Below are positions 1-64,000 of a DNA stretch of 64,000 nucleotides, piece after piece. The stretch comes from a bacterium (GTDB lineage: Bacteria > Patescibacteriota > Microgenomatia > Levybacterales > UBA12049). The translations under genes were made by a program, and so were the position numbers. Position 1 is the stretch's first letter. Each line of letters opens with the position of its first letter. Where the stretch lies: the NCBI GenBank assembly GCA_021780675.1, contig JAJXYH010000034.1, positions 19,889 through 83,888 on the forward strand. The letters run 5' to 3'. Under the pieces are notes generated by a model. The model did no database searches and was not told the origin of the DNA. It was given only the letters and a program-made list of their open reading frames with translations.

Positions 1-1
1 T

Positions 2-139
2 TTATTTAAGTTAAATATGGAATTAAAGCAAAGAAAATTAAAAAAGACCAGCCAAGTATTTTGGAAGAGAAAGGAAATTGCAATGATACTTACGGCTTTA
101 AAAGAAAAGCAGTTAATAAAAAAGGAGGAGGAAAAATAA
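2..139 (+). CDS. rpmC: ribosomal protein L29, 3' partial (window edge)
   Basis: Frame ending at TAA 137-139 immediately before the S17 start. The translated tail (...KRKEIAMILTALKEKQ...) resembles the L29 C-terminus. Position upstream of rpsQ is the conserved one. Confidence 0.45.
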   Translation, partial: LFKLNMELKQRKLKKTSQVFWKRKEIAMILTALKEKQLIKKEEEK

Positions 140-373
140 ATGGTAAAAACATTTACAGGTAAAATTGTATCTTTAAAAATGAACAGAACAGCTGTTGTTG
201 AGATTACCAGAAGAACGGCACATCCTTTATATAAAAAACTTATTAAAAGAACATCAAGAATAAAGGCTGATACAGGAGATTTAACCTTAGAATTAGGTCA
301 AGCAATAAAAATTGCAGAAACAAAACCGATTTCTAAACAGAAATTCTTTAAAGTTACGGAGGTAATTAAATAA
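140..373 (+). CDS. rpsQ: 30S ribosomal protein S17
   Basis: 77-aa ORF with the typical S17 sequence ([17 protein letters not shown]...). Conserved position L29-S17-L14. Confidence 0.9.
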
Positions 374-747
374 TGATACAGCATAGAACAATGTTAAAAG
401 TTGCGGATAACTCAGGAGCAAGAATTTTACAGGTTATCCATGTTTTCGGAGGATCCAAAAGAAGATTTGGATATATCGGCGATGTTTTGAATTGTGTTGT
501 TAAGGAAGCAATTCCTACAGGACAGGTTAAAGAAGGAGAGATTGTAAAAGTAGTTTTGGTAAGAGCAGCCAAAGAGCATAAAAGAGCAGACGGATCATAC
601 GTAAGGTTTTCGGATAATGCCGGTGTGGTAATCGATAACGCAAAAGATAAAAATCCAAGAGGAACAAGAATTTTCGGACCAATTGCAAGAGAAGTAAGAG
701 ATAGAGGATTTACAAGAATAGCCAGTATGGCAGTTGAGGTAGTTTAA
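373..747 (+). CDS. rplN: 50S ribosomal protein L14
   Basis: 124 aa; [17 protein letters not shown]... is the canonical L14 N-terminus. The start overlaps the S17 stop. Confidence 0.95.
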
Positions 748-748
748 T

Positions 749-1054
749 ATGAAAATTAAAAAAGGCGATAGCGTAAAAATTATTAGAGGAAAAGATAAGG
801 GAAAAGACGGTAAAGTTGAAAAAGTTTTTCCAAAAGACGGTAAGGTTTTGGTATCTAATATTAATCAGTATAAAAGACATCTTAAGGCAAGAAGCGAAAC
901 CGAGCCTTCGGAGATTGTAACTTTAACAAAACCGTTACCTGAGGAAAATGTTGTTTTGGTCTGTCCTAAATGTCATAAGACAACAAGAATTGGTTACAAA
1001 TTAGAAAAAAACAAAAAATTAAGAATTTGCAAAAAGTGCAAATCGGAGATTTAA
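749..1054 (+). CDS. rplX: 50S ribosomal protein L24 with C-terminal C4 zinc-ribbon extension
   Basis: KOW-like N-terminus (KIKKGDSVKIIRGKDKGKDGKV). C-terminal CPKC...CKKC motif. Confidence 0.9.
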   Translation: MKIKKGDSVKIIRGKDKGKDGKVEKVFPKDGKVLVSNINQYKRHLKARSETEPSEIVTLTKPLPEENVVLVCPKCHKTTRIGYKLEKNKKLRICKKCKSEI

Positions 1055-1058
1055 AAAT

Positions 1059-1616
1059 ATGGATAATACAAATATAAAAAATTCATTACAAGACAGATAC
1101 AATAAAGAAATTAGTAAAAAGCTCCAGCAGGAGTTGGGGATAAAGAATGTTTTGGCAACACCTAAGCTTTCCAAAATCATAATTAATATGGGTGTAAAAG
1201 ATGCGGTTTCGGATAAAAAACATATGGAAAAAGGAGTGGAAATTTTAGCACAAATAACCGGACAAAAACCAAAGGTTATGAAGGCTAAGAAATCAATTTC
1301 TTCATTTAAACTTAGGGCTGGAGAAGAAATAGCACTTATGGTAACATTACGTGGGAAAAGAATGTATGATTTTTATCAAAAATTAACAGACATTGTTTTT
1401 CCAAGATTTAGGGATTTCCACGGAGTTAAAAAGACCAGTTTCGACGGAAAAGGAAATTATTCAATGGGTTTTTCCGAAAGTACTGTTTTTCCCGAAATTG
1501 ATCCTAGCAAAATCGATAGAATTCAAGGATTTGAAGTATCTGTTGTAACAACGGCAAAAAACGATGAACAGGGTTTTGCATTATTAAAGGCACTGGGGAT
1601 GCCTTTTGTTAAATAA
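1059..1616 (+). CDS. rplE: 50S ribosomal protein L5
   Basis: 185 aa; conserved L5 sequence and operon position. Confidence 0.9.
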
Positions 1617-1620
1617 AAAT

Positions 1621-1806
1621 ATGGCAAAGAAATCAGATGTAGCAAAATTTAATAAAAAACAGAAGTTTACAGTAAGACACGTAAACAGATGTAGTCTTTG
1701 TGGAAGATCCAGAGCTTATATGCGAAGGTTTGGAATTTGCAGAATTTGCTTTAGGGAACTTGCACAGAAAGGAGAGTTACCGGGAGTAGTTAAATCTACC
1801 TGGTAA
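1621..1806 (+). CDS. rpsZ: 30S ribosomal protein S14, zinc-binding type Z (61 aa)
   Basis: [10 protein letters not shown]... with CSLCGR...CRIC zinc motif. The internal ATG at 1621 gives the canonical 61-aa length. The ORF track start at 1606 overlaps rplE. Confidence 0.9.
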
Positions 1807-1812
1807 AAATAT

Positions 1813-2205
1813 ATGAACCATTTAGTATCGGACTTTATTATTAGAATTAAAAATAGCGCTCTTTCAAAAAGGAAAGAAGTATTATTGCCTTTTTCCAACA
1901 TTAACAAAGAGATTGGAAAAGTGTTGGTAAAAGAAGGGTTTTTAGAAAGCATAAAAGAGGAATCAACTAAAGGTAAAAAAGAGTTAAAAGCAGTCATCAG
2001 CTATGATGATAGAACCCCGGTTTTAACTAATGTAATAATTATGTCTAAGCCATCACTTCGAATTTATTCAACGAGCAAAAAACTTTCTGAAATTGCAAAA
2101 AGAGGGAGAAGAAAAGTTATTGTTTCAACAAGTAAAGGAGTAATGACATCATTTGAAGCGCAAAAGAAAGGATTGGGAGGAGAAGTGCTCTTCTCTATTT
2201 GGTAA
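1813..2205 (+). CDS. rpsH: 30S ribosomal protein S8
   Basis: 130 aa; the S8-like N-terminus (DFIIRIKNS) and operon position. Confidence 0.9.
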   Translation: MNHLVSDFIIRIKNSALSKRKEVLLPFSNINKEIGKVLVKEGFLESIKEESTKGKKELKAVISYDDRTPVLTNVIIMSKPSLRIYSTSKKLSEIAKRGRRKVIVSTSKGVMTSFEAQKKGLGGEVLFSIW

Positions 2206-2210
2206 TAGAT

Positions 2211-2771
2211 ATGTCAAAAATTGCAAAAAAACCAATTGAATTAAAAACAGGCGTAACTTTAACAATGCAAGGAATTAAAGCAACTGTTGCAGGTCCTAAG
2301 GGTACTCTTAATTTCGACGTACCAAAGGGTATAAAAGCAGAAGTAAAGGAAAATCAAATTGTTGTTTCGCAGGTTAAGGAAAACGATAAACTTACAAATG
2401 CACTCTTTGGTTTAACCAGAGCAACACTTGCAAATTTTGTTAAAGGGGTAAGTGAGGGTTTTGAGAAAAAGCTGGAATTAACAGGCGTTGGATATAGAGC
2501 ACAAGGGTCGGGGAATAATCTAACCTTAAATCTTGGATTTTCTCATCCTGTAATTATTAATGCAGATCCGGGCATTCAATTTAAAGTAGAAGAAAATGTA
2601 ATATCAATTTCCGGTATAGATAAAATAATTGTCGGCGATACGGCTGCAAAGGTAAGAGCACTAAGACCGCCGGAGCCATATAAAGGAAAAGGAATAAAAT
2701 ATGTAGGGGAAAGAATTAGAAGAAAAGCAGGAAAAGCGGCTAAGGCGGTAGGAGGAGCCGGAGGTAAATAA
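2211..2771 (+). CDS. rplF: 50S ribosomal protein L6
   Basis: MSKIAKKPIELK... L6 N-terminus. The ATG at 2211 avoids overlap with the rpsH stop (2203-2205). Confidence 0.9.
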   Translation: MSKIAKKPIELKTGVTLTMQGIKATVAGPKGTLNFDVPKGIKAEVKENQIVVSQVKENDKLTNALFGLTRATLANFVKGVSEGFEKKLELTGVGYRAQGSGNNLTLNLGFSHPVIINADPGIQFKVEENVISISGIDKIIVGDTAAKVRALRPPEPYKGKGIKYVGERIRRKAGKAAKAVGGAGGK

Positions 2772-2777
2772 ATTTAT

Positions 2778-3119
2778 ATGCAAAAAAATTCAAAAATATT
2801 AAGACAAACAAGAATAAGAGCTAAAGTTAAAGTAAATGTTAATAGACCAAGGCTTTCTGTTTACAGGTCTAATAAATATATCTATGCGCAAGTTATTGAT
2901 GATGTTAATTCAAAAACAGTAGTTGGATTATCGGAAAAAGCATTAACCAAAAAAGCTAAAACCAAAACAGAAAATGCTAAAGAATTAGGTATAGCTATTG
3001 CTAAAAAAGCAATTCAAAAAAAAGTTGAAAATGTTGTCTTTGACAAAGGTTCATATAAATATCACGGAAGAGTAAAAGCATTAGCAGAGGGAGCAAGGGA
3101 AGGAGGTCTTAAGTTTTAA
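2778..3119 (+). CDS. rplR: 50S ribosomal protein L18
   Basis: 113 aa; L18-like sequence and position. Confidence 0.9.
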   Translation: MQKNSKILRQTRIRAKVKVNVNRPRLSVYRSNKYIYAQVIDDVNSKTVVGLSEKALTKKAKTKTENAKELGIAIAKKAIQKKVENVVFDKGSYKYHGRVKALAEGAREGGLKF

Positions 3120-3120
3120 T

Positions 3121-3651
3121 ATGGATAGGAATTTACAAAAAATGGAACGAGAAAGAAATCAAGACGGATTTGAAGAAAAGATAGTACAGGTTTCAAGAGT
3201 TTCTAAAAAAACCAAGGGTGGAAATAAAATTGGATTTTCAGTTCTTATGGTTGTTGGGAATAAAAGTGGAAAAGTAGGAGTAGGTTTAGGTAAAGCCGGA
3301 GACGTATCCCAGGCAATTAAAAAGGGAGTTTCTCTTGCAAAAAAACACGCAATTGAAGTACCGATTATAAACGGATCTATTCCTTTTGAATTTTATATTA
3401 AATTAGGAGCAGCAAAAGTTATCTTAAAACCTGCACCAACCGGTTCTGGTGTTATTGCAGGAGGAGCTGTAAGAAGTGTTGTTTCTTTAGCCGGAATTTC
3501 CAATATTTCTTCAAAAGTTTTAGGTACGGGAAACCAGGCAAGCAATGTTTACGCAACGATAGAAGCTCTAAAGAGATTATCTGAAAGATACAAAAGAGAA
3601 TTAAAAAGAAAGGAAGCCCGCGTTTCGCGAAAAGCTAAGGAGAGTAAATAA
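3121..3651 (+). CDS. rpsE: 30S ribosomal protein S5
   Basis: 176 aa; dsRBD plus S5 C-domain sequence (VGNKSGKVGVGLGKAGDV). Confidence 0.9.
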   Translation: MDRNLQKMERERNQDGFEEKIVQVSRVSKKTKGGNKIGFSVLMVVGNKSGKVGVGLGKAGDVSQAIKKGVSLAKKHAIEVPIINGSIPFEFYIKLGAAKVILKPAPTGSGVIAGGAVRSVVSLAGISNISSKVLGTGNQASNVYATIEALKRLSERYKRELKRKEARVSRKAKESK

Positions 3652-3654
3652 AAC

Positions 3655-4095
3655 ATGCAGCTAAATAAATTAACAAAAATTACAACTAAACCAAAAAGAA
3701 GATTGGGACAGGGTCATGGATCGGGGCGGGTAAAAACTTCGGGAAGAGGTACAAAAGGACAAAATGCCAGAAGTTCGAGGCCTTTATCTTTTGAAGGAGG
3801 AGCACTTCCTTTAATAAAAAGATTACCGTTTAGAAGGGGAAAAGACAGGAATAAAGTCTATAAAATTAAACCGATTATAGTTAATATAAAAGTTTTAAAT
3901 CTCTTAAAAGTAAATTCGGTTGTAGACTTAAAAACGCTGGTAAGTAATAATATAGTTAATGAGCAGGATGCAAAAACTTATGGTGTTAAAATACTTGGAG
4001 ATGGAAAATTGCAGCACGCACTTACTATAAAACTGCCTGTATCAAAGGGTGCGGAAAGCAAAATTAAAAAAGCAGGCGGAAAAATAGAAAAATAA
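3655..4095 (+). CDS. rplO: 50S ribosomal protein L15 (directly follows S5; no L30 gene)
   Basis: 146 aa; L15-like glycine/arginine-rich N-terminus. Only 3 nt separate it from the rpsE stop. Confidence 0.9.
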   Translation: MQLNKLTKITTKPKRRLGQGHGSGRVKTSGRGTKGQNARSSRPLSFEGGALPLIKRLPFRRGKDRNKVYKIKPIIVNIKVLNLLKVNSVVDLKTLVSNNIVNEQDAKTYGVKILGDGKLQHALTIKLPVSKGAESKIKKAGGKIEK

Positions 4096-4100
4096 ATTAA

Positions 4101-5390
4101 ATGGATAAAATTCTTGCCATTTTCAGAAACAGCGTAAAATCGCCGGATGTAAGAAAGAAACTTTTGTTTACCGGATTAATATTTTTAGTCGCAAGAATCT
4201 TTGCACATATTCCGGTTCCCGGGGTAAATCTTGCACAACTTCACGCACTTTTTTCTCAAAACCAATTCTTAGCGCTTTTAGATGTTTTCTCAGGAGGAAC
4301 CCTTGCAAATTTTTCGGTAATGGCACTTGGACTTAACCCTTACATTAATGCTTCGATCATTCTGCAGCTTCTAACCATGGTTTTTCCTAAGATTGAGGAA
4401 ATGCAAAAAGAGGGAGAAGCGGGGAGGCAAAAAGTTAACCAGTGGACGAGAATAATTACGGTGCCTCTTGCGGTTTTGCAAGCAATTGGTATGTACGCAC
4501 TTTTAAGAAACCAAGGACTAATTTCCAACTTAAATGTTTTAAGTCTTATTTCTTTGGTAGTAACAATGACTGCGGGAACAATGCTTATGGTGTGGCTTGG
4601 GGAACTAATTACCGACAGGGGAATTGGTAATGGAATATCACTTCTTATTTTTGCCGGTATCGTCTCAAGACTTCCGGTTGCATTTTCCCAAACTGCAACA
4701 ACGGTTAATGCCCAAAATTTCTTTAACTTGGGAGTATTTATTGTAATGGGGATTTTTGTTATCGCATCAATTGTTATTATTAACGAAGCGACCAGGCAGA
4801 TTACGGTTTATTACGCAAAGCAGGTTAGAGGAAATAAAATGTACGGAGGACAATCAACGCATTTACCATTAAGGCTTAATCAGGCAGGAGTAATCCCGAT
4901 TATTTTTGCAGTTTCCTTAGTACTTCTTCCATCTCTTGTTGCTAATTATTTGGCAGTTGCCAAAAATCCGATTTTACATAATATCGGAACAAGTATTGGT
5001 CTTTGGTTTACTCCAACAGGATTTTTATATAACGCCATTTACTTTATCTTAGTTGTTGGATTTACTTACTTTTATACGGCAGTTATTTTTAATCCTAAAA
5101 AAATTGCAGAGGAAATACAAAAATATGGTGGGTTTATTCCCGGTATTAGGCCGGGTTCACCAACCGCAAAATACTTAAACTATATCTTAACAAGAATTAC
5201 TTTGGCAGGAGCGTTATTTTTAGGATTTATTGCAATTTTTCCAACCGTTGCAAGACTTTTTACCAACGTTCAAAACCTGGTTTTGGGAGGAACAGGTATA
5301 TTAATTGTAGTTTCAGTCGTACTTGAGACCATTAAAGCAATAGAAGCGCAGCTTGTAATGAGAAATTACGAAGGATACGCAAACAGATAA
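4101..5390 (+). CDS. secY: preprotein translocase subunit SecY
   Basis: 429 aa multi-TM protein with SecY signature regions. Conserved position after rplO. Confidence 0.95.
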
Positions 5391-5394
5391 ATAT

Positions 5395-5928
5395 ATGAAA
5401 ATAATTTTAATCGGAATTCAAGGATCAGGTAAGTCAACACAGGGTAACTTACTCGCAGAAAGTCTTAAATTACCATATCTTTCAACTGGGCATATATTCA
5501 GGGAAATGGCAAAGGAAAAAACTCCTGAAGGAAGGTATATTAAAGAAACCATTAATGCGGGATTTTTAATTCCCGACCACAGAACTTACGAAATAGTTAA
5601 GGAGTACCTTTCCCGTTCGGAGTATCAAAAAGGTTATATTTTAGATGGATTTCCAAGAACAGTTAAACAGGCTGAAGAATTCAAAGATGAAATCGATTAT
5701 GTTTTTTATTTTAAAGTTTCCGACAAGGAGGCTTTGTGGAGAATATCCGGAAGAGACGACGAAAGGGATGATGAAACACTGCAGGCAATAAGAAGAAGGA
5801 TTGCTCAATTCCATGAAGTAACGGAACCTGTTTTGGATTATTATAGAAAGAAAAGGTTGCTTGTAGATATGGATGGTGAAGAGACAATAGAACGAATACA
5901 TAAAGATATAATGAGGGTTCTTCGATAA
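5395..5928 (+). CDS. adk: adenylate kinase, short-LID (AK1-like) form
   Basis: P-loop GIQGSGKSTQ. The LID is reduced to SGRDDERDDE with no zinc knuckle. 177 aa. Confidence 0.8.
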   Translation: MKIILIGIQGSGKSTQGNLLAESLKLPYLSTGHIFREMAKEKTPEGRYIKETINAGFLIPDHRTYEIVKEYLSRSEYQKGYILDGFPRTVKQAEEFKDEIDYVFYFKVSDKEALWRISGRDDERDDETLQAIRRRIAQFHEVTEPVLDYYRKKRLLVDMDGEETIERIHKDIMRVLR

Positions 5929-5969
5929 ATCCTAAGTGGTAGGATTTATAATTTCTCCACTAATAAACT

Positions 5970-6686
5970 ATGAATAGTAAAGGTTTTGTAATTGCAATTG
6001 ACGGTCCGGCTGCTTCCGGGAAGGGAACTATTACCAAGATGTTAACGACATCTTTAAAGGGAGTTAATATCTACACGGGAGGCATGTATAGAGCACTGGC
6101 GTTAAAGTGTTTGCGGGAAAAAGTTTCATTCGAAGATAAAGAAGGAATTATTAAATTATTAGAAAATGTAAATATTTCGCTTGGAGTAGAAGATAATTTA
6201 AGTGAAGTTGCAAAAATTTACTTGGACGGAGAAGATGTTACCGAAGAAATCAAAACGCCGCAGGTAGGAATCGGCGCAGGGAAGGTAGTTTTAATTTCGC
6301 AGGTTAGAGCAGAAATGGTTAAAAGGCAATTTAAAATAGCAGAAAAACTGGTAAGGGAAGGAAAAGTTGTAATCTTTGATGGGCAAGACACTGCTCTTAT
6401 TTACCCTGATGCAAAGTTAAAGATTTTTTTAATAGCAAGTCAAAAAGCCCGCGCAATAAGAAGACAAAAACAATATGAAAAGGCGGGACTTAAGAAGTCA
6501 GAAGAAGAAATGTTTTTGGAAATAAAAGACAGAGACGAAAGAGATTGGAATAGGGATTTGCGTCCTCTTTCCAAAGATCCCGTTGGAGACGGATATTTTT
6601 TAATTGATAGTACAAATCTAGATGAAAATAAAACATTTAGAGTTATAATAGATGAGTTAAAAAAGAAAAGGGTAATTTATGATTAA
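5970..6686 (+). CDS. cmk: cytidylate kinase
   Basis: IAIDGPAASGKGT P-loop typical of Cmk; 238 aa. Confidence 0.8.
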   Translation: MNSKGFVIAIDGPAASGKGTITKMLTTSLKGVNIYTGGMYRALALKCLREKVSFEDKEGIIKLLENVNISLGVEDNLSEVAKIYLDGEDVTEEIKTPQVGIGAGKVVLISQVRAEMVKRQFKIAEKLVREGKVVIFDGQDTALIYPDAKLKIFLIASQKARAIRRQKQYEKAGLKKSEEEMFLEIKDRDERDWNRDLRPLSKDPVGDGYFLIDSTNLDENKTFRVIIDELKKKRVIYD

Positions 6687-7431
6687 AATTAAAACACCCC
6701 AAGAAGTTAAAATAATGGAGAAAAGCGGTCAGATGCTTTCCGAAGCTATGTGGGGGCTTGTTAAAGCAATTAAACCGGGTATGAGTGAAATTGAATTGGA
6801 TGTACTGGCAGAAAGACTAATAAAAGAAAAAGGTGGGGAATCCGGATTTAAAAAAGTCGAGGGTTATAAACATACGGTTTGTATGTCTACAAACGATGTA
6901 TGTGTTCATGGAATTCCGTCTAATTATAAGTTTAAAAACGGTGATGTAGTAGGAATTGACTGTGGAGTTTACTACAACGGATTCCACACCGATATGTCGG
7001 AAACGGTTGTTATTGGCGGTACATCTAAACAAGTAGAAAAGTTCCTTAATATCGGCAAAAAAGCCCTCGAGGAAGGCATAAAGCAAGCTAAAGTAGGAAA
7101 TCATGTAGGAGACATTTCTAAGGCTATACAGGACATTGTAGAGGCTCAAAATGGCTACTCTGTAGTTAGAAGTCTGGTTGGACACGGTGTTGGCAGGGAA
7201 TTACATGAAGATCCCGAAATTCCAGGTTATATACATGGAAAAATTGAGAAATCACCGCTTCTTAAAGAAGGAATGGTTATAGCAATTGAGGTTATCTATA
7301 ATATGGGAAAATCAGATTTAACAATTGATGATGATGGTTGGACACTTAGGACGCGGGATGGTTCACTTTCTGGGTTATTCGAGAGAACAATTGCAATAAC
7401 AATGGCAGGTCCTAAAGTTTTAACACCATAG
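6679..7431 (+). CDS. map: methionine aminopeptidase type I
   Basis: 250 aa; pita-bread fold motifs (VCHGIP, GIDCG, HED) in the conserved position after adk. Confidence 0.9.
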   Translation: MIKIKTPQEVKIMEKSGQMLSEAMWGLVKAIKPGMSEIELDVLAERLIKEKGGESGFKKVEGYKHTVCMSTNDVCVHGIPSNYKFKNGDVVGIDCGVYYNGFHTDMSETVVIGGTSKQVEKFLNIGKKALEEGIKQAKVGNHVGDISKAIQDIVEAQNGYSVVRSLVGHGVGRELHEDPEIPGYIHGKIEKSPLLKEGMVIAIEVIYNMGKSDLTIDDDGWTLRTRDGSLSGLFERTIAITMAGPKVLTP

Positions 7432-7482
7432 CTTTATAAATATTATCTTAATATTACATTGCATTTAAATTAAAATAAAATA

Positions 7483-8046
7483 ATGTATAATTATTTTATG
7501 AAAATACTTCATTTTTCAGATCATGATGATCCAGAATTAAAAAATTTATTTGATTTATGCGATGTTTTAATATCAACAGGAGATTTGTCAACTTTTTCTT
7601 TCGAAGAAATAAGAGATGTTATATCTAGTAAACCTGCTTTTGGTGTATACGGAAATCATGATGCTCCCACATACCTAGAAAATTTAGGTATTCAGAATGT
7701 TCATCTAAAAACTGTTCAATTTGGGAATATGGTAATTGGGGGATATCAAGGGTGTCCCCGATATAAGCCCGGCGGAGGCCCACAATTTACCGAGTATGAA
7801 GCTTTAAGAGATTTGGCAAATTTCCCCCGCGTAGATATTCTCTTGTTGCATGCTGCACCTTTTGGATTATTAGATACTCCGGGAGATATTGTGCATAAAG
7901 GATCAAAAGCAGTTAGAGACTATGTTGACCGAACAAAACCGTTATATATATTTTGTGGTCATGATTCTCCTTCGGAGGAAATGGTATACGGTAATACTAA
8001 AATTTATCGAACTGATAGAGCAAAATTAATTCAAGTAGATTTATAA
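7483..8046 (+). CDS. calcineurin-like metallophosphoesterase
   Basis: Motifs HFSDHDD, TGDL, GNHD, CGHD in a 187-aa ORF. It interrupts the conserved map-infA junction. Confidence 0.65.
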   Translation: MYNYFMKILHFSDHDDPELKNLFDLCDVLISTGDLSTFSFEEIRDVISSKPAFGVYGNHDAPTYLENLGIQNVHLKTVQFGNMVIGGYQGCPRYKPGGGPQFTEYEALRDLANFPRVDILLLHAAPFGLLDTPGDIVHKGSKAVRDYVDRTKPLYIFCGHDSPSEEMVYGNTKIYRTDRAKLIQVDL

Positions 8047-8127
8047 GTTTACTTTAGTTTTTAATAAACGGTAGCAACAGAAAACTCCGGACCAAAAGTT
8101 TTTTTGCCTTTATACCCTAAACAAAAA

Positions 8128-8156
8128 TTGACATAAATATAAATTAAATTTATTAT
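8128..8156 (+). promoter_or_regulatory. sigma70-like promoter for the inserted gene at 8164
   Basis: TTGACA (8128-8133), 17-nt spacer, TATTAT (8151-8156), 7 nt before the ATG at 8164. Confidence 0.5.
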
Positions 8157-8163
8157 TAATATA

Positions 8164-9285
8164 ATGCCTGATATCCAAGAGGATAATTTACATCAACCAA
8201 AGCCCAATATTCCTATTCCAACAGGAATTAATACTTCTATTTATAGAGAAGAGATTCCCCAAAATTCATCACAAAGGCAAATAAAATATCCACCCTTTTT
8301 ATGGGATAAGACTCAAGATTTAATAAGACAGATTGAAGAAAAGATAAATATGAAAATTTTAGTATATTTTACAAGCAATACAACAAGAATAACCAATGAT
8401 GATGTTGAATATTTTTTTGCTCATTTAAGAGAGATTGAGCCAGGGACATCCTTGGGATTAATATTAATAAGTAACGGTGGATCGGTTACTGCTTCGTGGA
8501 GAATTGCTAGTTTATTAAGATCTTATTGCAAAGATTTAACTGTGATTATTCCAAGTAGGTGCGCATCAGCTGCCACACTTTTAAGTTTATCAGCAGATAA
8601 GATTTTATTTGGTCCTACAGGATTTTTAACTGCGATAGATTCCTCCATGATGCACGAATTAAATCCGAGGCCAAACGAAAAAGCCCAACCTGTTTCAGTA
8701 TCTGTAGATCAAGTTAACAGAATAAGTAATTATATTATAGAGGATTTAAAAAATCATCCAAACGGAAAAGGTGCATCCGAAATTATGTTTGAGAAAATCC
8801 ATCCCATCGTATTTGCTGAATTACAAAGATCAAGTAGTTTAAGTAAATTAGTTGCTAAAAATATGATGAAATTAAGAATTAATCCACCATCAGAAGAAGA
8901 GACTCTGAAAATTGCAAATTTACTTAATGATGCTTATCCTGCACATATTTATCCCATTGTTTTTAAGGAAGCATCGGAAATGGGACTTCCTGTAGAAAAA
9001 ACTTCCAATGAATTATCTTCTTTATTATGGGAAATGGTAAAAATATACGTTTTAATTACAAAACCAGTTTATAGCGATTTAACAAGTATTTCATATCATT
9101 TTGAAGAAATGCCGGTAGTAATTGAATCTTTAAATAAAAGAACATATTATGCTATTTCAAAAGATAGCAAAATTTCCGATGCAACCAAGCTATGGTATAG
9201 AGATAATGATAAAACAGGGTGGTATGTTGCTAAAAAAAATAATAACCTCGAACAGAATCCAGTAATAAGTCAAATTTTAGATTAA
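8164..9285 (+). CDS. SDH-family / ClpP-fold (S49-like) serine protease homolog
   Basis: ILISNGGSVTASWRIASLL...CASAATLLSLSADKILFGPTGFLTAIDSS matches the ClpP/SppA/SDH proteinase core. 373 aa. Confidence 0.5.
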   Translation: MPDIQEDNLHQPKPNIPIPTGINTSIYREEIPQNSSQRQIKYPPFLWDKTQDLIRQIEEKINMKILVYFTSNTTRITNDDVEYFFAHLREIEPGTSLGLILISNGGSVTASWRIASLLRSYCKDLTVIIPSRCASAATLLSLSADKILFGPTGFLTAIDSSMMHELNPRPNEKAQPVSVSVDQVNRISNYIIEDLKNHPNGKGASEIMFEKIHPIVFAELQRSSSLSKLVAKNMMKLRINPPSEEETLKIANLLNDAYPAHIYPIVFKEASEMGLPVEKTSNELSSLLWEMVKIYVLITKPVYSDLTSISYHFEEMPVVIESLNKRTYYAISKDSKISDATKLWYRDNDKTGWYVAKKNNNLEQNPVISQILD

Positions 9286-9386
9286 ATTCCCTATCGACTA
9301 TCTAGTTTTAAAAGGAGAAATGTCGAATATGTCCCAATCTTTTACATAGAGTTGTATTCTATGATTGTTTTTGTAATAATTTTATT

Positions 9387-9812
9387 ATGACGGTTGTCAG
9401 GACTTTTAAGTGTAATAAATGTGATTTTTCTTTTAAGGGAGCAAACATATATGGTTTTGTAGCATATGATGATAACGGGAATAGATATTCTTGTAATGCA
9501 AGACCCGATAAAGTTGCTGAAACAATTTCGAAGGTGTTTAATTTGTCTCCTGAAATAGCTGAGAAATGGGCTAATTTTAAAAATGACGAAGTCCCTGAAG
9601 ATATCAGGAAAAAATTAGCAGACAATACTGGTATGGAGTCTTTATTTATATGCTTAAATTGCCTTGCGGAAAACTATATTTATGTAAGAAGAGATAAGCT
9701 TCGATGTTCAAAATGTAATTCTGTATCGATTATGAGTCCTTATGATTGTTGTCCAAAATGTAGAGAAGGTAAAATCGAAGCGGAGGGCATCCTTAAACCT
9801 TCTGATAAATAA
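9387..9812 (+). CDS. double zinc-ribbon protein (hypothetical)
   Basis: Four CxxC pairs (CNKC, CLNC, CSKC, CPKC) in 141 aa. Confidence 0.5.
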   Translation: MTVVRTFKCNKCDFSFKGANIYGFVAYDDNGNRYSCNARPDKVAETISKVFNLSPEIAEKWANFKNDEVPEDIRKKLADNTGMESLFICLNCLAENYIYVRRDKLRCSKCNSVSIMSPYDCCPKCREGKIEAEGILKPSDK

Positions 9813-9924
9813 AGAAAGTTTGTGTTGTGCACTGTTTGAATAATTGCTCTTTTTAAAGACTTTTGCTATAATCAACTAATAAATTCTAAATCCATGAAGA
9901 TCATGGTATAGGATTTGTATTTTT

Positions 9925-10143
9925 ATGGCTCATCAGGGATCAATAGAAATGGACGGGATAGTAAAAGAATCTCTTCCCAATACTTTATTTAGGGTTGAGC
10001 TTGAAAATGGTCAAATCATACTTTGTCACTTATCAGGTAAAATGAGAATGAATTTTATAAAAATTCTTCCCGGAGATAAGGTAAAAGTAGAAATGACCCC
10101 ATACGATAAGGAAAAGGGAAGAATAATTTATAGAGGGAAATAA
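9925..10143 (+). CDS. infA: translation initiation factor IF-1
   Basis: 72 aa S1-like OB fold ([31 protein letters not shown]). Confidence 0.95.
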
Positions 10144-10145
10144 TT

Positions 10146-10259
10146 ATGAAAGTTCAAGCAAGTGTTAAACCAAGATGTGCAAAATGTAAAATTATTAAAA
10201 GGCGAGGCGTGCTTTATGTAACTTGCGATAATCCAAGGCATAAGCAGAGGCAAGGTTAA
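10146..10259 (+). CDS. rpmJ: 50S ribosomal protein L36
   Basis: 37-aa [40 protein letters not shown], absent from the ORF track because of its size. Canonical L36 with a C-C-C-H zinc motif. Confidence 0.9.
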
Positions 10260-10274
10260 AATCGGAGATTTTAT

Positions 10275-10667
10275 ATGAGAATTTCAGGAATTAATTTACC
10301 GGATGAAAAAAGAGTTGATATAGGCTTAACCTATCTTTATGGTGTGGGAAGAAATAATGTGTATGATGTTTTGAAAAAAGCCGGAGTGGACGCATCTAAA
10401 AGAATTAAGTCTTTAACAGAAGAAGAGCAAAGGAATATCCAAAAAGTCTTAGAAACATATAAGCTTGAAGGAGACCTTAGGGTAGAAATTCAAGGAAACA
10501 TTAAAAGACTTAGAGAAATTGGAAGCTACCGTGGTATAAGACATGCAAGAAATCTACCGACCAGAGGACAAAGGACAAAGTCTAATGCAAGGACAAAAAG
10601 AGGTAAAAGAGTTACAATAGGGGCAATTAAAAAAGAAGTAGCGGCAAAAATGGGCATAACAGCATAA
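10275..10667 (+). CDS. rpsM: 30S ribosomal protein S13
   Basis: MRISGINLPDEKRVDIGLTYLYGVG canonical S13. Confidence 0.95.
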   Translation: MRISGINLPDEKRVDIGLTYLYGVGRNNVYDVLKKAGVDASKRIKSLTEEEQRNIQKVLETYKLEGDLRVEIQGNIKRLREIGSYRGIRHARNLPTRGQRTKSNARTKRGKRVTIGAIKKEVAAKMGITA

Positions 10668-10677
10668 ATTAATTAAT

Positions 10678-11076
10678 ATGGCAAAAAAACAAGAAATAAA
10701 AACAAAAGCAAAAAAGTCTAACCTTAAAATTACGGAAAAAGGTAGAGTATATGTATCGGCAACCTTTAATAATACTTTGGTAACATTTACCAACGAAAAT
10801 GGCGATACTGTTGCCTGGAGCTCGGCCGGCGCAGCGGGATTTAAAGGAGCAAGAAAATCTACACCGTTTGCAGCAACTACAGCTGTTGAAAAAGCGGCAG
10901 CAAAAGTAATAGAAAAAGGAATAAAAGTAGTAGATGTTTATATCAAAGGTCCCGGATCCGGAAGAGACGCAGCATTAAGAGCAATTAAATCTGCAGGACT
11001 TTCAATATCTTTAATAGCAGACCTTACGCCAATTCCCCATAACGGACCAAGAGCCGAGAAAAGGAGAAGAATTTAA
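10678..11076 (+). CDS. rpsK: 30S ribosomal protein S11
   Basis: 132 aa; S11-like core sequence (VTFTNENGDTVAWSSAG). Confidence 0.95.
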   Translation: MAKKQEIKTKAKKSNLKITEKGRVYVSATFNNTLVTFTNENGDTVAWSSAGAAGFKGARKSTPFAATTAVEKAAAKVIEKGIKVVDVYIKGPGSGRDAALRAIKSAGLSISLIADLTPIPHNGPRAEKRRRI

Positions 11077-11678
11077 TGGCACGATATACAGGTCCAAAAC
11101 ACAGATTAGTTAGGAAAGAAGGTATTAATTTATTAGATAAGCAATCACAAACTCTTTTAAGAAGACTTAATGTTCCTCCAGGAGTTCACGGTAAAAAAAG
11201 AAAAAGAAGATTATCGGAATTCGGATTACAGCTTAGAGAAAAACAAAAAGCAAAGACAACTTACGGGTTATTGGAAAAACAATTTAAAAAACTTGTTCAA
11301 ACAGTACAGGGCAAAAAAGGCGATACAAAAGAATTAATCATTTCCATGCTTGAGAGAAGATTAGATAATATAGTTTACAGATTGGGTTTTGCTAAAACCA
11401 GATATATGTCAAGGCAAATGGTTTCTCATGGACATATTTTAGTAAACGGAAAAAAACTTTCAATTCCATCATACGAAGTTAAAATAGACGACGTTATTAG
11501 TCTTTCGCCCAAGTTTCAGGCCAACCCACAAGTACTAGAGCTTGCCAAAGAAGAATATGAAACCTTATCGTTTTTACAAAGAAAAGCATTTTCAGGGAAA
11601 CTAATTAGAACGCCAAAACTTGATGATATGCAAGTTCCATTTGATTTGCAATTGATTATTGAATATTATTCAAGATAA
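11076..11678 (+). CDS. rpsD: 30S ribosomal protein S4
   Basis: MARYTGPKHRL... and the S4 domain. Confidence 0.95.
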   Translation: MARYTGPKHRLVRKEGINLLDKQSQTLLRRLNVPPGVHGKKRKRRLSEFGLQLREKQKAKTTYGLLEKQFKKLVQTVQGKKGDTKELIISMLERRLDNIVYRLGFAKTRYMSRQMVSHGHILVNGKKLSIPSYEVKIDDVISLSPKFQANPQVLELAKEEYETLSFLQRKAFSGKLIRTPKLDDMQVPFDLQLIIEYYSR

Positions 11679-11695
11679 TGGTAGAATAGTAAGCT

Positions 11696-12619
11696 ATGGT
11701 TGAACCGACATTCAAAATTAAAGAAGAAAAGGTAACAGACGAATACGGAATGTTCGTAATTGAGCCGTTAGAACCGGGATTTGGCGCAACTTTAGGAAGC
11801 GCATTAAGAAGGGTTTTATTGGTTTCAATTCCCGGAGCAGCCGTTACCTCAGTTAAAATTAGTGGTGCAAAACACAAATTTGCAACAATCCCCGGACTTA
11901 AAGAAAATGTTGTTGATTTACTTTTAAACATAAAAGGACTTAATTTAAGATTATTAAATTCAAAAGCAGAAAGCACAATAAAGCTTTCCGTAAAAGGTCC
12001 TAAGGAAATTACAGCCGCAGATTTAGAACTCCCAGAGGATGTAGAAGTTGTTAATAAAGACCATTATTTGGGCTTTTTAAGCGATAAAAAAGCGAAATTA
12101 GATATGGAATTAACCGTAGAAAGAGGCTTGGGATATTCCTTAGCAGACGAAAGAAGAATTAATACTTTGGGAGTAATTTCAACAGATGCTGTATTCACAC
12201 CCATTAGAAGAGTAGTTCCTGAAGTTTCTTCAACCAGGGTTGGAAGACAGACAAATTTAGATAAACTTACACTTCAAATTTGGACAAACGGAGTAGTAAA
12301 ACCAAAAGATGCTTTAGATGAAGCAGCAAAGATCCTTTCTGCTTATTTTAAACAAATTTATCAACCTAAAGAGGAAGTTGTTGAAGAATCAACTGTAGCA
12401 CTTACGGGAATTGCAGAAGCAACACTTAGAATGACGGTGGATGAACTTGATTTACCAACAAGAATTTATAATACCTTAAGAAATGGTGGAATTGAAACAA
12501 TCGGCCAGCTTTTAGAAGTTCCAAGAAAAGAATTAATTTCAATGAGAAATATGGGCGGAAAATCACTCGAAATAATTGAAGATAAATTAAAAGAAAAGGG
12601 TATTAGTCTTCAGATTTAA
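11696..12619 (+). CDS. rpoA: DNA-directed RNA polymerase subunit alpha
   Basis: 307 aa with N-terminal dimerisation domain and alpha-CTD (LELSVRTYNTL-like IYNTLRNGGIETIGQL). Confidence 0.9.
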   Translation: MVEPTFKIKEEKVTDEYGMFVIEPLEPGFGATLGSALRRVLLVSIPGAAVTSVKISGAKHKFATIPGLKENVVDLLLNIKGLNLRLLNSKAESTIKLSVKGPKEITAADLELPEDVEVVNKDHYLGFLSDKKAKLDMELTVERGLGYSLADERRINTLGVISTDAVFTPIRRVVPEVSSTRVGRQTNLDKLTLQIWTNGVVKPKDALDEAAKILSAYFKQIYQPKEEVVEESTVALTGIAEATLRMTVDELDLPTRIYNTLRNGGIETIGQLLEVPRKELISMRNMGGKSLEIIEDKLKEKGISLQI

Positions 12620-12715
12620 AATTGTATTTGATCTCAAAATCTTAGATCTCAAATAAAGAACACTTATAAAGATAGTTTTGAGATTTAAGATTTTTTTAGT
12701 TTTGAAGCAAAATAT

Positions 12716-13219
12716 ATGAAAAAAAATGTTTTTGGAAGAAAATTTAAAAGAACAAAAAATGAAAGAACGGCGCTTTTTAAAAGCCTGATGTCCTCTTTGG
12801 TTTTAAATGAGAGTATTAAAACAACCGAGGCAAAGGCAAAGGCAATAAAACCGGAAATTGAAAAGTTAGTTACCAAAGCAAAAACTTACGAAAAAGGAGC
12901 AAAAGGAGTTTTACACAAAAGTTTATCTAAAGAAGCTTTTGATAAAATAGTTAAAGAGATTGGGCCAAGGTTTGCAAAAAGAAGCGGTGGATACACCAGA
13001 ATTATTAAACTCGGAGAAAAATTTGGAGACAATTCTCCGCTAGTTTTAATTGAGTGGGTAGAAAAAGCGGACAAAGCTTCTTTAGAAGCTGCAGTAATTT
13101 TAAAGAAGGAAAAGGTAGTAAAGGATAAAAAACCGGCTAAAAATGAACCAAAAAAGGTGGAAAAAAAGCCGGTTAAAAAGACTACTGCTAAGAAAAAAGA
13201 AACAAAAAAAACTAAATAG
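12716..13219 (+). CDS. rplQ: 50S ribosomal protein L17 with lysine-rich C-terminal extension
   Basis: L17 core (GPRFAKRSGGYTRIIKLG) plus a K-rich tail of about 45 aa. Confidence 0.9.
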   Translation: MKKNVFGRKFKRTKNERTALFKSLMSSLVLNESIKTTEAKAKAIKPEIEKLVTKAKTYEKGAKGVLHKSLSKEAFDKIVKEIGPRFAKRSGGYTRIIKLGEKFGDNSPLVLIEWVEKADKASLEAAVILKKEKVVKDKKPAKNEPKKVEKKPVKKTTAKKKETKKTK

Positions 13220-13221
13220 AT

Positions 13222-13656
13222 ATGAATACGACAAAATCAACAAAAATTAGCGAAATAAAAAGAGATTGGCATCTAATTGATGTTGAAGGGCAAATTTTAG
13301 GGAGAAGCGCATCAAATATTGCACAACTTTTAATGGGCAAGAATAAGCCTAATTTTGTTAAAAACTTAGACATGGGTGATTATGTAGTTGTATTAAATGC
13401 AAAATCGGTAAAAGTTACCGGCAAAAAAGAAACAGATAAGAAATATTACAGACATTCAGGTTTTCCGGGTGGTTTTAGAGTAGAAACTTTACAAGAATTA
13501 AGAAATAAAAGACCAACAGAAATAGTAAGACGTGCTGTATCAGGTATGCTTCCGCAAAATAAATTAAAAGCATCCATGCTTAAAAGGCTTTTCATTTTTG
13601 AAGATAAAGAGCATAATTATAAAGATAAATTTATGGTAAAAGGAGATAGTAAATAA
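13222..13656 (+). CDS. rplM: 50S ribosomal protein L13
   Basis: 144 aa; WHLIDVEGQILGRSAS typical L13. Confidence 0.9.
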   Translation: MNTTKSTKISEIKRDWHLIDVEGQILGRSASNIAQLLMGKNKPNFVKNLDMGDYVVVLNAKSVKVTGKKETDKKYYRHSGFPGGFRVETLQELRNKRPTEIVRRAVSGMLPQNKLKASMLKRLFIFEDKEHNYKDKFMVKGDSK

Positions 13657-13658
13657 AT

Positions 13659-14093
13659 ATGGCAAATAATTTTATTTCTAGTAAAGGCAAAAGAAAAGAA
13701 GCGGTTGCCAGGGTAAGACTTTATCGGGATCTTAAAGAAATTCTGATGATGGGGGAAAAGACCGTTAAAAAGGGTGAGATATTTGTAAATGGTGATTTAA
13801 TCGAAAACTATTTTAGAGGTATCGTTTCTAAAGCGCATTATGAAGAACCCTTTAAAATTACCAATACTCAAGGAAAATATACAGTTACTGCTGTTGTTGA
13901 AGGCGGAGGAAACAAAAGTCAGTTAGATGCATTTATTCACGGTGTTTCAAGAGCCTTGGCAAGCATTGATGATAAAAGTAAATCAATCTTAAAGAAAAAA
14001 GGCTTTTTAACAAGAGATTCAAGGATTAGACAGAGAAGAAAAGTCGGAATGGGTGGAAAATCAAGAAGAAAGAAACAAAGTCCGAAGAGGTAA
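13659..14093 (+). CDS. rpsI: 30S ribosomal protein S9
   Basis: GKRKEAVARVRL... and a C-terminal RRKKQSPKR-type tail. Confidence 0.9.
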   Translation: MANNFISSKGKRKEAVARVRLYRDLKEILMMGEKTVKKGEIFVNGDLIENYFRGIVSKAHYEEPFKITNTQGKYTVTAVVEGGGNKSQLDAFIHGVSRALASIDDKSKSILKKKGFLTRDSRIRQRRKVGMGGKSRRKKQSPKR

Positions 14094-14121
14094 TTTTAAG
14101 AATTTTATCAATTTTTATAAA

Positions 14122-14664
14122 TTAGAGGTACTTCTTTTTAATAGCCACTTTTACCCACGGAGCGAGATTTTCATAGATTATCCCTTTTTTATTTATTAAA
14201 TCTTCCTTTTTAACTAAAGAAAAACCGTAGGCGAAATCAAGGTTTGGCATGGTTAATTTTTTTAATTTTATTACTACAACATCATTCATTTCGTGTTCTG
14301 TATAAATGCTTTTTTTATCCTTTGCTTTGTAATAAATAGTTCCTAGAATTTTAGGTTTTCCTAAAAAATCTTTAGGTGTTAAGTTCCACTCTCTTTTTAA
14401 GCAACTTAAAGTTGCTTCAATTGTTGGTTGCAGTTTATCATTTACAAATAATTGATGAGATGAAGAAGTTAAGTCGTAAAGACCATCAAAAGCGGGATGT
14501 TTTCGGTGCTGCAAAATATATTGTCCGTTATAAATTAAGGTTACAGTTAGAGCTTTATGTAAAATTCCTTTTCGGTGAGCTTCCCACTTTTCAACCCTAC
14601 CGATAATTTTCCCTTTTCGGTTAACTTTGGCAATTATTTGTTGTTGCTTATAATAATTATTCAT
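14122..14664 (-). CDS. type-1 isopentenyl-diphosphate isomerase-like protein (Nudix fold), catalytic Cys position = Ser
   Basis: It aligns with the E. coli Idi metal ligands H25, H32, H69, E114, E116 and with W161. The motif SVCGHP is replaced by TSSSHQ. Confidence 0.55.
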   Translation of the reverse strand: MNNYYKQQQIIAKVNRKGKIIGRVEKWEAHRKGILHKALTVTLIYNGQYILQHRKHPAFDGLYDLTSSSHQLFVNDKLQPTIEATLSCLKREWNLTPKDFLGKPKILGTIYYKAKDKKSIYTEHEMNDVVVIKLKKLTMPNLDFAYGFSLVKKEDLINKKGIIYENLAPWVKVAIKKKYL

Positions 14665-14734
14665 TGGTTTGCCTTTTAATGCTGAAACTATTATAATGCA
14701 TAGGCTTATAATAATCTACTACCGGTAGATTATT

Positions 14735-15514
14735 TTGTTTATGAAAAGCATTATTTTTATTAAGCTTGGTGGATCCGTTATTACAGATAAAAAAATTCCC
14801 TATAAAGCCGATACTGAGAACATCAGACGGTTTGCCAAAGAGCTTAAGGCTTATAAAGGCGGTATGGTTTTGGCACACGGAAGCGGAAGTTTTGCTCACG
14901 TTTCAGCTAGTAAATATGGTGGTAAAAAAGGGTACAAGAGCTTAAAAGGTATTGCAAAAGTTGCAAGAGATGCAATGGATATTAACAGAATAGTTATGGA
15001 TATTTTGGTGGAAGAAGGATTACCGGTTATTTCCTTTAGGGCAAACAGCTTGATGATCGCTTTAAATGGTAAACTGAATAAAGATTTATTTGATGCAGCA
15101 GAACTTGCTTTAAGTCAAGGTTTAATCCCGGTTTTTTATGGAGACGTAATTTGGGATAAAAAATGGAACAGCACAATATTTTCGGGAGAAAAAATATTAG
15201 ATTATTTTTGTAAATATTTGCTTAAGAAAAAATATAAAATTGAAAAGATAATACAAGCGTCCAATACCAACGGGATTTATGACAACAATGGGAATACGAT
15301 CCCAATAATAACAAAACAAAATTTTGTAAAAATTAAAAAATATGTTTTTAATTCGGAAAATGTAGATGTTACGGGTGGGATGTTACATAAAGTAATAAAT
15401 GCTATGGGTGTTTTAGATTTTGGGATCAGTACTAATATAATAAACGGGAATGTGAAAGGTGAATTAAAAAAAGCAATAAATGGGAAAATAACAGGAGGGA
15501 CCTTAATTAAATGA
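14735..15514 (+). CDS. isopentenyl phosphate kinase (amino-acid-kinase family)
   Basis: IFIKLGGSVITDK and LAHGSGSFAHV match the archaeal IPK signature (IKIGGS, HGGGSFGH). GDVIWDK and DVTGGM motifs are also present. Confidence 0.75.
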   Translation: MFMKSIIFIKLGGSVITDKKIPYKADTENIRRFAKELKAYKGGMVLAHGSGSFAHVSASKYGGKKGYKSLKGIAKVARDAMDINRIVMDILVEEGLPVISFRANSLMIALNGKLNKDLFDAAELALSQGLIPVFYGDVIWDKKWNSTIFSGEKILDYFCKYLLKKKYKIEKIIQASNTNGIYDNNGNTIPIITKQNFVKIKKYVFNSENVDVTGGMLHKVINAMGVLDFGISTNIINGNVKGELKKAINGKITGGTLIK

Positions 15515-16206
15515 CACCGGAAATAGAAATTAATCCAGAGGCAAAAGAAACGGTTATATTTACAAGTAAAGAGACGAAAAATATTCAAAGTGCAGGAATT
15601 GCAGTACTAATACTTGGAATAGATCCATATAGAAACGGCGATAATAGTTCTGATCCATTATTATGGACAATTAAAGAGCTGAAAGAGAAGCCAAGCACAA
15701 TGAAAAAGGCGGGGGAGATTTCAATTCCTGCAGAGACAAGAAAAATCGGTGAAATAAGATCAGATAATATTTTAGGTGCATTAGCAGAATTTTGTGATGA
15801 TACGAACCTAAAATATATTAAAAAACATCTTTTTTTAAAACCGGGTTCTTTTGGAGAAAGAGTGATAAATGTAAGTGGTAATTTGGTGGATTTAACAGCA
15901 TTAATTTATGATGGCGATTTAAGCTTGCCTATTACTCCCGTTAACTTTTCCGAGGTTAGTCCAAACGGATGGTTAAAAGTCAGTCAGATAAGAAATTTTA
16001 ATGACATCAGACCCATTTTAAGCCAGGCACTGGAAAAGGATTTGGAAATTGGTTTAAGTAAGGACATATTTGATACATATTTAAATGGAAAAGATGAATT
16101 GGCACCTGTTTTTGAAGATGATTTTAGTTCAATAGCGGATTTTTACAGAAACAGAGAGACGTTATCGGATATTCCTTTATTAAGTAGAACTACTTCAGGT
16201 AATTAA
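15511..16206 (+). CDS. hypothetical protein, translationally coupled to IPK (ATGA overlap)
   Basis: 231-aa ORF with no recognisable family. Its start overlaps the IPK stop by 4 nt. Confidence 0.4.
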   Translation: MTPEIEINPEAKETVIFTSKETKNIQSAGIAVLILGIDPYRNGDNSSDPLLWTIKELKEKPSTMKKAGEISIPAETRKIGEIRSDNILGALAEFCDDTNLKYIKKHLFLKPGSFGERVINVSGNLVDLTALIYDGDLSLPITPVNFSEVSPNGWLKVSQIRNFNDIRPILSQALEKDLEIGLSKDIFDTYLNGKDELAPVFEDDFSSIADFYRNRETLSDIPLLSRTTSGN

Positions 16207-17267
16207 CTTTGCCGTTTTTCCAATTTGTTTACAAGTTCGATTATTTGTTTTTTATATTCGTTTCCGATATTTGTTTTTTCTACAATTTTTTTTGCCTTTT
16301 CTATATTTTCTTTTATAACTTTTTCTCCTGCACAGATTGCCCGGGATTTTATAAAAAGCGCTTTTATTTGTTTTCTTTTTGTGTCATTTAGTTTTTTACC
16401 AAAAACACTTATTAGTTCTTTTTTTTCTTCAGCCTTTCCGTATTCGAAAATATAATTTGTAAAAAATGTTGGTTCACTCTGAGAAACATCTTCTAAAATG
16501 TTTTTATGTAAAAGTTTTGGATCTCCCATAATATCCAGGTAATCATCCTGTATTTGGAAAGTCATGCCAATTATGGTGCCAAAATCCTTTGTAAACTTAT
16601 CAAAACCGTTGTTAAGGCTTGCTAGATATGCTCCCATTTGCATTGGTCTAATAAAACTATAATAAGCGGTTTTAAGTAGGGTTTTTTCATCAATTAATTT
16701 AAGGTCCGGTTCGTTTTGTGTTGTTAGATCTATATCAATCATTTGTCCTAAGATTACTTCGTCAAGTGTTTTATAAAAAATTTCTTTTACCTGTAGAAGA
16801 TTTTCAGAAGGAAAGTCTTTGTTTAAGTCAATTAACTTACAAGTCCAGGCGAAAAGTAGATCTCCAAGCAGGACAGCTTGAGAATCTGCGACGTGAGATA
16901 GGTCACCTTTTCTGCCCAATGTCTTTAATCTGTTATATACAAATTCATGAGCGGTAGTTGTATCATGTCTTAGTTTGGCTTTATCCATAAAATCATCATG
17001 AATAAGTAAAAACATATGAAAAACCTCCAAGCTTACAAAGAATTTAATCGCTTTTTCATCCTTTTCTCCACCGCTAGCTTTATACATGCAATATGCAATA
17101 TATGGTCTTACTCTTTTTCCTGCATGCATTACTAATTCTTTTCCATGCAGAGATAAATCTTTTACTAAGGGGCCGGAATAATTTTGTAAATATTCACCAA
17201 TTCTTTCATCCAGGAATTCTTCAAGCATTGGATCAAAAATATTTTTAAATTCTTTTAATGAGTACAT
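16203..17267 (-). CDS. trans-polyprenyl diphosphate synthase (FPP/GGPP synthase family)
   Basis: Two aspartate-rich motifs: LLIHDDFMD and FQIQDDYLDIMGD. 354 aa. Confidence 0.85.
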   Translation of the reverse strand: MYSLKEFKNIFDPMLEEFLDERIGEYLQNYSGPLVKDLSLHGKELVMHAGKRVRPYIAYCMYKASGGEKDEKAIKFFVSLEVFHMFLLIHDDFMDKAKLRHDTTTAHEFVYNRLKTLGRKGDLSHVADSQAVLLGDLLFAWTCKLIDLNKDFPSENLLQVKEIFYKTLDEVILGQMIDIDLTTQNEPDLKLIDEKTLLKTAYYSFIRPMQMGAYLASLNNGFDKFTKDFGTIIGMTFQIQDDYLDIMGDPKLLHKNILEDVSQSEPTFFTNYIFEYGKAEEKKELISVFGKKLNDTKRKQIKALFIKSRAICAGEKVIKENIEKAKKIVEKTNIGNEYKKQIIELVNKLEKRQS

Positions 17268-17327
17268 ATGTTTTATTTAGGCCTAATTATAACAAATCTA
17301 TAGCTTAAAAATGCTACAATAGTAGTC

Positions 17328-17861
17328 ATGGAAACAAATCTTGACGGAGTTTTTACAATTAATTTACCAACGTACGAAGATAATAGGGGATTTTTTAGAG
17401 AAGTTTTGAAATTTAGTGGTATAAATGAACAATTGGGAAAAAGTTTTATTCCAAAACAAATAAATCATGCAAGATCTGTTAAGAATACTTTAAGAGGAAT
17501 TCACGTTGCTCCATGGAATAAAATTATTTATGTTACAAAAGGAAAAGTTCAGGTGGTGCTTGTTGACTCTAGAAAAGATTCTAAAACTTTAGGGAAGCAC
17601 CAGTCTTTTATTTTAGGAGATGATAATAGAATCGCGGTTTTTGTTCCGGCTAATTTTGGAAATTCTTACCTTGTATTAAGTGAGACGGCAGATTATATGT
17701 ATGTTACGGATGAGGAATGGAGTCCGAATAAAGAACTTAATGTTTTTTGGAACGATAAAGATTTAAATATAAATTGGCAACTTAACGGGCAGCCTTTTCT
17801 TTCCGAGAGGGATAGTACAGCCTTTTCTTTTTCTTCGCTTTTCCCTGATTTTAAGAAATAG
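17328..17861 (+). CDS. dTDP-4-dehydrorhamnose 3,5-epimerase-like cupin
   Basis: EDNRGFFREV and RGIHVAP motifs (RmlC-like); 177 aa. Confidence 0.6.
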   Translation: METNLDGVFTINLPTYEDNRGFFREVLKFSGINEQLGKSFIPKQINHARSVKNTLRGIHVAPWNKIIYVTKGKVQVVLVDSRKDSKTLGKHQSFILGDDNRIAVFVPANFGNSYLVLSETADYMYVTDEEWSPNKELNVFWNDKDLNINWQLNGQPFLSERDSTAFSFSSLFPDFKK

Positions 17862-17909
17862 AATCCTTAATTTACAAAACTATTTTTAATGCTGTGATAT
17901 AATTTTGTT

Positions 17910-18296
17910 ATGGCAAAAAGAAGCGAAGAGGCGCAAAGAGAGCATGATTTAATTGTAAATAATTCTTTAAAATCATGGATTGATAGAGGCGATGTTAAAG
18001 CGTTTGCAAACCCCGGCGATGAGCACAATTTTTCGGTTGCAGGAATTTATTACCCGGATATTGTAGTTTTAGATCCCAATAATAATTTTTATCTGATAGA
18101 GGAGGTAGAAACAGAAGATACTGTAAACGAGCAGGAGCTTGAGGAGTGGAAGCAGTTTGCCGGTTTTGGTGTAACTTTAAATTTAATCGTCCCCGAAAAC
18201 AAAAGAGAAGATGCCCAAAACTTAGTTAAAGAAATTTCCAATATTAGAGTTCAGACCTACACACTTAAAGATGGAAAATTGGAATTTCAGGTTTAA
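17910..18296 (+). CDS. hypothetical acidic protein
   Basis: 128-aa ORF with no confident family assignment. Confidence 0.35.
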   Translation: MAKRSEEAQREHDLIVNNSLKSWIDRGDVKAFANPGDEHNFSVAGIYYPDIVVLDPNNNFYLIEEVETEDTVNEQELEEWKQFAGFGVTLNLIVPENKREDAQNLVKEISNIRVQTYTLKDGKLEFQV

Positions 18297-18304
18297 ATTT
18301 TAAG

Positions 18305-18375
18305 TCGGGGTGCCAGGAATTGAACCTGGCCCACACGCACCCCATGCGCGCATTCTACCGATAAACTACACCCCG
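18305..18375 (-). tRNA. tRNA-Pro (anticodon GGG)
   Basis: The reverse complement folds as a cloverleaf: acceptor CGGGGTG/CACCCCG, T-arm CCAGG-TTCAATT-CCTGG, anticodon stem CGCGC/GCGTG with loop ATGGGGT, discriminator A. CCA is not encoded. Confidence 0.8.
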
Positions 18376-18532
18376 CTTCTTCGTCGCATTGCGACTTGCT
18401 CCTTTGCTTTAAAATATTTAAAGCTGCGGATTAACGTCGAATGCTCCTTATTAAAAATCCTTCAGATTTTTAGAAATAATCTTAGATTTTGTATATTGAA
18501 TTATAGCAGAAAATTTGACACATTTTGACATA

Positions 18533-18561
18533 TTGCAAACGTTCTAGAAAATTACTAGAAT
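18533..18561 (+). promoter_or_regulatory. recA promoter with embedded inverted repeat
   Basis: TTGCAA (18533-18538), 17-nt spacer, TAGAAT (18556-18561). The inverted repeat TTCTAG-N7-CTAGAA (18542-18560) fills the spacer and the -10. Confidence 0.4.
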
Positions 18562-18568
18562 ACCTACT

Positions 18569-19657
18569 ATGGTGAAAGCGGTAGGAAAAACAGAAAAAAC
18601 TTCAAATTCCCCTTCGGAAGGAACACAAAAAATGGAAGCGGTAAAGCTTGCCATGGAGCAAATTGAAAAGCAATATGGAAGAGGTTCAATTATGCGATTT
18701 GGCGATATTGGAGAAAAGATGGATATCTCCGTTATCTCTACAGGTTGTCTTCCCTTAGATTTAGCACTCGGAGTAGGTGGAGTGCCAAGAGGAAGAATAA
18801 TCGAAATTTACGGACCTGAGGCTTCAGGCAAAACCACGGTCTGTTTATCAATAATTGCACAAGCTCAAAAACACGGAGGAATTGCAGCATTCATTGACGC
18901 CGAACATGCTCTGGATCCGCTTTGGGCAGAAGCAATTGGCGTAAAGCTGGATGATCTTTTAATTTCCCAACCGGACACCGGTGAGCAAGCGTTGGAGATC
19001 GCAGAAAGTTTAATTAGAAGTGGAGGAGTTGACGTTTTAGTAATTGATTCGGTTGCCGCACTTGTACCACGAGCGGAGATAGAAGGAGATATGGGAGATG
19101 CGGTTATGGGTTTGCAGGCAAGACTTATGTCGCAAGCACTACGAAAGTTAACAGCAGTTATTTCCAAATCAAAAACGGTTGTAATATTTACAAACCAATT
19201 AAGGCAAAAAATTGGAGTAATGTTTGGAAATCCGGAAACAACAACCGGAGGACTGGCGTTGAAGTTTTACTCGTCTGTAAGAATTGATATAAGGAAAATT
19301 GAAAGCCTTAAAGAGGGAGATAAGGTAATAGGTAGTAGGCACCGAGCGAAAATTGTTAAGAATAAAGTTTCCGCTCCTTTTAGGATTGCAGAGTTTGACG
19401 TGTTTGGTACAGGAATTTCAAGGGAAGGCGGAATAATGGATGTTGGAGTTGATATGGGAATTGTAAGTAAGTCCGGAGCATTTTTTAGATACGGTGAAAC
19501 AATGCTTGGACAGGGAAAACAAGCGGCAATGCTTTTCTTGAAAGAAAATAGCGATATATCCAAAAAAATTGTTGATGAAATTATGACTAAGTCTAAATCA
19601 CAACCTACAAAAGTAGAAGTTGGTGTAGAAGAAAACGAAGACGAAGCGGAAAGATAA
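18569..19657 (+). CDS. recA: recombinase RecA
   Basis: GPEASGKTT Walker A with L1/L2 loop regions; 362 aa. Confidence 0.95.
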
Positions 19658-19663
19658 TCCTCC

Positions 19664-20125
19664 ATGGATGAACAATACCAAAAATTGTTAGGGGCTACAT
19701 ATAAATATTTGTCATTTCGGCAAAGAAGTGAAAAAGAAATTACCGATTACTTAAAAAAGAAAAAGGCAGATAAGCAAATTGCTCAAAAAATTATCGAAAG
19801 TTTAAAAAGGCAGAAATTTTTAAATGATGAGGAATTCGCAAGAGCTTGGGTTGAGTCAAGGTCTAAGAATAAAGCATGGCGGGTTATTAAATTTGAATTA
19901 AAACAAAAAGGGATATTAGATGATTTAATTGATAAATATGAATCAAGAATTAAGAATCAAGGTCAAGATAAGAAAAATGCACTTTTCCTTGCACAAAAAC
20001 GAGTAGAACGTTTTAAAAATGAACCATTTCAGAAAGCACGTGAGAAGCTTTTTAGGTTTTTATCGTCAAAAGGTTATGATTACGATACGATCAAAGAGGT
20101 TGTTGATAAGATTTTGAGCAAATAG
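19664..20125 (+). CDS. recX: recombination regulator RecX
   Basis: 153-aa helical-repeat protein immediately after recA. RecX-like repeats (YLSFRQRSEKEI, NDEEFARAWVESR). Confidence 0.75.
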   Translation: MDEQYQKLLGATYKYLSFRQRSEKEITDYLKKKKADKQIAQKIIESLKRQKFLNDEEFARAWVESRSKNKAWRVIKFELKQKGILDDLIDKYESRIKNQGQDKKNALFLAQKRVERFKNEPFQKAREKLFRFLSSKGYDYDTIKEVVDKILSK

Positions 20126-20228
20126 TATAATATGTTAAACAAAAGGAAAATTATGGAAAGATCTTTGTTCGAAATATCATCTTATCCATCAGCCCAGTAA
20201 TTTGGGGTTTTCCTCGTGTTTTAAAATT

Positions 20229-21476
20229 ATGGCACAAACAAATCAGGACCTAATAACTTTAGAAAAAAAGCTGCTCGAAAGAGAAGAAAAGCTTGAAGCG
20301 GAACGAAAAAAACTGGATGAGCTTAAGGAAAAATATCAGGAACGTTTAGAAAAAGTATCCTCACTAACTAAAGACGAGGCAAAAAAACTTTTATTGGATG
20401 AATTAGAATTGAGTGAGTCAAAAGTCGCCGCAAAGCTTATTAAAGAAAAGGAAGAGACAGCAAAATTAGAAGCAGATAAAAAAGCTCAAGAGATTTTGGT
20501 TGATTCGATGAGGCATGGTGCAACTAACTATATTGCCGAATTTACCGTAAGTATTGTAAAAATCCCCGATGAAGAAATTAAAGGAAGAATTATTGGTAAA
20601 GAAGGAAGAAATATTAGGACTTTTGAACAAGCAACGGGAGTTGATGTTGATTTAGACGAGGAAGGAGTAATCAGACTTTCTTCATTCGATCAGATTAGAA
20701 GGGAAGTTGCCAGGAGATCTTTAGAAAAATTAATTAAAGATACAAGAATTCAGCCGTTTAGAATAGAAGAGATAATCGAACAGACCAAAAAAGAAGTTGA
20801 AAAAGTTATGTTTGATGAGGGGGTAAAATTAACGCATGAGGCAGGCGTTTATAATTTACCGGCCGATTTAGTTTCGATATTGGGAAGATTTAAATTTAGG
20901 ACTTCGTTTGGACAAAATTTAGTAGTACACACCTTGGAAGATGTAAAAATCGGTGTTCATATCGCTCAAGAAATTGGAGCTGATACAAACATTGTCCGTT
21001 TAGGCTGTCTATTCCATGATATTGGAAAAGTAATGGAAGGAGAGGGAAGTCATGTTACGCTAGGTGTAGACTTACTTAAAAAACATAGCATTCCTGAAAA
21101 AATTGTTAATTGTGTTGCAGAGCACCACGAAGATAAACCATTTTCTTCAATAGAATCGGTAATTGTACATATTGCCGATCAAATTTCCGGAGCAAGACCA
21201 GGTGCAAGATATCAAGATGTTGAAGAATACGGGAAACGCCTAACAGACATGGAAGAAATTGCCAAAAAATATGATGGCGTTGAAGATGCTTATGCATTTG
21301 AGGCAGGAAGAGAACTTAGGGTTATCATTAATCCGGGGCAATTGGATGATGCTCAAACTACAGTGCTAGCCGCAAAAATAAGAGATGAAGTTTCCAAATC
21401 TCAAGCAGTTCCGGGAGAAATAAAAGTTACCGCGATAAGAGAGTTTAGGGCAGTCGCCACCGAATTTTCCTCTTGA
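20229..21476 (+). CDS. rny: ribonuclease Y (KH + HD domains)
   Basis: Coiled-coil N-terminus, KH domain (IIGKEGRNIRTFE), HD domain (LFHDIGK). The ATG at 20229 is preferred over the track start at 20202. Confidence 0.85.
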   Translation: MAQTNQDLITLEKKLLEREEKLEAERKKLDELKEKYQERLEKVSSLTKDEAKKLLLDELELSESKVAAKLIKEKEETAKLEADKKAQEILVDSMRHGATNYIAEFTVSIVKIPDEEIKGRIIGKEGRNIRTFEQATGVDVDLDEEGVIRLSSFDQIRREVARRSLEKLIKDTRIQPFRIEEIIEQTKKEVEKVMFDEGVKLTHEAGVYNLPADLVSILGRFKFRTSFGQNLVVHTLEDVKIGVHIAQEIGADTNIVRLGCLFHDIGKVMEGEGSHVTLGVDLLKKHSIPEKIVNCVAEHHEDKPFSSIESVIVHIADQISGARPGARYQDVEEYGKRLTDMEEIAKKYDGVEDAYAFEAGRELRVIINPGQLDDAQTTVLAAKIRDEVSKSQAVPGEIKVTAIREFRAVATEFSS

Positions 21477-21554
21477 CATCATTTCGATTACATTGTATTG
21501 TTAAGCTAAATTTAAAGCGTTCATTTTCTTTGAACAGAAAGCGAGGTGAATTAA

Positions 21555-21827
21555 ATGACAAAAAAAGATTTAATAGAGCTTGTAGCTAAAAAAGGAAATC
21601 TTACAAATAAAGCATCAAGAGACGCAGTTTCCGCTTTTCTTAACGGAATTAGAGATTCTCTTAAAAGAGGAGAAAAAGTTGTAATTACCGGTTTTGGAAC
21701 ATTTTCGGTAAGAAAAAGGGCAACCAGGCCGGGAAGAAACCCCAAAACAGGAGAAAAAATTACAATTGCGGCAAGAAAAGCGCCGGGATTTACTCCGGGT
21801 AAAACCCTAAAGAAAGCAGTTAGATAA
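21555..21827 (+). CDS. hup: DNA-binding protein HU
   Basis: 90 aa; GFGTFSVRKRATRPGRNPKTGEKITI is the canonical HU arm. Confidence 0.95.
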   Translation: MTKKDLIELVAKKGNLTNKASRDAVSAFLNGIRDSLKRGEKVVITGFGTFSVRKRATRPGRNPKTGEKITIAARKAPGFTPGKTLKKAVR

Positions 21828-21871
21828 TACACAGAAAATATTTAGGTAGCATTTGTTATAATAGGTTTAAT

Positions 21872-22906
21872 ATGACTTTAAGGCTTAAGAATGTTTTTTT
21901 AATTGTAATAGGAGTTGTTCTTTGCTGGTTTTTATATATAGAAAGAGCAATTCTAACACCTTTTATATTAGCTGCTATTTTTGCTTATATTTTTAATCCG
22001 GTTGTTAATTTCTTTTCGAACAAACTTAAATTTCCCCGAACGCTTTCTGTTATAGGTATTTATATTTTTTTAATATCATTAATTATTTTTTCAGGGGTAA
22101 TTTTTTGGCAAAGAGCAGTTAACGAATCTTTTGAATTAAAGAATGAAGCATATAACATAACTAAAACAGCTAGACATCAAATAAATAATATGCCGAATTG
22201 GTTAAAACCGACAGTTAGTGATACTTTGGATACGATAGAAAAATCTTCTAACATTTCTTATCCTTCAATTTTTTCTTTTTTTCCACAAGTTTTTTCGAGA
22301 GTATTGGGTTTTATTATTTTCCTTTTTAGTGCTTTTTATTTCCTTAAAGAGGGTAGGGGTATGATAGACAGATTGTTAAATAATGCTCCACATAGCTATC
22401 GGATAGAGTTGGATATTTTAATTCGTAAAATAAATTCAGTACTGGTCGGGTATTTGCGTGGACAAATTTTTCTAGTGTTTTTTGTTTCATTAATACTTTT
22501 TGTCTTGCTTACAATTTTAGGAGTTAAATTTTCATTAATTTTAGCTGTTTTTTCAGGATTTGCAGAAATTGTTCCGATTATCGGTCCTATTGTTGCCGCA
22601 GCATTAGCTGCAACTGTTTCTTATCTAGCCGGTGCGTCAAATTTTGGTTTGAATCCTTTTCAGATTGTTATTGCCGTAGTCATAATTTATTTTGTGGTAA
22701 GGCAATTTCAGGATTATTTTATAAACCCTATTATTATGGGTAAAATAACAAAATTGCATCCTCTTATTATTCTTTTTGCAGTTATTGCAGGTGAGCATAG
22801 TGGCGGAATATTAGGATTAATTTTAGCAGTTCCCATTGCGGGAATTTTAAGGATAATTTTTGAATATTCTTTAGAAAAAATTAACGGTCACGAACATCAT
22901 TCTTAA
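21872..22906 (+). CDS. AI-2E family (PerM/UPF0118) membrane transporter
   Basis: 344-aa polytopic membrane protein with the typical 8-TM layout and a conserved central region. Confidence 0.55.
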   Translation: MTLRLKNVFLIVIGVVLCWFLYIERAILTPFILAAIFAYIFNPVVNFFSNKLKFPRTLSVIGIYIFLISLIIFSGVIFWQRAVNESFELKNEAYNITKTARHQINNMPNWLKPTVSDTLDTIEKSSNISYPSIFSFFPQVFSRVLGFIIFLFSAFYFLKEGRGMIDRLLNNAPHSYRIELDILIRKINSVLVGYLRGQIFLVFFVSLILFVLLTILGVKFSLILAVFSGFAEIVPIIGPIVAAALAATVSYLAGASNFGLNPFQIVIAVVIIYFVVRQFQDYFINPIIMGKITKLHPLIILFAVIAGEHSGGILGLILAVPIAGILRIIFEYSLEKINGHEHHS

Positions 22907-22909
22907 TTT

Positions 22910-23317
22910 GGGTTTTGCGGAAGATAGTAAGCCAGATTCTGTTTTTTGGCTCTCAAGTAAACTTTCAAGCTTATCTACAATCTATCTCATTTACGATTTT
23001 TAGTCGCTTAATGGTCCGAATTTACGGACTGCCCTCAAACTTTGATATACCTTTAAAGCAAAGTCTGCTTATTTTTTAAGTAAGCATATCATTCGGAAGT
23101 TGCAGCGGGTGGGATTATCCGTTTCACTCCTACTCGTCTCTGTTACTCTCATATTCCGTCAATTCGGAATATGTTTTCGATACCGTATGTAGGTTAAAGG
23201 TATCGAAACACCAGCTATTACTAGTCGGAACTTACATTCCGTCCCCGGCTTTAGTGCTGTCTGGACTTTCCTCGAATACGTTAATAGTATCCGTAGTAGA
23301 TCCACTTCCGCAAAACC
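22910..23317 (-). ncRNA. rnpB: RNase P RNA (bacterial type A-like)
   Basis: On the minus strand, P1 is GGUUUUGCGGAAG paired with CUUCCGCAAAACC. P3 hairpin is GGAUAC/GUAUUC. The P4 5' strand GAGGAAAGUCCAGAC pairs with the 3' strand ACAGAAUCUGGCUUA, with compensatory CCAG/CUGG changes relative to E. coli CCGG/CCGG. GUAACAGAGAC and GUGAAAC modules are present. About 408 nt in a 0.57-kb ORF-free, GC-enriched gap. Confidence 0.8.
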
Positions 23318-23323
23318 ACATGT

Positions 23324-23352
23324 ATTCTAGCAAATTATCACTCAATTGTCTA
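23324..23352 (-). promoter_or_regulatory. rnpB promoter
   Basis: On the minus strand: TAGACA, 17-nt spacer, TAGAAT, 6 nt, then the G start of P1. Confidence 0.45.
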
Positions 23353-23483
23353 GTCTGCTAACAATACGGGATTAATATAGTTTATAAGGCATTATAGAGG
23401 GTTCCAATACCCTTCGGGCACAGCGAATTACTTAGCCGTTACAAAGGATTTTAGTACCCATTGTTTTGCAAGAGTATCTCATT

Positions 23484-26402
23484 TTATGCATTGCATAATA
23501 TCTTGTATTCGCAGTTTTTACATAAAACATTTTTACTGCATTTAAAATCGCTTTTTTCGATTTCCTTAATTTTTGTAAGTAGTTCATTTTCAAAGCTTTT
23601 TAAATCCTTGGCGGTAAAAGTCATTGACTTTTTTTCATTAGTTTCGATGAAGTGCAAAGTTAAAGTTATGTCTTTTGCACTTCTATTTAAGATCTCGTCT
23701 TTTACTTTTATTGCAGCAAGTGCATATATTGCCAGTTGTAGTTCATGCGCTTTTTGAGCTTTGGGATTGTCCTCACCGGTTTTATAATCAATTATATCAA
23801 TTCCCCCATCTTTTCTTTTGTCTATTCTGTCAATTTTTCCGGAAACTTTTATGTTGCCTTTTAGATTAAAAGAGAATGGAAGCTCTAAAGCCAGCGGTTT
23901 TACCGGCAGATTGGCCTTTTTGCCATAAGGAACATTGCCTGTGGGCTCGCATTCGTTTTTGTAAAAATTTTTAAGAGTTTTTATAGCACGTTCATAATTT
24001 TCTCTTTCGTGTTTTTTATTATTATAGCCTTCATTAATCCAATTTTTATCTAAAATGGTTAGCAATTCCTCTTGGGAAGGAATTTTATTTACTTGAACTA
24101 ATTTATAAAAATTATAAAGAGTATTATGCATCGAAATTCCAAAGCTTTGTACAAAAGATTTAGGCGTTGGGATGTTAAGTATAACTTTTGCTTTATAATG
24201 GAGAGGGCATATGTCAAACATTTGCAGGTTTGAATAATTAATGTAAGTAATTTTTAACGGTTTCTGTTTTTCTTTTTTCTCTTCGGTCTTTTCATAAGAT
24301 GATAATGTTTTTAATAGAGATAGTTGTTCTGTTTCTTTTTCGGTCTTTGTAACTTGAAGTTTTGGTAAGCTTTCAAAAATAAACGGGGACAGTTTCTTAA
24401 GTCTTTTACCTTCTGCGTAAGTTTTAGCAGCTGTAAAGTAAAGTAATTCCTTAGCTCTTGTCATGCCAACATAAAAAAGTCTTCTCTCTTCTTCTATATG
24501 AAAATCGGAGGTTACGGGTAAATTTTCTTTTATTAAATTTTTGGGAAGTTGTATTTTTTCCGCGCGTTCTCTTGTTGGAAAACGGTCAATGACAAGATTG
24601 ACTAAAAAAACAACCTTAAATTCCAATCCTTTACTGGAATGGACAGTTAAAATATTAACAGCATTTTCATTTCTTATATCAAGATCTGCAGCAGTTGGGC
24701 TATCACCGGTTTCAAGCATTAGGTTTATCCATTCAGACGCATCAAAAATACTGCTATTAGGATTTTCCGATTCAAAATTTTTTATTCTGTCAAAAAGTTT
24801 GGCAATGTTTTGAATAGCTTTTTCCTTTTTTAACGAGTCAACGCTATTAAAGGTTAGCAAAAGTCCGGTATCTACCAAAAATGAATAAAGAATTTCTCCG
24901 GCTGTTTCCTTTTTAGCTTTTTCAAGATGCCTTTTAGTCATTTCCCTAAAATGAGTTAGTTTATTTTTTGTTTTTTTGTTCAAGAATTTTTGATCAAGTT
25001 CAAAAAGAGCTTCAAAAAGAGAATAATTTTTGGTCTTTGCAAAATTTAATAAATAATTTAATTCAATAATGGAGATATTAAATATTTCCATAGAAAGAAC
25101 TCTAAAAAGTGATACCGAATCTGAAAGGTTAGATAAAAAATTTAGATAAGCAATTAAATCTTTGATTTCCTCCTGTTTAAAAAGATATCCCGGTCCTAGG
25201 AATTGATAAGGAATTTTATGCCGTTGCAAGGCCTGAGTTATACTCTGTGAATGATTATTGGCTCTCACCAAAATTGCTACATCTTTATAATCATAAGTTT
25301 TAGCTAAAGATTTTATTTCTTTGGCAATATCGTCCGCTTCGTCTTCGCCCCTTGCGGATCTAATTACTCTTATATCTTTTTCTTCTAAATTAGAAACACT
25401 TTTTAGTTTTTTATTAATTTTTTCACTTACTTCAAGTCTGTTAGGATTGTTGTATTGGATTAAATTATAAGAAGCATCAAGTATGGTTTGAGAAGAGCGG
25501 TAATTGTTTGTTAAGACAATTATTTTTGCCTGTTTGTAGTTTTTTCTAAACTGTAATACATTAGATATTGCAGCGCCTCTAAATCTATAAATTGATTGGT
25601 CATCATCTGCAACGACGGTAATATTTTTATTTTTTCTGGCAAGCAGCATTGCCAGTTCATTTTGTGCATAGTTGGTATCCTGGAATTCATCAACTAAAAT
25701 ATATTTAAATAAATTTTGGTAGCGTTTTAAAACATTTGGCCGTTTTCTAAAGACGAGCAGAGTATTTGAAATTAAATCCCCAAAGTCCATTAAAGATTCT
25801 TTTACTTTTATTTCTTCGTAAATTTTGTATGCAGTCGCAAGTTCTATGTATTGATTTTTTTCTTCCAAATTTTTTAATTTTTTCGCCCAAAGAAAATATT
25901 CATTTGGTGTAATATCCTCATCTTTAAGTCTTGAGAAATGTTTAAGTAAGGCGTCTAAGAATTTTGTCGGATTTCCAAGGGGTTTATAAAATTTTAATTT
26001 TAAATCGAATAAATGTCTTTTTAAAAGTAAAATAGACCCCGACTCGGAAATCAATTTGTAGTTTGGGTCAAGGCCGATTGTGTAGGCTTCATCTCTTAGA
26101 ATTTTATCGCAAAAAGAATGAAAAGTATAAATCCACATGTTGGTAAGCCCAAAAGGAAGAAGAACATCTATTCTTTCCTGCATTTCAAAAGCCGCCTTTT
26201 CCGTAAAGGTTAAAGCCAGAATATTTTGTGAGGGGATTTTGCGTTCAACTATTAAGTGTTTAACTCTTTCTGTAATTACTGTAGTTTTTCCCGTGCCCGC
26301 GCCGGCAATAATTAAAAGCGGGCCATTTTTATGCTTGATTGCAGCTTGTTGGTTTTTATCTAAATTTTTATTTCTTTTCATTTCGGTATTGTATTTTACC
26401 AT
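23484..26402 (-). CDS. UvrD/PcrA-type superfamily-1 helicase fused to a C-terminal PD-(D/E)XK (RecB/Cas4-like) nuclease with Cys cluster
   Basis: N-terminal GAGTGKTT Walker A and SF1 motifs. C-terminal IIDYKTG, QLAIY and four Cys (CPLHY...CSKNVLCKNCEYKILC), as in AddB/Cas4-type Fe-S nucleases. 972 aa. Confidence 0.8.
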   Translation of the reverse strand: MVKYNTEMKRNKNLDKNQQAAIKHKNGPLLIIAGAGTGKTTVITERVKHLIVERKIPSQNILALTFTEKAAFEMQERIDVLLPFGLTNMWIYTFHSFCDKILRDEAYTIGLDPNYKLISESGSILLLKRHLFDLKLKFYKPLGNPTKFLDALLKHFSRLKDEDITPNEYFLWAKKLKNLEEKNQYIELATAYKIYEEIKVKESLMDFGDLISNTLLVFRKRPNVLKRYQNLFKYILVDEFQDTNYAQNELAMLLARKNKNITVVADDDQSIYRFRGAAISNVLQFRKNYKQAKIIVLTNNYRSSQTILDASYNLIQYNNPNRLEVSEKINKKLKSVSNLEEKDIRVIRSARGEDEADDIAKEIKSLAKTYDYKDVAILVRANNHSQSITQALQRHKIPYQFLGPGYLFKQEEIKDLIAYLNFLSNLSDSVSLFRVLSMEIFNISIIELNYLLNFAKTKNYSLFEALFELDQKFLNKKTKNKLTHFREMTKRHLEKAKKETAGEILYSFLVDTGLLLTFNSVDSLKKEKAIQNIAKLFDRIKNFESENPNSSIFDASEWINLMLETGDSPTAADLDIRNENAVNILTVHSSKGLEFKVVFLVNLVIDRFPTRERAEKIQLPKNLIKENLPVTSDFHIEEERRLFYVGMTRAKELLYFTAAKTYAEGKRLKKLSPFIFESLPKLQVTKTEKETEQLSLLKTLSSYEKTEEKKEKQKPLKITYINYSNLQMFDICPLHYKAKVILNIPTPKSFVQSFGISMHNTLYNFYKLVQVNKIPSQEELLTILDKNWINEGYNNKKHERENYERAIKTLKNFYKNECEPTGNVPYGKKANLPVKPLALELPFSFNLKGNIKVSGKIDRIDKRKDGGIDIIDYKTGEDNPKAQKAHELQLAIYALAAIKVKDEILNRSAKDITLTLHFIETNEKKSMTFTAKDLKSFENELLTKIKEIEKSDFKCSKNVLCKNCEYKILCNA

Positions 26403-26427
26403 AGATATAAGTTGAGCTTGGGGCAGC

Positions 26428-26565
26428 TTATTGTTGTACGTTTCCTACGTTAGTAGTTGAATTCCGGTTGCTTGAATTGTCGGCTTTATTAGAAAGTAGA
26501 ATAAATATTGAAGATACAATAAGGATAGCTAATATTAGTCCAATAATTAAATATTTCTTTTTCAT
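26428..26565 (-). CDS. small membrane/secreted peptide (45 aa), translationally coupled to rmuC (TAATG)
   Basis: MKKKYLIIGLILAILIVSSIFILLSNKADNSSNRNSTTNVGNVQQ. Its ATG overlaps the rmuC stop. It falls below the ORF-track size cut-off. Confidence 0.3.
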   Translation of the reverse strand: MKKKYLIIGLILAILIVSSIFILLSNKADNSSNRNSTTNVGNVQQ

Positions 26566-27536
26566 TAATCTTTTGAATTTTCTTCGAGTTGTTTAGTTAT
26601 ATTAAGTTTATTGCCAAGCGTTGAAACTGCTGTAGATGCATTCGTAAATTGAGAATAAGCATTATTTATGTGTTTTCCTAAAACCGACATGTTTTCCTCT
26701 ATCTTTTCATAATCCATCTGCATATTTCTTAAAATAGCAAAAACCTCGCGCGATTTACTTTCTATTTTTTTGCCTTCAAACGAAAGAAGAATTGTCTGAA
26801 GACTCGCATATAAAGTAGAGGGAGATACAGGATAAATTCTTAATCTTCTTGAGTATTCCATTACGTCTTCATGATTTACGATTTCATAATAAACGGATTC
26901 GCTTGGAATGTACATTAAAGCAAAATCCATGGTCCCTTCGCTTGGTAAAATATATTTTTTAGAAATTGCATCGATGTGTTTTTTGAGATCTCTTATAAAA
27001 TCTTTTTCAAATTGTTCTTTTTCTTTTATTTCATTTGCTTTTGTCATTTTTTGAAAATTTTCCATCGGAAACTTGCTATCAATAGGTAAGATTCCCGCAT
27101 CGGTTTTTATTGCCGCATCAACCTTTTCTCCGGACTTAAATTCGTATTGTAAGAAAAAACTATTCTTGGGAAACATTTGGGAAATCAAATCTTTTAAAAC
27201 TTGCTCTCCGATATTACCTCTTAATTTAGGACTTTTTAAAAACTCCTGAAGCTCACGCATGTTTCTTCCAATCTCCGACATTTGTCCGATTTCTTTTTCA
27301 ACATCTTTTATTACCCGGGCAGCGTTATCTAGTCTTTCATTTAATTGTTTACTATTTTCCTGCAGTGTTCTTACGGTTTGGGAAGAAGATGAGTTAATTG
27401 TTGATTGCATTGTTTTAAGCCACTCCAAAAGCGTATCATCTGGTTTACCGGCTGATAATTTTTTATTAAGAAGATGATAAATCGAAGCAAAGCCTAAAAT
27501 AATTACAGCTAAAATAATAAGAAGATCGAATTGCAT
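26565..27536 (-). CDS. rmuC: DNA recombination protein RmuC
   Basis: N-terminal TM helix, coiled coil, and a C-terminal RmuC nuclease-like domain (LRGNIGEQVL, DFALMYIPSESVYYE). Confidence 0.75.
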   Translation of the reverse strand: MQFDLLIILAVIILGFASIYHLLNKKLSAGKPDDTLLEWLKTMQSTINSSSSQTVRTLQENSKQLNERLDNAARVIKDVEKEIGQMSEIGRNMRELQEFLKSPKLRGNIGEQVLKDLISQMFPKNSFFLQYEFKSGEKVDAAIKTDAGILPIDSKFPMENFQKMTKANEIKEKEQFEKDFIRDLKKHIDAISKKYILPSEGTMDFALMYIPSESVYYEIVNHEDVMEYSRRLRIYPVSPSTLYASLQTILLSFEGKKIESKSREVFAILRNMQMDYEKIEENMSVLGKHINNAYSQFTNASTAVSTLGNKLNITKQLEENSKD

Positions 27537-27627
27537 GTTTATATTTTACCATTATTAGTAAAGTTAAGTTAAGTATGCTATAAATAAATTATGGAAGGCA
27601 ACGAAGAAGGCAATAAACATCAGCCGA

Positions 27628-28671
27628 TTGAAAGTGCGGAAGCCGCAGAGGAGGCATCCGGATTTAGAGCTTCGCCCAGAAGAATGCTTTCTCAAGAAAG
27701 TGAAGGCGATGAAAATAGATAGCCCACTTACAAATATTCAAGGTTATCTTGATGAGTTTAAGGGTTTTGCCAGTAATGAAGAGTTTATTAAAAGAACTGA
27801 GGATTTAAGAAGATTAATAGGGATTCATCAAAAAGTTAAAGAAGGTTTGGAGCTTGACTCAAAAGATCTAAGATTTTTATATCAAGTAGATTCTCCAATA
27901 GATGATTTTGATTTTGGGGAAGATCTGGGAGTAGCAGATTTACTTAATGGTAGAGACAAAGAGAAAGATATATTGAATCTTTTTGAGTGCGAGAAATCTC
28001 AAATTGCCCGAAGTAAAGATCAGATTAACGAGAGTACTAAGATCTATATTGGACCAGTAAGTAAAGATATTTTTGAATCACTTAAAAAATTTAAAATTGA
28101 TTATATCTATACTAGTTTTCCGGGATCAAGAATTAAAATTCAAGACCTAGAAGTTGAAAGTGAAACAAAGTCAGCAATTAGAAGTCAATTAGAAACATCC
28201 GTGGATATTCAATCAAGTGGGTATGCAAAAGAATTGCTAGGAGTTGAAGGTTTTACTACTGTTGTGGATAGAACATCCGGTTCGGTCGGTTTAACACAGG
28301 AAGATAAAGATTTATTAATAAAAGAACATCCAGGAGCTCTAAACAGGAATTATACTTTAGTAACATTATCTACAGAAGATTTAGGTTTTTCTAATGCACC
28401 AACACTTAAAGAAATTTATGAAAAAGCAAAGACTTTAGGTTTAGAATTATGTCCTTCGGAGCTGGGACCAAAATTTAGATTAAAATTAAAAGACCAAGCG
28501 AGAAATGACCTTGTATATGTTGGTATGGAGCCGATTACAGACCAACCAGGAGACCCTCATATTTTTTCTATTGCGCGGCATGAGGATGAGTTATGGTTAG
28601 ACGATGCATGGACACGAGATACTTATAAATTTGATACGAAGGCAAAGTTTATTTTTTCTCTTTCTAGGTAA
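27628..28671 (+). CDS. hypothetical protein
   Basis: 347-aa ORF with no recognisable domain. The true start may be the downstream ATG (MKIDSPL...). Confidence 0.4.
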   Translation: MKVRKPQRRHPDLELRPEECFLKKVKAMKIDSPLTNIQGYLDEFKGFASNEEFIKRTEDLRRLIGIHQKVKEGLELDSKDLRFLYQVDSPIDDFDFGEDLGVADLLNGRDKEKDILNLFECEKSQIARSKDQINESTKIYIGPVSKDIFESLKKFKIDYIYTSFPGSRIKIQDLEVESETKSAIRSQLETSVDIQSSGYAKELLGVEGFTTVVDRTSGSVGLTQEDKDLLIKEHPGALNRNYTLVTLSTEDLGFSNAPTLKEIYEKAKTLGLELCPSELGPKFRLKLKDQARNDLVYVGMEPITDQPGDPHIFSIARHEDELWLDDAWTRDTYKFDTKAKFIFSLSR

Positions 28672-28673
28672 TT

Positions 28674-29699
28674 TTAGTCGAAATAAAGCTCCGGATTTGC
28701 CGATACATCCTTCCAGTTTTTAAGTTCATGGTTAAAAAATCCCGCCGTTGCTATCATGGCTGCATTATCCGTACAAAGTTTTTTATCCGGTATAAAAAAT
28801 TTTACTGCTAATTTGGAATTTAATATTTCAGTTTCAAATTTTTTCTTAAGTGTTTGATTGGCTGCGACCCCCCCGCCTAAAAGTAATGATTTTGCATGAT
28901 ATTTTTCAATAGCTGCAAAGGTTTTTTGTATCAAAATATCAAAAATTGCATTTTGAAGAGCAAAACAAATTTGAGATATTTCTTTTTCATTTAATTTTTT
29001 TTTCTTTTCCACTTCTCTAAGTACTGCTGTTTTTAGTCCGGAGAAAGAAAAATCAAAGTCCTTTGAATCATGTAGCGGACGTGGGAAATTATAAATATCA
29101 ACATCAGTTTTTTCTGCCAGTTTTTCAATTAACGGACCGGCCGGATAAGGAAGACCTAAAATTCTTCCGGTTTTGTCAAATGCTTCGCCTGCTGCGTCGT
29201 CTCTTGTACCACCTAACCAAATTGTTTCTTTGTGCTTTTTAATGAGTACAAGATCGGTGTGTCCGCCGGAAACAATTAGGGCAATTGCCGGAAATTCAAT
29301 GTCTCTTTTATCGTCGGATTTTATCCAATTTGCATATATATGTCCAAAAAGATGATTAACTGCAATTATGGGTTTATCCCAGGCATATGCAAATGTTCTT
29401 GCTGTTTCAACACCCACCAGTAATGATCCGATAAGCCCCGGGCCTACGGTTACGGCAATAGCATCAATTTCTTCTTTAGGTTTTTTTAAATTTTTTATGG
29501 CATTCTTAATAACCGGAAGAATAAATTTAACTTGCTCTCTGGCTGCAATTTCCGGAATAATTCCACCGGTTTTGGCATGAAGGTCAAGCGAAGAAGAAAT
29601 GACATTTGTTAAAAGTTCAACCTTTTTTCCACCCTTTTCCGCTTTTATTAAAGAAGCAGATGTTTCATCGCAGCTTGTTTCAATTCCTAAAATTATCAT
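28674..29699 (-). CDS. tsaD: tRNA N6-adenosine threonylcarbamoyltransferase TsaD (Kae1/YgjD)
   Basis: MIILGIETSCDETSASL N-terminus and the HxxGH metal motif (NHLFGHIYA); 341 aa. Confidence 0.9.
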   Translation of the reverse strand: MIILGIETSCDETSASLIKAEKGGKKVELLTNVISSSLDLHAKTGGIIPEIAAREQVKFILPVIKNAIKNLKKPKEEIDAIAVTVGPGLIGSLLVGVETARTFAYAWDKPIIAVNHLFGHIYANWIKSDDKRDIEFPAIALIVSGGHTDLVLIKKHKETIWLGGTRDDAAGEAFDKTGRILGLPYPAGPLIEKLAEKTDVDIYNFPRPLHDSKDFDFSFSGLKTAVLREVEKKKKLNEKEISQICFALQNAIFDILIQKTFAAIEKYHAKSLLLGGGVAANQTLKKKFETEILNSKLAVKFFIPDKKLCTDNAAMIATAGFFNHELKNWKDVSANPELYFD

Positions 29700-30148
29700 A
29701 AATGGATAATAACAGTATCTCCTTTTTTAAAATTATATTTTTGCGAAAGCCCCGCATTAATCTCTAAAACGTAATTTGCCGGAGTCTCTGGCGTTACCGT
29801 AACGGGAGTTTCCGTACTAGTTTTGGGATAAGGAAGGTCGGGAAAAATTTCAACAATTTTTCCGTTTTCTATATAAATTATATCAATCAGAAATTTCATA
29901 CCCTTCATCCAGAAAGAATACGTGCCCGCTGTCTGAAAAGGGAAAACCATTCCTTTAAATGTAGGTAATTTATTGTAAATATCCAAACCTAATTGTTTTT
30001 GTTCATTAGTTTTTGCAACATCAACAATAAATTTATGATTATTAATGATTACATAAGAATTGTTGATAAATTTTTGATTTACAATTATGAAAAAAAATGC
30101 AATTATGCAAAAAATTAAAATCAGCAATAATATATTAATTTTTTTCAT
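29696..30148 (-). CDS. DUF192 (COG1430) family protein
   Basis: N-terminal TM helix plus the conserved DUF192 core (GLDIYNKLPTFKGMVFPF...SFWMKGMKFLIDIIYI). Confidence 0.6.
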   Translation of the reverse strand: MKKINILLLILIFCIIAFFFIIVNQKFINNSYVIINNHKFIVDVAKTNEQKQLGLDIYNKLPTFKGMVFPFQTAGTYSFWMKGMKFLIDIIYIENGKIVEIFPDLPYPKTSTETPVTVTPETPANYVLEINAGLSQKYNFKKGDTVIIHL

Positions 30149-30630
30149 TTAAAGTTTTCTGAAATAATTTTTGCAAGTCTGGTTGTAGACTTATTTTCAA
30201 TATTATCTACAAAAACAATTTTTGCATTAACTAACATTGCCTGTCTTTTATTATGAATAGCCTGGGGGTTACCTTTTGTAGTAGTAATGATACTTGGATT
30301 TAGTTTTAGGATTAATTCGTCCCAATCTTTATTGGTATTCATGTCGGGTAAAATAATTATGTAATCGATATACGAAATTGCTTCTAAAACCTTAGCTCTT
30401 TCAAGCTGTGAATTAATCGGCCTATTATTTCCTTTAAGTTTCTTAACGCTAGCATCATTTTCAAGCAAGACAAAAAGATAATTACCTTGTTTTTTAGATT
30501 CTTCTAAAAGCTTAATATGTCCGATGTGAAGTATGTCAAAACAGCCACCGGTTAAAACGATAGTTTTATTTTTTGCTTTTATGTTTTTAGAGATTGTTTG
30601 AGCTTCTTGTGTAGTGATTATCTTATTCAT
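30145..30630 (-). CDS. standalone HldE domain II-like nucleotidyltransferase (heptose-1-phosphate adenylyltransferase-like)
   Basis: TGGCFDILHIGHIKLLEES...NDASVKKLKGNNRPIN...ISYIDYIII closely follows the RfaE/HldE domain II signature (NGCFDxLHxGH ... NSDxSVxxLKGxxRPxN). No kinase domain is attached. Confidence 0.65.
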   Translation of the reverse strand: MNKIITTQEAQTISKNIKAKNKTIVLTGGCFDILHIGHIKLLEESKKQGNYLFVLLENDASVKKLKGNNRPINSQLERAKVLEAISYIDYIIILPDMNTNKDWDELILKLNPSIITTTKGNPQAIHNKRQAMLVNAKIVFVDNIENKSTTRLAKIISENFK

Positions 30631-32072
30631 TATTGGGTTCCTACCAGGTATATAGCCTGCCATGGTTTGTAGTTTGAGACAAATTTATCAGAGATTATTA
30701 TTTTACCATTTTTCTCAACAGTTCTTGTGAAGTATACATCTGCTCCCCATGCCGCAAAATCGGTTTGTTTTACTTCTCCTTTAGGAAGTGTCGGGTCATC
30801 CTGATAAAGCGGTGGGGGTGGTGGTCTTTGGTTTGAAACTACTGGAGTGGTCATAGTTACGATTCTTCCATCCTTAGTTCCATAAAAATAAAATGCCAGT
30901 GATAAATTATTTAAGTCAACTGCGCTTTGTACGAGAATATAACGCCCGGTATCATTTTTAAATTTTAAGTCAACGGTCGGTACGTAGATTGTTGCATCAA
31001 TTCCGGGTGGAGAGTCCTCTTCGTAATAACCAACCCTATAAGCATGAGCATACCTTTCAACGACCGGTAAGCCTGAGTTAAGGATTGCCCTAAAAAAAGT
31101 AGTTGAAACCTGACAAACCCCGCCACCATCTCCCAAAATTGTTTTACCATTTTGGATTATGTATGCCTGTTGATAACCTGTAAATGAGGATACATCGCCC
31201 AATGCTTTATCAAAAGAAAAAACTTCTCCTGGTGCAACGAGTACCCCGTTTAATCTTGAAGCGGCAAGAACAATGTTATGAATTCTACTCGCAATGGAAT
31301 GATAAAAAAGCGAGTGACCTTCTCCTATTAACTCTTTAATTCCCAGACTGTTTGCCTTTTCGGTAGTAATATTAGGGTAAAGTATTGTAACTGGAATTTT
31401 TATATAAATTTTTTGTGGTTTTTGAGTTGAAAAAAGTTTTGGAGCTAATAAATAAATTTCATTAGTTAATTTATCAAAATTTAGCTGCTCGCCGTTATTT
31501 GATGGAGTAAAAGTAGTAACTCTGTTATTTTCAAATTTAAATACAGCGTTTACAGCCTTTTTGTTAATTTGATTAGAAAGTGGTTTTAAATCTTTCGTTA
31601 ATTTGTTTTTATCAACGGTATATGAAGGAGACAATTTAACGCCGGTAAAATAACTTTGTAAAAGCGTACTAAGATCGGTTAAGAAATTTCCCGATCTTCC
31701 AATAAGGTAAGCTTGGTCGGAAAGCAAATTAATGTCGTATCCAAAATTTATTTCTTTTGCAGAAACTGTTGCCACGCCATAATCGCTGGTTAGAGTGAAT
31801 GTAGTGTTTGAGACTCTTAAATTTTGTTGATAAAAATATTGTCTTACCTCATCTTTTGTTTTTCCACCAAAATCCGCATTTCCTACAGATACTCCCAAAA
31901 ATACTTTATTACTGAAATATTTTTCATATGCAAAAAAACCAAAACAGGAAACAAAAACAAAAGTCAGTATGGCTCCTGTTAAAAACCAAAATATAGTTCT
32001 GGAAGCTTTTATTATTTGTTTCTTTTTCTTTTGGCTTATCTTAAATTTTAACCGAAGTTTAGAAAAGTTCAT
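30630..32072 (-). CDS. VanW-domain protein
   Basis: N-terminal TM helix and a C-terminal VanW domain with LGDGGGVCQVSTTFF. Confidence 0.7.
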   Translation of the reverse strand: MNFSKLRLKFKISQKKKKQIIKASRTIFWFLTGAILTFVFVSCFGFFAYEKYFSNKVFLGVSVGNADFGGKTKDEVRQYFYQQNLRVSNTTFTLTSDYGVATVSAKEINFGYDINLLSDQAYLIGRSGNFLTDLSTLLQSYFTGVKLSPSYTVDKNKLTKDLKPLSNQINKKAVNAVFKFENNRVTTFTPSNNGEQLNFDKLTNEIYLLAPKLFSTQKPQKIYIKIPVTILYPNITTEKANSLGIKELIGEGHSLFYHSIASRIHNIVLAASRLNGVLVAPGEVFSFDKALGDVSSFTGYQQAYIIQNGKTILGDGGGVCQVSTTFFRAILNSGLPVVERYAHAYRVGYYEEDSPPGIDATIYVPTVDLKFKNDTGRYILVQSAVDLNNLSLAFYFYGTKDGRIVTMTTPVVSNQRPPPPPLYQDDPTLPKGEVKQTDFAAWGADVYFTRTVEKNGKIIISDKFVSNYKPWQAIYLVGTQ

Positions 32073-32113
32073 TGAATATGTTTTATATTTGGTATTATAC
32101 TATAAATTGACTT

Positions 32114-33598
32114 ATGGAAAATGCAAATACGATATTTCAAAGTACAAATCTAAATAATCCCAACATTCAAGGTAACACTGGATTAAATTCTCAATCTGCA
32201 AATTTTCCTTCAGCACTACCCAATACACCACAACCCTTACAACCTAACGCTCCCAAAGGAAATCTCGTGCAAATTAATCAGCAAGAAACCCAAGAAAAAA
32301 AACCTAAAGGGGGCCGCTTTGGCGGAGTAAAAAAACTATTAAATCTTTTACTTTCTATTTTTATTGTTTTGGGGATTGTTATGATTGTTATGATCTTCTT
32401 AATTCCCAGCCTAAATAAGACCTCTCCTTCTACCCAGACGACAATTACTTATTGGGGTCTTTTTGAAGATAATAATGTAATGCAAGGGATTATTTCTGAA
32501 TTTGAAAAACAAAATCCCAATATAAAAGTTGACTATATTAAGCAAGATATAAGTCAATATAGGGAAAGGCTGCAAACAAGAATCAATAACGGAACAGGAC
32601 CGGATATTTTTAGGTTCCATAACACGTGGTATCCAATGCTTAAAAACGACTTACTTCCGCTACCGGAGCAAACAATTTCTAAAGACATGTTTACCAGTGT
32701 TTTTTATCCGGTTGCTCAAAGAGATTTAATTAAAAATGGTGCAATTTACGGAATACCTCTTCAGATAGATACCTTGGCACTTTTTATAAACACAGGAATT
32801 TTTCAATCCGCCGGACGAACTGCCCCTATCAGTTGGGAAGATTTTCTAAATGATGCAAGGGCGTTAACAGTAAAGGATTCTAATGGAAATATTACAACTG
32901 CAGGTGCAGCAATGGGAACATATGGAAATGTTACCCATGCTCCCGATATCATTTCTTTGCTTTTCTATGAAAATAGCGTAGATTTTAATAATCTTTCAAA
33001 TTCTTCAAGTGAAATTAATGATGCGTTAACATTTTACGAATCATTTGCAAATGGAGCAAATGCGGTTTGGAATAACAATCTAGATCCTTCGCAACTCGCA
33101 TTTGCTAAAGGGAATTTAGCAATGTTTTTTGGTTACTCAACAGACTATTTTGCTATAAAACAGTTTAATCCCAATCTTGCTTTTCAGATTGTTCCTGTTC
33201 CACAACTTTCCGGTAAGAACATAACACTGGCAAGTTACTGGGTTGAGGGGGTTTCTGCAAAAAGCAAACATCAAGCGGAAAGTTTATTATTTATGAAATT
33301 TTTAGCAAAAAAAGAAACAGAACAAAAATTATATGCTGATGAATCAAAAGTTAGGGATTTTGGTGAGCCATATGCAAGAGTTGATATTGCCGATCGCTTG
33401 AAGAATAATCCTATGGTTTATCCTTTTGTTATGCAAGCTCCAAATGCATATTCATCGCCTTTTGTAGACGGAACTTTTGATAATGGTTTAAACCAGCAAT
33501 TGGACACTTATTTACAAAAAACAATTGATGCAGGCAACAATCCTGTAGATGCGTTAATAAATGCAGCGAACCAAACCTATCAGCAGTACGGTTTATAA
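32114..33598 (+). CDS. extracellular solute-binding protein (ABC SBP family 1), orphan
   Basis: N/Q/P-rich N-terminus, TM anchor, then an SBP_bac_1-like domain (ITYWGLFEDNN...GPDIFRFHNTW). No permease or ATPase is adjacent. Confidence 0.6.
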   Translation: MENANTIFQSTNLNNPNIQGNTGLNSQSANFPSALPNTPQPLQPNAPKGNLVQINQQETQEKKPKGGRFGGVKKLLNLLLSIFIVLGIVMIVMIFLIPSLNKTSPSTQTTITYWGLFEDNNVMQGIISEFEKQNPNIKVDYIKQDISQYRERLQTRINNGTGPDIFRFHNTWYPMLKNDLLPLPEQTISKDMFTSVFYPVAQRDLIKNGAIYGIPLQIDTLALFINTGIFQSAGRTAPISWEDFLNDARALTVKDSNGNITTAGAAMGTYGNVTHAPDIISLLFYENSVDFNNLSNSSSEINDALTFYESFANGANAVWNNNLDPSQLAFAKGNLAMFFGYSTDYFAIKQFNPNLAFQIVPVPQLSGKNITLASYWVEGVSAKSKHQAESLLFMKFLAKKETEQKLYADESKVRDFGEPYARVDIADRLKNNPMVYPFVMQAPNAYSSPFVDGTFDNGLNQQLDTYLQKTIDAGNNPVDALINAANQTYQQYGL

Positions 33599-33645
33599 AG
33601 CTAATTTATAATAATTTTTATCCTAAAATAATTAACTAGAGGTTA

Positions 33646-33736
33646 TTGACAAACATATATGTTTACTATATCATTCTTAAGGTTAAGAACTTATTTTTAT
33701 TATTCCCTCTAGTTTTACTGTGAGGGATTTTGTTTT
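33646..33736 (+). promoter_or_regulatory. greA promoter plus leader stem-loop with U-tract
   Basis: TTGACA (33646-33651) and a TATCAT-like -10. The 12-bp palindrome AACATATATGTT sits in the spacer. Hairpin TCCCTC-N11-GAGGGA (33704-33727) is followed by TTTTGTTTT and ends 16 nt before the greA ATG. Confidence 0.4.
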
Positions 33737-33751
33737 AAAAGGACGTAAATT

Positions 33752-34225
33752 ATGGATGCCAAAAAAATATATTTAACAAAAGAAGGTTTAGTAGAGTTAA
33801 AAAAAGAATTCGAAGAACTTACTAAAGTAAAAAGACCCGATGTTTTAGAAAGAGTTTCTCAAGCAAGAAGCATGGGAGACTTGTCTGAAAATGCGGAATA
33901 TGTTGCTGCAAGAGAAGAGCTATCATTTATTGACGGTAGAATAGAAGAACTTGAGGAACTTATTAAACAGGCGGTATTAATACAAGAATCCCATAGTAAA
34001 AGCGGATCGGGTGTTGTTAAGCTTGGATCAACTGTTACAGTAAGCATTAAAGGCAAAAAGGAAATATTTACAGTCGTTGGCGAATGGGAGGCAGACCCCC
34101 ATGATAAGAAAATTTCCCATGAATCCCCGCTTGGTAAAGCTTTAATTGGTAAAAAAGTGGGAGAAAAAGTAGAAGTTGAAGCACCGGCAGGAATAGTAGT
34201 TTATACTATTGCATCTGTAAATTAA
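33752..34225 (+). CDS. greA: transcription elongation factor GreA
   Basis: Coiled-coil N-terminus (LTKEGLVELKKEFEEL...DLSENAEY) and a C-terminal FKBP-like domain; 157 aa. Confidence 0.9.
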   Translation: MDAKKIYLTKEGLVELKKEFEELTKVKRPDVLERVSQARSMGDLSENAEYVAAREELSFIDGRIEELEELIKQAVLIQESHSKSGSGVVKLGSTVTVSIKGKKEIFTVVGEWEADPHDKKISHESPLGKALIGKKVGEKVEVEAPAGIVVYTIASVN

Positions 34226-34244
34226 GTTAAAATCACCTCATATT

Positions 34245-35231
34245 ATGGCAGAATTTAATTATGTTGTCTGCGGCGGAACTTTTGATTTATTTCATAAAGG
34301 CCACGAGGAATTAATAAATAAAGCATTATCAATATCAAAAAAAATATTAATTGGTATTACCAGTGATACTTATATAGAATCGTTTAAAAAAGAACACCAA
34401 ATAGAAGATTTTAGTAAACGAAAAAAATCGGTAAAAGCATATCTTAAAAAAATACATGTAGATAAAAAAGTTATATTGGTTCCAATAAATTCAGCATACG
34501 AACCTTATTTAGAAACTTCAAAAAAATATGATGCAATAGTTGTATCGAATCAAACTAAAAAAACAGCGATCCTTATTAATAAAAAAAGAAAACAAAATAA
34601 TTTAATTCCTTTAACAATTATTATTGTTCCGGATGTTTCTGCAGATGATAAAAAAATAATTTCTTCAACCAGAATAAGACATGGAGAGATAAATAGAAAA
34701 GGGAAACTATTTATAGACAGTAAATGGAAGAATAATAACCTTGTTTTGCCGATTAATTTGCGGAAAAAATTACAAGTTCCGTGGGGAAAGGTATTAGAGA
34801 CAGTTCCCAAAAAGCTTGACGGGAAAAAAGCTGTGGTTGTAGGAGACTATACAGCGTTAGAGTTTAATAAAAATAATTTACGTCAATTTTTATCTGTTAT
34901 AGATTTTTTAATAAACCGTGAGAAAAAATTTAATAATTTATTACAATTAGGTTTTAAAGATAAAAAATTTGTAAGAGTAAGAAGTGATCCCGGAATCATT
35001 TCTAAAAATTTATTTAAAGAGATTGAAAATGCATTCAAAAACCCAACAAAAAGAAAAATTATTGTAGTTGATGGTGAAGAGGATTTGGCAGTTCTTCCTG
35101 TAATTTTATTGGCGCCGCTTGAGTTTAGTATTTTTTATGGTCAACCTAAAAAAGGGATGGTAGAAGTATTGGTAACAGAAGAAGTTAAAGAAAAAGCATA
35201 TAAACTTTTAGATAAGTTTATTATTGCGTAA
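34245..35231 (+). CDS. archaeal/eukaryotic-type phosphopantetheine adenylyltransferase fused to a C-terminal DUF359-like domain (putative GTP-dependent dephospho-CoA kinase)
   Basis: N-terminus VVCGGTFDLFHKGHEEL...IGITSD is the COG1019 PPAT signature. The C-terminal roughly 170 aa carry VVGDYT, VDGEEDLAVLPVILLAP and YGQPKKGMV motifs. Confidence 0.5.
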   Translation: MAEFNYVVCGGTFDLFHKGHEELINKALSISKKILIGITSDTYIESFKKEHQIEDFSKRKKSVKAYLKKIHVDKKVILVPINSAYEPYLETSKKYDAIVVSNQTKKTAILINKKRKQNNLIPLTIIIVPDVSADDKKIISSTRIRHGEINRKGKLFIDSKWKNNNLVLPINLRKKLQVPWGKVLETVPKKLDGKKAVVVGDYTALEFNKNNLRQFLSVIDFLINREKKFNNLLQLGFKDKKFVRVRSDPGIISKNLFKEIENAFKNPTKRKIIVVDGEEDLAVLPVILLAPLEFSIFYGQPKKGMVEVLVTEEVKEKAYKLLDKFIIA

Positions 35232-35297
35232 GATAAATTTTTTGTTATAATAATTTAAGATGAAAATTATAAATTTTATAAGAAATGCAAAGAAGAA

Positions 35298-35317
35298 CCT
35301 CGTAATGAGGGGTTTTG
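35298..35317 (+). terminator. intrinsic terminator-like hairpin
   Basis: CCTC-GTAAT-GAGG followed by GGTTTTG, downstream of the PPAT fusion gene. Confidence 0.35.
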
Positions 35318-35352
35318 TCTTTGTCTAAATAGAAAAAAATTAAAAAGATAAA

Positions 35353-35375
35353 CCCCTCAAACGGAGGGGTTTTTT
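35353..35375 (+). terminator. rho-independent terminator
   Basis: CCCCTC-AAACG-GAGGGG followed by TTTTTT. Confidence 0.65.
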
Positions 35376-35468
35376 GATGCTAAAAAAAGCAGCATTTCTG
35401 ATGATGAATCCAAGATTTTACAAAGCTTATTTAGAAAAAGCTAGTAAATCTGGGAGGAGGTGAAAAAT

Positions 35469-35804
35469 ATGGAAAGAGATGGTTTTGTACCATTAGATGA
35501 AAGTTATTCTGGTATGCCCCAAAATTTAGATTTTGTAAATGGGAATGGGCAAAGAGTTAGTGTGGTGTTTGGAATGGAACATGATCTTCCAGCAACAAGA
35601 TTTTCTATATTAGACCAGGAAGATAGAGTTATAAGTAAAGGTGGTAGTTTTGCAATAAACTTTGGCCACGCTTTAACTACAGGTTTAGGTCTGGAAACAG
35701 GATCAAGGGCAATTAGGTTTTTGCGAGAAAATAAATTGGCAGACTTAGGTCCTTTAGCTACAGCAGTATTTTCCGGAGTTGATAATTCTGGAGGAAGAGT
35801 TTAA
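35469..35804 (+). CDS. hypothetical protein (111 aa)
   Basis: A strong SD (GGAGGAGGTGA) precedes the ATG at 35469. No recognisable domain. Confidence 0.4.
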   Translation: MERDGFVPLDESYSGMPQNLDFVNGNGQRVSVVFGMEHDLPATRFSILDQEDRVISKGGSFAINFGHALTTGLGLETGSRAIRFLRENKLADLGPLATAVFSGVDNSGGRV

Positions 35805-35840
35805 TTTAAACACTTTTATAATTGGATAATTTTATGTAGA

Positions 35841-37367
35841 ATGATGGTTAATATGTATTGGGCAGATAAAATTGCTGAAGAAATAATTAAATCGGGAGAG
35901 TATAAACCCTATTGGGTAGATGATATGTTTACTCCTTCGGGCTATCCTCATGTTGGATCTCTTAGAGGGCCACTAGTGCATGATGTGGTATATAAGGCTT
36001 TAAAAAATAAAGGAGCGAAAGTTAAATGGACTTATATAATGAATGATTTTGACCCGATTGATGGGTTGCCCCCTGATTTAATGGATAAGCTTTTTTCTTA
36101 CATGGGTGTTCCGGTTAGACTTGCTCCTTCTCCCGTTGAAGGATTTGCCAGTTTTGGAGAGTATTTTTCTAAAGATATCCAAAGTGTATTAAAAAATTTA
36201 GGGGTAGAGGCACAGTATCTTTCTTCGTGGGATATGTACAAGGAAGGAAAATTCAATGATGTTATTAAAGAAGCACTAGATAATGCTGACAAAATTCAGG
36301 ATATTTATGAAGAGGTTTCAGGTAGTAAAAAAAGAGAAAAAGGTTGGCTTCCGCTTCAGGTTATATGTGAAAAATGCGGAAAATTAGGAACTACAAGAGT
36401 TCATGACTGGAATGGTAAAACTGTAAAATATACTTGCGAACCGGAAATGGTTAAATGGGCAAAAGGATGCGGGTATAAAGGTGAAATCAGCCCATTTGAT
36501 GGGAATGGAAAGTTACCTTGGAAAGTTGACTGGCCTGCACACTGGAAAGTAATCGGGGTAACAATAGAAGGGGCAGGTAAAGACCATTCCTCGGCAGGTG
36601 GATCAAGAGATATTGCTAAGGCACTTTGTAAAGAAGTGTTTAGATATCCAAATCCGTTTAATATTCCCTACGAGTTTATTTTAATAGGTGGTAAAAAAAT
36701 GGCATCTTCAAAAGGATTAGGTTTAAAAGCCCGTGACCTTTCCCAAATTTTACCATTAGATATCGGCAGGTTTTTATTCATTAGAACCGAGTTTAGAAAA
36801 CAAGTTGAGTTTGATCCTACTGATCCAATGGCAATTCCGGTTATTTTTGATGAATATCAAAAGGCTGCGGATGCTTATTTTGATAAAACCAATGAAGAAC
36901 TTGCTAGAGTTTTTGAACTTTCTCAAGTTAGCGATAAAATTATAAAGCCGCCTTCTGTTAGATTTTCTGTGCTTACGCAGTGGGTACAAATGCCGAATAT
37001 GGAAGAAGAAATTATAAAAAATGGTTTAGAAAGTTGGGCAAAATACGCAAGAGTATGGCTTGAGAAATTTGCACCTGAAAAAGACAAATTTGAAGTTCAA
37101 AAAGAACTTCCAAAAGAAGCAAAAGATCTTTCCAAACTGCAAAAAGAACTTCTTAATAACATCTCACAAGAACTTAATAAGAAATGGGATGCGGAAGAGT
37201 TCCAAACCAAAATTTACGATTTGGGAAAAGAATTAGGTTTAGGTGGAAAAGATACTTTCGCTGCGATTTACCTATCATTACTTGGCAAAGACCATGGTCC
37301 AAAAGCAGCCTGGCTTATCTTATCGCTCGACAGGGATTTTGTTAAAGAAAGATTTAGCGTCCTTTAG
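35841..37367 (+). CDS. lysK: lysyl-tRNA synthetase, class I (archaeal type)
   Basis: Class I signature PSGYPHVGS in place of HIGH, with KMASSKG as the KMSKS motif. The length of about 508 aa is typical of LysRS-I. Confidence 0.8.
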   Translation: MMVNMYWADKIAEEIIKSGEYKPYWVDDMFTPSGYPHVGSLRGPLVHDVVYKALKNKGAKVKWTYIMNDFDPIDGLPPDLMDKLFSYMGVPVRLAPSPVEGFASFGEYFSKDIQSVLKNLGVEAQYLSSWDMYKEGKFNDVIKEALDNADKIQDIYEEVSGSKKREKGWLPLQVICEKCGKLGTTRVHDWNGKTVKYTCEPEMVKWAKGCGYKGEISPFDGNGKLPWKVDWPAHWKVIGVTIEGAGKDHSSAGGSRDIAKALCKEVFRYPNPFNIPYEFILIGGKKMASSKGLGLKARDLSQILPLDIGRFLFIRTEFRKQVEFDPTDPMAIPVIFDEYQKAADAYFDKTNEELARVFELSQVSDKIIKPPSVRFSVLTQWVQMPNMEEEIIKNGLESWAKYARVWLEKFAPEKDKFEVQKELPKEAKDLSKLQKELLNNISQELNKKWDAEEFQTKIYDLGKELGLGGKDTFAAIYLSLLGKDHGPKAAWLILSLDRDFVKERFSVL

Positions 37368-37806
37368 GCTTTACTCTTCCTCTTGATTGCGGTTTTCCCC
37401 TTAACTGACCTCTTCGCAGAGAGGTTCTTGCACTTTCCGATCTTCTTGCGACTGTATAGCCTCCGCTCCCAAATGTAGCTTGTTGAGTATTCGGTGTGCC
37501 ATTCATACCATTGTCCACAGGGTCGCCGGTAAAAATAGCTTCAGGTTCATTAGGGATATCTTGACCAAAGTGAGTATCCCCTTCGTGAATATGTTCAATT
37601 TCTGTAACGAATACATGATCAGGTGTCGTATCAATTTCCTCTACGAGAGCTACTACATGCATACCGCTAGCTTCTAATTTATTAAGTTCTGCAATAGCTC
37701 TTATGCGTATTGTAGAATCTGGAGTTCCGGCCAAAGTTTCTAGGTCTACATCTCCAGGTAAATGCTCTTTGTCTACAGGATCAATAGTTTCTCTTTCTGT
37801 GCTCAT
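37354..37806 (-). CDS. hypothetical acidic protein with Arg-rich tail; locally GC-enriched; converges on and overlaps the lysK 3' end by 14 nt
   Basis: 150-aa ORF on the minus strand. The local GC is visibly above the window background. Weak SD. Confidence 0.3.
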   Translation of the reverse strand: MSTERETIDPVDKEHLPGDVDLETLAGTPDSTIRIRAIAELNKLEASGMHVVALVEEIDTTPDHVFVTEIEHIHEGDTHFGQDIPNEPEAIFTGDPVDNGMNGTPNTQQATFGSGGYTVARRSESARTSLRRGQLRGKPQSRGRVKPKGR

Positions 37807-37850
37807 AAGGCTATTATTTTAGTCCTCTTTATGCTAAAGTTCAAGTACTT

Positions 37851-38435
37851 TTGAAATTTATGAAAAATTTAACTTTTGTTACCGGAAATAAAGCAAAGGC
37901 AAAGGATGTGCAAAAAATATTAGATTTTCCAATAAATATTGTCGATTTGGATCTGGATGAGATTCAGGAATTAGATTTAGAAAAAGTAGCTACACATAAA
38001 GTTTCGGAAGCTTATAAAAAAATAAACAGCCCTGTATTTGTTGATGATGTAGGTTTTTATATTGAGGCGTGGAATAATTTTCCAGGACCGTTAATTAAAT
38101 GGGTGCTTAAATCCGGAAACGGAAGATCTGAGTTATTATTAGAGATGTTAAAAAATGTAAAGCAAAGAAATGCAACCGCAAAATTGGCAGTAGCCTATCA
38201 TGACGGTAAAAAAATACGTTGTTTTTTGGGAGAAGTGAGAGGAACAATAGCAACTGAAGTAAGAGCTGGGAATAATTTTGGGTTTGGGTGGGATTCGATT
38301 TTTATCCCGAAAGGATTTAATAAGACTTATGGAGAAATGACTTTTAAAGAAAAAAATAAAATTTCCCATAGAAGAAAAGCATTTGATAAATTCAAAAAAT
38401 ACTTGGATAGTCAAAGAACAAAAAAAGAGCTATAA
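37851..38435 (+). CDS. rdgB: non-canonical purine NTP pyrophosphatase (Ham1/RdgB family)
   Basis: FVTGNKAKAKDV N-terminus. The FGWDSIF and ISHRRKA motifs are typical of ITPase. Confidence 0.8.
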   Translation: MKFMKNLTFVTGNKAKAKDVQKILDFPINIVDLDLDEIQELDLEKVATHKVSEAYKKINSPVFVDDVGFYIEAWNNFPGPLIKWVLKSGNGRSELLLEMLKNVKQRNATAKLAVAYHDGKKIRCFLGEVRGTIATEVRAGNNFGFGWDSIFIPKGFNKTYGEMTFKEKNKISHRRKAFDKFKKYLDSQRTKKEL

Positions 38436-38442
38436 TTGCTTT

Positions 38443-39696
38443 ATGTTAGACATAAAATATCTTCGCGAAAACGCAAAAAAAGTTGAGAAAAAAGCAAAAG
38501 ATAAAGGAATTGTTATTGATATTTCAGAGGTTTTAAAACTAGATGAGGAGTTTAGAAAACTTTCAACTCAAGCTCAAAGTTTAAGAGAAGAAAAGAATAC
38601 TCTTTCTTCTGGTATTAAAGGAAAACCAACGGAAGTACAAATTAAAAAAGGAAAAGAAATTAAAGAACAATTAGAAAGCTTAGATAAAAAACTTGCAGAA
38701 AAAGAACCTCAGTTAAATAAATTATTACTTCAAATTCCAAATCCCGCCAAAGACGATGTTAAGGTTGGTAAGAATGATACCGAAAACGACGTTTTAAGAA
38801 AAGTTGGAACGCCGCCAAAATTTAAATTTACCCCCAAAGACCATTTAACCCTAGGAGAGAATTTAGACATTATTGATGTAGAAAGAGCATCAAAGATTTC
38901 CGGCGCAAGATTTTATTTTTTAAAAAATGACGCTGCACTTTTGGAATTTGCACTAAGACAATTTGCTTTTGATTTACTTCTTAAAGAAGGATTTACGCCT
39001 GTTGTTCCCCCGGTTTTAATTAAAACTGAAGTAATGAAAGGCTTAGGTTACATGGAAAACGGTGGGGACGAAGATATGTATATTTTAGAAAAAGACGGTT
39101 TGGTTTTGGTTGGAACAAGTGAGCAATCGATTGTTTCGATGCACAAAGATGAAGTATTAAATATTAAAGATCTTCCCAAAAGATATGTTGGTTTTTCTAC
39201 TTGTTTTAGAAGGGAAGCAGGAAGTTATGGTAAAGATACAAGAGGAATTTTACGTGCGCACCAGTTCGATAAAATCGAAATGGTTTCGTTTGTCAAAGAT
39301 GGTGACGATGATAAAGAACACGATTATTTACTTTCTTTAGAAGAAAAACTTTTACAGGTTTTAGAAATTCCTTATCAGGTTGTAAAAATGTGTACGGGAG
39401 ATTTAGGAATTCCCGCTGCAAGAAAATATGATTTGGAGGCTTGGATACCATCGGAAAATAAGTACAGGGAAGTAACATCCACTTCAACTACAACAGCCTT
39501 TCAGTCCCGAAGATTAAATATAAAATATCAAGACGGAAGTGAAAAAAAATACGTAAATATTTTAAACGGAACGGCATTTTCAACCCGCCCGATTATTGCA
39601 ATATTGGAAAATTATCAACAAGAAGATGGAAGTATTAAAATTCCGGATATTTTACAAAAATATTTAGGTAAAAAAGTAATAAAAAAAGAAAAATAA
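38443..39696 (+). CDS. serS: seryl-tRNA synthetase
   Basis: MLDIKYLREN... coiled-coil arm and class II motifs (FRREAGS, GTAFSTRPIIAILENYQ). The internal ATG at 38443 is preferred over the track start, which overlaps rdgB. Confidence 0.9.
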   Translation: MLDIKYLRENAKKVEKKAKDKGIVIDISEVLKLDEEFRKLSTQAQSLREEKNTLSSGIKGKPTEVQIKKGKEIKEQLESLDKKLAEKEPQLNKLLLQIPNPAKDDVKVGKNDTENDVLRKVGTPPKFKFTPKDHLTLGENLDIIDVERASKISGARFYFLKNDAALLEFALRQFAFDLLLKEGFTPVVPPVLIKTEVMKGLGYMENGGDEDMYILEKDGLVLVGTSEQSIVSMHKDEVLNIKDLPKRYVGFSTCFRREAGSYGKDTRGILRAHQFDKIEMVSFVKDGDDDKEHDYLLSLEEKLLQVLEIPYQVVKMCTGDLGIPAARKYDLEAWIPSENKYREVTSTSTTTAFQSRRLNIKYQDGSEKKYVNILNGTAFSTRPIIAILENYQQEDGSIKIPDILQKYLGKKVIKKEK

Positions 39697-39920
39697 TTAT
39701 GTAATTTTTGCCTCTAATTCAACCTAAACGTATCATTTTGAAGCTAACAAAAAATCTTGACATAGTATATAAAATAAATCATTATAAAGTTGACCCTTAA
39801 TAGTAATATTAAAGTTAAAAATGAAAATGTTTGTCTTAAAGACGAATTAATAAATTACTAAACTTGTAAGTCTAGATAGACAGATAGTTAAGTAATTTCC
39901 AAAAAGGAGGTGATTAGTCC

Positions 39921-39953
39921 ATGGCAAAGAAAAAAGCAAAGAAAAAGAAATAG
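39921..39953 (+). CDS. poly-lysine micro-ORF MAKKKAKKKK with consensus Shine-Dalgarno
   Basis: AAGGAGGTGA lies 7 nt upstream of the ATG. Ten codons, eight of them Lys (AAA/AAG), then TAG. Confidence 0.35.
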   Translation: MAKKKAKKKK

Positions 39954-40036
39954 TTGGTAAGTAATTTGGAACATTACCAATTATTACCAATTGATCAATT
40001 GGTAAATCCCCTGCCTCAAATGGTGGGGGATTTTTT
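39954..40036 (+). promoter_or_regulatory. nested palindromes plus intrinsic terminator in the secA leader
   Basis: TTGGTAA/TTACCAA arms occur four times. This includes the perfect 22-bp palindrome TTACCAATTGATCAATTGGTAA (39984-40005). The terminator AATCCCC-N13-GGGGGATT with a T6 tract follows at 40005-40036. Confidence 0.45.
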
Positions 40037-40079
40037 ATATCCTCAAGTATGATAAAATTAAGTAACTAAAATTCTACTT

Positions 40080-42791
40080 ATGTTAAATATTTTCGGAAAA
40101 TTATTTGATTCGAATGAAAGGGAACTTGATAAAATACTTCCTATTGTTGAAAAAATAAATTCTTTAGAAAAAGAAACTAAAAAATTAAAAGATAAAGATT
40201 TTCCCAAAAAGACCCAGGAGTTTAAAGAAAGATTAGAAGAAGGGGAACCGCTTGAAAATATTCTTCCCGAGGCTTTTGCTTTAGTTAGAGAAGCGTCGTT
40301 TAGAACAATTGGACAAAGACACTACGATGTTCAGCTTGTTGCCGGTATTTCCTTGGCGCTTGGAAAAATTGCCGAACAAAAAACAGGAGAGGGTAAAACA
40401 TTGTCTGCTACTCCCGCATTATATTTACACGCATTAACAGGTAAAAATGTTCATCTTGTTACGGTAAACGACTATTTGGCAAGAAGAGATGTCGGCTGGA
40501 TGGGGCCTATTTTTAATTTTTTAGGTATCACAGTTGCCTCAATAATTAGCGAAGAATCTTTTGTATTTGATATGGATTTTAAAAATAATCAGGTAACGGA
40601 TTATAGGTTAATGCACCTTCGGCCAATAAATAGAAAAGAAGCTTATGAAAAAGATGTTGTTTATGGCATAAACTCCGAATTTGGATTTGATTATTTAAGG
40701 GATAATATGGCGCAGGATTTACAATCTCAAGTTCAGAGGGGCTTTTACTATGCAATTGTCGATGAGGTTGATTCGGTATTAATTGATGAAGCAAGAACTC
40801 CTCATATTATCTCTGCCCCCGATGAAGCACCAACGCAAAAATATTATGAATATGCAAAGCTGGTAGATAAATTAACGCCTGAGATAGATTATAAAATTGA
40901 TGAAAAATTAAGAACAGCCCATTTAACCGAGCACGGGATAGGAAAAATAGAAAAAATTTATGGGGTAGCAAATATCTACGAAAAAGATTTTGATACGGTT
41001 TATCATTTAGAGGCTGCATTAAAAGCACGTACGCTTTTTCATAAAGAGAAAGATTACATTGTAAAAGAGGGCGAAGTAATTTTAGTTGATGAATTTACGG
41101 GTAGACTTATGACCGGAAGAAGGTTATCTGAAGGACTTCATCAGGCAATTGAAGCAAAAGAAGGAGTTTCAATTCAAAAAGAGTCTAAGACATTGGCAAC
41201 AGTTTCCTTGCAGAACTATTTTAGGATGTATGAACGCTTGGCAGGAATGACCGGAACCGCGGTAACAGAAGCAGAGGAGTTTCACAAAATTTATAAACTG
41301 GATGTAGTTGTAATTCCAACACATAAGAATTTAGTTAGAAAGGATTTGGCAGATGCAATTTATAAAACTTCACGGGCAAAATATACAGCAGTCGCAGCCG
41401 AAATTGAACAAGCTCACAAAACCGGACAGCCGGTCTTGGTTGGAACAACCTCGATTGAAAAAAATGAAATCATTGCCGAACTTTTAAAACGAAAGGGCAT
41501 AAAACACGAAGTATTAAATGCTAAGAATCATACAAAAGAAGCAGAGATTATTTCTAAAGCCGGTGAAAAAGGTGCCGTAACAGTTGCAACCAATATGGCG
41601 GGAAGAGGCGTTGATATTATTTTAGGGGGAGAGGCGCCTAAAAATGAAGACGGTACTGACAAAAAAGGAACCAAAGAGTGGGAAGCTTGGGAAAAGCATC
41701 ACAATGAAGTTTTGAGCCTAGGGGGACTTTATGTAATTGGAACGGAAAGACACGAGTCGCGAAGAATAGATAACCAATTAAGAGGAAGGTCAGGTAGGCA
41801 AGGTGATCCCGGTAAATCTCAATTTTTTGTGTCTTTGGATGATGAAATAATGAGGCTTTTTGGTGGCGATACAATATCAGGTCTTATGACCAGGTTTAAT
41901 ATGCCGGAAGATGTGCCGCTTTCCCATCCGTTAGTAACGAGGGCAATAGAACAAGCGCAAATAAAAGTTGAAGGTTATAATTTTGATATCAGGAAACATT
42001 TGGTTGATTACGACGATGTTTTAAATAAGCAAAGGGAAATAATTTACTCAAGAAGACAAAACATTTTACGATCCGATGATAATCCCCAAAAACTAAAATC
42101 GGAAGTATTAGAAAAAATTCATAGCGCAATTTTGGCAAGTGTAACAATGAATTCCGAAAATTATATGCAAACCTCACCTTCAGAAACTATAGCAACGGAA
42201 TTTGCAACGATTATTCCTTTTGATGAAAATTCATTAAATCAAATTAAATCGCAGCTTGAACAATTAACCAGAATTGATCAAAGAGGAGAATTTTTATATG
42301 CGGTTTCCGACGATATTTATAATGCCAGAGAAAAGCAAGTCGGACCGGATATGGCTCGCCAAATCGAAAAATTTGTTTCGCTTTCTGTTATTGATAATCT
42401 TTGGATCGACCATTTGGATGCAATAGATAATTTGCGCCAAGGGATTGGTTTAAGGGGTTACGGTCAAAAAGATCCGCTAGTTGAATATAAAAATGAAGCT
42501 TTTATTATGTTTGAAAAACTTATTAACGGAATAGATGATGAAATTGTACATAGAATTTTTAAAATTTCTGTTCAGGAGCCACCTGAAGTTCATGCGCAGC
42601 ATGCGCATTTGGTTGAACAGGCTGCAGGTTCAAACATTGCTAGTGAAGTATCAACCGGTTCTACGAGTACCGGTTCCGCTGCATCTACAACTGCTAATAG
42701 TTCATCAACGTCTAAGAAAAAACTCGGACGAAACGATCCTTGCTGGTGCGGATCGGGTAAAAAATACAAAAAATGTCATTGGCCTAACTGA
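40080..42791 (+). CDS. secA: preprotein translocase ATPase SecA
   Basis: 903 aa with DEAD-motor motifs and the C-terminal zinc finger CWCGSGKKYKKCH. Confidence 0.95.
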   Translation: MLNIFGKLFDSNERELDKILPIVEKINSLEKETKKLKDKDFPKKTQEFKERLEEGEPLENILPEAFALVREASFRTIGQRHYDVQLVAGISLALGKIAEQKTGEGKTLSATPALYLHALTGKNVHLVTVNDYLARRDVGWMGPIFNFLGITVASIISEESFVFDMDFKNNQVTDYRLMHLRPINRKEAYEKDVVYGINSEFGFDYLRDNMAQDLQSQVQRGFYYAIVDEVDSVLIDEARTPHIISAPDEAPTQKYYEYAKLVDKLTPEIDYKIDEKLRTAHLTEHGIGKIEKIYGVANIYEKDFDTVYHLEAALKARTLFHKEKDYIVKEGEVILVDEFTGRLMTGRRLSEGLHQAIEAKEGVSIQKESKTLATVSLQNYFRMYERLAGMTGTAVTEAEEFHKIYKLDVVVIPTHKNLVRKDLADAIYKTSRAKYTAVAAEIEQAHKTGQPVLVGTTSIEKNEIIAELLKRKGIKHEVLNAKNHTKEAEIISKAGEKGAVTVATNMAGRGVDIILGGEAPKNEDGTDKKGTKEWEAWEKHHNEVLSLGGLYVIGTERHESRRIDNQLRGRSGRQGDPGKSQFFVSLDDEIMRLFGGDTISGLMTRFNMPEDVPLSHPLVTRAIEQAQIKVEGYNFDIRKHLVDYDDVLNKQREIIYSRRQNILRSDDNPQKLKSEVLEKIHSAILASVTMNSENYMQTSPSETIATEFATIIPFDENSLNQIKSQLEQLTRIDQRGEFLYAVSDDIYNAREKQVGPDMARQIEKFVSLSVIDNLWIDHLDAIDNLRQGIGLRGYGQKDPLVEYKNEAFIMFEKLINGIDDEIVHRIFKISVQEPPEVHAQHAHLVEQAAGSNIASEVSTGSTSTGSAASTTANSSSTSKKKLGRNDPCWCGSGKKYKKCHWPN

Positions 42792-43013
42792 TTAGCTTGA
42801 TTTTACAATCTAAATGTTCATTCTCAACGCCTCATAGTCAATTTTTTTTAGCCTCGTAAATTTATGTGATTTTGGATATTTTAAAGACCCCCAAATTTAC
42901 TAAAGGCTTAAGTTTATAACTATCGGTGACCATATGGTTTTAATTTATGTCGTAGAACTCAAGTTGTAAGACTTAATAAAAATAACTATTGACGTGCATT
43001 ATTAAGTAATGAT

Positions 43014-43033
43014 ATATTCGATATATCGAATAT
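43014..43033 (+). promoter_or_regulatory. perfect 20-bp palindromic operator overlapping the ArsR-family gene start
   Basis: ATATTCGATATATCGAATAT ends inside the ATG at 43032. An upstream TTGACG with an extended -10 TGaTATATT gives a promoter. Confidence 0.55.
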
Positions 43034-43526
43034 GTATTACGAAGTATTTCAGTTACATGCTAAGCTTTTAAAAGCTTTATCAAATCCCAAAAGGCTCGAA
43101 ATTATTCAACTAATTAGAGAAGAGGAACTACCAGTTGCAGAAATTCAAGAAATGCTTGATTTACCCCAAGGAAATTTAAGCCAACATTTACAAGTGCTCA
43201 GAGCTGCAGGCATTGTTAAGACAAGACGGGAAGGAAAACAAATTTATTACAGTATTTCCCATAAAAACTTTATTAAAGCAAGCGATTTATTTAGAGAGGT
43301 ATTGATAGAAAGAAATAAAGACGCTGTTTCAGATATAGCTTTTAAAAAAATGGCCGATCTTGTTCCTTTAACTTCAGATCCGGTATGCGGGATGAGAGTA
43401 AGCCCTAAAACTTCGGCGTTTGCTTACAAAAACACTGGGGATGAATTTTATTTCTGCGGTTCAGGATGTTACGAAAGATTCAAGAAATACCCTAAAAAAT
43501 ACATCAGAGCAGTAGCATTCGCTTAA
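43032..43526 (+). CDS. ArsR/SmtB-family transcriptional regulator with C-terminal YHS metal-binding domain
   Basis: ArsR wHTH (LSNPKRLEIIQLI...LSQHLQVLRAAGIV) plus a YHS/TRASH-like DPVCGMRV...YFCGSGCYERF tail. Confidence 0.7.
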   Translation: MYYEVFQLHAKLLKALSNPKRLEIIQLIREEELPVAEIQEMLDLPQGNLSQHLQVLRAAGIVKTRREGKQIYYSISHKNFIKASDLFREVLIERNKDAVSDIAFKKMADLVPLTSDPVCGMRVSPKTSAFAYKNTGDEFYFCGSGCYERFKKYPKKYIRAVAFA

Positions 43527-43530
43527 TTTT

Positions 43531-43884
43531 ATGGACAAAATTATTGTTAGTATTGTTGGCGTAGTTTTTATCGGTTTTATTTACTGGTTTTTCTTAGGAA
43601 AAAGAGAGAAAGGAGTAAAAGCCGAACGTTCCATTGATGTTCTGGTTAAAGGTGGTTATACCCCATCAAAAATTATTATTCCTCAAAATAAAACTACGAC
43701 CATCAATTTTACAAGAGAAGACTCCAATAGCTGTCTTGAAGAAGTTGTCTTGTCTGATTTTAAAATAAGAAAATATCTTCCCATCAATAAAACGGTCAGT
43801 ATACAAATAAATCCATCAAAGAAAGGAGATTTTAATTTTTCCTGTGGAATGGGAATGTTTCACGGAAATTTAATTGTCGAATAA
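43531..43884 (+). CDS. membrane-anchored cupredoxin-like domain protein (paralog of the 46082 gene C-terminus)
   Basis: N-terminal TM helix. The C-terminus YTPSKIIIP...SNSC...[16 protein letters not shown] aligns with the C-terminal domain of the 344-aa protein. Confidence 0.5.
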
Positions 43885-46085
43885 TGGATAATAAAAAAAC
43901 ATATGCGGTAAAAGGAATGCATTGTGCTTCATGCGTAAGGGTTTTAGAAAAAGCAATTGGGAAAGTTGATGGTGTTAAAGAAGTTAGTGTAAATTTAGCA
44001 ACTGAAAAAGCAGCTGTATCTTTTTCGAAGAAAGTAGAAGATCAGGAAATAAAAAATGCCGTACAAAAAGTAGGGTATGGATTAGAAGAAGTAAATGAAG
44101 ACGCCGAAAAAGTTGAAAAACAAAAACAATTAAGTGATTTAAGAAATAAACTTACACTCAGCTTAGTTTTGGGTTTTTTGATCTTTTATGGAAGTTTTCC
44201 AGGTTTAATGAAATTTTCACCTGTGTTACTTCAAAACTTTTTAGTTCAACTTCTCTTATCATTGCCCGTTCAATTTTGGGCAGGACTAAGCTTTTATAAA
44301 GCCGCAATTCCAGCTTTTAAGAATAGGACTGCCAACATGGACACTCTGGTTGCGGTCGGAACATCGGTTGCTTTTTCTTATTCGGTTTTTGTAACTCTTT
44401 TTCCCCAGATTCCAAAATCGATTGGAATAGAGCCAATGCCCTATTTTGACGTTTCAACAATTATTATTGGTTTAATTCTTTTAGGCAGATATTTTGAGGC
44501 AAGAGCTAAAAGCAATACCTCAGAAGCAATTAAAAAGTTAATGGGACTATCTCCCAAAACAGCTAGAGTGATTAGAAATGGAGAAGAATTGGATTTGCCA
44601 ATTAGTGAAGTTATTGTGGGTGATGAAATAAGAGTTAGGCCTGGGGAAAAGATTCCGGTTGACGGAACTATTTTAGAGGGCGAATCTTCAATTGATGAAG
44701 CAATGATTACAGGCGAAAGTATTCCTGTAGATAAACTTAAAGGCGATGTCGTAATTGGTGCGACCATGAATAAGTCAGGAAGCTTTACTTATAAAGCTAC
44801 AAAAGTAGGAAGTGAAACTATGCTCTCACAAATTATAAAACTTGTTCAGGAGGCTCAGGGAAGCAAGGCCCCAATCCAAAGAATTGCCGATTTAATTTCT
44901 TCGTATTTTGTTCCGGTTGTCATAATGCTATCGGTATTAACTTTTGTAATCTGGTATGATTTCGGACCTGTACCGTCATTTTTATTTGCTCTCTTAAACA
45001 TGGTTGCAGTTTTAATTATTGCTTGTCCTTGTGCCATGGGACTTGCAACACCAACGGCCATCATGGTCGGAACGGGTAAGGGAGCGGAAAACGGTATTTT
45101 AATTAAAGATGCGCAGAGTTTAGAATTGGCTCATAAAATAAATGCGATTGTTTTTGATAAAACCGGAACTTTAACAAATGGAAAACCGGAAGTAACTGAT
45201 ATATTAGGAGAAGATAAAAATAAGATTTTAATGTTGGCAGCATCCTTAGAAAAAGGCTCAGAACATTCTCTTGCTACTGCGATTATTCAAAAAGCGGAAA
45301 AAGATAAAGTTAAACTTATTAAAGTTGAAAAATTTCAATCAGTCGTAGGGCATGGTATTCAGGGTGTAATAGCAGGAGAAAAAGTAGTCCTAGGTAATAA
45401 ACGCTTTATGAAAAAAGAAAACATTGATATTTCTAGTTTGGAAAAAGATATAGACCAATTAGAAGAAAGCGGCAAAACAGTAATGATTTTGGCTGTTGAT
45501 GGAAAAGAAGTGGGAGCTATTTCTGTTGCCGATACCCTTAAGGATAGCGCTAAAGAAGGAGTTTCACTTTTGAAGAAGATTGGCATTGAAGTTTTTATGA
45601 TAACCGGTGATAACGAGAAAACAGCAAACGCAATTGCGAAATCGATAGGAATACAAAACGTTTTAGCAGAAGTTTTGCCAAGTCAAAAAGAAGAAGAGGT
45701 CCGAAAAATACAGGCAAAAGGAAAAATTGTTGCAATGGTTGGAGACGGAATAAACGATGCTCCTGCTTTGGCAGCAGCCGACATAGGAATTGCCATGGGA
45801 ACGGGAACAGATGTAGCGATTGAGGCAGCGGATATAACTTTACTAAATAAAGACTTAAAATCAGTTTCGCAATCAATTAATCTCTCGAAAAAAACAATGA
45901 GAACAATAAGACTTAATTTATTTTGGGCATTTGGTTATAACATCGTGTTGATACCTGTTGCGATGGGTTTACTTTATCCGTTTTTTCATCTGTTCCTAAA
46001 TCCTATCTTTGCGTCTCTGGCAATGGCCTTAAGTTCAATATCGGTAGTAACTAATTCACTTACCCTAAAAAGAGTCGCAATATGA
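43884..46085 (+). CDS. copA: copper-translocating P1B-type ATPase
   Basis: N-terminal HMA (GMHCASCV), CPC in TM6, [15 protein letters not shown]; 733 aa. Confidence 0.9.
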
Positions 46086-47116
46086 ATATAACCAGCTTAA
46101 TTTCAATATTTTTAACAGGACTGTTAACAGGCGGTCTTAGCTGCATGGCCGTTCAAGGAGGACTTCTGGCGGCAACATTGGCTCAAAGGGAGGAAGAAAG
46201 ACTGAAGAGCAATTTAAAAAGTGGCGGTAATGCTATACCAATTATCTCGTTTTTAGTTGCAAAATTGGTTGCTTATACGATTCTAGGATTTTTGTTGGGT
46301 TCATTAGGTTCTGTATTCCAATTGTCGTTATCTTTAAAAGTTATTATGCAAATCGCAGTAAGTATTTTTATGCTTGGGACTGCTTTTAATATTTTAGATG
46401 TTCATCCTATTTTTCGATATTTTGTAATCCAACCCCCTAAATTTCTAACAAGACTTGTTAGAAAACAATCCAAGAGTCAGGATGTTTTTGCTCCGGCTAT
46501 CTTAGGATCCCTTACCATTTTTATCCCTTGCGGTATTACGCAGGGAATGATGGCTTTAGCCATAGGGTCAGGTAGTCCTTTATCGGGGGCATTGATACTT
46601 TTTGCATTTATTCTTGGTACATCACCCATATTTTTTGTGTTGGGATACTTTGCAACAAAGCTCGGAGATATATTCCAGCAAAGATTTATGAAAATTGTAG
46701 CTTTTGCAATCATTTTCCTGGCAATATTTAACATCAATAATGCAATTACCTTAAGTGGAGTTAAGCTTCCATTTGGTGATATAGCTAAAAATGTTTGGTG
46801 CACATTTACTATATGCGACAATGTTACTTCGGGAACTAATGTTGCAATAAACAATAGTCCTACGATTACTATTGGAGCTGTAAGTTATACCCCAAATATT
46901 ATAAGTGTAAAAGCAGGAGCACGGGTAAAATTGAAGCTTGTGAACACAGAGGGAACAAGTTGTATTCAGGCCTTTACAATACCTAGCTTAGGATTGCAAA
47001 AAATAGTTCGTCCCGGAACATCTGATGAATTAGATTTTATAGCCCCAAGTACACCTGGACAAATTCCATTCATGTGTAGTATGGGAATGTTTAAGGGGGT
47101 GATTAACGTACTATGA
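46082..47116 (+). CDS. CcdA/DsbD_2-like polytopic membrane protein fused to a C-terminal cupredoxin-like domain
   Basis: TM Cys motifs LSCMAV and [16 protein letters not shown] resemble CcdA TM1/TM4. The C-terminal domain YTPNIISV...GTSC...[14 protein letters not shown] is paralogous to the 43531 protein. Confidence 0.5.
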
Positions 47117-47331
47117 TAAAGAAAGTTTTTAAAATAAAAGGAATGCATTGCACTAGTTGTGCAATAAATATAGACGGAGAGTTAGAGGATACAGATGGAG
47201 TAAAACAAGCTAATACTAATTATGCAAAGGTTATTACTGAGGTTGAATTTGACCCAAAAAAAATAAATGAAGAGCAAATTGTGAAGTTAATTAAAAAGGT
47301 TGGTTATGATGCTGCTCTAGTAACAAATTAA
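47113..47331 (+). CDS. copZ: copper chaperone CopZ (HMA domain)
   Basis: 72 aa with GMHCTSCA and a ferredoxin-like fold. Confidence 0.85.
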   Translation: MIKKVFKIKGMHCTSCAINIDGELEDTDGVKQANTNYAKVITEVEFDPKKINEEQIVKLIKKVGYDAALVTN

Positions 47332-47433
47332 AATGAGATTCAAGCGATAACTATATAAAACTATATTATCAATGAAATACCCTTTTTATACTGTTTTATA
47401 TGTCTCATTTAGCCTCAAAAGCAAGACATCACT

Positions 47434-47470
47434 ATAATGATATAATGGGTCTAGACTGGAATGCTCAGCA
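47434..47470 (+). repeat. intergenic repeat copy A (about 37 nt)
   Basis: ATAATGATATAATGGGTCTAGACTGGAATGCTCAGCA. Related copies lie at 49061 and 50491. Confidence 0.6.
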
Positions 47471-47482
47471 AATGAAAAATAG

Positions 47483-47508
47483 TGGCTAATCGCCACCTTT
47501 TTTATTTG
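47483..47508 (+). terminator. rho-independent terminator after copZ and repeat A
   Basis: GTGGC-TAAT-CGCCAC followed by CTTTTTTATTT. Confidence 0.6.
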
Positions 47509-47600
47509 CTGTTGGTGGTAGAGATTTGTTTCGAATCTCGAAGCGAAGCGGAGATACTCGTAAGAGTACATTGCTCGGCAGCAAAACCTTGAATTAGACT

Positions 47601-48074
47601 ATGAATGATCTACTCATAAGAAGCTATAAATCTTCCGATAATCAGGAAATAAAAGACCTCTACAAACTGGCCTCAGTAGAATCCGAAATTGGTTTTCGGG
47701 ACGGTCCGTGGTATAAAGATTTTGATATTATGGAAAATTTTTATATGGATAAGGGAGATTTTTTAGTGGGAGTAATGGGTAATAAAATTGTAGCAATGAT
47801 AGGACTAGAGAAATCATTAAAAACGGTAGGGCACATTAGGAGGATGAGGGTGCATCCAGAATATAGGAGAAGAGGGTATGCCCAAGCGCTTCTTAAGGAA
47901 TTGGAGGAGAGGGCGGTTAAAAAAGGATTTACAGAGCTTCGTCTTCGTACATCAATCCAGCAGATAATGGCACAGAGGCTTTATGAAAAAAACGGATATT
48001 CAAAAATGAAGTCAAAAAAAGAGTTTTATTTGGAAGGTCCTTTTGAGGTGATTTGGTATAGGAAATTGCTATGA
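47601..48074 (+). CDS. GNAT family N-acetyltransferase
   Basis: RRMRVHPEYRRRGYAQALL acetyl-CoA-binding motif; 157 aa. Confidence 0.75.
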   Translation: MNDLLIRSYKSSDNQEIKDLYKLASVESEIGFRDGPWYKDFDIMENFYMDKGDFLVGVMGNKIVAMIGLEKSLKTVGHIRRMRVHPEYRRRGYAQALLKELEERAVKKGFTELRLRTSIQQIMAQRLYEKNGYSKMKSKKEFYLEGPFEVIWYRKLL

Positions 48075-48099
48075 GGTTCAAACGGTTCGAGAGCGGCAC

Positions 48100-48125
48100 G
48101 CTCATGTGAATTGGATTCGAACGGA
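48100..48125 (+). repeat. intergenic repeat copy D (shared 3' module)
   Basis: GCTCATGTGAATTGGATTCGAACGGA is near-identical to 50519-50545. Confidence 0.5.
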
Positions 48126-48310
48126 AGAGCCACTAAGGATTAGATTGTGATAGTAAGCTAATCTTGTATAACTTAAATTTCCATTTTTACGGTTCTAAGC
48201 CTTCTTAAATTGTTCTTAAACCAACTCAGGGTTTAAGACATAAAAATGAAAATATTTAAAATGGTTGATTTATTAAACTGAATTTTCTACGAAGTTTGAT
48301 TTTTAAGTCC

Positions 48311-48751
48311 TTAATTGTCTGATCTTTTTTTGAGTAATTCTAAAATTTCGCTTTGTTTTTCATTAATGTTATGAATTTCAGAAGTAAGAGTATGAATTGC
48401 AATTAACGTTTCGTGGTCGTTTAGAGCTCTAGCATCACTTGCTTCTGCCTGAACATTTTGACCAACTATAATTATTGGCAATAATACTAATTGCAAAAAT
48501 GCCTGAGAAATCCAAGCAACAATTATGATGGGGTCATGCGACATAATAGCAGCCGGTAATGCTACTAAGGAAATTAAAGCAAATAAGTATGCCATCCACA
48601 TAGAACCAACGGACTTTGTAATTATTACTGCAATGCGTGTGTTAAAACGACCAATTGGATTGTCTCCATGAACCGTTTTATGTGCATCCCGATTTAAAAT
48701 CAGTTTTGGTTTGTGGGATTTTGCTTTAGTAACTTCTTCTCTATTTGTCAT
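48311..48751 (-). CDS. small two-TM membrane protein (DUF1003-like)
   Basis: 146-aa ORF with two central hydrophobic helices flanked by charged segments. Confidence 0.4.
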   Translation of the reverse strand: MTNREEVTKAKSHKPKLILNRDAHKTVHGDNPIGRFNTRIAVIITKSVGSMWMAYLFALISLVALPAAIMSHDPIIIVAWISQAFLQLVLLPIIIVGQNVQAEASDARALNDHETLIAIHTLTSEIHNINEKQSEILELLKKRSDN

Positions 48752-49060
48752 AATTTTTTATGCAAAATTTATAGATGTAATAATACGACTACTAAAAAGA
48801 TTATAGCAGATTTTTAAATACTTTATAAACTTTTAAACCCACAAGTTTTCCAATGTTATGGCAGATAAATTTTACTTAGAGGCTCTAAAAAGAAGAAAAG
48901 AATTAGACAGTAAGAATTTAAAACCATACCTTAATATTTATCTAAATAAATTAGATAAGCTTGACAAGAAAGAAAAAAAGGGGCTGCTGAAGACGCGCTT
49001 TTATATAGCACTATTTTTCAAAACGCTGCAACAATAATCTCCTAATGCTATAATTTAACT

Positions 49061-49097
49061 ATAACGACTAACTGGATCTAGACCGGTATGCTCAGCA
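49061..49097 (+). repeat. intergenic repeat copy B
   Basis: ATAACGACTAACTGGATCTAGACCGGTATGCTCAGCA, preceded by gcTATAAT. Confidence 0.6.
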
Positions 49098-49145
49098 TTT
49101 TAACCTAAAAATTGACATTTTTTATGTTTATGAGATGATTTAGTT

Positions 49146-50414
49146 GTGGATCCGAATAGAGCATTGCAAGCTGAACAATCTAATATTCCACTTAATCAAC
49201 AAGTAAGTGCAATACCTCCTAAACCTTTATCGAGAATAAAATGGATTTCAATTTCAGTAGTAATAATTATTTTAATTATTACTTCAATAGCTGGAATATA
49301 TTACCTTGGATTAAAAAATTTATTTAATAATCAAAGTAAGATATCTACCTCTCCAGCAAATAACGAATCTATAAATGTTGGGAAAGGCTACATAGTTGGT
49401 ATAAGTAAGGATAAATTGGCATGGTATAACCCGAGCACAGGAAAAACAATATCCTCTTCAATAGCATTGTCACCAAAACAGTTTATCCTTTTCTCACCTG
49501 ACAAATCTAAATTTCTTACAGTTTCAGGTGATAGATATGATTTTAAAAATCAAAAGAGATCAATAGCTGTTTATGATAATTATGGTAACAATATTCTTTC
49601 AAAAAATATAGAAATACCTAAAGGTTATGGTATTTCATCTGGCATGGCTGATATTTCAGCAAATTTTGGGTGGGGATTGAATAGTGATGGAATCGTATAT
49701 TATTTGATGAAGCTGGTTAAGGAGAATCAGCCTATTGGAGGAGTTTATGATTTCGAATTTCATTTCGTTTCACTAGTTGATAAAACAGACACCGTAATTT
49801 ATAAAATGGAAAAAATTATTACAGAACAAAATTTTCTTGTGCAAGGATATGAGAGTGAAACGAAAAAATTAATATTGGAAGAACTCCTCACGGTGGGTGG
49901 AAATATTATCGGTATTCAGACCACAACAAATGAACAAAAAACGCTGTTTTATAATAACAATGTTCGAAATTTATCTTTAAGCACGGATGGGAAAGGCTTT
50001 ATTAACATTTCTCAACTAGATTCTACCATCTATCCTATTTCTCAAGATTTATCTAAAAAAAATTTACTTCCTCTACTTAATTTACCTGCAAAAATAGATA
50101 TGTTTTACCCCATGCCAGTGCCTATTTCTATATCCAATAATCTTATTGCCATCGTTTCATTTGAAACTAGAAAATATGGTAATTTGCTTCCCGCAGAACC
50201 CGTAAAAGTATTATTAATTGATCCAAATACTCTTGTTCTTGTAAAGACAATACCTGTTTCTGCAAGCCTTATTGAAAAGGGACAAGAATGGAAAGGCGTG
50301 ATAATAGAAGACGTAAATGAAAACGGAGATATATTAACAAATAATAAACTTTTAAGAAATAATACTGTAATAAATCTCCCTTTAGATTTTGAAGGATTAT
50401 CATTTATAAGGTAA
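49146..50414 (+). CDS. hypothetical membrane-anchored/secreted protein (GTG start)
   Basis: 422 aa with an N-terminal TM helix (ISISVVIIILIITSIAGIYYLGL). No recognisable domain. Confidence 0.45.
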   Translation: MDPNRALQAEQSNIPLNQQVSAIPPKPLSRIKWISISVVIIILIITSIAGIYYLGLKNLFNNQSKISTSPANNESINVGKGYIVGISKDKLAWYNPSTGKTISSSIALSPKQFILFSPDKSKFLTVSGDRYDFKNQKRSIAVYDNYGNNILSKNIEIPKGYGISSGMADISANFGWGLNSDGIVYYLMKLVKENQPIGGVYDFEFHFVSLVDKTDTVIYKMEKIITEQNFLVQGYESETKKLILEELLTVGGNIIGIQTTTNEQKTLFYNNNVRNLSLSTDGKGFINISQLDSTIYPISQDLSKKNLLPLLNLPAKIDMFYPMPVPISISNNLIAIVSFETRKYGNLLPAEPVKVLLIDPNTLVLVKTIPVSASLIEKGQEWKGVIIEDVNENGDILTNNKLLRNNTVINLPLDFEGLSFIR

Positions 50415-50490
50415 ATGTTGAAAATAGGTTATAACGCCATCTATAATCCCCGCAATTACGGACTATAATTCTAAAGCTCGTATCCTGGTT

Positions 50491-50545
50491 ATAACGATAA
50501 ACTGGGTTTAGACCGGTATGCTCATGTGAATTGGATTTGAACGAG
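50491..50545 (+). repeat. intergenic repeat copy C (5' module shared with A and B, 3' module shared with D)
   Basis: ATAACGATAAACTGGGTTTAGACCGGTATGCTCATGTGAATTGGATTTGAACGA. It matches repeat B at 30 of 34 positions over the core ATAACGA...GCTCA. Confidence 0.6.
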
Positions 50546-50811
50546 GCTATGTGATACCCTATTATGATAGCAGTTCAAAAAATGTCACTATCCCAATTAA
50601 TTTTTGAATAAAATCATTCATGTCTTACGCCGATAGTAAAAATAATTTATCCAATAATAAGCAGCTTTTTATTATTTTAAAGTATGTTACCATTGGTATC
50701 GGAATTTCCGGAATAGGTATTTTAATTGCAATCATATGTTTTTTATTAACCAAGCATTAATCTTCTTGACACCTTTAATAAAATCTTAAATTTTGCTACG
50801 ATAAAAGTAGT

Positions 50812-52491
50812 ATGTTACTGTCCAACGAACAGGTTAAAAATCTGTTGTTACATTCTGGTCAGGTAAGTCAGGAGACGCTTACAAGCTTAGAAGAATTTGC
50901 TAAGAATGCAAGAACCCCCTTGCAGGAAGCTGCAATAGAAAAAGATGTAATTTCCGATGAGAACTTAGGTATTTTGGTTGCAAATTTTCTTAAATTCCCT
51001 TTTATATATTTGGCAAAAACCGCAATCCCCGAAAATATATTTTCAATAATTCCTGAGAGGATTGCCCGAAAGTTTAAACTGGTTGCTTTTGCAAAAACAG
51101 CAGGTGGAATTCTTTTGGCAATGGTAGATCCTACAAATAAGGAACTTATAGAAATGATTTCTAAAAAAACAGGTCTTAAAGTTATTCCTTATTATGCAAC
51201 GGGAAGAGACATCGAAAACACACTACAACTTTATAGAAAAGATTTGCAGCAGACTTTTGATGATCTATTAAAGAGGGAAGTTGGGGAAAATGTCGAAGCC
51301 CAGGATGCGCCGATTGCCAAAATGGTTGATCTTCTTATTACTTACGCTTACAGGGATAAAGCATCGGATATTCATATTGAGCCGGAAGAAAATGATTTGT
51401 TGGTAAGGTTTAGAATAGACGGAATTTTGCATGACATGTTGTATTTGGACAAAAAACTAACAGAAAGAATTTTAACCCGCATCAAAATTTTATCAAGGCT
51501 TAGAACAGATGAGCATTTAAGTGCACAAGACGGAAAAATTAGGATGATGGTCGATGACGATAATTTGGATCTTCGTGTTTCAATAGTTCCGATTGCAGAA
51601 GGAGAAAAAGCAGTAATGCGTTTACTTTCTTCTCATTTTAGAGCTTCATCGCTTTTGGATTTAGGAATGAGAGAAGAAGATTTTAAAAAGGTGAATAATG
51701 CTATAAATAAATCTTACGGAATGATTCTGGCAACAGGACCAACCGGTTCGGGTAAAACCACCAGTATTTATTCTATTCTTAAAATATTAAATACCAGAGA
51801 AAAAAATATTACAACAATTGAGGATCCTATTGAATACCGCATGAAAGGCGTTAATCAAATTCAAGTTAATTCCAAAACTAATTTAACTTTTGCAAATGGA
51901 CTAAGAAGTATTTTGCGTCAGGATCCTAATGTAATTTTTGTAGGAGAAATTAGAGATGACGAAACAGCAGAAATTGCCGTAAACGCAGCATTAACGGGCC
52001 ATTTAGTCGTTTCTACACTTCACACCAACGATGCCGCAACTGCGCTTCCAAGACTTGTTGATATGAAAGTAGAGCCATTTTTAGTTGCATCAACAGTTAA
52101 TGTTATTATTGCCCAAAGGTTGGTTAGAAGAATATGTGAATCTTGTAAGGCGCAGGTGTATATTAAAAAGGAGGATCTTTTAAAAAATATTCCTCAGGAT
52201 TTAATAGAAAAACATTTTCAAGGTGGAGATGAAATTCCGGTTTCTCAAGGAAAAGGTTGTAAGCTTTGCCACCATACAGGTTATTTGGGAAGAATCGGAA
52301 TTTATGAAGTTTTGCAAATGTCAGAATCGATTAGGAAAATGGTTGTTGATAAAAAAGATTCGGATGTAATTACGGAAGAAGCGATAAAAGAGGGAATGAC
52401 AACCATGCAGGAAGATGGTGTTGATAAAATTGCAAAAGGGTTTACAACGCTTGAAGAAGTACTAAGGGTAACAAAGGTGGAAAGAGCATGA
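50812..52491 (+). CDS. pilB: type IV pilus assembly ATPase PilB/GspE
   Basis: N-terminal GSPII_N-like domain, Walker A GPTGSGKTT, and a C-terminal tetracysteine motif CESC...CKLCHHTGYLGRIGIYEV. Confidence 0.9.
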   Translation: MLLSNEQVKNLLLHSGQVSQETLTSLEEFAKNARTPLQEAAIEKDVISDENLGILVANFLKFPFIYLAKTAIPENIFSIIPERIARKFKLVAFAKTAGGILLAMVDPTNKELIEMISKKTGLKVIPYYATGRDIENTLQLYRKDLQQTFDDLLKREVGENVEAQDAPIAKMVDLLITYAYRDKASDIHIEPEENDLLVRFRIDGILHDMLYLDKKLTERILTRIKILSRLRTDEHLSAQDGKIRMMVDDDNLDLRVSIVPIAEGEKAVMRLLSSHFRASSLLDLGMREEDFKKVNNAINKSYGMILATGPTGSGKTTSIYSILKILNTREKNITTIEDPIEYRMKGVNQIQVNSKTNLTFANGLRSILRQDPNVIFVGEIRDDETAEIAVNAALTGHLVVSTLHTNDAATALPRLVDMKVEPFLVASTVNVIIAQRLVRRICESCKAQVYIKKEDLLKNIPQDLIEKHFQGGDEIPVSQGKGCKLCHHTGYLGRIGIYEVLQMSESIRKMVVDKKDSDVITEEAIKEGMTTMQEDGVDKIAKGFTTLEEVLRVTKVERA

Positions 52492-53543
52492 AACCAAACA
52501 ATATAAAAATATCAAATAACGAAAAATTAAGTTTTTATAGCACAATGTCGACGATGATTTCTGCCGGAATCCCAATACTGGAAGTAATAGATTCGATATT
52601 AGAGGATTCTAAGGGGAACACAAAAAAAATTGTACTTTCAATCAGAGAAGATTTAATTCAAGGAAAGTCACTTTCTGCAGCATTTTCTAAATTTCCAACC
52701 ACTTTTAATAAAGTTACGGTAAATGTTGTAAGGGCTGCGGAAGAAGCAGGTACGTTAGAAGTTGTACTAAAGGATTTAAAAGATCAACTTCAAAAAGACA
52801 TGGAATTTATGGATAATGTAAAATCTGCGGTTACTTATCCAACAATCATTTTCTTTCTGTTTTTGGCAGTTATGGTATTAATATTGGTTGTTGTTATGCC
52901 TAAGATTGCAACGGTTTTTACCTCTCTTAAAGTAGACCTTCCACTTCCAACCAGAATTTTAATTTTTATGTCGAATATTTTAATTAATAATACGGTGCCA
53001 TTTATTATGGGACTTTTGAGTATCTTTTTAGGAATTTATCTTTTGTTTAAATTTAAAAAATCAATAATTATTAATATTTTATTTTCACTTCCGATTGTTT
53101 CTAAATTAGTTAAAGAGATTGATTTGGTAAGGTTTTCAAGAAGCATGTATCTTTTACTTAGTTCAGGAATCACGATCACCGCTGCTTTAACTTTGGCAGA
53201 AGAAATAGTAATTAAAAAGGACATAAGTAGGGTAATTTTACAGGCGCAGGATATAGTCCAATCAGGGAAAAAGCTATCAGAAGCATTTAAAGGTAAAAAG
53301 ACTGCTTTTCCGGTAATTGTAGTGAAGATTATCGAAGCCGGAGAAAGAACGGGTACTTTAGATAAGTCGATGCAAGAAATTGGTGAGTTTATGGATTATC
53401 AGGTTAATTCGACTCTTAAAACATTAGTTTCTCTACTTGAGCCTTTAATGTTAATTTTTGTAGGTGTATTGGTTGGAGGAATGATGATGTCGATTATTGC
53501 CCCAATTTACGGACTTATTAGTACAATCGGTAGCCAAAAATGA
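52488..53543 (+). CDS. pilC: type IV pilus platform protein PilC/GspF
   Basis: 351 aa with GspF-type repeats and three TM segments. Its start overlaps the pilB stop. Confidence 0.8.
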   Translation: MKPNNIKISNNEKLSFYSTMSTMISAGIPILEVIDSILEDSKGNTKKIVLSIREDLIQGKSLSAAFSKFPTTFNKVTVNVVRAAEEAGTLEVVLKDLKDQLQKDMEFMDNVKSAVTYPTIIFFLFLAVMVLILVVVMPKIATVFTSLKVDLPLPTRILIFMSNILINNTVPFIMGLLSIFLGIYLLFKFKKSIIINILFSLPIVSKLVKEIDLVRFSRSMYLLLSSGITITAALTLAEEIVIKKDISRVILQAQDIVQSGKKLSEAFKGKKTAFPVIVVKIIEAGERTGTLDKSMQEIGEFMDYQVNSTLKTLVSLLEPLMLIFVGVLVGGMMMSIIAPIYGLISTIGSQK

Positions 53544-54019
53544 AAATAAATAATAACGCAGGATTTACCCTTATTGAGTTAATCGTAGTAATAATAATAG
53601 TATCTTCACTTTTGGGATTATTGGTTTTTAATTTAGTTGGAACACAAAGAAACACGGAGATTAGCTCTCAGACAGACATTATTGTTTCGGATTTGTCTTC
53701 GCAGCAAAATAAAGCAATGCTTGGTGCCGGAGGTTCAAGCGGAAATGATTACGGAATTCATTTTGAATCAAATCAATACACTTTGTTTGAGGGTAGTACA
53801 TATAATCCTGCCGATTCCGGCAATTTTGTAGTAAATCTTGATTCGGGGTATCAACTAACAAGCACATTTCCTTTTGGAGACATAGTATTTGATTCAATAA
53901 CCGGAACTGTGAGCGGATTTTTAAATGGGAATAATACGGTGACGTTGCAAGAGATAAATGGAGGAAAGTCAAAAACAGTTACTATTAATAAATATGGTGT
54001 GGTTACGGGAGAAAATTAA
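53540..54019 (+). CDS. prepilin-type N-terminal methylation domain protein (minor pilin)
   Basis: GFTLIELIVVIIIV class III signal/helix. Confidence 0.75.
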   Translation: MKINNNAGFTLIELIVVIIIVSSLLGLLVFNLVGTQRNTEISSQTDIIVSDLSSQQNKAMLGAGGSSGNDYGIHFESNQYTLFEGSTYNPADSGNFVVNLDSGYQLTSTFPFGDIVFDSITGTVSGFLNGNNTVTLQEINGGKSKTVTINKYGVVTGEN

Positions 54020-55990
54020 ATGAAAAATATTTTCAAAAACTCAGGTCAAACTTTGGTTGAACTATTAATAACAATTGGACTTGCGGCAATTTTACTTCCT
54101 GCTCTTTTAGGTGCGTTTTCGATAACCAGAAGCGGAAGAGCCCAGATGGACCAAAGAATTAAAGCAATCGCTTTTTTGCAAGAGGGTGAGGAATCGCTTC
54201 GTGTAATAAGAGCAAATGATTGGACTAATTTGGCAGATGGAACTTTTCATCCTGTTGCAACTGCAACCACTTGGACTTTGGCTCCAAATGCAGAAAATCT
54301 AGGAGACTTTACAAGACAAATTGTAATTTCGGATATTTACCGCGATGCAAACGGAAATATTGCAACTACAGGGGGGGTTTTAGATCCATCAACTAAACAA
54401 GTAACGGTTACTGTTTCTTGGAATAATCCACTTACAGGGTCGGTTACAGATGTATCTTATTTAACAAGACACAAGAATATTGCCGAGGTTCAAACAACAG
54501 TTACTGATTTTTCTACGGGCACATTTGTAAATACTGCGGCGGTTAGTACGGTTGGCAGTAGTCTTCCAAATGATGGGCAGGTTCAACTAGGCGCCGGAGG
54601 AGGAGCTAATGGAGGAGACTGGTGTAAACCTTCGCAATACATTTTAAAAACTTATGATTTACCTGGACAAGGGGTTGCACAAAATTTGTCTGCTACATCA
54701 ACTGCAACACAAAACGTTGCTTATACAACAACCGGAGGGAATGCATCTGGTGATGCTGTTGATGGTTTAACTGTTTCGTTTGCAAATCCGCCCGCTGTTA
54801 ATCCCTCTGCATCAAATAATGAGGCTAAAGCATATGGAATTTTTGTTGATGCCGGCGGAAACTATGTTTATTTTAATGAAAATAATCCGCCTAACCATTT
54901 AGTGCAAATTGTAAATGCCAGTAATTTGATCGATGTAGGAACTTTGGATGTGAGCGGAAAAACAGGCAGCAGCGTTTATGCTTTGGGGAATTACGCTTTT
55001 GTTGTTTCTGGAAATACTTTATATAGTTTTAATGTAACAAGTAAAATCGGTTCACATTCACCGGTAAGTTCTGTCGCATTAGCGGGAAACGGCAAAAGGG
55101 TAATGGTGGTTGAAAGTAATGTATATGTTGCTACCGATAGCACAAATAGTCAATTGCAAATAATTCCTTATAATTTGAATACCGGTGTTTTGGGAAATCC
55201 AACAAGCATAAATTTAAACAATAACTTAGCCGGTGTTGACGCATTTGTTAATAGTAGTGCAAGTTTTGCTTATGTGGTAACAGCCTCGTCTTCCGGAATA
55301 AACAATTTTTATATTGTTGACTTGAATAATACAAATAATAAATATGGATATGCAACTCTTGGCTTAAGTCCAAAAGGGATTACCGTTGTTCCCAGGAATA
55401 GGGCGATTATTGTTGGAACAGGTAATACAAAATATGAAGTTTTTGATACCACAATTCCAAGTGCTGCAAGCTATTGTGGAGGAATGAGTCCAACTGGTGT
55501 TAATTCAATAAATGCGGTTGCATCTGTTGCTCAGCCAGACGGAAGGGTATTTTCTTATATTCTTACCGATAATTCATCTGCAGAGTTTCAAATAGTTTTA
55601 GGAGGTCCCGGAAGCGGTAATTTTGCAACTTCGGGAACTTACACTTCTGCTCCTATTGCCCTAGCTAATGCATCAAATTTTAATTATTTTAGTGCGGATG
55701 TTAGCCAGCCGGCCAGTACGCATATTGCAATTCAAGTCGCTACGGCAAATTCCGTAGGAGGCTCATGCGCATCGGCACAATACGTATATGTTGGTCCTGA
55801 TGGGACGACCGGAACATACTTTACGCCGGTTGGGAATGTAATTTCAGGACAAATTCCGATTACAAGCCCTACAACTCCTGCAAATTATCAAAATCCGGGA
55901 GAATGTTTTAGTTATCAGGTAACGATTACATCAAGTGACCAAACCCTAACACCTGTTTTAAATGATATTTCAATAAATTATTCGCCATGA
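54020..55990 (+). CDS. large pilin-like protein (656 aa) with prepilin-type N-terminus
   Basis: MKNIFKNSGQTLVELLITIGLAAILL followed by a Ser/Thr/Gly/Asn-rich domain of about 600 aa. Confidence 0.65.
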   Translation: MKNIFKNSGQTLVELLITIGLAAILLPALLGAFSITRSGRAQMDQRIKAIAFLQEGEESLRVIRANDWTNLADGTFHPVATATTWTLAPNAENLGDFTRQIVISDIYRDANGNIATTGGVLDPSTKQVTVTVSWNNPLTGSVTDVSYLTRHKNIAEVQTTVTDFSTGTFVNTAAVSTVGSSLPNDGQVQLGAGGGANGGDWCKPSQYILKTYDLPGQGVAQNLSATSTATQNVAYTTTGGNASGDAVDGLTVSFANPPAVNPSASNNEAKAYGIFVDAGGNYVYFNENNPPNHLVQIVNASNLIDVGTLDVSGKTGSSVYALGNYAFVVSGNTLYSFNVTSKIGSHSPVSSVALAGNGKRVMVVESNVYVATDSTNSQLQIIPYNLNTGVLGNPTSINLNNNLAGVDAFVNSSASFAYVVTASSSGINNFYIVDLNNTNNKYGYATLGLSPKGITVVPRNRAIIVGTGNTKYEVFDTTIPSAASYCGGMSPTGVNSINAVASVAQPDGRVFSYILTDNSSAEFQIVLGGPGSGNFATSGTYTSAPIALANASNFNYFSADVSQPASTHIAIQVATANSVGGSCASAQYVYVGPDGTTGTYFTPVGNVISGQIPITSPTTPANYQNPGECFSYQVTITSSDQTLTPVLNDISINYSP

Positions 55991-56523
55991 TAAGACTAAT
56001 TTTAAATTTTAAAAATTCTGTTTTACAAAAAAATAAAGGTTTTACTCTTATTGAAATTCTTATATTCATGGGAATATTCTCGATTTTAATTACCGTAATG
56101 CTTCAGCTGTTTACCGCAATCTTTGATAATCAACTTGAATCACAAAGTACGACAGCTGTTTCTACGGATAGCAGATATATAGAAAATAAGTTAACAGCAG
56201 ATATTAAAAATGCTACATCATCTTCTATATTAAGCCCTGCAATAGGAGCATCTTCTTCTGCGCTAAGTATTTCTAATGGTTCGTCAACATACACATATAG
56301 TCTGTCCGGAAATAATCTGGTAGTAAATGAGCAACCGGCCGGAACTACGGATCAACTTAATAGTGTAAATACGAAAGTATCATCACTTAATTTTTTTAGG
56401 TTAGCAGATAATTCAGGACAAGATATAAGCACAATTACTGTGAGTTTTACATTAACAAGTGGAACAATTAAAAGAAGCGGGGCAGTTAGCGAAGATTTTA
56501 ATTTTACAGCAGGAACGCGTTAA
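55987..56523 (+). CDS. prepilin-type minor pilin
   Basis: KGFTLIEILIFMGIFSILI N-terminus. Confidence 0.7.
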   Translation: MIRLILNFKNSVLQKNKGFTLIEILIFMGIFSILITVMLQLFTAIFDNQLESQSTTAVSTDSRYIENKLTADIKNATSSSILSPAIGASSSALSISNGSSTYTYSLSGNNLVVNEQPAGTTDQLNSVNTKVSSLNFFRLADNSGQDISTITVSFTLTSGTIKRSGAVSEDFNFTAGTR

Positions 56524-56527
56524 TAAT

Positions 56528-56920
56528 ATGTTTAAATTAATTAAAAATAAATCAGGTCAAGCACTGGTTACATTATTATTTATATCTGTAATTGGTGTTA
56601 CCGTTATAACTGCTGCAGCTATTCTAATATTTCAAAATATTCAAAGCTCAAGTATTGTAGAACAGGGTACACAGGCTTATTATATTGCAGAAAGTGGAAT
56701 AGAAGAGGGAGTTTTAAGAATGCTTAGAAATCCTGGCTACAGCGGAACGTCCCCCGGGCAACCACTTGATGTTGACGGTGGTAGCGTGGTAATTTCTACG
56801 GCAAGCGGCGGGATAATCAGCGCAACGGGAACTTACCATGACACGTCAAGGACAATACAAGTTAAAACAGTGTACAATAATGGTGAACTAACCATTAGTT
56901 CATGGAAGGAGATAAAATAA
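56528..56920 (+). CDS. prepilin-type minor pilin (PilX-like)
   Basis: MFKLIKNKSGQALVTLLFISVIGV. The ATG at 56528 is preferred to the overlapping track start. Confidence 0.6.
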   Translation: MFKLIKNKSGQALVTLLFISVIGVTVITAAAILIFQNIQSSSIVEQGTQAYYIAESGIEEGVLRMLRNPGYSGTSPGQPLDVDGGSVVISTASGGIISATGTYHDTSRTIQVKTVYNNGELTISSWKEIK

Positions 56921-57730
56921 ATGAGTAAAAGAATTAACGCAATACTTTTTGTTGATAGTAATAGGTTATTATTTTATTCTAAAGGTGCAACTGCTACGTA
57001 TCAGATTAAGCTAAATCCCGATATATTTGTGGATTTGGAGGTTATTAACAGAGAAAAATTTGAACATTTAATTGACAATTTTTTTCAAGTACCAAGTATA
57101 AAGGGTAAGGAATTTGATATTACGATTATTTTCTCTCAGCGTACTACGTTTGAAACCGAATTAACCAGTGCAAATTCTAAGGCAGAATTTGAAGAAACCC
57201 AGCGTTTTTTAGATATGGTTCCATTTGAAGAGGTTTTAAATAATTCATACCGAATAAACAAAAAGACAAAAATTGTGGCTATAAATAAAATTTTATATAA
57301 TATTTTAAAATTAGCACTTGAGAAGAATAAGGCACATGTAGTGGTATTATTGCCGATGGGAGTATTAGCTACTGCAAATTCGGAGTTGGCCAGCAAAATT
57401 GATTTTCCTTTAATTGAAAGTAAATTAGAGTCTTTTATGCAATATAGCATAGTTGATTTGGGGGAAATGGGACTTGGTGGCGAGGTTCCAAACGCAATAG
57501 GAATAAAAAGAAAAGATGTGAGACTTTATATTTTAGTTATAGTTTTGATTGGGCTATTTGCCGTATTGATATTTTTAATTTATACAACCTTTATTGCACC
57601 TCCTAAGAGGGTTCAATCTGTAAATACTTTTCATACTTCGACAGCAACTAGTCGTGATCAAAATACTAAATCTTTTAATGCAACAGATTCCGCACAAATT
57701 TCTACTCCGAGTTCACAACTCTCCAAATAA
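56921..57730 (+). CDS. putative pilus assembly protein (PilM/PilN-like; single TM near the C-terminus)
   Basis: 269 aa embedded between the pilin genes, with a TM helix at about residue 205-228. It has no strong motif. Confidence 0.35.
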   Translation: MSKRINAILFVDSNRLLFYSKGATATYQIKLNPDIFVDLEVINREKFEHLIDNFFQVPSIKGKEFDITIIFSQRTTFETELTSANSKAEFEETQRFLDMVPFEEVLNNSYRINKKTKIVAINKILYNILKLALEKNKAHVVVLLPMGVLATANSELASKIDFPLIESKLESFMQYSIVDLGEMGLGGEVPNAIGIKRKDVRLYILVIVLIGLFAVLIFLIYTTFIAPPKRVQSVNTFHTSTATSRDQNTKSFNATDSAQISTPSSQLSK

Positions 57731-57818
57731 TTAAAATTATTTTACCCATAAATTTAATTTAGCCTTAAAATACCCCCTTGACAAAGTATTTTTTTCTATG
57801 CTAATGTTGATATAGAAC

Positions 57819-58334
57819 ATGAAAAGACTGCCCAACATTAAAAACGTAAAAGGTTTTACCCTCATCGAACTTTTAGTTGTAATCGGAATTTTAGCAATTT
57901 TACTTTCAATCGTTTTAATCGCAATTAATCCTGCCAGACAATTTGGTCAAGCAAACAATACTAGAAGAAGGAGTGATGTCACTCAAATTCTTAATGCAAT
58001 CGGAGCTTATGCAGCAGATAATAAAGGAGTACTACCAATAGGAATTCCGGTAGGTACAGCTTCTGCGGTATTTATTTCTGGATCGACAGCTACACCACCA
58101 ACGGGATTTGCGTCAGCACCAGTAGCCGGATATGCAGATTTGTGCTCAGAATTAGTTCCAAATTATATTCCTGCATTACCACAAGATCCTCAAGCTTATG
58201 CAGGAACATCAGTTACAAATTGTAGTGATACAACCTACTTTACAGGCTATACAGTATCACAAGATGCAAATCATAGAGTAACAGTATCCGCACCAAACGC
58301 AGAGAATAACGAGATCATTAGTAACACTCGCTAG
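57819..58334 (+). CDS. type IV major pilin (PilA-like)
   Basis: KGFTLIELLVVIGILAILLSIVLIAINP followed by a pilin-like globular domain. It has its own TTGACA-containing upstream region. Confidence 0.8.
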   Translation: MKRLPNIKNVKGFTLIELLVVIGILAILLSIVLIAINPARQFGQANNTRRRSDVTQILNAIGAYAADNKGVLPIGIPVGTASAVFISGSTATPPTGFASAPVAGYADLCSELVPNYIPALPQDPQAYAGTSVTNCSDTTYFTGYTVSQDANHRVTVSAPNAENNEIISNTR

Positions 58335-58344
58335 CTTCAAAACT

Positions 58345-58596
58345 ATGCCTACTAAAAAAGCTAAAAAATCTGTAAAAAAGTCAACTAGATTAGTTAAGCA
58401 CGAACCCAATATAAAAGCGATATTATCTTTATTAGTTCTACTTGTAGCATTTTCTGTTTTTTTATTATTTAGTAATTATAAGGATACATTAATGGCAGAC
58501 GCTAATTCGTTAAAAATATTTTTAATTTTAGTTATAGTATTAGGTGCATTGCTTTTAGCACTTTTATTTCTTGTTAATCCTCAAAAGAATAAATAA
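58345..58596 (+). CDS. small two-TM membrane protein
   Basis: 83 aa with a K-rich N-terminus and two hydrophobic helices. Confidence 0.4.
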   Translation: MPTKKAKKSVKKSTRLVKHEPNIKAILSLLVLLVAFSVFLLFSNYKDTLMADANSLKIFLILVIVLGALLLALLFLVNPQKNK

Positions 58597-58647
58597 CTTT
58601 TTTCGTTTACATTTTTCTTTAATTGATAAATTTGTTATTATTTAATT

Positions 58648-59529
58648 ATGCTTAAGAAAGTTTCCAATTCAGGTTTTTTTAAACTAAATAAGCTTTGGAC
58701 ACAAAGGCATGAAAAACTTTCTAAAGAGATATTTAAGTCACATAAGGAATCTTTCGAATGGCTTGCAGATAGCTCTAAACAACTCACTGTAGGTTCGCTA
58801 GCCGGTCTTTTTTTGTTAACACAACCAATTGTAGCCAAGATTCCCGTTACTTTTTCACAAAGCATGCATCAAGCAAATAACACTGTAGATAAAAAAACAT
58901 TTTTAGTTTTTGAGTTGAAGTCAATTTTACCGGATCATGTTCAATCTTTAACTCCACAGCAAGAGCAAAGTGTAAGTACGGTATTAACAAGAGATTTTGG
59001 GATAACAGTTGCTCCAGAGCTTAATGGGAAGAGGCTTAATACAACTTATGGGTATATCGGTCAAGAGCAGCATCTGGCTCTCTATCCGGGTGATAACATG
59101 TTTATACATTTTCAGACATCAGATGAGGCAACTAGGTACTTTAAATACGGCATGGCGCCAGGTTTGGGTGGTTGGGGATATTTCGCTCCTTCAAAGGATG
59201 AATTGACACAGCAAGATATAAATAGAGAAAAGTATTATATTGCTGTCCAAACATTTTTGGCACCAGGTTTTGAAAATAACCCAAAAGAATATATAGATTT
59301 TTTTAATTACAAAAAAATGCTGGTTGTTAATCCCCAAAATGGCAAAGCAGTTGTTGCCGACATTGCAGATGCAGGTCCGGCTCCATGGACAGGAAAACAA
59401 TTAGGCGGGTCGCCGGAGGTCATGCATTATCTTGAAAGAGTAGACGGAGTTCAAAAAGGTGGAGTATTATATTTTTTTATTGATGATCCTAATGATACAA
59501 TTCCATTAGGACCGATTAATTCATTATGA
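58648..59529 (+). CDS. secreted protein with C-terminal RlpA/3D-like (double-psi beta-barrel) domain
   Basis: The C-terminus MLVVNPQNGKAVVADIADAGPAPWTGKQLGGSPEV resembles the peptidoglycan-binding/lytic RlpA/MltA 3D core. Confidence 0.35.
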   Translation: MLKKVSNSGFFKLNKLWTQRHEKLSKEIFKSHKESFEWLADSSKQLTVGSLAGLFLLTQPIVAKIPVTFSQSMHQANNTVDKKTFLVFELKSILPDHVQSLTPQQEQSVSTVLTRDFGITVAPELNGKRLNTTYGYIGQEQHLALYPGDNMFIHFQTSDEATRYFKYGMAPGLGGWGYFAPSKDELTQQDINREKYYIAVQTFLAPGFENNPKEYIDFFNYKKMLVVNPQNGKAVVADIADAGPAPWTGKQLGGSPEVMHYLERVDGVQKGGVLYFFIDDPNDTIPLGPINSL

Positions 59530-59858
59530 AAATAAAACATTTTTATACACACTTAATACAAATAAATGATATAACATTAGATCTTGGTAATGTAGAGATG
59601 TCCAAAGAAGAAAGACTACATCTTTTATCGCTTCTTGATGCAAATATTCACGCTACAGTTATGCATACAGTTTTATCAGAGCTTCCAACTGGCGAAAAAA
59701 AGATATTTTTAATAAATTTAGTAGAAAATAACCACGATAAAATATTTAAGCATTTAAGGGTACATATTAATGATATAGATACAAAAATTACTGAAGCCGC
59801 CGATAGGTTAATTGATGAGATGAGAAAGGATATTAAATTAGTTAAGAGTTCAGAATAG
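59526..59858 (+). CDS. hypothetical protein
   Basis: 110-aa ORF coupled to the preceding gene. No recognisable domain. Confidence 0.35.
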   Translation: MKIKHFYTHLIQINDITLDLGNVEMSKEERLHLLSLLDANIHATVMHTVLSELPTGEKKIFLINLVENNHDKIFKHLRVHINDIDTKITEAADRLIDEMRKDIKLVKSSE

Positions 59859-60152
59859 AAAATAACCGAATTTTTCCAAATCTATTTTCCCGTTTTTATC
59901 AAATTTAATTCCCTCTTTTATAAGTAATTTAGCTTGTGTATCAAGGCCTCCAAAAGCGTAACCGCTGGAAACCATCCCTTTTGAATTAATTACCCTATGG
60001 CATGGTACATCCTTAGGGTTTTTATTTGCGTGTAGTGCATATCCAATAACTCTAGGGTCTATACCGACTGCCTTTGAAATAGCCCCATAAGTAGTAACTT
60101 TGCCTTTAGGAATAGATGAAACAATTTTATAAACTTTGTCGAAAGTGTTCAT
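59850..60152 (-). CDS. MGMT-family DNA-binding domain protein (O6-alkylguanine alkyltransferase C-domain, Cys retained)
   Basis: VPCHRVINSKG active-site motif within a 100-aa protein. Confidence 0.75.
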   Translation of the reverse strand: MNTFDKVYKIVSSIPKGKVTTYGAISKAVGIDPRVIGYALHANKNPKDVPCHRVINSKGMVSSGYAFGGLDTQAKLLIKEGIKFDKNGKIDLEKFGYFLF

Positions 60153-60194
60153 TATTGATTAGACAATTTTTTAATGCTATGCTAATTATACTTT

Positions 60195-60668
60195 ATGCTA
60201 AACTTGTTGATGATAATTATCGCAAAATATTTTTATTTAGTAATTGTTTTGTTGGGAGTAATTTTTGTAGCAACCAAATTTATACAAAAAGAGAAAGGAG
60301 TGGCAATGTTTTCTATTATTACATTACCTCTAATACTTATAATCGCTAAGATTTCCGGTATAATTTATTATGACCCAAGGCCTTTTGTTGTAAGACATTT
60401 TATCCCTTTAGTAGCGCACGCAGCAGATAATGGCTTCCCTTCAGACCATGCATTATTAAGTTTTGCAATTGCATCGGTGATTTTCGTTTACAACAAAAAA
60501 ATAGGTTTGATCCTATTTTTAGCAGGATTTTTGGTAGGCATTTCTAGAATATACGTAGGAATTCATTCTATCATTGATATTATGGGAAGTTTTGTTATAT
60601 CGGTAGCAGTAACCTACTTGGTATATTTGGTTTTAAAAAAATATCCCCTAGTACCAATTGAAAAATAA
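60195..60668 (+). CDS. PAP2 family phosphatase (undecaprenyl-diphosphatase-like)
   Basis: PAP2 motifs DPRPF (KxxxxxxRP-like), FPSDHA (PSGH) and SRIYVGIHSIID (SRxxxxxHxxxD). Confidence 0.7.
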   Translation: MLNLLMIIIAKYFYLVIVLLGVIFVATKFIQKEKGVAMFSIITLPLILIIAKISGIIYYDPRPFVVRHFIPLVAHAADNGFPSDHALLSFAIASVIFVYNKKIGLILFLAGFLVGISRIYVGIHSIIDIMGSFVISVAVTYLVYLVLKKYPLVPIEK

Positions 60669-60682
60669 TAGTTTGCCTTGAT

Positions 60683-61093
60683 TTGTTTGCAAATGGTAAA
60701 TATATTGCCTACAATTATTTTATGGATAAAATGAAGACAAAAGTTACTAAGCAGGAGTCCGAATGGGATAAAAAAAGGATTATTCTTGTAACAATTATAG
60801 TAATTATTTTATTAATCTTAGGTTTTTCGGCAAAAAACGCAATCTTAGGTAGTTCATATAATAAACCGCTAGTTTCACAATCAATTACTACAAACAACCC
60901 ACCTTTGAGTATTAAAAAAAGTGCACAAGATCAAATTTATGCACTTAAACAAGAAGCGAGTAATATTAACTTAGTAGACGTTGCAACGTCTTCTCCACAA
61001 GTTCAAAAAATAATTAATGACCTAAAAGCAATTAAAGATTATCCTAATAACCAATTAAAACAAACTTGTATTAACCTTTGTTCTAAATTGTAA
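60683..61093 (+). CDS. hypothetical membrane-anchored protein
   Basis: 136-aa ORF with one TM helix. The likely start is at the internal Met (MDKMKTK). Confidence 0.35.
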   Translation: MFANGKYIAYNYFMDKMKTKVTKQESEWDKKRIILVTIIVIILLILGFSAKNAILGSSYNKPLVSQSITTNNPPLSIKKSAQDQIYALKQEASNINLVDVATSSPQVQKIINDLKAIKDYPNNQLKQTCINLCSKL

Positions 61094-62388
61094 TGGAAAA
61101 AAAAAATATAAAGCACAAATTTAGTAGAATACTAAGAATTTTAGGACCTGGTCTTATTACGGGAGCTGCCGATGATGACCCATCCGGAATTGCTACATAT
61201 TCTCAAACCGGTGCTCAGTTTGGGTATGGACAATTATGGACAGTACTGTTTATGTATCCTCTTATGACTGCTGTTCAAGAAGCGTGTGCCAGGATTGGTG
61301 CTGTTACGGGAAAAGGGATTGCTTCGGTTGTTAAAACAAATTACAGTAAAAAATTATTATATTTTGTTGTATTTTTAGTTGTTGTTGCTAATACAATAAA
61401 TATTGGAGCAGATTTGGGAGCAATGGCCGCTTCTGCTCAGTTAATAGTACCTGTTAATTTTGCATTTTTGGCAATATTTTTTACAATATTAATCCTACTT
61501 TTAGAAATTTTTACCTCGTACAGAATTTATGCAAGAATTCTTAAATGGCTTTCTTTAGCATTATTTTCATATGTTTTCACTGCGGTTATTGTGGGTCAAA
61601 ATTGGATTGAGGTTATTAAATCAACTTTTGTTCCACACATAGAATTTACGGTTGGTTTCTTTTTTCTATTAACGGGAGTTTTGGGAACAACGATTTCACC
61701 ATATATGTTTTTTTGGGAGGCATCGGAAGAAGTTGAGGAAGAAAAAGCAGCGAGTATTTTAAAAGAAGGTAATAAACCAATACTAAAAAAACAATATCTT
61801 AAAGATATAAGAATTGATAATGCAATCGGAATGTTATTTTCGGAATTGATAACTTTTTTTATAATTATTACAACCGCTTCTGTTTTAAATTCACACGGAA
61901 TCACAAATATTGCAACAGCTTCGGAAGCGGCAAAGGCATTGGAGCCATTAGTTTCAACTTTTCCGAATTCAGGATTAATTGCTAAAGTAATATTTGCCTT
62001 TGGTGTAATTGGAATAGGAATTATGTCAGTACCCGTATTAGCTGGTTCTGCTTCGTATGCACTCTCGGAAAGCTTAAATTGGAAAGAAGGTTTAAACCTA
62101 AAGCTTAAAAAAGCGCATGGTTTTTATGGTGTTATTACAATTGCGACCTTAATAGGTCTTTTAATAAATTTTATTGGTATAAATCCTATTCAGGCCCTGG
62201 TTTATACGGCTGTCTTTAACGGTATCGCAGCTGTACCGCTGATTTTTATAATTGCAAAAATTGCAGGAAACGAAAAAATAATGGGTGAGTATAAAAGCGG
62301 GAAATTATCAAGTTCATTAGTGTGGTTGACTTTTATAACAATGTTTTTATCGGCTTTGGCACTTATTGCAACGAACATTTATCATTAA
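61093..62388 (+). CDS. mntH: Nramp-family divalent metal cation transporter
   Basis: [28 protein letters not shown] matches the Nramp signature (GPG...DPGN...Q.GA). 431-aa polytopic protein. Confidence 0.75.
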
Positions 62389-62392
62389 AATT

Positions 62393-63397
62393 ATGGATCA
62401 ATTGAAGGAAAGAATAAAAAAACTATTAGAGAAGTTTGACGTTGATAATAAGCGTAGATTAGTGCGTGAAATTGAGGTTGAAAGCACCCATCCCGATTTT
62501 TGGAAGGATCAAAGAACAGCTTCTCAAAAAATGAAATACCTTGCAAGTTTACAGGATGAAATTACGAAAACAGAAACACTTCAGGAATTAGCAAAAGCGG
62601 AAAATCTAAATGAAGCCGAAAAACTTTTGGATGAACTTGAAACACTGCTTTATTTTTCAGGATATTATGATAACTCATCGGCAATTCTTTCAATTCATTC
62701 GGGTCAAGGTGGGGTTGAGGCAATGGACTGGACAAATATGCTGTATAGAATGTACTCCCGGTATTTTGAAAAAAAAGGTTGGCAATTTAAAACCCTGGAG
62801 GAAACACCCGGTGATGAAGCGGGATTAAAAAGTGTAATTATAGAAGTAGACGGAGACTTTGCATATGGTTTTTTGCGCGGAGAAGCCGGTGTCCACCGTT
62901 TGGTAAGACAATCCCCATTTAATGCCGATAGTTTAAGGCAAACGTCTTTTGCTTTAGTTGAAGTTTTGCCGGAAATTGAAGAATCGCCTGATATTAATAT
63001 TAAAGATGAAGATTTAGCGTGGGATTTTTTTAGAAGTGGTGGGCATGGAGGTCAAAACGTAAATAAAGTATCAACTGCCGTAAGATTAACCCACAAGCCA
63101 ACAGGTATTACTATTACGGCCCAGGGACAGCGTTATCAGGGTCAAAATCGCGAATACGCTTTAAAAATGTTAAGGGCAAAATTATGGCTTTTGCAGGAGG
63201 AAGAGCGAAAAAAGCAGGAAGCAAAGCTTAAAGGAGGATATAAAACTCCAGGTTGGGGAAATCAAATCCGTTCATATGTGCTCCATCCTTATAAAATGGT
63301 TAAAGATCTTCGTACAAATTATGAAACTTCCAATACTGAAGCAGTATTAGATGGTGACATAGATTCGTTTATTGATGAAGAGCTACGAAAGTTATAG
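62393..63397 (+). CDS. prfB: peptide chain release factor 2 (single ORF, no programmed frameshift)
   Basis: The SPF tripeptide (RQSPFNA) is RF2-specific, and the GGQ motif is present ([12 protein letters not shown]). The ATG at 62393 immediately follows the Nramp stop. Confidence 0.85.
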
Positions 63398-63472
63398 GAT
63401 TTGCCTTAAAAAGGGTTGCTAAAGTGGCTAAAATATGGTTTACTTAATTATCACAGGAGGTGATTCATTTTT

Positions 63473-63976
63473 ATGGATAAAAGTAAAGAAACGATTGAAG
63501 TAAAAAAAGAAGAAACTGAAGAAGAAACAAACGATAAAACCTTAATTCACGATTTTAGTACACAGACTGCAAAAAACGCATTCACTCCCAAGATAATCGG
63601 TCTTTTAGCCTTAGTTATTATTGTAGGAATAGCAACAGGATTTTTACTATCCGGAAGATCTTCTTCGGTAAGTTCAGGAAATAGCTTAGGTTCGATTTTA
63701 AGTGGGTCTTCGATACCAAAAGGAACTGTTGTAGGATCTAGTGATACCGCAACTTTTAAAGACACGGCTGAAGGAACACTAAAAGAAGGTGGCATAGATG
63801 GAGAAGGAGCATATCATTTAGAAAGACCGGGTGGAGATAGTCAAAATGTCTATTTAACCTCATCAATTGTAGATTTATCTAAATATATTGGTAAAAAAAT
63901 TAAGGTATGGGGGCAAACCCAAAAAGCTCAAACTGCAGGTTGGTTAATGGACGTTGGGAGAATTGAGGTTTTGTAA
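63473..63976 (+). CDS. hypothetical membrane-anchored protein
   Basis: 167 aa with an acidic N-terminus, one TM helix (IIGLLALVIIVGIATGFLL), and a Ser/Gly-rich region. Confidence 0.4.
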   Translation: MDKSKETIEVKKEETEEETNDKTLIHDFSTQTAKNAFTPKIIGLLALVIIVGIATGFLLSGRSSSVSSGNSLGSILSGSSIPKGTVVGSSDTATFKDTAEGTLKEGGIDGEGAYHLERPGGDSQNVYLTSSIVDLSKYIGKKIKVWGQTQKAQTAGWLMDVGRIEVL

Positions 63977-64000
63977 ATGATCCTTTTAAACAGTGTTTCT

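Follow-up and report, generated by a model that had tools for sequence, protein, structure and literature searches.

A copper-regulated operon with a CupA-type chaperone and a DsbD_2-cupredoxin fusion that probably passes copper across the membrane

Genes and control elements of the operon

The window (the whole stretch of 64,000 nucleotides that was analysed) contains five genes on the plus strand, best explained as a copper-regulated operon built from two modules, cupA-copA and fusion-copZ. Genes and control elements are listed in 5' to 3' order.

42989-43018, plus strand: sigma-70-like operon promoter (TTGACG, 18-nt spacer, TATATT, with TG); a consensus match only.
43014-43033, no strand: perfect 20-bp palindrome, ATATTCGATATATCGAATAT, spanning the -10 box and the start codon of the regulator gene.
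43032-43526, plus strand: regulator gene, 164 aa; ArsR/SmtB helix-turn-helix and C-terminal YHS/TRASH metal-binding domain.
43531-43884, plus strand: cupA-like gene, 117 aa; predicted CupA-type Cu(I) chaperone.
43884-46085, plus strand: copA; P1B-1 Cu(I)-exporting ATPase.
46082-47116, plus strand: fusion gene, 344 aa; six-helix membrane domain of the DsbD_2 family, then a CupA-type cupredoxin domain on the extracytoplasmic side.
47113-47331, plus strand: copZ, 72 aa; CopZ-type HMA copper chaperone, motif GMHCTSC.
47482-47496, plus strand: terminator-like hairpin with T run 3' of copZ; a consensus match only.

The regulator is matched by HTH_5 (2e-13) and YHS (1.5e-11) in Pfam and by NF033788 (2e-26) in NCBIfam, and the cysteines of its YHS/TRASH domain are arranged as C119...C142-x3-C146; the palindrome is a probable operator. 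The first base of copA is shared with the end of the 117-aa gene (1-base overlap), and CopA carries an N-terminal HMA domain (C14xxC), CPC at residue 381 and DKTGT at 425. An earlier sequence-only reading of this DNA had placed the 117-aa, copA, 344-aa and copZ reading frames correctly, and had overlooked the regulator gene (43032-43526), a linker CX4C in the fusion (C240/C245) and the CupA precedent for the ligand set described below. Its layout, with two cupredoxin copies flanking copA and copZ following, stands, with the correction that related loci show cupA-copA and fusion-copZ to be separable modules.

The two CupA-type domains and their ligands

Residues of the 117-aa protein and of the cupredoxin domain of the fusion are numbered from the start of each protein; all features are on the plus strand.

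43534-43599, plus strand: N-terminal membrane helix of the 117-aa protein (residues 2-23), a hydrophobic segment.
43732-43734, plus strand: ligand C68 of the 117-aa protein, aligned to a CupA ligand.
43843-43857, plus strand: ligands C105-G-M107-G-M109 of the 117-aa protein, aligned to CupA ligands.
46850-47104, plus strand: Cupredoxin_1 domain of the fusion (residues 257-341), E 5e-13, 49 bits.
46961-46963, plus strand: ligand C294 of the fusion, aligned to a CupA ligand.
47075-47089, plus strand: ligands C332-S-M334-G-M336 of the fusion, aligned to CupA ligands.

The sequence of the 117-aa protein marks it as a homologue of CupA with a membrane anchor: it is matched by Pfam Cupredoxin_1 (PF13473; E 1e-21, 77 bits, cut-off 27) and by CupA itself (E 4.5e-19), and C68, C105, M107 and M109, which are invariant in 30 homologues, are gaplessly aligned to C74, C111, M113 and M115 of CupA. 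The cupredoxin fold that had been proposed from the letters is borne out by an AlphaFold model (pLDDT 88.4), for which the best PDB match is CupA (4F2E), with 38% identity, a TM-score of 0.89 on the target and a superposition at 1.2 A across 96 alignment columns. H111, kept in the 117-aa family, is aligned to the histidine after CupA M115, which is not a reported CupA ligand (PMC5646241). The soluble domain lies probably on the cytoplasmic side; Lys+Arg residues number 3.1 after the helix and 1.0 before it, a weak orientation signal, acidic residues being frequent too. The 117-aa protein would be tethered to the membrane, its binuclear Cys/Met site, of the CupA type, would bind Cu(I), and the metal would go to the ATPase CopA for export.

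The C-terminal domain of the fusion fits the CupA type in fold and ligand set (profile E 7.4e-8 against CupA, with its ligands aligned to C74/C111/M113/M115), and CupA 4F2E is the closest solved structure for both cupredoxin domains. C294, C332, M334 and M336 are invariant in 30 fusion homologues; in the wider family, clustered at 50% identity and sampled with 150 representatives, the four residues are conserved in 123/126, 122/126, 109/123 and 111/123 sequences, respectively. The two domains had been read as paralogous and cupredoxin-like, and are so: PF13473 matches both, and they align with each other at 25% identity (E 1e-7), a likeness beyond chance. The proposed search with PF13473 and PF13386 returned both families (Pfam scan).

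The Cys/Cys/Met/Met set, invariant in 30 homologues of each protein, is as the sequence-only reading described it and is no novelty, since Streptococcus pneumoniae CupA (PDB 4F2E) is already known to have it at its binuclear Cu(I) site. The crystallographic ligands of Cu(I)-CupA are C74, C111, M113 and M115, with site 1 formed by C74 and C111 and site 2 by C74, M113 and M115 (PMC5646241). Convergence of the ligands was judged by superposition on Cu(I)-CupA and from the aligned ligands, and the idea of one mononuclear site fails, the CupA equivalents forming a binuclear cluster (PMC5646241). Cu(I) trafficking rather than electron transfer had been suggested, and rightly; a type-1 blue copper electron carrier was ruled out, the ligand positions in both CupA alignments being Cys/Met, with no His-Cys-His-Met set. 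CupA homologues with the same ligands are frequent in Patescibacteria, where they work beside an HMA-type CopA, which loosens the proposed rule that cupredoxin pairs with cupredoxin.

The membrane domain, its partners and its distribution

46106-46726, plus strand: DsbD_2 (PF13386) membrane domain of the fusion (residues 9-215), E 8e-31, 107.9 bits against a cut-off of 24.9.
46142-46144, plus strand: Cys21 in helix 1 ('LSCM'), conserved.
46403-46423, plus strand: HPIFRYF, a conserved cytoplasmic motif of the DsbD_2 domain.
46529-46531, plus strand: codon of Cys150 in Pro-Cys150-Gly, helix 4 ('IPCG'), conserved.
46799-46816, plus strand: linker C240-TFTI-C245, close behind helix 6; its invariance is confined to the Patescibacteria subfamily.

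A CcdA-like membrane protein fused to a cupredoxin had been proposed; the fusion to a six-helix DsbD_2 domain is confirmed, and a true CcdA is not, PF02683 being sub-threshold. The membrane cysteines that had been singled out (LSCM, IPCG) proved near-invariant in the representatives at 50% identity (C21 in 124/125, C150 in 145/146), with conserved polar or soft residues around them (Q25, T153, Q154, M156, M157 as Met or Glu, K61, H108). The linker CX4C is invariant in the subfamily (30/30) and present in about 20/130 of the wider family. The domain has six hydrophobic segments, and mean Lys+Arg is 4.6, 6.2 and 1.0 in loops 1-2, 3-4 and 5-6 and 0.03, 0.03 and 0.1 in the N-terminus and loops 2-3 and 4-5, respectively; this distribution places both termini of the fusion, and with the C-terminus the cupredoxin domain, outside. 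In the full-length AlphaFold model (pLDDT 60 overall, pTM 0.39; 30-sequence alignment) the membrane part is poor, so that no metal path is discernible.

The fusion was found in at least 544 species genomes of at least four phyla, the module being carried by Patescibacteria, Actinomycetota, Deinococcota and Chloroflexota. A copZ gene lies 3' of the fusion on the same strand in 77/80 loci (median gap 6 nt); two of the three exceptions end at contig ends, leaving 77/78 informative loci. All five plasmids examined (from Deinococcus, Tsukamurella, Mycolicibacterium, Streptomyces and Chlorohelix) carry the fusion and HMA pair, and copA is absent from the Deinococcus and Chlorohelix plasmid loci examined. 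As to clustering with copA, a survey of which had been proposed, copA is directly 5' of the fusion in 37/69 informative loci, and the fusion-copZ pair occurs without copA in the locus in 15/69. In four relatives (P0377, P0382, P0366, P0362) the order is HMA, one extra membrane helix, DsbD_2 and cupredoxin, which makes the HMA and membrane domains parts of one chain, with HMA on the inner side, in agreement with the loop charges.

Among the 80 related loci, CsoR is 5' in 41, a homologue of the 117-aa protein is just 5' of copA (next to it or at most a few hundred bases away) in about 35, matches to the fusion's own cupredoxin domain being excluded from this count, and a membrane-anchored DsbA-like gene is directly 5' of the fusion in 10-15. 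No DsbA-like match was found in the window (tblastn), and the operon holds no thioredoxin-like partner. The Streptomyces and Tsukamurella loci have genuine CcdA and TlpA genes apart from the fusion, indicating that a reductant pathway is supplied separately there. The Tsukamurella plasmid has the order ATPase, fusion, HMA, merA, multicopper oxidase; its merA has about 474 codons, presumably too short for an N-terminal HMA domain. In Deinococcus, merB and a MerR-family gene are close to the module. A link to MerH was dropped, no Mycobacterium marinum plasmid being among the tblastn matches.

NCBI and JGI records label the fusion "sulfite exporter TauE/SafE"; this identity was rejected, with no TauE match at E <= 0.01 (Pfam scan) and no NCBIfam transporter match. 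No published study describing a DsbD_2-cupredoxin fusion was found, the sole related item being a CsoR meta-regulon prediction in which COG2836 proteins (HMA and DsbD_2) are assigned to the copper regulon of CsoR in gut Firmicutes (PMC4938975).

What may cross the membrane, and comparison with known systems

The fusion forms an uncharacterised, mis-named module that probably passes copper across the membrane. Reducing equivalents or metal, the two cargoes that the sequence-only reading had named, are still the proper pair of alternatives. The best explanation, which we hold to be about evenly balanced between right and wrong, is that the fusion and CopZ form a thiolate ligand-exchange relay for Cu(I): Cu(I) would be exchanged between cytoplasmic CopZ (CxxC) and two cysteines halfway through the membrane (Cys21, helix 1; Cys150, helix 4), and between these and the extracytoplasmic CupA-type site C294/C332/M334/M336, the linker CX4C perhaps serving as an intermediate step in the Patescibacteria subfamily. 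To the domain identities, fold, ligand conservation, topology and fusion-copZ pairing obtained here, such a relay would add that copper is bound and that metal, not electrons, crosses the membrane. In a copper-induced operon we lean slightly towards an outward hand-off, inward uptake of the Mer type being nearly as likely. The wider proposal, that DsbD_2-cupredoxin proteins with an HMA partner are an unrecognised class of soft-metal transporter, in which a redox architecture is re-used as a metal relay and Cu(I) (Hg(II) in some lineages) is moved stepwise by thiolate exchange via a buried cysteine pair from the DsbD scaffold, is put forward tentatively, at slightly less than even confidence.

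Several points tell against a relay. The experimentally characterised members of the DsbD family all move electrons, not metal (PMC4608589); Cys21 and Cys150 occupy the positions of the CcdA redox pair; profile comparisons gave no sequence-level homology to proven metal permeases; and an exporter fed by CopZ would duplicate CopA, while an importer in a copper-induced operon looks futile. The domain might instead act as do CcdA, DsbD and ScsB, Cys21/Cys150 passing reducing equivalents from thioredoxin outward with no metal going through the protein. The outer cysteines would then be kept or re-reduced, perhaps via the linker CX4C, and the reduced domain would either take up the Cu(I) that CopA releases or, like CupA in vitro, reduce Cu(II). 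We consider this rather unlikely, if the strongest of the rivals. It is favoured by the DsbD_2 match, which is strong (DsbD_TM is weak, E 1.8e-4), by precomputed PF02683 matches in many homologues, and by cysteines in helices 1 and 4, as in CcdA, with the helix 4 'PCG' aligning, not significantly, to the CcdA 'PCI' motif. Copper and mercury resistance are among the reported functions of the DsbD family (PMC4608589), CupA cysteines, once they have reduced Cu(II), require a reductant of unknown identity (PMC5646241), the subfamily has an invariant CX4C between membrane and domain, and membrane-anchored DsbA-like genes adjoin the fusion in 10-15/80 loci. However, electron transfer leaves unexplained the HMA gene that follows the fusion (77/78 informative loci; 5/5 plasmids, in other phyla) and the occasional HMA fusion in the same chain. 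In addition, PF02683 reaches 21.4 bits, under its gathering cut-off of 27.1, and no significant CcdA match was obtained (profile against 5VKV, E 6; hhalign against Tsukamurella CcdA, probability 0.2); helix 1 is without prolines beside its cysteine, the window holds no thioredoxin-like partner, CX4C is missing from most of the wider family, and genuine CcdA and TlpA co-occur as separate genes in Actinomycetota loci.

Uptake is the inward case of the relay, listed apart since its physiology differs: the outer CupA-like domain would capture Cu(I) (in some relatives Hg(II)) and pass it via Cys21/Cys150 to CopZ, in parallel to MerP, MerT and NmerA and to CopC with CopD and EfeO with EfeU. The known pairs of an extracytoplasmic binding domain and a permease (MerP/MerT, CopC/CopD, EfeO/EfeU) are importers, the cupredoxin fold here also resembles the EfeO and FtrB cupredoxins, and in NCBIfam the window CopZ is about equally close to the MerTP and MerT/CopZ fusion families and to CopZ models. 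The order fusion, HMA, merA in Tsukamurella and the merB and MerR-family genes near the Deinococcus module point the same way, but merA is directly adjacent in one inspected locus only, and import followed by export looks futile in an operon that copper-responsive repressors control along with copA. The NCBIfam search brought no match of the fusion to MerT, MerTP or MerC, and so no homology to MerT, and the resemblance to MerT is one of mechanism only; we regard uptake, taken separately, as improbable. Least credible, and very improbable in our view, is the absence of any coupling, with the membrane domain mainly an anchor or an unrelated permease, the outer cupredoxin a passive surface Cu(I) buffer or CopA acceptor in the manner of CusF, and CopZ serving CopA only. 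Periplasmic CopA acceptors such as CusF exist, and copA is directly 5' in 37/69 informative loci, but the near-invariance of the membrane cysteines, loci that have the module and no copA, and relatives in which HMA is joined to the membrane domain speak against it.

The module of fusion and CopZ, conserved and widespread under a misleading name, is a candidate for a new route for copper, perhaps mercury, through the cytoplasmic membrane. If the relay holds, a DsbD-type thiol scaffold has been adapted to carry metal; if electrons are conducted, the fusion would be the first case in which a Cu(I) chaperone domain comes with its own source of reductant. The two ideas are accessible to standard genetics and biochemistry.

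Among known systems, S. pneumoniae CupA (PDB 4F2E, 2MRY) resembles the 117-aa protein in its N-terminal membrane helix and cupredoxin domain, its Cys...Cys-x-Met-x-Met ligands with identical 37-residue spacing, and a gene directly 5' of copA under a copper-responsive repressor. Here, in contrast, the partner CopA bears HMA (CxxC) in place of a cupredoxin domain, CopZ is also encoded, the host is an uncultured Patescibacteria-type bacterium, and a second copy faces outward, fused to a polytopic membrane protein. The N-terminal cupredoxin domain of S. pneumoniae CopA (PDB 4F2F) matches both domains in fold and CxMxM loop; it is the cytoplasmic N-terminus of a P-type ATPase, whereas the domain of the fusion is the extracytoplasmic C-terminus of a DsbD_2 protein.

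With CcdA/DsbD/ScsB (PF02683, TC 5.A.1) the fusion shares a six-helix core with a 3+3 repeat, one cysteine each in helices 1 and 4, and N-out, C-out topology; DsbD and ScsB, both linked to copper tolerance, likewise have extracytoplasmic domains fused to them. It differs in belonging to the sister family PF13386, below the PF02683 threshold, in a predicted Cu(I)-type cupredoxin rather than a thioredoxin fold as outer domain, and in its obligate gene partner, an HMA metallochaperone. MerP/MerT/NmerA, including MerTP and MerT-CopZ fusions, likewise combine an outer soft-metal domain, membrane cysteines and a cytoplasmic HMA domain in thiolate exchange, and one relative is directly 5' of merA, but MerT has three helices against six here, and the outer domain is HMA there and a cupredoxin here. 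CopC-CopD/YcnJ and EfeO-EfeU/FtrB-FtrC also have an extracytoplasmic cupredoxin-type domain coupled or fused to a membrane permease, and the structural neighbours include the cupredoxins of EfeO and FtrB; the permease families of these systems, their metals and ligands are others (His and carboxylates, or Met for Cu), and these systems are without a cytoplasmic HMA partner. COG2836 (HMA, DsbD_2 and DUF2318), uncharacterised too, shares DsbD_2, the tie to HMA and copper-responsive regulation, and differs in an outer DUF2318 in place of the CupA-type cupredoxin and in a fused HMA domain, which here is a separate gene.

Operon organization and CupA-type domains

The operon lies between a SecA gene (upstream) and a 157-aa ORF (downstream) in a window with a G+C content of about 33%, whose proteins have their closest relatives in Levybacteria and other Microgenomates (Patescibacteria group). 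It is compact, each gene overlapping or almost abutting the next, with overlaps at 43882–43886 (TAATG), 46082–46085 (ATGA), and 47113–47116 (ATGA).

Features of the copper operon (window coordinates)
42989–43018: sigma-70-like promoter, predicted (consensus match)
43014–43033: perfect 20-bp palindrome ATATTCGATATATCGAATAT, overlapping the -10 box and the start codon of the regulator gene
43032–43526, + strand: regulator with ArsR/SmtB helix-turn-helix and C-terminal YHS/TRASH domain (Pfam scan)
43531–43884, + strand: 117-aa CupA-type protein
43884–46085, + strand: copA
46082–47116, + strand: 344-aa fusion of a DsbD_2 membrane domain and a C-terminal CupA-type cupredoxin domain
47113–47331, + strand: copZ (HMA protein)
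47482–47496: terminator-like hairpin, predicted (consensus match), 3' of copZ

The palindrome probably serves as operator for the ArsR-type repressor. The YHS/TRASH domain of this regulator carries cysteines C119...C142xxxC146; the regulator type was found in the window and in one related locus (L012; copy 78% identical), and it stands where CsoR occurs upstream in 41 of the 80 related loci. CopA of the window comprises HMA, E1-E2 ATPase, and hydrolase domains (Pfam) and carries the CxxC, CPC, and DKTGT motifs.

The sequence-only reading had described two paralogous cupredoxin-like domains flanking copA, with copZ next, and both the domains and the gene order were confirmed at the coordinates given. 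Cupredoxin_1 (PF13473) matched the 117-aa protein (E 1e-21) and residues 257–341 of the fusion (E 5e-13) in a Pfam scan, and the two domains are 25% identical to each other (E 1e-7, beyond chance). The 117-aa protein matched the Streptococcus pneumoniae Cu(I) chaperone CupA (PDB 4F2E/2MRY; E 4.5e-19) and the cupredoxin metal-binding domain of pneumococcal CopA (PDB 4F2F; E 6.5e-6). Its AlphaFold model (pLDDT 88.4) has a helix at residues 2–23 followed by a beta-barrel, and its superposition on 4F2E gave 1.2 A for 96 alignment columns. For the C-terminal domain of the fusion, the best profile match was likewise CupA (E 7.4e-8), with the Cys and CxMxM aligned. The cupredoxin fold is accepted because of this sequence match, the superposition, and the aligned ligands.

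In an ungapped alignment, C68, C105, M107, and M109 of the 117-aa protein correspond to C74, C111, M113, and M115 of CupA, whose crystal structure contains two Cu(I), bound at a high-affinity site (C74 and C111) and a low-affinity site (C74, M113, and M115) (PMC5646241; PMC7558416). The candidate ligands are invariant among 30 close homologues of each protein, and near-invariant for the fusion in 150 representatives (clusters at 50% identity). The proposed Cys/Cys/Met/Met set thus stands as a conserved feature, but not as a new one, as it equals the CupA site; set and fold were both already known. As to convergence on a single site, the four residues would by homology form a binuclear cluster, not a mononuclear site; the CupA model predicts two Cu(I) in each domain, at a bis-thiolate site and a Cys-Met2 site. 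The next-closest structure is an uncharacterized Cupredoxin_1 domain of Bacillus anthracis, solved with Cu and with Zn (PDB 4HCF/4HCG/4HCI), which in contrast to the CupA-type domains has His at the ligand-loop positions in the alignment, and hence another type of site within the same Pfam family.

The fusion protein: topology, spread, and gene context

DsbD_2 (PF13386) matched residues 9–215 of the fusion (E 8e-31, Pfam scan), and hydropathy indicates six membrane segments. Among 30 fusion homologues, mean Lys+Arg counts were 4.6, 6.2, and 1.0 for loops 1-2, 3-4, and 5-6, vs 0.03, 0.03, and 0.1 for the N-terminus, loop 2-3, and loop 4-5. By the positive-inside rule both termini are outside, which places the CupA-like domain extracytoplasmically. 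Four of the 150 distant representatives (P0362, P0366, P0377, P0382) have an N-terminal HMA domain without signal peptide, then one extra hydrophobic helix, DsbD_2, and cupredoxin; this order puts HMA inside and the DsbD_2 N-terminus outside, in independent support of the topology. Two tandem cupredoxin domains occur in P0255, P0313, P0330, and P0382, the last with a Cys/Gly-rich linker (SCGGGGGGCGCG).

Of the membrane cysteines, Cys21 (helix 1) is retained by 124/125 representatives, and the helix-4 motif Pro-Cys150-Gly by 145/146. Further conserved residues are Q25, K61, H108 (cytoplasmic HPIFRYF motif), T153, Q154, M156, and M157 (Met or Glu). Around Cys21/Cys150 lie conserved Met, Gln, Thr, and Lys residues. 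A CX4C motif, C240-TFTI-C245 (46799–46816), follows helix 6 and precedes the cupredoxin domain, at the outer face of the membrane. Invariant within the Patescibacteria subfamily but rare beyond it, the motif may be an intermediate step for metal or redox transfer.

At least 3968 fusion-like proteins were found at E <= 1e-5, the best 120 all sharing the architecture, and at least 544 species-representative genomes encode the fusion; full-length copies occur on plasmids of Deinococcus, Tsukamurella, Mycolicibacterium, Streptomyces, and Chlorohelix. Its name in NCBI and JGI records is "sulfite exporter TauE/SafE family protein"; as neither Pfam nor NCBIfam gave a TauE match, this identity was rejected.

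A copZ gene follows the fusion gene on the same strand in 77 of 80 related loci (two of the other three being truncated by contig ends), at a median gap of 6 nt, and each of the five plasmid loci inspected, which represent three further phyla, has the fusion-HMA pair. Of 69 informative loci, 37 have a copA that terminates no more than 400 nt upstream of the fusion, and 15 lack copA. About 35/80 loci have a separate CupA-like gene; it invariably precedes copA, either abutting it or at a distance of at most a few hundred bases. The cupA-copA unit of several loci (e.g., L064, L072, L078, L080) lies apart from, or inverted relative to, the fusion-copZ unit; the window operon is therefore two modules side by side. 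In a few loci (L010 4565–5998, L051, L039) a CsoR gene and an ArsP_1-family permease gene lie directly upstream of the fusion, in the place of copA. About a dozen loci have a BlaI/CopY-like repressor and a BlaR1-like peptidase upstream of the fusion, mostly with a membrane-anchored DsbA-like protein:

L006 3285–5461 (also L001, L007, L016, L017, L025, L033, L041, L045, L072): BlaI/CopY-type repressor, BlaR1-like M56 peptidase, and DsbA-like thioredoxin with a membrane anchor and CPFC motif, immediately 5' of the fusion gene

Abundant as it is, the DsbD_2-CupA-type fusion with its obligate CopZ partner has no description in the literature searched; what comes closest is a study that predicts a regulon for HMA+DsbD_2 proteins of Firmicutes (PMC4938975).

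A possible metal relay or electron conduit

Whether the fusion is a thiolate ligand-exchange Cu(I) relay is evenly balanced in our assessment. Copper would pass from CopZ to Cys21/Cys150, in the subfamily perhaps through the CX4C motif, and on to the outer binuclear site. This reading is favoured because the fusion is so regularly paired with a cytoplasmic Cu(I) chaperone, and now and then joined to HMA in one chain, as metal hand-off predicts; an electron conduit, with thioredoxin as donor, would not predict such pairing. For two cysteines near enough to each other for the CcdA-type disulfide, a linear bis-thiolate site for Cu(I) or Hg(II) is just as feasible. The main rival, a CcdA-like conduit supplying reductant to the fused cupredoxin domain, which we hold less likely, draws on family ancestry and cysteine positions, on the requirement that C294/C332 stay reduced on the outside, on the subfamily CX4C and the DsbA-like neighbours, and on the reductant that CupA requires once it has reduced Cu(II) (PMC5646241). 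The HMA linkage speaks against it, as does the PF02683 score, which is below threshold; the membrane part, earlier described as CcdA-like, belongs to DsbD_2 and has a Cys in helix 1 and one in helix 4. Plasmid loci of Streptomyces sp. F12 (pFRL6, L083) and Tsukamurella (L082), moreover, hold separate genuine CcdA genes with TlpA, peroxiredoxin, or glutaredoxin genes adjoining the fusion-HMA module. The two readings are not fully mutually exclusive.

Along a metal relay, Cu(I) could move outward or inward. Co-regulation with copA under copper-sensing repressors argues for outward transfer, as does the LysE superfamily, to which the DsbD family belongs and in which efflux carriers predominate (PMC4608589). 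Inward transfer is suggested by analogy with MerP/MerT/NmerA, CopC/CopD, and EfeO/EfeU, and by mercury genes: Deinococcus (L081) has merB and a MerR-family gene close to the module, and the Tsukamurella tyrosinosolvens plasmid NZ_LR134469 (L082, 3414–10475) has P-type ATPase, fusion, HMA, merA, and multicopper oxidase genes, a short merA directly following the module. This merA, of about 474 codons, is presumably too short to include an N-terminal HMA domain. In some lineages the module may function in mercury uptake. L083, which also has a BlaI/CopY-M56 pair and CopC nearby, and L082 look like large composite islands of metal and redox genes. Were the metal-relay reading true, the interest of the system would be considerably greater than its present moderate level.

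Comparison with pneumococcal CupA

Homologues of the 117-aa protein formed 360 cluster representatives, the few with a source name belonging to Patescibacteria lineages. Its soluble domain is assumed to face the cytoplasm by homology with CupA; loop charges give a weak indication of the same. A heavy-metal P-type ATPase on the Candidatus Manganitrophus plasmid CP114558 has a segment (65776–66000) that shares 38% identity with the CupA-type domain, so cupredoxin metal-binding domains on CopA proteins are not confined to streptococci. The 117-aa protein resembles CupA in anchor, fold, ligands, and the position of its gene directly upstream of copA. The partner of pneumococcal CupA is a cupredoxin domain on CopA, a pairing presented as specific (PMC7558416), whereas CopA of the window has an ordinary HMA domain (Pfam); the 117-aa protein adds to the CupA family a new member whose lineage and pairing are both unexpected.

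What the first reader, a model, noticed from the sequence alone, without database searches (positions are those of the whole stretch)
47434..50545. Family of about 35-40-nt intergenic repeats, preceding three consecutive unrelated genes, with a second shared module
Three copies share ATAA(C/T)GA..AACTGG(G/A)T(C/T)TAGAC(C/T)GG(A/T)ATGCTCA at 47434-47470, 49061-49097 and 50491-50525. Copies B and C match at 30 of 34 positions. Each is preceded by a TATAAT-like box. Copy C continues into TGTGAATTGGATTTGAACGA, which is itself repeated directly after the GNAT acetyltransferase gene (48100-48125). Copy A lies between copZ and a terminator, so it could be the 5' end of a roughly 60-nt sRNA (motif, hairpin, U-tract). 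The repeats could be a shared promoter or leader (a small regulon), a small RNA family, or remnants of a miniature mobile element. The element is strongly over-represented within 3 kb.
Basis: seen in the sequence. Interest (0 to 1): 0.6.

Follow-up and report, generated by a model that had tools for sequence, protein, structure and literature searches.

The report
Boundary repeat of mobile gene cassettes
The repeats are copies of a conserved 40-base end-piece that marks the downstream edge of small mobile gene cassettes; in candidate-phyla-radiation bacteria these cassettes stack head-to-tail, often directly behind the glutamine tRNA gene, much like an integron but with a different site and no identified enzyme.

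Summary
There are three exact matches to the 21-nt core (0.01 expected), a fourth degenerate copy after the GNAT gene, and the shared second module.

The motif ("E", ~40 nt, ...TATAAYGAnnnAAnGGnTCTAGACCGGTATGCTCAGC|) is not local. At least 97 copies occur in 62 Patescibacteria/Levybacteria loci of 32-48 % GC. They form same-orientation arrays (21 of 22 multi-copy loci). In 14 loci the array lies downstream of a tRNA-Gln gene.

Homology between genomes starts 0-3 nt after the ...CAGC| of the preceding site and, in most of the shared cassettes, ends exactly at the cassette's own E.

The cleanest case is a sister pair. L084 has tRNA-Gln...GGCAGC| followed directly by the next cassette. L083 has a 1,785-bp insert at that point, ending in E...GCTCAGC|.

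Window 47348-50543 is therefore a cassette array between the copper operon and the pilus operon. It holds a GNAT cassette, an inverted cassette, a truncated DUF5674-pair cassette, a 422-aa ORF cassette and a 75-nt empty mini-cassette.

I found no Rfam hit, no conserved RNA fold, no attC architecture, and no recombinase in the window or in the first 56 related loci.

Best reading: E is a cassette-borne recombination site of an integron-like system whose enzyme is unknown. The promoter and sRNA readings are not supported as the general function.

The parts
47348..47469 (+). 122-nt 'long form' unit: AACTATAT... + TGAGACA/TGTCTCA heptamer repeats + TTAGCC-18-TATAAT + E copy A. It is inserted between the copZ stop (47331) and a terminator.
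   Evidence: blastn: 87 % identity to L063 5369-5490, and 74-80 % to L025, L029, L045 and L057; the homology ends exactly at the E 3' end. Alignment.
47430..47469 (+). E copy A (CACTATAATGATATAATGGGTCTAGACTGGAATGCTCAGC); ends in CAGC at 47466-47469.
   Evidence: exact core match; nhmmer E = 3e-11.
47482..47506 (.). Bidirectional intrinsic terminator directly after copy A (context only; either the displaced copZ terminator or the start of the next cassette).
   Evidence: both strands; fold of -27 kcal/mol, z = -4.5.
47470..48104 (+). Cassette 1: terminator, GNAT acetyltransferase ORF (47601-48074), and degenerate E copy D (48067-48104, TGCTATGAGGTTCAAACGGTTCGAGAGCGGCACGCTCA).
   Evidence: Pfam Acetyltransf_1, 2e-18. 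A homologous GNAT sits as a cassette in the tRNA-Gln array of L054 (504-989; 65 % nt identity). Copy D: family D2.
48105..48124 (-). Module F4 (TGTGAATTGGATTCGAACGG). Its reverse complement carries GTTCGAATCCAA, identical to the T-loop/T-stem of the tRNA-Gln genes. I read it as an inverted tRNA-end-like site abutting copy D head-to-head.
   Evidence: Sequence compared with the tRNA-Gln genes. The same arrangement follows E in L023 and L040.
48125..48848 (-). Inverted segment with a 146-aa membrane ORF (48311-48751, minus strand); its minus-strand 3' side ends in F4. The cassette status of this segment is inferred.
   Evidence: ORF list; only a weak DUF1003 hit; position relative to F4.
48849..49096 (+). 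5'-truncated relic of the DUF5674 + 88-aa two-gene cassette: ORF 48858-49037 (59 aa, the C-terminal part of the 88-aa protein) plus E copy B (49058-49096).
   Evidence: blastn to L018, L064 and L065, ending at the E 3' end in L018 and L065 and 25 nt short of it in the L064 alignment. Full cassettes in L080, L081 and L083/84.
49097..50453 (+). Cassette with a promoter-like start (ATTTTAACC...TTGACA-16-GATGAT), a 422-aa hypothetical ORF (49146-50414), and a possible decayed E (50427-50453, GGTTATAACGCCATCTATAATCCCCGC).
   Evidence: no Pfam or PHROG family. The decayed E is an inference from sequence only.
50454..50524 (+). 75-nt-class empty mini-cassette: F1 (AATTACGGACTATAATTCTAAAGCTCGTATCCTG, 50454-50487) joined directly to E copy C (50488-50524).
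   Evidence: The same F1|E junction occurs in L011, L024, L047, L054 and L066. F1 is otherwise the 5' end of the DUF5674 cassette.
50525..50543 (-). Second copy of module F4 (TGTGAATTGGATTTGAACG), abutting copy C.
   Evidence: family D2.

Best explanation
E is the conserved 3'-terminal site of a family of small mobile gene cassettes. These cassettes are inserted, deleted and exchanged precisely at the sequence ...CAGC|. A cassette is any stretch of DNA, from 75 nt to about 2 kb, carrying 0 to 4 genes in either orientation, that ends in E.

A cassette inserts immediately 3' of the CAGC that ends a primary chromosomal site. That site is most often the 3' end of the tRNA-Gln gene (A72-G73-C74). 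It can also insert 3' of the CAGC that ends another E. Because each insertion regenerates a target, cassettes accumulate as head-to-tail arrays in one orientation.

Window 47348-50543 is such an array, lodged between the copper-resistance operon and the type IV pilus operon.

What is shown:
- the repeat itself and its wide distribution;
- the array organisation;
- the exact cassette boundaries;
- one clean occupied/empty site pair;
- cassette mosaicism between genomes.

What is inferred:
- that a dedicated site-specific recombinase or transposase, acting in trans, excises the DNA between two direct sites as a circle and reinserts it, which is integron-like logic;
- alternatively, that an IS200/IS605-like single-strand mechanism cuts after a tetranucleotide;
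- that the long form is a promoter-bearing platform or empty unit.
For: (1) Distribution. The exact core was found in 8 plausible genome loci and 48 metagenome loci. nhmmer finds 97 copies at E < 0.01 in 62 loci covering 478 kb. Host GC ranges from 32 to 48 %.

(2) Arrays. 21 of 22 multi-copy loci have all copies on one strand. Examples: L041 has 6 copies, L080 has 5 copies in 5 kb after tRNA-Gln, and L020 has 3.

(3) tRNA-Gln anchor. 11 of 13 tRNAs found in the first 56 loci are tRNA-Gln, and all 11 lie upstream on the same strand as E. L080, L083 and L084 add three more.

(4) Occupied against empty site. L083 1-8135 matches L084 1786-9920 at 99.9 %, ending at tRNA-Gln ...GGCAGC. L083 9917-20289 matches L084 9917-20339 at 96 %. 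The 1,785 bp in between exist only in L083 and end in ...GGTATGCTCAGC. Only CAGC is shared by the two junctions.

(5) The same cassette in different contexts, with boundaries at CAGC| and at E:
- the Maf cassette, L016 115-822 = L020 3147-3849, 92 % identical, sits after a tRNA-Gln-end repeat in one locus and after E in the other;
- the GH130-like cassette in L002, L011 and L024;
- the mosaic L041 (X-Y), L056 (X-other), L031 (other-Y) at 94-96 % identity;
- different single-gene cassettes behind the same tRNA-Gln in the sister loci L022 and L061.

(6) A 75-nt non-coding F1+E unit recurs with an identical internal junction in 6 loci.

(7) Cargo can lie antisense to E (L083 insert; GH130-like cassette), so E is not an RNA element of its cargo.

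(8) In the 64-kb window E occurs only in the 3-kb variable stretch. Relatives with 76-81 % identical cop genes have no E after copZ.
Against: - No recombinase or transposase was found next to any array. Motif scans for tyrosine and serine recombinases covered the window and the first 56 related loci. Pfam on recurrent neighbours and on some cargo found nothing. So the enzymatic step is entirely inferred.
- No circular cassette contig was seen.
- E has no inverted-repeat architecture typical of simple recombination sites, and its hairpin potential is weak (only the GG/CC pairs are conserved).
- The resemblance of E to the tRNA 3' end is modest: 12-15 of 26, p about 0.02, and similar for tRNA-Pro and tRNA-Val.
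- The 5' boundary of the long form does not sit next to a clear CAGC.
- In L022 and L061, the 45 or 75 nt after E also differ.
- Only 43 of 89 unique copies have a same-strand ORF ending close by.
- All evidence comes from comparative genomics of metagenome assemblies.
Confidence: 0.65

Rival explanations
1. Shared promoter or 5' leader of a small regulon. The TATAAY box in E acts as a -10 element, and the conserved downstream 25 nt is a common initially transcribed or operator sequence controlling the following genes.
For: E contains TATAAT/TATAAC. The long form has TTAGCC-18-TATAAT. About two thirds of copies have a same-strand gene downstream. Long forms often follow a divergent gene.
Against: - 17 of about 53 copies face a convergent gene.
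- E-to-start distances range from -7 to over 400 nt.
- Short forms use TATAAC, which lacks the conserved final T, and begin at or inside the stop codon of the upstream gene.
- The promoter scan is at background level and does not call these sites.
- The promoter reading does not explain homology breaks exactly at the E 3' end, or the tRNA-Gln anchor.
Confidence: 0.1
2. A family of small RNAs or a structured cis-RNA. At copy A this would be a roughly 60-nt transcript from the TATAAT box to the terminator.
For: Copy A is followed 12 nt later by a strong terminator. The promoter-like arrangement in the long form also fits.
Against: - No Rfam family matches, even at E up to 10.
- Folds of copies B, C and D are no better than shuffles.
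- RNAalifold on 14 long forms gives -0.45 kcal/mol, 2 pairs and no covariation.
- Sequence 3' of E is unrelated between copies, and most copies have no terminator.
Confidence: 0.07
3. Classical MITE or IS remnants (miniature inverted-repeat elements mobilised by a DDE transposase).
For: The elements are short, intergenic and multi-copy. Non-coding units of 75 and 122 nt recur as blocks. An IS1595 transposase lies next to one copy (L026).
Against: - No terminal inverted repeats and no target-site duplications at any junction examined.
- All copies in a locus point the same way.
- Only one end is conserved in most cassettes.
- A transposase is absent from nearly all loci.
Confidence: 0.05
4. A true integron or CALIN: E is an unusual attC site recombined by an IntI integrase.
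For: - One site per cassette.
- Same-orientation arrays.
- Precise cassette gain and loss.
- Cargo typical of integron cassettes: GNAT, NUDIX, glyoxalase-like, methyltransferase, small hypothetical proteins.
Against: - No RYYYAAC...GTTRRRY boxes and no imperfect inverted repeat; E is 40 nt of conserved primary sequence.
- The junction is CAGC|, not G|TTRRRY.
- The primary site is a tRNA end, not an attI next to intI.
- No tyrosine recombinase motif was found in the window or the first 56 related loci.
Confidence: 0.05
5. Scars of ordinary integrase-carrying islands or prophages that integrated serially into tRNA-Gln. On this view E is a diverged attR copy of a tRNA 3' end, and today's cassettes are decay products, not mobile units.
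For: - The tRNA-Gln anchor.
- Genuine 11-12-nt duplications of tRNA 3' ends around small inserts in L016 and L081.
- E aligns in register with a tRNA T-arm plus acceptor end.
Against: - E is far more conserved between hosts (over 85 %) than the tRNA-Gln ends it would copy, and it is not a copy of any of them.
- The units are 75 nt to 2 kb, and no integrase motif was found in the loci scanned.
- A 1.8-kb integrase-less unit differs between genomes whose flank is 99.9 % identical, which implies recent movement.
- E is absent from IMG/VR, the phage collection and the plasmid collection.
Confidence: 0.08

Closest known systems
Integron gene cassettes, attC sites and CALINs (clusters of attC sites lacking an integrase)
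   Same: - One recombination site per cassette, at its 3' end.
- Tandem arrays in a single orientation.
- Each cassette brings its own slightly different site.
- Cassettes mostly carry one gene; empty and multi-gene cassettes exist.
- Precise gain and loss.
- Cargo of accessory and hypothetical genes.
- A possible promoter-bearing platform (the long form).
   Different: - The site is a 40-nt conserved primary sequence with no R''/L''/L'/R' inverted-repeat structure.
- The junction is after CAGC rather than within GTTRRRY.
- The primary site is the 3' end of tRNA-Gln.
- No IntI, or any tyrosine recombinase motif, in the window or the first 56 loci.
- Many cassettes carry their own promoter-like sequence.
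tRNA-anchored genomic islands built by serial integration, for example tycheposon islands of Prochlorococcus or P4-like islands (recalled from my own knowledge, not checked in the paper library)
   Same: The insertion point is the 3' end of a tRNA gene. Units accrete in tandem and are separated by direct repeats. The flexible-gene content is hypervariable.
   Different: In those islands the repeats are copies of the tRNA 3' end and the elements carry an integrase. Here the repeat shares only CAGC, plus loose T-arm likeness, with the tRNA. The units are as small as 75 nt and none carries an integrase.
IS200/IS605 family and its non-autonomous derivatives (PATEs; REP/REPIN elements mobilised by RAYT Y1 transposases)
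   Same: - Insertion immediately 3' of a specific tetranucleotide, with no target duplication.
- Ends that are not inverted repeats.
- Strand-specific, uniform orientation.
- Precise excision.
- Short, conserved extragenic repeats directly after stop codons.
- E lies on the G-rich strand, which is the lagging-strand template.
   Different: - No TnpA, RAYT or TnpB seen.
- No conserved left end or subterminal hairpins.
- E clusters in arrays rather than being dispersed.
- The tetranucleotide rule is inferred from junctions only.
pdif / Xer-dependent modules of Acinetobacter plasmids (recalled from my own knowledge)
   Same: Small gene modules bounded by short conserved recombination sites and shuffled between replicons, with no recombinase gene in the module.
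   Different: pdif sites are 28-bp XerC-spacer-XerD sites in alternating orientation. E has no such architecture, and all copies are direct.
Modular intergenic repeats (pneumococcal BOX, Neisseria Correia elements)
   Same: Short, modular (long form, F1, E, F4), intergenic, and sometimes promoter-containing.
   Different: Those elements are dispersed, have inverted ends or target duplications, and do not delimit exchangeable gene cassettes.

Membership tests
Integron (attC cassette array) | attC architecture: RYYYAAC ... GTTRRRY boxes forming an imperfect inverted repeat of 55-140 nt | tested here: not met
   E is 40 nt. Only a TATAAC resembles R''. There is no GTTRRRY at or after the 3' end. 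DNA folds of either strand are no better than shuffles.
Integron (attC cassette array) | Cassette junction inside the R' box (G|TTRRRY) | tested here: not met
   The junctions fall after CAGC.
Integron (attC cassette array) | intI (tyrosine recombinase) and attI adjacent to the array | tested here: not met
   No H-x-L-R-H-type motif in any ORF of the window or the first 56 related loci. Pfam on neighbours shows housekeeping genes: gltX, DAGK, PAP2, DEAD helicase. CALIN-like absence cannot be excluded, because whole genomes were not available.
Integron (attC cassette array) | Tandem cassettes, one site each, all in one orientation, with precise gain and loss | tested here: met
MITE | Terminal inverted repeats and target-site duplication | tested here: not met
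   The inverted-repeat search and the junction alignments show neither.
IS200/IS605-type (HUH Y1) element or PATE/REP | Insertion 3' of a fixed tetra/pentanucleotide without duplication, in one orientation | tested here: met
   CAGC| (variants TAGT|, CCGC|) precedes every cassette start examined. Orientation is uniform.
IS200/IS605-type (HUH Y1) element or PATE/REP | Subterminal hairpins at both ends, and a Y1 transposase or RAYT in the genome | tested here: inconclusive
   There is no conserved left end. E has only a GG/CC mini-stem. No small HUH protein was recognised in the loci, but no dedicated HUH motif scan was run and whole genomes were not searchable.
tRNA-targeting integrative island (att duplication of tRNA 3' end) | The direct repeat is a copy of the 3' part of the target tRNA | tested here: not met
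   E against tRNA-Gln 3' ends is 12-15 of 26, no better than against tRNA-Pro or tRNA-Val. True tRNA-end duplications exist only around two small inserts (L016, L081).
tRNA-targeting integrative island (att duplication of tRNA 3' end) | An integrase gene within the inserted unit | tested here: not met
Known structured RNA / sRNA family | Match to a curated covariance model, or a conserved covarying fold | tested here: not met
   Rfam at gathering and E-value thresholds; RNAalifold.

The most novel reading that the evidence does not exclude
A previously undescribed cassette-capture system of candidate-phyla-radiation bacteria. Genes are packaged as units ending in a 40-nt site (E) and inserted after the CAGC at the 3' end of tRNA-Gln or of another E. 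The enzyme would be unrelated to integron integrases, possibly a single-strand, tetranucleotide-directed HUH-like activity, or an unknown protein encoded elsewhere. This would give these tiny genomes an integron-like store of accessory genes.
Probability: 0.4. Interest if true: 0.85.

Novelty: new variant of a known kind. Interest (0 to 1): 0.72.

Why it matters
CPR/Patescibacteria have tiny, streamlined genomes, and little is known about how they gain and exchange accessory genes.

If E-bounded cassettes are a dedicated capture system, it would be a second, independently built solution to the problem integrons solve, in a major uncultivated branch of bacteria. The attachment point, the tRNA-Gln 3' end, can be located in any assembly.

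The finding gives three practical things:
- a simple sequence handle (GGnTCTAGACCGGTATGCTCAGC) to find hypervariable loci;
- a way to delimit cassette cargo, which is mostly proteins of unknown function;
- a basis for phylogenetic profiling to look for the missing recombinase.

It also explains assembly breaks in Levybacteria MAGs: one public contig ends at the repeat.

Tried and rejected
- Rfam at gathering and permissive thresholds: no match at the copies.
- ARAGORN: the copies are not tRNAs. I considered the anticodon-loop-like reading (CUA/UUA 'suppressor' loops) and dropped it, because the stem partners do not covary and no acceptor or D arm exists.
- Small-ORF reading of the core (xLDRYAQ on the plus strand, AEHTGLxP on the minus strand): the start codon is not conserved and the frames are closed in several copies.
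- T7-like promoter resemblance of copy B: not shared by the other copies.
- dif/Xer and attC comparisons: no architecture match.
- DNA and RNA folding of the mini-cassette and the long form: not better than shuffles, or only marginally. RNAalifold: no structure.
- Search for an adjacent integrase or transposase by Pfam and motif scans: none.
- IMG/VR scan: one chance hit inside a coding region. Phage and plasmid collections: nothing relevant.
- Synteny test with relatives of the cop operon: they lack E, but they also lack conserved downstream synteny, so no empty-site comparison was possible for the window itself.
- Structure prediction of the DUF5674 protein (pLDDT 55, unusable) and of its 88-aa partner (confident four-helix bundle, only generic fold matches): no mechanistic clue.
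- Literature searches for integron-like systems in CPR, tRNA-Gln islands and DUF5674: nothing on this element.
- Circular-contig test for free cassettes: none.


Full report
1. OBSERVATION

The 21-nt core GGRTYTAGACYGGWATGCTCA occurs at 47447, 49074 and 50504. All three are on the + strand with no mismatch, and nothing else in the 64 kb matches even with three mismatches allowed. The expectation is 0.01, and 0 of 100 shuffles reach three matches.

Ungapped extension gives about 40-nt copies at 47431-47470, 49058-49097 and 50488-50527 (family D1).

That alignment shows that the sequence after the GNAT gene is itself a fourth, degenerate copy of the repeat (48067-48104), followed by the module TGTGAATTGGATTYGAACG. 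I call this module F4.

There is no Rfam match at the copies, at either the gathering or a permissive threshold. There is no tRNA call. Single-sequence folds of the copies are no better than shuffles, except for the terminator next to copy A.

2. THE MOTIF IS WIDESPREAD IN CPR BACTERIA AND HAS A SHARP 3' EDGE

An exact-pattern scan of one genome per species gave 21 hits. Most are chance matches in unrelated phyla. Eight share the flanking repeat sequence as well; these include Levyibacteriota and 'Patescibacteria group' MAGs. A longer pattern found 48 metagenome loci, almost all with the full repeat.

The consensus is (G/C)YTATAAYGA-N3-AA-N-GG-N-TCTAGACCGGTATGCTCAGC. I call it E. Similarity stops abruptly after ...GCTCAGC.

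An nhmmer profile finds 97 copies (E < 0.01) in 62 loci totalling 478 kb. Host GC ranges from 32 to 48 %. E is therefore conserved across clearly different genomes.

There are two forms:
- a short form of about 40 nt;
- a 122-nt long form that adds AACTATAT..., four TGAGACA/TGTCTCA heptamers and a TTAGCC-18-TATAAT arrangement upstream.

Window copy A is a long form. 47348-47469 is 87 % identical to L063, and the homology ends exactly at the E 3' end.

3. ARRAYS AND THE tRNA-Gln ANCHOR

In 21 of 22 loci with more than one copy, all copies are on the same strand. Spacing is gene-sized.

Forty-three of the 89 unique copies start within -25 to +60 nt of the stop of a same-strand ORF, several of them at or inside the stop codon. 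Where the next gene is co-oriented it often starts about 40 nt after E.

ARAGORN on the first 56 loci found 13 tRNA genes. Eleven are tRNA-Gln, and all eleven lie upstream of E on the same strand, 50 nt to 3.3 kb away.

Three more cases came from context look-ups:
- L080 reads gltX - DAGK - tRNA-Gln, followed by five E sites in 5 kb.
- L083 and L084 also have tRNA-Gln upstream.

In L081 a cassette follows tRNA-Lys instead.

4. CASSETTE BEHAVIOUR

All-against-all blastn of the loci and junction read-outs show one pattern. Blocks shared between otherwise unrelated contexts begin 0-3 nt after the ...CAGC| of the preceding site. In most cases they end exactly at their own E.

Examples:
- The Maf cassette is 92 % identical between L016 and L020. 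In L016 it follows a repeat of the tRNA-Gln end (...GGCAGT|). In L020 it follows an E (...CTCAGC|).
- A GH130-like cassette is shared by L002, L011 and L024.
- A mosaic: L041 carries blocks X-Y, L056 carries X followed by something else, and L031 carries something else followed by Y, at 94-96 % identity.
- The sister loci L022 and L061 (95 % identical flanks) carry different single-gene cassettes directly after the same tRNA-Gln ...CAGCCA|, each ending in an E ...GCTCAGCCA|.

The cleanest case is L083 against L084:
- The left flank is 99.9 % identical over 8.1 kb and ends at the last base of tRNA-Gln (...GGCAGC).
- The right flank is 96 % identical over 10.4 kb.
- L083 alone carries 1,785 bp in between. 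The insert starts right after the tRNA and ends in ...CTATAACGACAAAACGGGTCCAGACCGGTATGCTCAGC.
- Only the four bases CAGC are common to the two junctions. This rules out homologous recombination as the cause.
- The cargo of that insert, like the GH130-like gene, lies antisense to E. E is therefore not a 3'-UTR or terminator element of its cargo.

A 34-nt module, F1 (AAATACGGACTATAACCCTAAAGCTCGGATTCAG), is the 5' start of one particular cassette, which carries a DUF5674 gene and an overlapping 88-aa gene (L080, L081, L083/84). F1 joined directly to E forms a 75-nt empty unit. This unit recurs with the same internal junction in six loci, always after a ...CAGC|-like end. Window copy C is one of these units (50454-50524).

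5. READING THE WINDOW

The window is chromosomal core: SecY, RNase Y, an AddA-like helicase-nuclease, TsaD, SecA, the cop operon and the type IV pilus operon.

Between copZ (stop at 47331) and pilB (50812) lies the array, in this order:
- the long form with copy A;
- a terminator;
- the GNAT cassette, ending in degenerate copy D (a GNAT homologue is a cassette in the tRNA-Gln array of L054);
- F4 and an inverted segment with a 146-aa membrane ORF;
- a 5'-truncated DUF5674-pair cassette (ORF 48858-49037) ending in copy B, homologous to L018, L064 and L065;
- a cassette with a 422-aa hypothetical ORF and a possible decayed E;
- the F1+E mini-cassette (copy C);
- a second F4.

The same arrangement is present in five independent assemblies of this organism, and one public contig breaks at the long form. 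Relatives with 76-81 % identical cop proteins have no E after copZ.

F4 read on the minus strand contains GTTCGAATCCAA, identical to the T-loop/T-stem of the tRNA-Gln genes. It abuts E head-to-head. I read it as a tRNA-end-like site belonging to inverted segments. That is an inference.

6. MECHANISM

Shown: E marks the downstream boundary of DNA units that are gained, lost and exchanged precisely at ...CAGC|. The tRNA-Gln 3' end and E itself serve as insertion points.

Inferred: an enzyme acting in trans recombines two direct sites. It would excise the intervening DNA, probably as a circle, and reinsert it after another CAGC. This regenerates a target each time and produces one-orientation arrays. 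It is integron logic.

The tetranucleotide rule, the lack of duplication, the non-inverted ends and the uniform strand fit equally well with an IS200/IS605-like single-strand mechanism. In this window E is on the G-rich strand.

I cannot discriminate between these two, because no candidate enzyme was found. There are no tyrosine- or serine-recombinase motifs in the window or in the first 56 related loci. Neighbours of the arrays are housekeeping genes. Cargo proteins have no informative families.

The very conserved DUF5674 + four-helix-bundle pair is the only recurrent cassette content. Its function remains unknown, and it also occurs without E (L085).

The similarity of E to a tRNA 3' end, in register (GGTTC.A..CC ... 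CAGC), is only suggestive: 12-15 of 26, p about 0.02.

7. RIVALS

- Promoter/leader. This is contradicted by convergent neighbours, by copies that overlap the upstream stop codon, by antisense cargo and by a promoter scan at background level. The long form may still carry a promoter.
- sRNA or structured RNA. There is no model match, no consensus fold, and the 3' parts are variable.
- MITE. There are no inverted ends or target duplications.
- True integron. The attC boxes, the junction and intI are all not met.
- Scars of integrase-bearing islands. E is not a tRNA copy, the units are tiny and integrase-less, one moved very recently, and E is absent from viral, phage and plasmid collections.

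8. NOVELTY

I found no description of this element in the held literature. It works like an integron or CALIN, but it fails the defining features of integrons that concern the site and the enzyme. It shares the tRNA anchor with island-forming integrative elements, and the tetranucleotide rule with IS200/IS605 elements.

I rate it a new variant of a known kind (site-specific cassette arrays). There is a substantial chance that the machinery is new.

The main weakness is that everything rests on comparative analysis of metagenome assemblies, and the enzyme is missing.

Noticed in passing
L080 9667-10270; L081 9666-10264; L083/L084 10001-10599; relic at window 48858-49037: A DUF5674 protein (112-114 aa) and an overlapping 87-89-aa four-helix-bundle protein form a very conserved pair in Levybacteria/Microgenomates. 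There are 3138 homologues, and the best 120 are all at least 79 % identical. The pair travels as a cassette bounded by F1 and E. Its function is unknown: it could be toxin-antitoxin-like or element-encoded. It also occurs without E, in L085.
   Followed up: partly
L016 about 820-995 (minus strand); L081 9454-9565: Inserts of about 170 nt and 100 nt directly after tRNA-Gln and tRNA-Lys are flanked by 11-12-nt duplications of the tRNA 3' end (CAAGTCCGGCAG; GTACGGCTCAC). This is classical att-type duplication, distinct from E.
   Followed up: no
window 48105-48124 and 50525-50543; L023 and L040 after E: Module F4 is an inverted fragment identical over 12 nt to the tRNA-Gln T-loop/T-stem (GTTCGAATCCAA). 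It is fused head-to-head to the GCTCA of E. The E core GCTCAGC is a near-palindrome, which might allow inverted insertion.
   Followed up: partly
window 47482-47506: A strong bidirectional intrinsic terminator sits 12 nt after copy A. The long-form unit appears to have been inserted between copZ and this terminator.
   Followed up: partly
window 43032-47331: Copper/metal operon: an ArsR-family regulator with a YHS domain, a cupredoxin-like protein, a P-type ATPase with an HMA domain, a DsbD_2-cupredoxin fusion, and a CopZ-like HMA protein. The fusion protein is widespread in Levybacteria (3965 hits).
   Followed up: partly
L071 (GCA_021833605.1, contig JAKBEW010000005.1): The public MAG contig of this organism ends about 220 nt after copZ, inside or just after the long-form repeat. 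The repeat probably breaks short-read assemblies.
   Followed up: no
L085 12302-15048: A region rich in toxin-antitoxin-like pairs (MazE/Fic, Gp49/HTH, RHH/YafQ) and many small ORFs lies next to a DUF5674 pair, with no detectable E. It may be a diverged array with a different site.
   Followed up: no
L026 about 1260-2140 (minus strand): An IS1595-type transposase (zinc ribbon + DDE) lies immediately upstream of a long-form copy. This is the only transposase seen next to any copy.
   Followed up: no
L002, L011, L019 (record titles: Bathyarchaeota, Gammaproteobacteria, Dormiibacterota): Contigs binned to non-CPR taxa carry E arrays and CPR-like genes (39-42 % GC; DEAD helicase and NUDIX genes 68-72 % identical to CPR loci). 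They are probably mis-binned CPR contigs.
   Followed up: partly
window 48182-48248: A weak sub-threshold match to the type-P3 twister ribozyme (17.5 bits against a gathering score of 39.9; E = 8.3) lies in the AT-rich spacer after copy D. It is most likely chance.
   Followed up: no
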